Positions 1 to 11,267 of a stretch of 11,267 nucleotides of DNA are shown one piece after another; position 1 is the first letter of the stretch; every line of letters begins with the position of its first letter. The position numbers and the translations under genes were made by a program. Origin of the DNA: a virus; IMG/VR virus record IMGVR_UViG_3300020577_012183; one strand, given 5' to 3'. The notes below the pieces were generated by a model. That model saw only the letters and a program-made list of their open reading frames with translations. It did no database searches and had not been told where the DNA came from.

Positions 1-227
1 GGTTTCCAGTGAATGTGAAAATGGTCTTGGATTTTCCACGCGTCTTTGAGTTGCATGAGCTCTCCTGACCTCATGATGAGGGCATCCCACTTGTCGCCCT
101 TCGTACCGTATCCTGTTTGACGCACACTGATCACAATTGCTAAATTTACAGGTTGTCGAGAATCAACTCGACGAAAATTGTCGTCGTACGACCTCTTAAT
201 TTGAAGAAGCGTTCCAGGTGCCCACAT
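1..227 (-). CDS. Partial small paralog (A-like family member) running off left window edge; hand-translated: MWAPGTLLQIKRSYDDNFRRVDSRQPVNLAIVISVRQTGYGTKGDKWDALIMRSGELMQLKDAWKIQDHFHIHWK...
   Basis: Minus-strand frame open from 242 to position 1 with ATG at 227..225. The PGT-hh-h-[KR]...R..R....N.A..IVI pattern parallels ORF 4641..4961 (LEPGTMVKLTERREGSSIKARNVPRSFNALLGEELDIVICDI). It is not in the supplied ORF track because it is edge-truncated. Confidence 0.35.
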   Translation of the reverse strand, partial: MWAPGTLLQIKRSYDDNFRRVDSRQPVNLAIVISVRQTGYGTKGDKWDALIMRSGELMQLKDAWKIQDHFHIHWK

Positions 228-237
228 GTAGATGTAC

Positions 238-468
238 TCAATTTACATCAAGCTTTGACTTAGGCCAGGCAATATCCTTTGCGATGTCAATCTCTGGGTG
301 GTCATGGTGAAGCGGATCAAAGTTGATGATCTTCAATTGTTGCTCTTTTCTCTTGGATCCCCATCGACCAAAGAACATCGCGACGTTGTGCAAACCCATC
401 ACGTGCAACCGCAATTGCAGTTCATCAAACAGCCTTCTGACGCTCATGAGTATACTTGTACTACACAT
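238..468 (-). CDS. Truncated paralog resembling C-terminal half of B/C/K-type family members (..FDELQLRLHVMGLHNVA.. vs C ..YHDELRNLKKIELLDIA..)
   Basis: ORF 238..474 on the minus strand has a GTG at 474 and an ATG at 468. Its motif [FY].DEL[RQ].L...L.[ILG]L.[IN][AV] is shared with ORFs 5389..5823 and 8608..8904. It lacks the N-terminal PGD β-barrel part. Confidence 0.35.
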   Translation of the reverse strand: MCSTSILMSVRRLFDELQLRLHVMGLHNVAMFFGRWGSKRKEQQLKIINFDPLHHDHPEIDIAKDIAWPKSKLDVN

Positions 469-484
469 CGTCACTGGTTACAAT
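456..484 (+). promoter_or_regulatory. Candidate sigma70-like promoter for the + strand block (-35 TTGTAC 456-461, 17-nt spacer, -10 TACAAT 479-484)
   Basis: Hexamers read directly from the sequence. It is followed by AAGGA at 494-498 and the ATG at 509. Confidence 0.25.
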
Positions 485-508
485 GACACATGACAAGGAT
501 ACGCTCAA

Positions 509-874
509 ATGAATAACATCGTGTGGACCTTTGAAGAAGCAGTAGAATTTTGTCGCGAACTTCGCGAACAGATTTTGCCGATTGGTTTCAATGTTGGACT
601 TACGGGTAGTTGTCTCTATTCAGGCAAGAGCTCAAAAGACATCGATGTCATCCTGTATCCGATGAAATCGCCTGGTCCGTGGGACTTCAAATCGCTTCGA
701 TGTGCCTTGCAGGTCGGCGGTCGATTGAAATGCATCAAAAACCGTGAAGAGGTCAATGGTGTTCGTGGAACTGGATATGACGGCAAGTCTGAGAATCCCA
801 TTGAAAGAGATAAGAAGTGGGTCGAAGTTTGGGACTACAAAGGCAAACGCGTTGACTTTTTCTTCATGGATTGA
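509..874 (+). CDS. Minimal nucleotidyltransferase-fold protein (121 aa)
   Basis: ATG at 509 with AAGGA 10 nt upstream. GLTGSCLYSGKSSKDIDVILY fits the hG[GS]x9-13 D-h-D-h NTase signature. A downstream acidic residue lies in ..RVDFFFMD. Confidence 0.55.
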   Translation: MNNIVWTFEEAVEFCRELREQILPIGFNVGLTGSCLYSGKSSKDIDVILYPMKSPGPWDFKSLRCALQVGGRLKCIKNREEVNGVRGTGYDGKSENPIERDKKWVEVWDYKGKRVDFFFMD

Positions 875-879
875 AAATC

Positions 880-1155
880 ATGCCTAACATAGACGACAAA
901 GAATTAGTGCCATCATGGATGCTTGTCGATGCGATGGTCGCTTTAGAACATCTTGTTAAGGCACTCGATGATTACGATGTCACGATCGAAACCACGTGTT
1001 GTCGACAATTGTGTGAATGGTGGCTCGAGCGCCAAGAAAAAGACAAAGATCGAATTCGACAAGAGGCTGCAATGAAGCTCACCGAATCAGAACGCAACGC
1101 ATTGGGCATCGACGACAAGGGTCAGAACCTCAGAAAGTCAAGGGTCATCAAGTGA
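880..1155 (+). CDS. Hypothetical acidic/helical protein (~91 aa)
   Basis: The ORF track starts at TTG 871; the first ATG is at 880. The frame has protein-like composition. Its stop TGA 1153-1155 overlaps GTG 1152 of the next ORF. Confidence 0.45.
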   Translation: MPNIDDKELVPSWMLVDAMVALEHLVKALDDYDVTIETTCCRQLCEWWLERQEKDKDRIRQEAAMKLTESERNALGIDDKGQNLRKSRVIK

Positions 1156-1907
1156 TTAAAGACGGCAAGTTAGACAAGAAAACCAAGAAGAAAATCAAGT
1201 CAGATGCTCGTCTCCAGGCATGGATAATTCGGCTTAGTAAGACGTGGCTCAGCGATTGGTGCACTTCAAACTTTGATCAACTCAAAAAGCTGGAAAGTGG
1301 GTGGATCACGATTCATCCAGAACACGGTCTCATTTGTCACAGTGCTATCAGCGAAGAAGATTTAGTAAATCGATGTCATCTTCTCATCAAACGTTCTGTA
1401 TTGAAATCATGCACTGGCATTACAGTTGAAGAAGCGATGAAAAAAGCTCAAATTAAGGAAGTTGATATCGTCGGCGGCGCACGTTGGACGACATTACAAT
1501 TACAACGTGATGACAATTTACCTCCTTTGGCAAACGTAGATGATGAATTGCCTCTTTACGAACCGCTTTCAGACACGACAGCTAGGTTCACTGAGAAGAC
1601 GCCTTATACTGTGAAGACACTTGCGGCAAAACATTCAATTCATGAAGCTAAAGTCTTGACCAAATTGAAAGACTTGGGTGCAGAGGGCATTTGGGGCTTC
1701 AACACAATCATAGATGATGAACTAGTTAATAAATTTGAGCAATCGCTTGAAAATAATTCAGACGTGCCGGAATCAGCAAAGACCAGCCCGCATAAGCAAC
1801 CTGACTACAAACCTGTGTCTAGGAACAGATCGCTTCCTTACGACAGAGACTTGGTTGTAGATGGTTACGGGCGTAGCCAACGTCTCAATAAGATGAGGAT
1901 GGATTGA
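1152..1907 (+). CDS. Hypothetical protein (~251 aa if GTG 1152 start; frame open from 1017)
   Basis: Long open frame. The track's 1017 start would overlap the upstream gene by 139 nt, and its N-terminus is an Arg-rich off-frame-like sequence. GTG at 1152 forms a GTGA overlap with the upstream stop. The real start is uncertain. Confidence 0.45.
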   Translation: MIKDGKLDKKTKKKIKSDARLQAWIIRLSKTWLSDWCTSNFDQLKKLESGWITIHPEHGLICHSAISEEDLVNRCHLLIKRSVLKSCTGITVEEAMKKAQIKEVDIVGGARWTTLQLQRDDNLPPLANVDDELPLYEPLSDTTARFTEKTPYTVKTLAAKHSIHEAKVLTKLKDLGAEGIWGFNTIIDDELVNKFEQSLENNSDVPESAKTSPHKQPDYKPVSRNRSLPYDRDLVVDGYGRSQRLNKMRMD

Positions 1908-2338
1908 TGAAAGAACGTTACGGCAGGATGTACGTCTGGCTCTGGCCTTCTGATTGTGTGCCGCCTCATGGCCTGGACATGACTGTGGGTGGGCGTGATG
2001 ACCTTAAGGTTGAAAAACTTCGGCATGCATTCAGCACACAAGGCTTTGATATGAGTGAACCTGCCTTGATCGGATACCCAAAGGACGGCAAGATTCAATT
2101 ATTGACTGGTACTCATCGCCATATGGCGGCTGAGCGTGCTAAGATCATGTTGCCAGTTGTCCTGCGTCTTCGCAGCATCGTTGAGGCGGCATGGGGAACT
2201 CACGATTGGATTGACCTTACTGCTGACATTCCTGTGCGAGAACTCGAATACGTCAAGGTCATCGATCATCCTGTGACGCGAGCTGACGCTGGATTGGGTG
2301 AACGACTCATTGATATCGATTGGCGGCAAGATGGATGA
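1907..2338 (+). CDS. ParB/Srx-fold nuclease-like domain protein (~143 aa)
   Basis: ATG at 1907 overlaps the upstream TGA (TGATG). The segment ..ALIGYPKDGKIQLLTGTHRHMAAERAKI.. resembles the ParB N-terminal/ParB-like nuclease core (..Y.LidG.HR..Aa...g). Confidence 0.5.
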   Translation: MKERYGRMYVWLWPSDCVPPHGLDMTVGGRDDLKVEKLRHAFSTQGFDMSEPALIGYPKDGKIQLLTGTHRHMAAERAKIMLPVVLRLRSIVEAAWGTHDWIDLTADIPVRELEYVKVIDHPVTRADAGLGERLIDIDWRQDG

Positions 2339-2504
2339 TGTTGAATACTGGCGCCGCAGAGCATTAGAAGCTGAAGCCAAACTGCAGAACGAAGAGAAAA
2401 AGAAGCTTGACGAAGCTACTGGTCCACGCTGTCGTGATTGTGGCGTGAGAAAAGCGTGTTATGGACTCCTATGTGGACCGTGTTGTTCTGATTACGACCT
2501 TTGA
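2331..2504 (+). CDS. Small Cys-rich zinc-ribbon-like protein (57 aa from ATG 2331; GTG 2298 alternative)
   Basis: CRDCGVRKACYGLLCGPCC gives a CxxC...C..CC pattern. The ATG at 2331 overlaps the upstream stop (ATGGATGA). Confidence 0.4.
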   Translation: MDDVEYWRRRALEAEAKLQNEEKKKLDEATGPRCRDCGVRKACYGLLCGPCCSDYDL

Positions 2505-2522
2505 CAACCACCTATTTAACAG

Positions 2523-2804
2523 GTGAAAATTCGCCTAGGCCGGTTGAAACGTATTATCAAAGAGACCGTTAACGGTGTCTATCCAGGTGGACCAACCCGA
2601 AACATCTTGTCTCCTGCGACCAGCAGTCGAGAGCAGATTGGTAGTCTGGCAGACGGTGATCCTATCGATTGTGTCGACAATCCAGAAGGCATGCCAAATC
2701 ATCTGTTCGAACCTGAGGTAGATCCGGATGATTGTTTTGGACCTGTGCCGCCTGATGCCGAAAAACCGTATCTGATGCAGGATCCTACGGTGAAAGACTA
2801 CTAA
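2523..2804 (+). CDS. Hypothetical acidic Pro/Asp-rich protein (start uncertain, GTG 2523 or TTG 2544)
   Basis: The open frame has no internal ATG near its 5' end. AGGTG is embedded at the GTG start. The sequence is low-complexity acidic. Confidence 0.3.
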   Translation: MKIRLGRLKRIIKETVNGVYPGGPTRNILSPATSSREQIGSLADGDPIDCVDNPEGMPNHLFEPEVDPDDCFGPVPPDAEKPYLMQDPTVKDY

Positions 2805-2859
2805 GATTTAGTGAACTTTTTCTTGTCTTGATGCGTCAAAGACCTGTAATCAAAGGCTG

Positions 2860-3792
2860 ATGTGCGTTTTGCAGATATTTATCTGCATGGCAAATGCATT
2901 TATAGTAGACTCTTCAGGTGGAATTTCTGGTTCATTGACTAACCTCGTTGATGGTACTTCGTACCTCGTTGCAGGTGATGGTATCTTGATCACGAGCCAA
3001 TCAAATGGTTCGGTAGTTGTAGCTTCAGCAGTTTCACCAACTGGTGTAAGCATGTTGTCTGCATCATATACATCTAGCGGCACATGGGTGTCACCTGTGA
3101 CTGGTATCGTTTTCATTCAAGGTTGTGGTGGCGGCGGAGGCGGGGGAGGCGGTTATACTGCTAGTTCACAACCGGGAGGTGGCGGAGGCGGAGGCGCTTT
3201 AGAATCAACTGTTCCTGTATTCGTGACATCAGGTAGTTCATACGCAATCGGTATTGGAGCTGGCGGCGCTGGAAGCAACGCAGGTACTCCCGCAAACAAA
3301 GGTTTGGTCGGTGGTGATACCACATTCGGATCTCTTGCTACGTTCGTCGGAGCTAGCGGTGGAGGTGGAGGAAATAACACTTCACTAGTCACGATCGGCG
3401 GTGGATTATGTTCAAAACAATCTGGGGCAACTTCTGTCACGACTGCAACTAACAAGAGTCTCTTGAATGGTTATTCATTACCTGACGCAGGATGTGTTCC
3501 TTCCCTTGCTGCAGGTGGTTGGGTTCACAGTTCTGGAGGAGGACAACCTGGCATGATGAACTGTATTGGCGGCTTCGCAGGCGGCGCGGGTACAGATTCA
3601 GTCACTAGTGGTGGTGGAGGCGGAGGCGCGGGACCTCGAGGTTCAGGTGGTGCTGGTGCCTCTGCTAATGGCACAGGTTCTTCTGCTTCAGCAAATACTG
3701 GAGCGGGCGGCGGTGGAGGCGGAGGTGGAACCTCTGCTGGTGCTGGTGGTGCTGGTGGATCAGGTTATCTGACTGTCATTTACCTGGGTTGA
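2860..3792 (+). CDS. Gly/Ser/Thr-rich repeat protein (310 aa), possible structural/fibre-like protein
   Basis: Long ORF with poly-Gly runs (GCGGGGGGGGGY, PGGGGGGGA, GAGGGGGGGGTSAGAGGAGGSG) and Ser/Thr-rich stretches. The antisense frames are the mirror-image Pro-rich ORFs. Confidence 0.55.
   Translation: MCVLQIFICMANAFIVDSSGGISGSLTNLVDGTSYLVAGDGILITSQSNGSVVVASAVSPTGVSMLSASYTSSGTWVSPVTGIVFIQGCGGGGGGGGGYTASSQPGGGGGGGALESTVPVFVTSGSSYAIGIGAGGAGSNAGTPANKGLVGGDTTFGSLATFVGASGGGGGNNTSLVTIGGGLCSKQSGATSVTTATNKSLLNGYSLPDAGCVPSLAAGGWVHSSGGGQPGMMNCIGGFAGGAGTDSVTSGGGGGGAGPRGSGGAGASANGTGSSASANTGAGGGGGGGGTSAGAGGAGGSGYLTVIYLG
3124..3199. repeat. GGN trinucleotide tracts (further tracts 3357-3374, 3601-3633, 3697-3760)
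   Basis: Runs of ggtggcggcggaggcgggggaggcggt and ggaggtggcggaggcggaggc are visible. These are simple-sequence tracts inside the Gly-rich CDS. Confidence 0.6.
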
Positions 3793-3804
3793 TATAATTC
3801 GTGG

Positions 3805-4632
3805 ATGGCGGACAAAAAACCTTTTGCTGCATTCACGATTGTTCGAAACGAACCATTCTTCTTACCAATCTGGTGTTCGTATTATGTACGAGCATTTGGT
3901 GAAGAGAACATTTACGTTCTAGACAATTCGACCTCTGATGCGAGCATTGAACGTGTCAGAGGTCGATGGCCTAAAATCAACATCAAATCAGTTCCGTCTG
4001 CACAAGCAAACGCTTGGGCATGGACAACAGACGTCGTTAAGTCATTTCAGGCATCAGCGCTGAAGGCTCACGACGTCGTTGTCTATGCTGATGCCGATGA
4101 ATTCTTGATTCCTAAATTTACTGATTTACACAGTTACTGTGAGATATTCCGAAGTTCAGATCGTCAATACGTTCGTGCTTGTGGGTGGGGAGTGATTCAA
4201 AACATTGATAAAGAACATCAAGTTGATGTCACCGGTCCTGTACTTCAAGATCGCAGAGAGGCGTGGAGAACGCCTAGATACGATAAGACATTGATATCGA
4301 AAATCCCATTACCATGGGCTAAAGGCTTACACACCATCTACGATGCCAGTGGCCACAAGATGTCAGATGATCCTGTCGATCACGACATGTCACTTGTTCA
4401 TTTACGCGATGTCGATTTAACGTTGTTACACCAGAGATCTCTTGAACGATCTAAAATGGTCCCATATCTTGATCAATACGGTTGTGCTAGTCTGTATCAC
4501 GGATCAACAAACATTGAGCACTTGAAGACATATTTCAGGACTCGAGTGGCGCCTTGGAATCCCAAGACAATTGAAGAATTCACCAACGAAGTTCAACTAG
4601 TTCCTGAACACTGGCGAAGATCAATTGTGTGA
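3805..4632 (+). CDS. GT-A fold glycosyltransferase (Glyco_tranf_2_4 / GT92-like pattern)
   Basis: FTIVRNEPFFLPIWCSYYVRAFGEENIYVLDNSTSD and VVVYADADEFLIP (DxD) match the ivkNE...G.d.iyvyDn.StD...DaDEfl consensus recalled for this family. Confidence 0.65.
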   Translation: MADKKPFAAFTIVRNEPFFLPIWCSYYVRAFGEENIYVLDNSTSDASIERVRGRWPKINIKSVPSAQANAWAWTTDVVKSFQASALKAHDVVVYADADEFLIPKFTDLHSYCEIFRSSDRQYVRACGWGVIQNIDKEHQVDVTGPVLQDRREAWRTPRYDKTLISKIPLPWAKGLHTIYDASGHKMSDDPVDHDMSLVHLRDVDLTLLHQRSLERSKMVPYLDQYGCASLYHGSTNIEHLKTYFRTRVAPWNPKTIEEFTNEVQLVPEHWRRSIV

Positions 4633-4640
4633 TTAATACG

Positions 4641-4961
4641 TCACAGTCGTTCAACAACGGTATCTGAGGACGCGACCCAAACAGGTCGACCTTCCCACAA
4701 CACCAGATAAAATTCATTGGCCGGTGGTGAGAAACCATACGGCCCACGTCCTTTTTTCCTCATGGCTGCATTGAATGCATCAGGCTGGCTGTTGATGAAG
4801 AGGGCGTGAGTTTCATTTGGAATATCACAAATGACAATATCCAATTCTTCTCCCAACAACGCATTGAATGACCTCGGAACGTTCCTCGCCTTGATGCTTG
4901 AACCTTCACGACGTTCAGTCAATTTGACCATGGTTCCGGGTTCAAGTTTCGTCGTCATCAT
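4641..4961 (-). CDS. Small paralog A (106 aa), array family
   Basis: N-terminus KLEPGTMVKL and a later ..EFYLVLWEG.. motif. It overlaps B's 3' end by 20 nt. Confidence 0.45.
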   Translation of the reverse strand: MMTTKLEPGTMVKLTERREGSSIKARNVPRSFNALLGEELDIVICDIPNETHALFINSQPDAFNAAMRKKGRGPYGFSPPANEFYLVLWEGRPVWVASSDTVVERL

Positions 4962-5325
4962 TCACCGTCACGTCTCGTTCTGTCGGCATGCTCGTGATGT
5001 TGGCACCCTTCGATTTCGCCCATTCCTTGATGAAGTTATCGAATGTCAGGCGAATGATTCCCATGTCTAACAGGCTGAGATTTTTCAAGTGATTGCTAGA
5101 GATGGTGAATGATGCAGCCTCGACGACGGCGCCGACGGGATTCTCAATGTCATATGCGGGTCTCAACCGATACTTGGGTTCTTGGTGTATGTCGGTTGCC
5201 GCCGCAGGAATGACCTGCACGACCTGATAGATAAGGCGCCGTTGAAAAGGTGAGTACTCAGTCACCTTGCCTGTCCACATCACAATGTCACCAACGTTTA
5301 GCTTTTCAAGTGGCTTCGGTGTCAC
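4942..5325 (-). CDS. Small paralog B (127 aa; GTG start with GGTGA SD)
   Basis: PLEKLNVGDIVMW... and the C-terminal LKNLSLLDMGII parallel paralog C. Confidence 0.55.
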   Translation of the reverse strand: MTPKPLEKLNVGDIVMWTGKVTEYSPFQRRLIYQVVQVIPAAATDIHQEPKYRLRPAYDIENPVGAVVEAASFTISSNHLKNLSLLDMGIIRLTFDNFIKEWAKSKGANITSMPTERDVTVNDDDET

Positions 5326-5388
5326 TGTGGGTCACCCATATTGAGAAGGTGGAATCTATCAATGGTCATGTGCAGGTTATATCGTGTG

Positions 5389-5823
5389 TCACTCGTGGGC
5401 ATTATCAACCTGTTGAGCAGTCTCTGAGACCATCCCACCCTTGACGGCCAGATCGCGAATTATGTTACCTAATTCAGCATACTTCGTGGCGATATCGAGG
5501 AGTTCAATCTTTTTCAAATTACGTAATTCATCATGATAAATGATCAATGTTGAATCTGCACCGCCTGGTGCCTTTCCTTTGCGTGTTGGAAAGAAAGTGA
5601 AAATCGGCCGAATTCGCAAATAACCACGAACTTCCATGGGCTTCATTTTCTTTCCCGACACTGGATGAAAAACTGTTTCATATATGCTAAGACGTTTTTC
5701 CTTAGCTATGGGCGATTCATAATTCATCGTAATCTGGTAGATGACACCACCCGTTGATTCCTTGTCAGAAGCGAAGGTGACGATATCACCAATTTTCAAA
5801 CCAATTTTTTCAAGTGTATTCAT
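5389..5823 (-). CDS. Small paralog C (144 aa)
   Basis: MNTLEKIGLKIGDIVTFASDKESTGGVIYQI, with a C-terminal IELLDIATKYAELGNIIRD. GGAAGA SD upstream. ATGA overlap with D at 5820-5823. Confidence 0.6.
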   Translation of the reverse strand: MNTLEKIGLKIGDIVTFASDKESTGGVIYQITMNYESPIAKEKRLSIYETVFHPVSGKKMKPMEVRGYLRIRPIFTFFPTRKGKAPGGADSTLIIYHDELRNLKKIELLDIATKYAELGNIIRDLAVKGGMVSETAQQVDNAHE

Positions 5824-6551
5824 GACTCATCATCTTCCGGATCTGAGGGTTGATGGGATGGGCTCGTCGTCACTGTTTTCGATGTCGGTATCTGCCACTT
5901 TTGCGAAAGAGGATTTGCTACTGACAATTGTGTTTGAGCTTGTTGTTGTTGTATCACGCTGCGTATCAATTCTGCTTGTCTCGCTTTCATGCGTGATTTC
6001 TTTGTGTTTTCGTCTTCGACTACGGGTGGAGCGAATATATCCTTGACGATACGTCTGATACCAAATGACCAATTCTTGAATGATTTTACTTTCGACCAAC
6101 ACTTGCGAAATGTCGAAGACAAACATCTGTAGGATCTCCAAAACATTTTAACCGGCCAATGACCTGTGTTGCATCGCTCTGTTAATTTGACGTCTGGATA
6201 CTGATAATCCATATGAAAGATCAGACCTTGAGGAAGTTTCATGGGTTGAACAGTTACCATTTGTTGAGCGAGGGCTGGATAATTGACTCGCCTCATGATG
6301 GGAAACACGAAGTTGCTGAAGATGTCTTGACTGTAGGGTTCAACCGACCACAGAATGGTCAGCTGTTCATCGTTGACTGCGATGACAATTCCTTGACCTC
6401 CGTCCTTGATGTGCTTTACCTGATCACCAGGCTTGAGGATGTCGATACCACCTTCACGAATAAAAGGCCATGGGTCGGCATAATCCGTCGGAGGAAGCGT
6501 GGATGGATATTTGTCGCTGTACGTGCGATCGTATGTTTTAAGGCTGCTCAT
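5820..6551 (-). CDS. Paralog D (243 aa, double length; PGD-LWS unit plus long low-complexity tail)
   Basis: ..RPF-like lead-in DPWPFIREGGIDILKPGDQVKHIKDGGQGIVIAVNDEQLTILWSVEP. ATGA overlap with E at 6548-6551. The 3' half also has an alternative open frame, 5830..6141. Confidence 0.5.
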   Translation of the reverse strand: MSSLKTYDRTYSDKYPSTLPPTDYADPWPFIREGGIDILKPGDQVKHIKDGGQGIVIAVNDEQLTILWSVEPYSQDIFSNFVFPIMRRVNYPALAQQMVTVQPMKLPQGLIFHMDYQYPDVKLTERCNTGHWPVKMFWRSYRCLSSTFRKCWSKVKSFKNWSFGIRRIVKDIFAPPVVEDENTKKSRMKARQAELIRSVIQQQQAQTQLSVANPLSQKWQIPTSKTVTTSPSHQPSDPEDDES

Positions 6552-6850
6552 TTACGTCCACACTTGCAGTTTGATTCTCGACACCAACGTTGACCCGTGA
6601 CTGTACACAAACGTTCAACTGAATTCTTAGGAAGATAAAAATCTTCTTCTATAGACATCGGATTCCAACGAGGTTCGATAGACCACAACACCAAGAAGTC
6701 AGATTTGTTACGAGCTATGAGAACTCCAAACCCACCTTCTCTTTCATGTGTCACCAAATCTCCTGGTCTTTTTCGATGAAATGGGCGTTTCCATTTTTCA
6801 ATGCCAACGGTATGGATGTTCCCAGAATCTGGGTGCAATCGTAAGGTCAT
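6548..6850 (-). CDS. Paralog E (100 aa)
   Basis: KRPFHRKRPGDLVTHEREGGFGVLIARNKSDFLVLWSIEP. ATGA overlaps on both sides. Confidence 0.6.
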   Translation of the reverse strand: MTLRLHPDSGNIHTVGIEKWKRPFHRKRPGDLVTHEREGGFGVLIARNKSDFLVLWSIEPRWNPMSIEEDFYLPKNSVERLCTVTGQRWCRESNCKCGRK

Positions 6851-7230
6851 GATTTTTCATCATTTTCAGGAAGATCAAGCAGTTTGATCGTTGAATAAAA
6901 ATCTGTTTGAACAGGTTTTTCAGCATAACTCGGACGTGTCATGATGCCCTTCCGAGGCATGAAATCAGATGCATCGAACACTACGGGCTCTTTCAAAACT
7001 GGAATGTATGGTGTATCAACAAAACCAGCGTCGGGCATCTCCGGAGACGTCGACCACAAGACTGAGACTTCTTCGTCGCTAATTGCAACGATCATCCCAA
7101 CGCCAGTTCCAGCAATAGTCGTGACAGAGTCACCAGGTGCAAACGGGCGGGCTTCATTCCCACGAAGACTGGATTCTGCCCACGTGATGCTATGTGCCCC
7201 CGCACTTTTTCTATTGTACGTCTTAAGCAT
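6847..7230 (-). CDS. Paralog F (127 aa from ATG 7230; track start 7233 is TTG)
   Basis: MLKTYNRK...RPFAPGDSVTTIAGTGVGMIVAISDEEVSVLWSTSP...DASDFMPRKGIMTRPSY. Confidence 0.6.
   Translation of the reverse strand: MLKTYNRKSAGAHSITWAESSLRGNEARPFAPGDSVTTIAGTGVGMIVAISDEEVSVLWSTSPEMPDAGFVDTPYIPVLKEPVVFDASDFMPRKGIMTRPSYAEKPVQTDFYSTIKLLDLPENDEKS

Positions 7231-11267: not shown

What the first reader, a model, noticed from the sequence alone, without database searches (positions are those of the whole stretch)
2860..4632. Gly/Ser/Thr-rich repeat protein immediately followed by a GT-A glycosyltransferase; GGN tracts as potential slippage hotspots
- The 310-aa protein has poly-Gly runs and Ser/Thr-rich segments (..SQSNGSVVVASAVSPTGVSMLSASYTSSGTWVSPVTG..).
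- It resembles glycine-rich fibre or collagen-like structural proteins.
- The next gene, 13 nt downstream, is a DxD glycosyltransferase, so it is a plausible substrate-modifier pair (glycosylated fibre or decoration protein).
- The underlying GGN trinucleotide tracts (3124-3199, 3601-3633, 3697-3760) could expand or contract and cause length variation.
Basis: partly seen in the sequence, partly recalled or inferred. Interest (0 to 1): 0.5.

Follow-up and report, generated by a model that had tools for sequence, protein, structure and literature searches.

The report
Phage polyglycine fibre gene with glycosyltransferase
The glycine-rich gene encodes an ordinary, already-known type of phage fibre tip (a TNF-like plus polyglycine-helix domain, not collagen). 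Its glycine codon tracts are structural and stable rather than slippage-prone, and the glycosyltransferase next door is a conserved neighbour whose target is still unknown.

Summary
Both genes are real. The Gly-rich ORF most likely starts at ATG 2887 (301 aa), not 2860.

**The fibre**
- It matches Pfam PF21722 (Gly_rich_2) over the full profile.
- Its predicted fold matches the cyanophage Pam3 tail fibre, Bxb1 tail-tip proteins and the ALK/LTK TNF-like/glycine-rich domain.
- It is therefore a polyglycine-II fibre tip. It is not collagen, because there is no Gly-X-Y periodicity.
- The first ~47 aa are one copy of a common phage-fibre shaft repeat.

**The GGN tracts**
- They use mixed codons; the longest perfect trinucleotide repeat is 3.3 units.
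- They are identical in four assemblies from other sequencing runs.
- They keep their lengths in ~60%-identical orthologues even though about 70% of the Gly codons have changed.
- They are conserved structural elements, not slippage hotspots.

**The glycosyltransferase**
- ORF 3805-4632 is a confident GT-A enzyme (PF13704; D96-A-D98-E99, with D98/E99 invariant and D96 nearly so; pLDDT 93).
- In 8 of 10 distinct related loci a fibre gene with the same N-terminal module lies within 2.2 kb of the GT. Orientation, flanking genes and even the tip domain differ between these loci.
- Functional coupling is plausible. Glycosylation of the fibre is inferred only.

Overall this is a new member of a known kind, in an uncultured jumbo-phage-like lineage.

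The parts
2871..2886 (+). Palindromic element GCAGATATTTATCTGC (core GATATTTATC at 2874-2883) directly abutting the start codon. There is no Shine-Dalgarno sequence between it and the ATG.
   Evidence: A GATAnnTATC or ATACCTAC core lies 3-6 nt upstream of the fibre ATG in window, L001, L002, L004, L009, L011, L020 and L021, and 15 nt upstream in L023. It also lies 3 nt upstream of the free-standing GT gene in L009. It is rare elsewhere in 184 kb of loci. A hairpin is predicted in all six sequences folded, with different stem sequences.
2860..2886 (+). Spurious N-terminal extension of the mechanical ORF ('MCVLQIFIC'); not part of the protein.
   Evidence: P0001 and all homologues start at the equivalent of ATG 2887. 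The extension coincides with the conserved upstream DNA motif.
2887..3792 (+). Fibre gene: 301 aa plus stop codon. Pfam PF21722 Gly_rich_2.
   Evidence: Pfam E=5e-13 over profile positions 7-224 of 226. 48 homologues. AF2 model with pLDDT 71 and pTM 0.67. Foldseek: Pam3 fibre 7ypx_A E=1.8e-6, Bxb1 tail tip 9d93_Qa E=4.5e-5, ALK/LTK glycine-rich domains E about 0.02. 240 BFVD viral proteins at E<=1e-3.
2887..3027 (+). N-terminal module (aa 1-47): one copy of a ~40-aa phage-fibre shaft repeat, 'G(I/L)SGSLTxLxDGTSYLxAGxxIxIxSQSNGSVxV'. Presumed anchoring or trimerisation module.
   Evidence: phmmer of aa 1-50 against 1.84 billion representatives gave 799 proteins at E<=1e-3, with up to 22 copies per protein in proteins of up to 3011 aa (sequences). 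No dedicated Pfam model. The module is shared by fibres with two different tip domains.
3058..3372 (+). TNF-like beta-sandwich plus first glycine-rich motifs (aa 58-162). Conserved core.
   Evidence: Beta strands with pLDDT 78-97. Mean column conservation 0.59. Invariant G81-83, G86, G100, G124, G126-127, G139, G142.
3373..3597 (+). Variable segment (aa 163-237). Presumed distal, specificity-determining loops.
   Evidence: Lowest conservation (0.31) and many indels. pLDDT below 50 for most of it: residues 167-208 and 214-237. Analogous to the less conserved distal tip described for Pam3 gp24 (PMC9608196).
3598..3789 (+). C-terminal glycine-rich motifs and closing beta strand (aa 238-301; ...GGSGYLTVIYLG).
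   Evidence: pLDDT 83-97. Conservation 0.61. Invariant G247, G249, G252.
3127..3153 (+). Gly9 tract, mixed codons: GGT GGC GGC GGA GGC GGG GGA GGC GGT.
   Evidence: Length is 9/9/9 in window, L011 and L001.
3175..3195 (+). Gly7 tract, mixed codons.
   Evidence: Length is 7/6/7 in the orthologues.
3358..3372 (+). Gly5 tract.
   Evidence: Length is 5/5/5.
3610..3627 (+). Gly6 tract.
3706..3729 (+). Gly8 tract.
   Evidence: Length is 8/8/6.
3805..4632 (+). GT-A fold glycosyltransferase, 275 aa. DxD(E) = D96-A-D98-E99 at nt 4090-4101; H176 and H199 invariant.
   Evidence: Pfam PF13704, 42.7 bits against a cut-off of 27.5. 29 homologues. Alignment invariants. AF2 pLDDT 93, pTM 0.91. Foldseek: SunS/ThuS, SpsA, TarP/TarS and other GT-A enzymes.
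3153..3455 (-). Antisense Pro-rich ORF (100 aa). Artefact of the GGN tracts, not a gene.
   Evidence: All homology and conservation evidence is on the + strand.

Best explanation
**The fibre.** ORF 2887-3792 encodes a small virion fibre or receptor-binding protein of an uncultured jumbo-phage-like virus.
- The N-terminal ~47 residues are one unit of a widespread phage-fibre shaft repeat. This is presumably the module that trimerises or docks onto the virion or onto a longer fibre (inferred).
- The rest is a TNF-like beta-sandwich plus a glycine-rich domain. There the GGGGxGG-type motifs form extended polyglycine-II-like strands packed into a hydrogen-bonded lattice. This is shown for the Pam3 gp24 and ALK homologues and predicted here.
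- The poorly conserved segment aa 163-237 forms the distal, specificity-determining loops (inferred).
- The GGN tracts are therefore load-bearing structural elements under purifying selection, not contingency repeats.

**The glycosyltransferase.** ORF 3805-4632, 12 nt downstream, is probably co-transcribed. It is a soluble metal-dependent GT-A glycosyltransferase that has stayed linked to fibre genes carrying this N-terminal module through inversions, changes of flanking genes and a tip-domain swap.

**My estimates for what the GT does**

| Reading | Probability |
|---|---|
| The pair is a functional cassette in which the GT glycosylates the Ser/Thr-rich fibre, or the virion structure it belongs to, before assembly | about 0.35 |
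| The GT alters the host glycan that the fibre recognises | about 0.2 |
| The GT belongs to a broader phage glycan pathway with another target | about 0.25 |
| The remainder, including no functional link | about 0.2 |

The confidence of 0.6 refers to the composite: a fibre-tip protein with structural glycine tracts plus a genuinely linked GT-A enzyme. The fibre identity alone is about 0.85.
For: **Fibre identity**
- PF21722 full-length hit.
- Weak sequence match to the Pam3 fibre.
- Foldseek probability 1.0 to the Pam3 fibre and Bxb1 tail-tip chains, followed by ALK/LTK glycine-rich domains.
- 240 viral structural matches, including proteins named tail fibre, baseplate component or minor tail protein.
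- The N-terminal module is a repeat unit found in 799 cluster representatives.

**Structural role of the Gly tracts**
- Gly columns are the most conserved: 0.70 against 0.39 for other columns.
- 13 invariant Gly.
- 65-72% of conserved Gly positions use a different codon in orthologues, while tract lengths are retained.
- High-pLDDT segments with no alpha or beta assignment.

**GT**
-.

**Linkage**
- The GT orthologue in L001 is 51% identical and convergent.
- L009, L010 and L023 are convergent. L011 and L020 are tandem with one gene in between. In L021 the fibre is 2.2 kb upstream.
- Flanking genes range from DNA polymerase III to nucleotide metabolism to capsid-fragment paralogues.
- The tip domain differs (Gly_rich_2 type against 'YGDGSDG' type) while the N-terminal module and the GT persist.
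- In L009 the same GATAnnTATC element precedes both the fibre and the GT start codons.

**Glycan genes near the GT in relatives**
- UDP-galactopyranose mutase and two more GT-like genes in L001.
- An epimerase/dehydratase in L009.
- A dehydratase, an aminotransferase and two GT1 genes in L013.

**Precedent**
- Phage-encoded virion glycosylation in mycobacteriophages, as cited in PMC12619734.
Against: - There is no direct evidence of glycosylation or of any GT-fibre contact.
- The pairing is absent in 2 of 10 loci with close GT homologues: L013/L015, where the GT sits inside a sugar-biosynthesis cluster, and L022.
- The pairing is also absent in the four distinct loci with 33%-identical GTs (L016-L019). 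The more distant Gly_rich_2 fibres in L002 and L004 have no GT neighbour.
- The GT tree largely tracks the arrangement, so shared descent explains part of the linkage.
- PF13704 members are reported in lipooligosaccharide and polysaccharide loci. Fold similarity to the peptide glycosyltransferases SunS/ThuS is generic, with TM about 0.4.
- Whether the fibre sits on the tail or on the head is not established. In L004 the gene follows the Gp23-like capsid gene.
- The fibre model is only moderately confident (pLDDT 71), and about a quarter of it is below 50.
- The Pam3-type helical docking domain and the Tfa-like chaperone gene are not present here.
Confidence: 0.6

Rival explanations
1. Receptor-masking pair. 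The GT does not touch the fibre. It modifies the host envelope glycan that the fibre recognises, on a cytoplasmic precursor or polymer, as the soluble phage enzyme TarP does with wall teichoic acid. Infected cells or debris then stop adsorbing phage. This would be analogous in logic to the T5 llp gene lying next to its receptor-binding-protein gene (own knowledge).
For: - Conserved adjacency of the GT and a receptor-binding-type fibre through rearrangements.
- TarP and TarS are among the fold matches, E about 5e-5 to 1e-4.
- PF13704 occurs in lipooligosaccharide and polysaccharide loci.
- PMC12619734 lists host serotype modification as a known role of phage glycosyltransferases.
Against: - The GT stays while the tip domain, and hence presumably the receptor, changes between the Gly_rich_2 and 'YGDGSDG' types.
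- No membrane segment, flippase or Gtr-like partner was seen.
- Serotype-converting glycosyltransferases are typical of temperate phages. These contigs look like large lytic-type phages with GroEL, DNA polymerase III and nucleotide-metabolism genes.
Confidence: 0.2
2. The GT is one step of a general phage-encoded glycan pathway. Its target is something else, such as the capsid or other virion proteins, a secreted or cell-associated glycan, or hypermodified DNA. Its position next to the fibre gene is mainly inherited gene order.
For: - In L013 the 55%-identical GT lies among two GT1 genes, a Polysacc_synt_2 dehydratase and a DegT aminotransferase, with no fibre within 6 kb.
- In L022 and L023 it lies beside PNKP, thymidylate kinase, dUTPase and DNA methylase genes.
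- The GT tree tracks locus arrangement.
- Mycobacteriophage virion glycosylation targets capsid and tail-tube subunits, and DNA glycosylation is also a known role of phage glycosyltransferases (PMC12619734).
Against: - 8 of 10 loci keep a fibre gene within 2.2 kb although the flanking genes are unrelated.
- In L009 the fibre-specific upstream motif also precedes the GT.
- The known T4 DNA glucosyltransferases are GT-B-type enzymes (own knowledge), whereas this one is GT-A.
Confidence: 0.25
3. One reading: a collagen-like or triple-helical glycine fibre whose GGN tracts expand and contract by slipped-strand mispairing, giving length variation.
For: - High Gly content and dispersed GGN tracts.
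- Gly-run lengths differ by a few residues among distant homologues of 45-50% identity.
- Some BFVD matches carry 'collagen' names.
- Two relatives have single-base frameshifts in this gene, L001 in a G5 run and L020 in the N-terminal module. Assembly error cannot be excluded for either.
Against: - No Gly-X-Y periodicity, no Pfam Collagen hit and few Pro.
- The fold matches are TNF-like/polyglycine domains.
- Codons in the tracts are mixed, the longest perfect trinucleotide repeat is 3.3 units, and TRF scores are 32-43, below the tool's default threshold of 50.
- The DNA is 100% identical in four other assemblies.
- Tract lengths are conserved at about 60% identity.
- Neither frameshift in the relatives lies in a GGN repeat array.
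Confidence: 0.03

Closest known systems
Cyanophage Pam3 tail fibre gp24 (PDB 7YPX, 7YFW; PMC9608196)
   Same: - Best structural match, Foldseek E=1.8e-6, probability 1.0.
- The only PDB sequence hit.
- Similar size, 250-280 aa against 301 aa.
- TNF-like domain plus a glycine-rich domain with GGGGxGG motifs and a less conserved distal part.
   Different: - Pam3 gp24 docks through an N-terminal alpha-helical bundle. Here the N-terminus is a beta-type fibre-shaft repeat.
- Pam3 has a Tfa-like chaperone gene (gp25) whose product is needed for fibre assembly. Here the downstream gene is a glycosyltransferase and no Tfa-like gene was detected.
- Identity is only about 21-23%.
Mycobacteriophage Bxb1 tail-tip polyglycine-rich-domain proteins (PDB 9D93 chains Qa/Qb)
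   Same: Second-best fold match, E=4.5e-5, probability 1.0. In Bxb1, polyglycine-rich domains are associated with the central fibre protein (PMC13252515).
   Different: A siphophage of an actinobacterial host with about 22% identity. The primary Bxb1 paper could not be read here.
Salmonella phage S16 gp38 adhesin (polyglycine-rich domain; Dunne et al. 2018, as cited in PMC9608196 and PMC13252515)
   Same: A small adhesin with glycine-rich motifs forming a polyglycine lattice and variable distal loops for receptor recognition. It caps the end of a longer fibre.
   Different: S16 gp38 was not among the top 50 Foldseek PDB matches listed here. According to PMC9608196 its middle domain is a beta-helix rather than TNF-like, and its lattice has three layers.
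ALK/LTK extracellular TNF-like/glycine-rich (TG) domain (PDB 7MZY, 7LIR, 7NX0, 7NX1)
   Same: The same combined TNF-like plus polyglycine fold, Foldseek E about 0.02-0.15.
   Different: A metazoan receptor-kinase ectodomain that binds cytokines. Similarity is weak (TM about 0.25). No functional relationship is implied.
GT-A (GT2-like) glycosyltransferases: SunS/ThuS glycocin S-glycosyltransferases, SpsA, phage-encoded TarP
   Same: GT-A Rossmann-like fold, a DxD metal site and a soluble enzyme. SunS and ThuS modify peptides. TarP is an example of a phage-encoded enzyme.
   Different: 9-14% identity and TM about 0.4, so this is fold-level resemblance only. There is no PDB sequence match even with a profile. 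Donor and acceptor are unknown.
Mycobacteriophage virion glycosylation (Freeman et al. 2023, as cited in PMC12619734)
   Same: Phage-encoded glycosyltransferases that decorate virion proteins. This is the functional precedent for the favoured reading.
   Different: The targets there are the C-termini of the capsid and tail-tube subunits, not a fibre tip. No homology between those enzymes and this GT was tested here.

Membership tests
Pfam PF21722 Gly_rich_2 / phage TNF-like + polyglycine-rich fibre-tip domain | Profile match above the curated threshold over most of the model | tested here: met
   50 bits against a cut-off of 24.3; residues 75-307 match profile positions 7-224 of 226. Most homologues carry PF21722.
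Pfam PF21722 Gly_rich_2 / phage TNF-like + polyglycine-rich fibre-tip domain | Several conserved glycine-rich motifs (GGGGxGG type) separated by variable segments | tested here: met
   Five runs of at least 5 Gly. 13 invariant Gly in 19 sequences. Gly-column conservation 0.70 against 0.39 for other columns, and the variable segment 163-237 scores 0.31.
Pfam PF21722 Gly_rich_2 / phage TNF-like + polyglycine-rich fibre-tip domain | Three-dimensional TNF-like sandwich plus polyglycine-II lattice | tested here: met
   Met at the level of prediction only. The AF2 model matches the Pam3 fibre, the Bxb1 tail tip and ALK/LTK TG domains. There is no experimental structure.
Pfam PF21722 Gly_rich_2 / phage TNF-like + polyglycine-rich fibre-tip domain | Presence in the virion as a trimeric fibre and binding to a host receptor | not testable with these tools
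   Needs virion proteomics, cryo-EM or adsorption assays. The host is unknown.
Pam3-type fibre plus Tfa-like chaperone module | Tfa-like chaperone gene next to the fibre gene | tested here: not met
   The downstream gene is a glycosyltransferase. Neighbouring ORFs have no Tfa hit in Pfam or PHROGs. Only the fibre itself has a weak PHROG 863 'tail fiber assembly' match, E=5e-4.
Collagen-like triple-helix proteins | Long uninterrupted Gly-X-Y repeats, usually Pro-rich, and a Pfam Collagen match | tested here: not met
   The longest Gly-every-third-residue run is 5 and lies inside poly-G runs. The protein has 9 Pro in 301 aa and no Collagen hit.
Simple-sequence contingency (slippage) loci | Perfect tandem repeats of many units | tested here: not met
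   The longest perfect repeats are 3.3 units of 3 nt, 2.7 units of 6 nt and 2.3 units of 9 nt. The longest homopolymer is G5. TRF scores are 32-43, below the tool's default threshold of 50.
Simple-sequence contingency (slippage) loci | Repeat-number polymorphism among closely related genomes | tested here: not met
   The other assemblies are identical across the gene; the only difference is one mismatch in 11,267 nt, in L005. Tract lengths are conserved in orthologues of about 60% identity. Read-level variation was not testable.
GT-A fold glycosyltransferases (Pfam PF13704 Glyco_tranf_2_4, GT2-like) | Profile match above threshold and a GT-A alpha/beta/alpha fold | tested here: met
   42.7 bits against a cut-off of 27.5. 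AF2 pLDDT 93, pTM 0.91. 115 PDB matches at E<=1e-3; the listed matches are mostly GT-A enzymes, with some nucleotidyltransferases among them.
GT-A fold glycosyltransferases (Pfam PF13704 Glyco_tranf_2_4, GT2-like) | DxD metal/nucleotide-sugar binding motif conserved | tested here: met
   D96-A-D98-E99. D98 and E99 are invariant and D96 is at least 90% conserved in 26 sequences. H176 and H199 are also invariant.
GT-A fold glycosyltransferases (Pfam PF13704 Glyco_tranf_2_4, GT2-like) | Glycosyl-transfer activity, donor sugar and acceptor | not testable with these tools
   Requires biochemistry.
Virus-encoded virion-protein glycosylation systems | Glycan covalently attached to a virion protein by the virus-encoded enzyme | not testable with these tools
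   Only indirect evidence is available: conserved gene linkage, a shared upstream motif in L009 and sugar-nucleotide genes near the GT in relatives.

The most novel reading that the evidence does not exclude
The fibre gene and the GT-A gene form a mobile, co-regulated host-recognition cassette in a lineage of uncultured jumbo phages.
- The GT glycosylates the fibre itself, possibly on the conserved Ser/Thr-rich N-terminal shaft-repeat module, since the GT is retained when the tip domain is swapped.
- Expression of both genes is governed by a dedicated palindromic element (GATAnnTATC or ATACCTAC) that abuts the start codon in place of a Shine-Dalgarno sequence.

As far as I know, this would be the first dedicated glycosylation system for a phage receptor-binding fibre.
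Probability: 0.25. Interest if true: 0.55.

Novelty: new member of a known kind. Interest (0 to 1): 0.3.

Why it matters
Taken alone, the gene is one more member of a very common and already structurally characterised class of phage fibre tips, so the main result is a clarification. The glycine tracts are structural polyglycine motifs. They are neither collagen nor contingency repeats, and the annotation should say so.

Two things have modest wider value.

1. **The fibre-GT linkage.** It survives inversions, new flanking genes and a tip-domain swap. That gives a concrete, cheap experiment: co-express the two genes and look for a mass shift. The result would show whether large environmental phages glycosylate their receptor-binding fibres. 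If they do, it would affect host-range prediction, immune or defence evasion, and fibre engineering.
2. **The upstream element.** The short palindromic element abutting the start codon of every fibre orthologue is a candidate lineage-specific expression signal that could help annotate these unculturable genomes.

Tried and rejected
**Searches that gave nothing**
- Megablast of the whole window, and tblastn of both proteins, against 50,697 GenBank phage records gave no match. The lineage has no cultured relative in that collection. The low-complexity filter may also have hidden the Gly-rich part.
- NCBIfam gave nothing for the fibre, the GT or the vault-like protein.
- PDB sequence searches for the GT, with a single sequence and with a 26-sequence profile, gave only chance hits: cytochrome oxidase 7B and an EGFR tail. 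Only fold comparison placed the GT.
The exhaustive phmmer search then found 799 proteins.
- No paper mentions PF21722. The PF13704 papers only show how broad that family is.
- The Bxb1 structure paper and the current version of the Jabs preprint could not be read.

**Ideas rejected**
- The collagen hypothesis was rejected on periodicity and fold.
- The slippage hypothesis was rejected on codon heterogeneity, identical assemblies and conserved tract lengths.
- The idea that the 2860 ATG is the start was rejected, even though 'MCVLQIFIC' is also present in L011. Those 27 nt are a conserved DNA motif, and other orthologues have no in-frame upstream ATG.
- I looked for a second glycosyltransferase in the ~300-aa gene that lies between the fibre and the GT in L011 and L020. 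It has no Pfam match even at E<=5.
- Sigma-70 promoter and intrinsic terminator scans around the pair were at background level.

**Limits**


Full report
**1. What is in the sequence**

The window carries a + strand ORF at 2860..3792 (310 aa), followed 12 nt later by a + strand ORF at 3805..4632 (275 aa).
- The database holds the first product as a 301-aa protein (P0001) starting at the second ATG, 2887.
- Every homologue starts at the equivalent position, 'MTNTF...'.
- The 27 nt between the two ATGs belong to a conserved non-coding motif. The gene is therefore 2887..3792.
- The 301-aa protein is 29.9% Gly, 14.3% Ser and 8.6% Thr. It has Gly runs of 9, 7, 5, 6 and 8 residues at nt 3127-3153, 3175-3195, 3358-3372, 3610-3627 and 3706-3729.
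- The Pro-rich ORF on the opposite strand (3153..3455) is the mirror image of the GGN tracts and has no support.

**2. Source of the window**

- The window is 100% identical to three Logan assembly contigs and differs by one mismatch from a fourth. The four contigs come from four different sequencing runs (L005-L008).
- It has no relative among 50,697 GenBank phage records.
- The 30-kb contig and its relatives carry GroEL, IF-1/eIF-1A-like, calcineurin-like phosphoesterase (Metallophos), AAA ATPase, DNA polymerase III alpha, nucleotide-metabolism genes and Gp23-type capsid sequences. Relatives lie on contigs of up to 340-360 kb.
- This is an uncultured jumbo-phage-like lineage.

**3. The Gly-rich protein is a polyglycine fibre tip**

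- Pfam PF21722 (Gly_rich_2) matches at 50 bits (cut-off 24.3) over essentially the whole profile.
- The only PDB sequence hit, though weak, is the cyanophage Pam3 fibre.
- An AlphaFold2 model built from 19 homologues has pLDDT 71 and pTM 0.67. Its core blocks score 78-97, and large parts of them are neither helix nor strand.
- That model matches the Pam3 fibre (E=1.8e-6), Bxb1 tail-tip chains (4.5e-5) and then a series of ALK/LTK TNF-like/glycine-rich domains.
- It also matches 240 predicted viral structures. Some are named tail fibre, baseplate component, minor tail protein or simply 'glycine-rich domain-containing protein'.
- The Pam3 paper describes exactly this architecture: a docking domain, a TNF-like domain, and a glycine-rich domain whose GGGGxGG motifs run parallel and form a hydrogen-bonded lattice with a less conserved distal tip that is proposed to bind the receptor (PMC9608196).
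- The same pattern appears here. Gly columns are the most conserved (0.70 against 0.39), 13 glycines are invariant, and the segment aa 163-237 is poorly conserved, rich in indels and of low confidence.
- It is not collagen: no Gly-X-Y periodicity, no Collagen hit and only 9 prolines.

**4. The N-terminal module**

- Residues 1-47 (GISGSLTNLVDGTSYLVAGDGILITSQSNGSVVV) are highly conserved among the close homologues.
- The same module precedes a different C-terminal domain, a 'YGDGSDG...' glycine-rich type, in L009, L010, L023 and P0027.
- An exhaustive phmmer search with residues 1-50 found 799 cluster representatives. In many of them the unit is repeated up to 22 times, in proteins of up to 3011 aa.
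- It is therefore a generic phage-fibre shaft repeat. There is no Pfam model for it, only weak partial CBM_X2 matches.
- One copy at the N-terminus of a small tip protein suggests an anchoring or trimerising role, or stacking onto a longer fibre built of the same unit. This is inference.

**5. The GGN tracts are not slippage hotspots**

- Synonymous codons are mixed within every tract. The longest perfect repeats are 3.3 units of 3 nt and 2.7 units of 6 nt. TRF finds only arrays scoring 32-43, below the tool's default threshold of 50.
- The four other assemblies are identical across the gene.
- In orthologues of 60-62% identity (L011, and L001 after repair), 68-72% of the conserved Gly positions use a different codon, about the same as other conserved residues. 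Yet the tract lengths are 9/9/9, 7/6/7, 5/5/5 and 8/8/6.
- That is the signature of purifying selection on the protein, not of a mutable repeat.
- Two relatives do have single-base frameshifts in this gene. L001 has an extra G in a G-run, and removing it restores the conserved C-terminus. L020 has lost one base in the N-terminal module.
- Neither frameshift lies in a GGN array, and assembly error cannot be excluded.

**6. The glycosyltransferase**

- ORF 3805-4632 matches PF13704 above threshold and has 29 homologues.
- It keeps D98-E99 invariant, together with H176 and H199, and D96 is at least 90% conserved.
- It folds with pLDDT 93 into a GT-A domain.
- The best PDB matches are the peptide S-glycosyltransferases SunS and ThuS (E=4e-7 to 1e-5). 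SpsA, TarP/TarS, GlcAT-P and xylosyltransferase follow, all at TM about 0.3-0.4 and 9-14% identity.
- This shows the fold but says nothing about the acceptor.
The opposite is not shown either, because PF13704 members are reported in lipooligosaccharide and polysaccharide contexts.

**7. Is the pair a unit?**

I examined ten distinct loci that carry GT homologues of at least 50% identity.

| Locus | Fibre gene relative to the GT | Tip domain |
|---|---|---|
| window | tandem, 12 nt gap | Gly_rich_2 |
| L011, L020 | tandem, one unknown ~300-aa gene in between | Gly_rich_2 |
| L021 | 2.2 kb upstream, three genes in between | Gly_rich_2 |
| L001 | convergent | Gly_rich_2 |
| L009, L010, L023 | convergent | 'YGDGSDG' type |
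| L013/L015, L022 | none within 6 kb | - |

Sources.

- The flanking genes differ completely. They include DNA polymerase III and zinc-finger genes, PNKP with thymidylate kinase and DNA methylases, peptidase M24, and capsid-fragment paralogues.
- The exceptions are L013/L015 and L022. In L013 the GT sits between two GT1 genes, next to a Polysacc_synt_2 dehydratase and a DegT aminotransferase.
- Distant GTs (33% identity) and distant Gly_rich_2 fibres (L002, L004) are not paired.
- An NJ tree of the GTs mostly follows the arrangement. It places the Gly_rich_2-tipped L001 in the same clade as the 'YGDGSDG'-tipped L009. The pairing therefore survived a tip swap.
- Sugar-nucleotide enzymes occur near the pair in L001 (UDP-galactopyranose mutase and two further GT-like genes) and in L009 (epimerase/dehydratase).

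**8. A conserved element at the start codon**

- Immediately upstream of the fibre ATG, every orthologous locus has a GATAnnTATC palindrome or an ATACCTAC core. It lies 3-6 nt before the ATG, or 15 nt in L023. It is usually embedded in a 5-7 bp inverted repeat whose arms differ between loci, and there is no Shine-Dalgarno sequence.
- The motif is rare elsewhere in 184 kb of collected loci.
- In L009, the one locus where the GT stands alone behind a 180-nt spacer, the motif also sits 3 nt before the GT start codon.
- This suggests co-regulation. In the window the 12-nt spacing suggests co-transcription.
- The nature of the element (promoter, operator or mRNA hairpin) is unknown.

**9. Mechanism and probabilities**

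- Shown or strongly supported: a fibre-tip protein of the TNF-like/polyglycine class, structural glycine tracts, a GT-A enzyme, and recurrent linkage.
- Inferred: the target of the GT.
- My estimates are about 0.35 for glycosylation of the fibre or the virion structure it belongs to, about 0.2 for modification of the host glycan that the fibre recognises, about 0.25 for a general glycan pathway with another target, and the rest for no functional link.
- PMC12619734 summarises all three known roles of phage glycosyltransferases: DNA modification, host serotype modification and virion glycosylation.

**10. Verdict**

- This is a new member of a known kind in an uncultured phage lineage.
- Interest is modest. 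The fibre-GT cassette and its start-codon element are the only parts worth an experiment.

Noticed in passing
window 2871-2886; L001 9981-10000; L002 2009-2028; L004 5435-5454; L009 7963-7978(-) and 5988-5997(+); L011 4151-4166; L020 3357-3366; L021 3009-3018; L023 about 7842-7849(-): A conserved GATAnnTATC or ATACCTAC element lies 3-6 nt upstream of the fibre start codon (15 nt in L023). It is usually inside a hairpin whose stem sequence differs between loci, and no Shine-Dalgarno sequence is present. In L009 it also precedes the GT start codon. It could be a lineage-specific promoter, operator or translational hairpin.
   Followed up: partly
window 9334-11211 (-), running off the window end; 886 aa in L005 14448-16906: A large protein with Major Vault Protein shoulder (E=1.3e-30), SPFH/Band 7 and vault-repeat domains sits in a phage-like genome. 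A Band_7 protein occupies the same relative position in L011. One literature search found no report of a vault-like protein in a jumbo phage.
   Followed up: partly
window 4641-9245 (-): About eleven back-to-back small ORFs of 66-243 aa. At least five share a motif, 'PGD.V.H...G.G..I......VLWS..P', and so form a paralogous family. ORF 5820-6551 matches the N-terminal 45 positions of the Pfam Gp23 major-capsid model (E=2.5e-7) and PHROG 138. ORF 6847-7233 weakly matches the C-terminal part of the Gp23 model. A similar array lies next to the GT in L011. Function is unknown.
   Followed up: partly
L001 10752-10768; L020 3420-3440: The fibre orthologues in two independent assemblies carry single-base frameshifts. 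L001 has an extra G in a G-run; deleting one G restores the conserved C-terminus ...GGSGYMTIVWVA. L020 has lost one base in 'CTG(G)TGGAC' within the N-terminal module. These could be assembly errors, population heterogeneity or real pseudogenes. This is unresolved.
   Followed up: partly
L011 5105-6004 (+); L020 4291-5196 (+): A conserved gene of about 300 aa with no Pfam match even at E<=5 is inserted between the fibre gene and the GT in two relatives. It is absent from the window. It could be a further partner of the cassette.
   Followed up: partly
L013 4214-10704: In a GC-rich relative on a 142-kb contig, the GT homologue carries a ~95-aa N-terminal extension. It lies in a sugar cluster with two GT1 genes, a Polysacc_synt_2 4,6-dehydratase-type gene and a DegT/DnrJ/EryC1 aminotransferase. 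This suggests phage-encoded synthesis of an amino-deoxy sugar.
   Followed up: partly
L001 9039-13822: The fibre gene in this relative is surrounded by three GT-like genes: a PF13704-like paralogue upstream, the orthologous GT, and a Glycos_transf_2-like gene. A UDP-galactopyranose mutase (GLF) gene is also present, which hints at a galactofuranose-containing glycan.
   Followed up: partly
L009 3843-5225 and 7984-10797 (-): DNA polymerase III alpha appears split or duplicated, with a weak intein-splicing hit, directly beside the GT-fibre pair.
   Followed up: no
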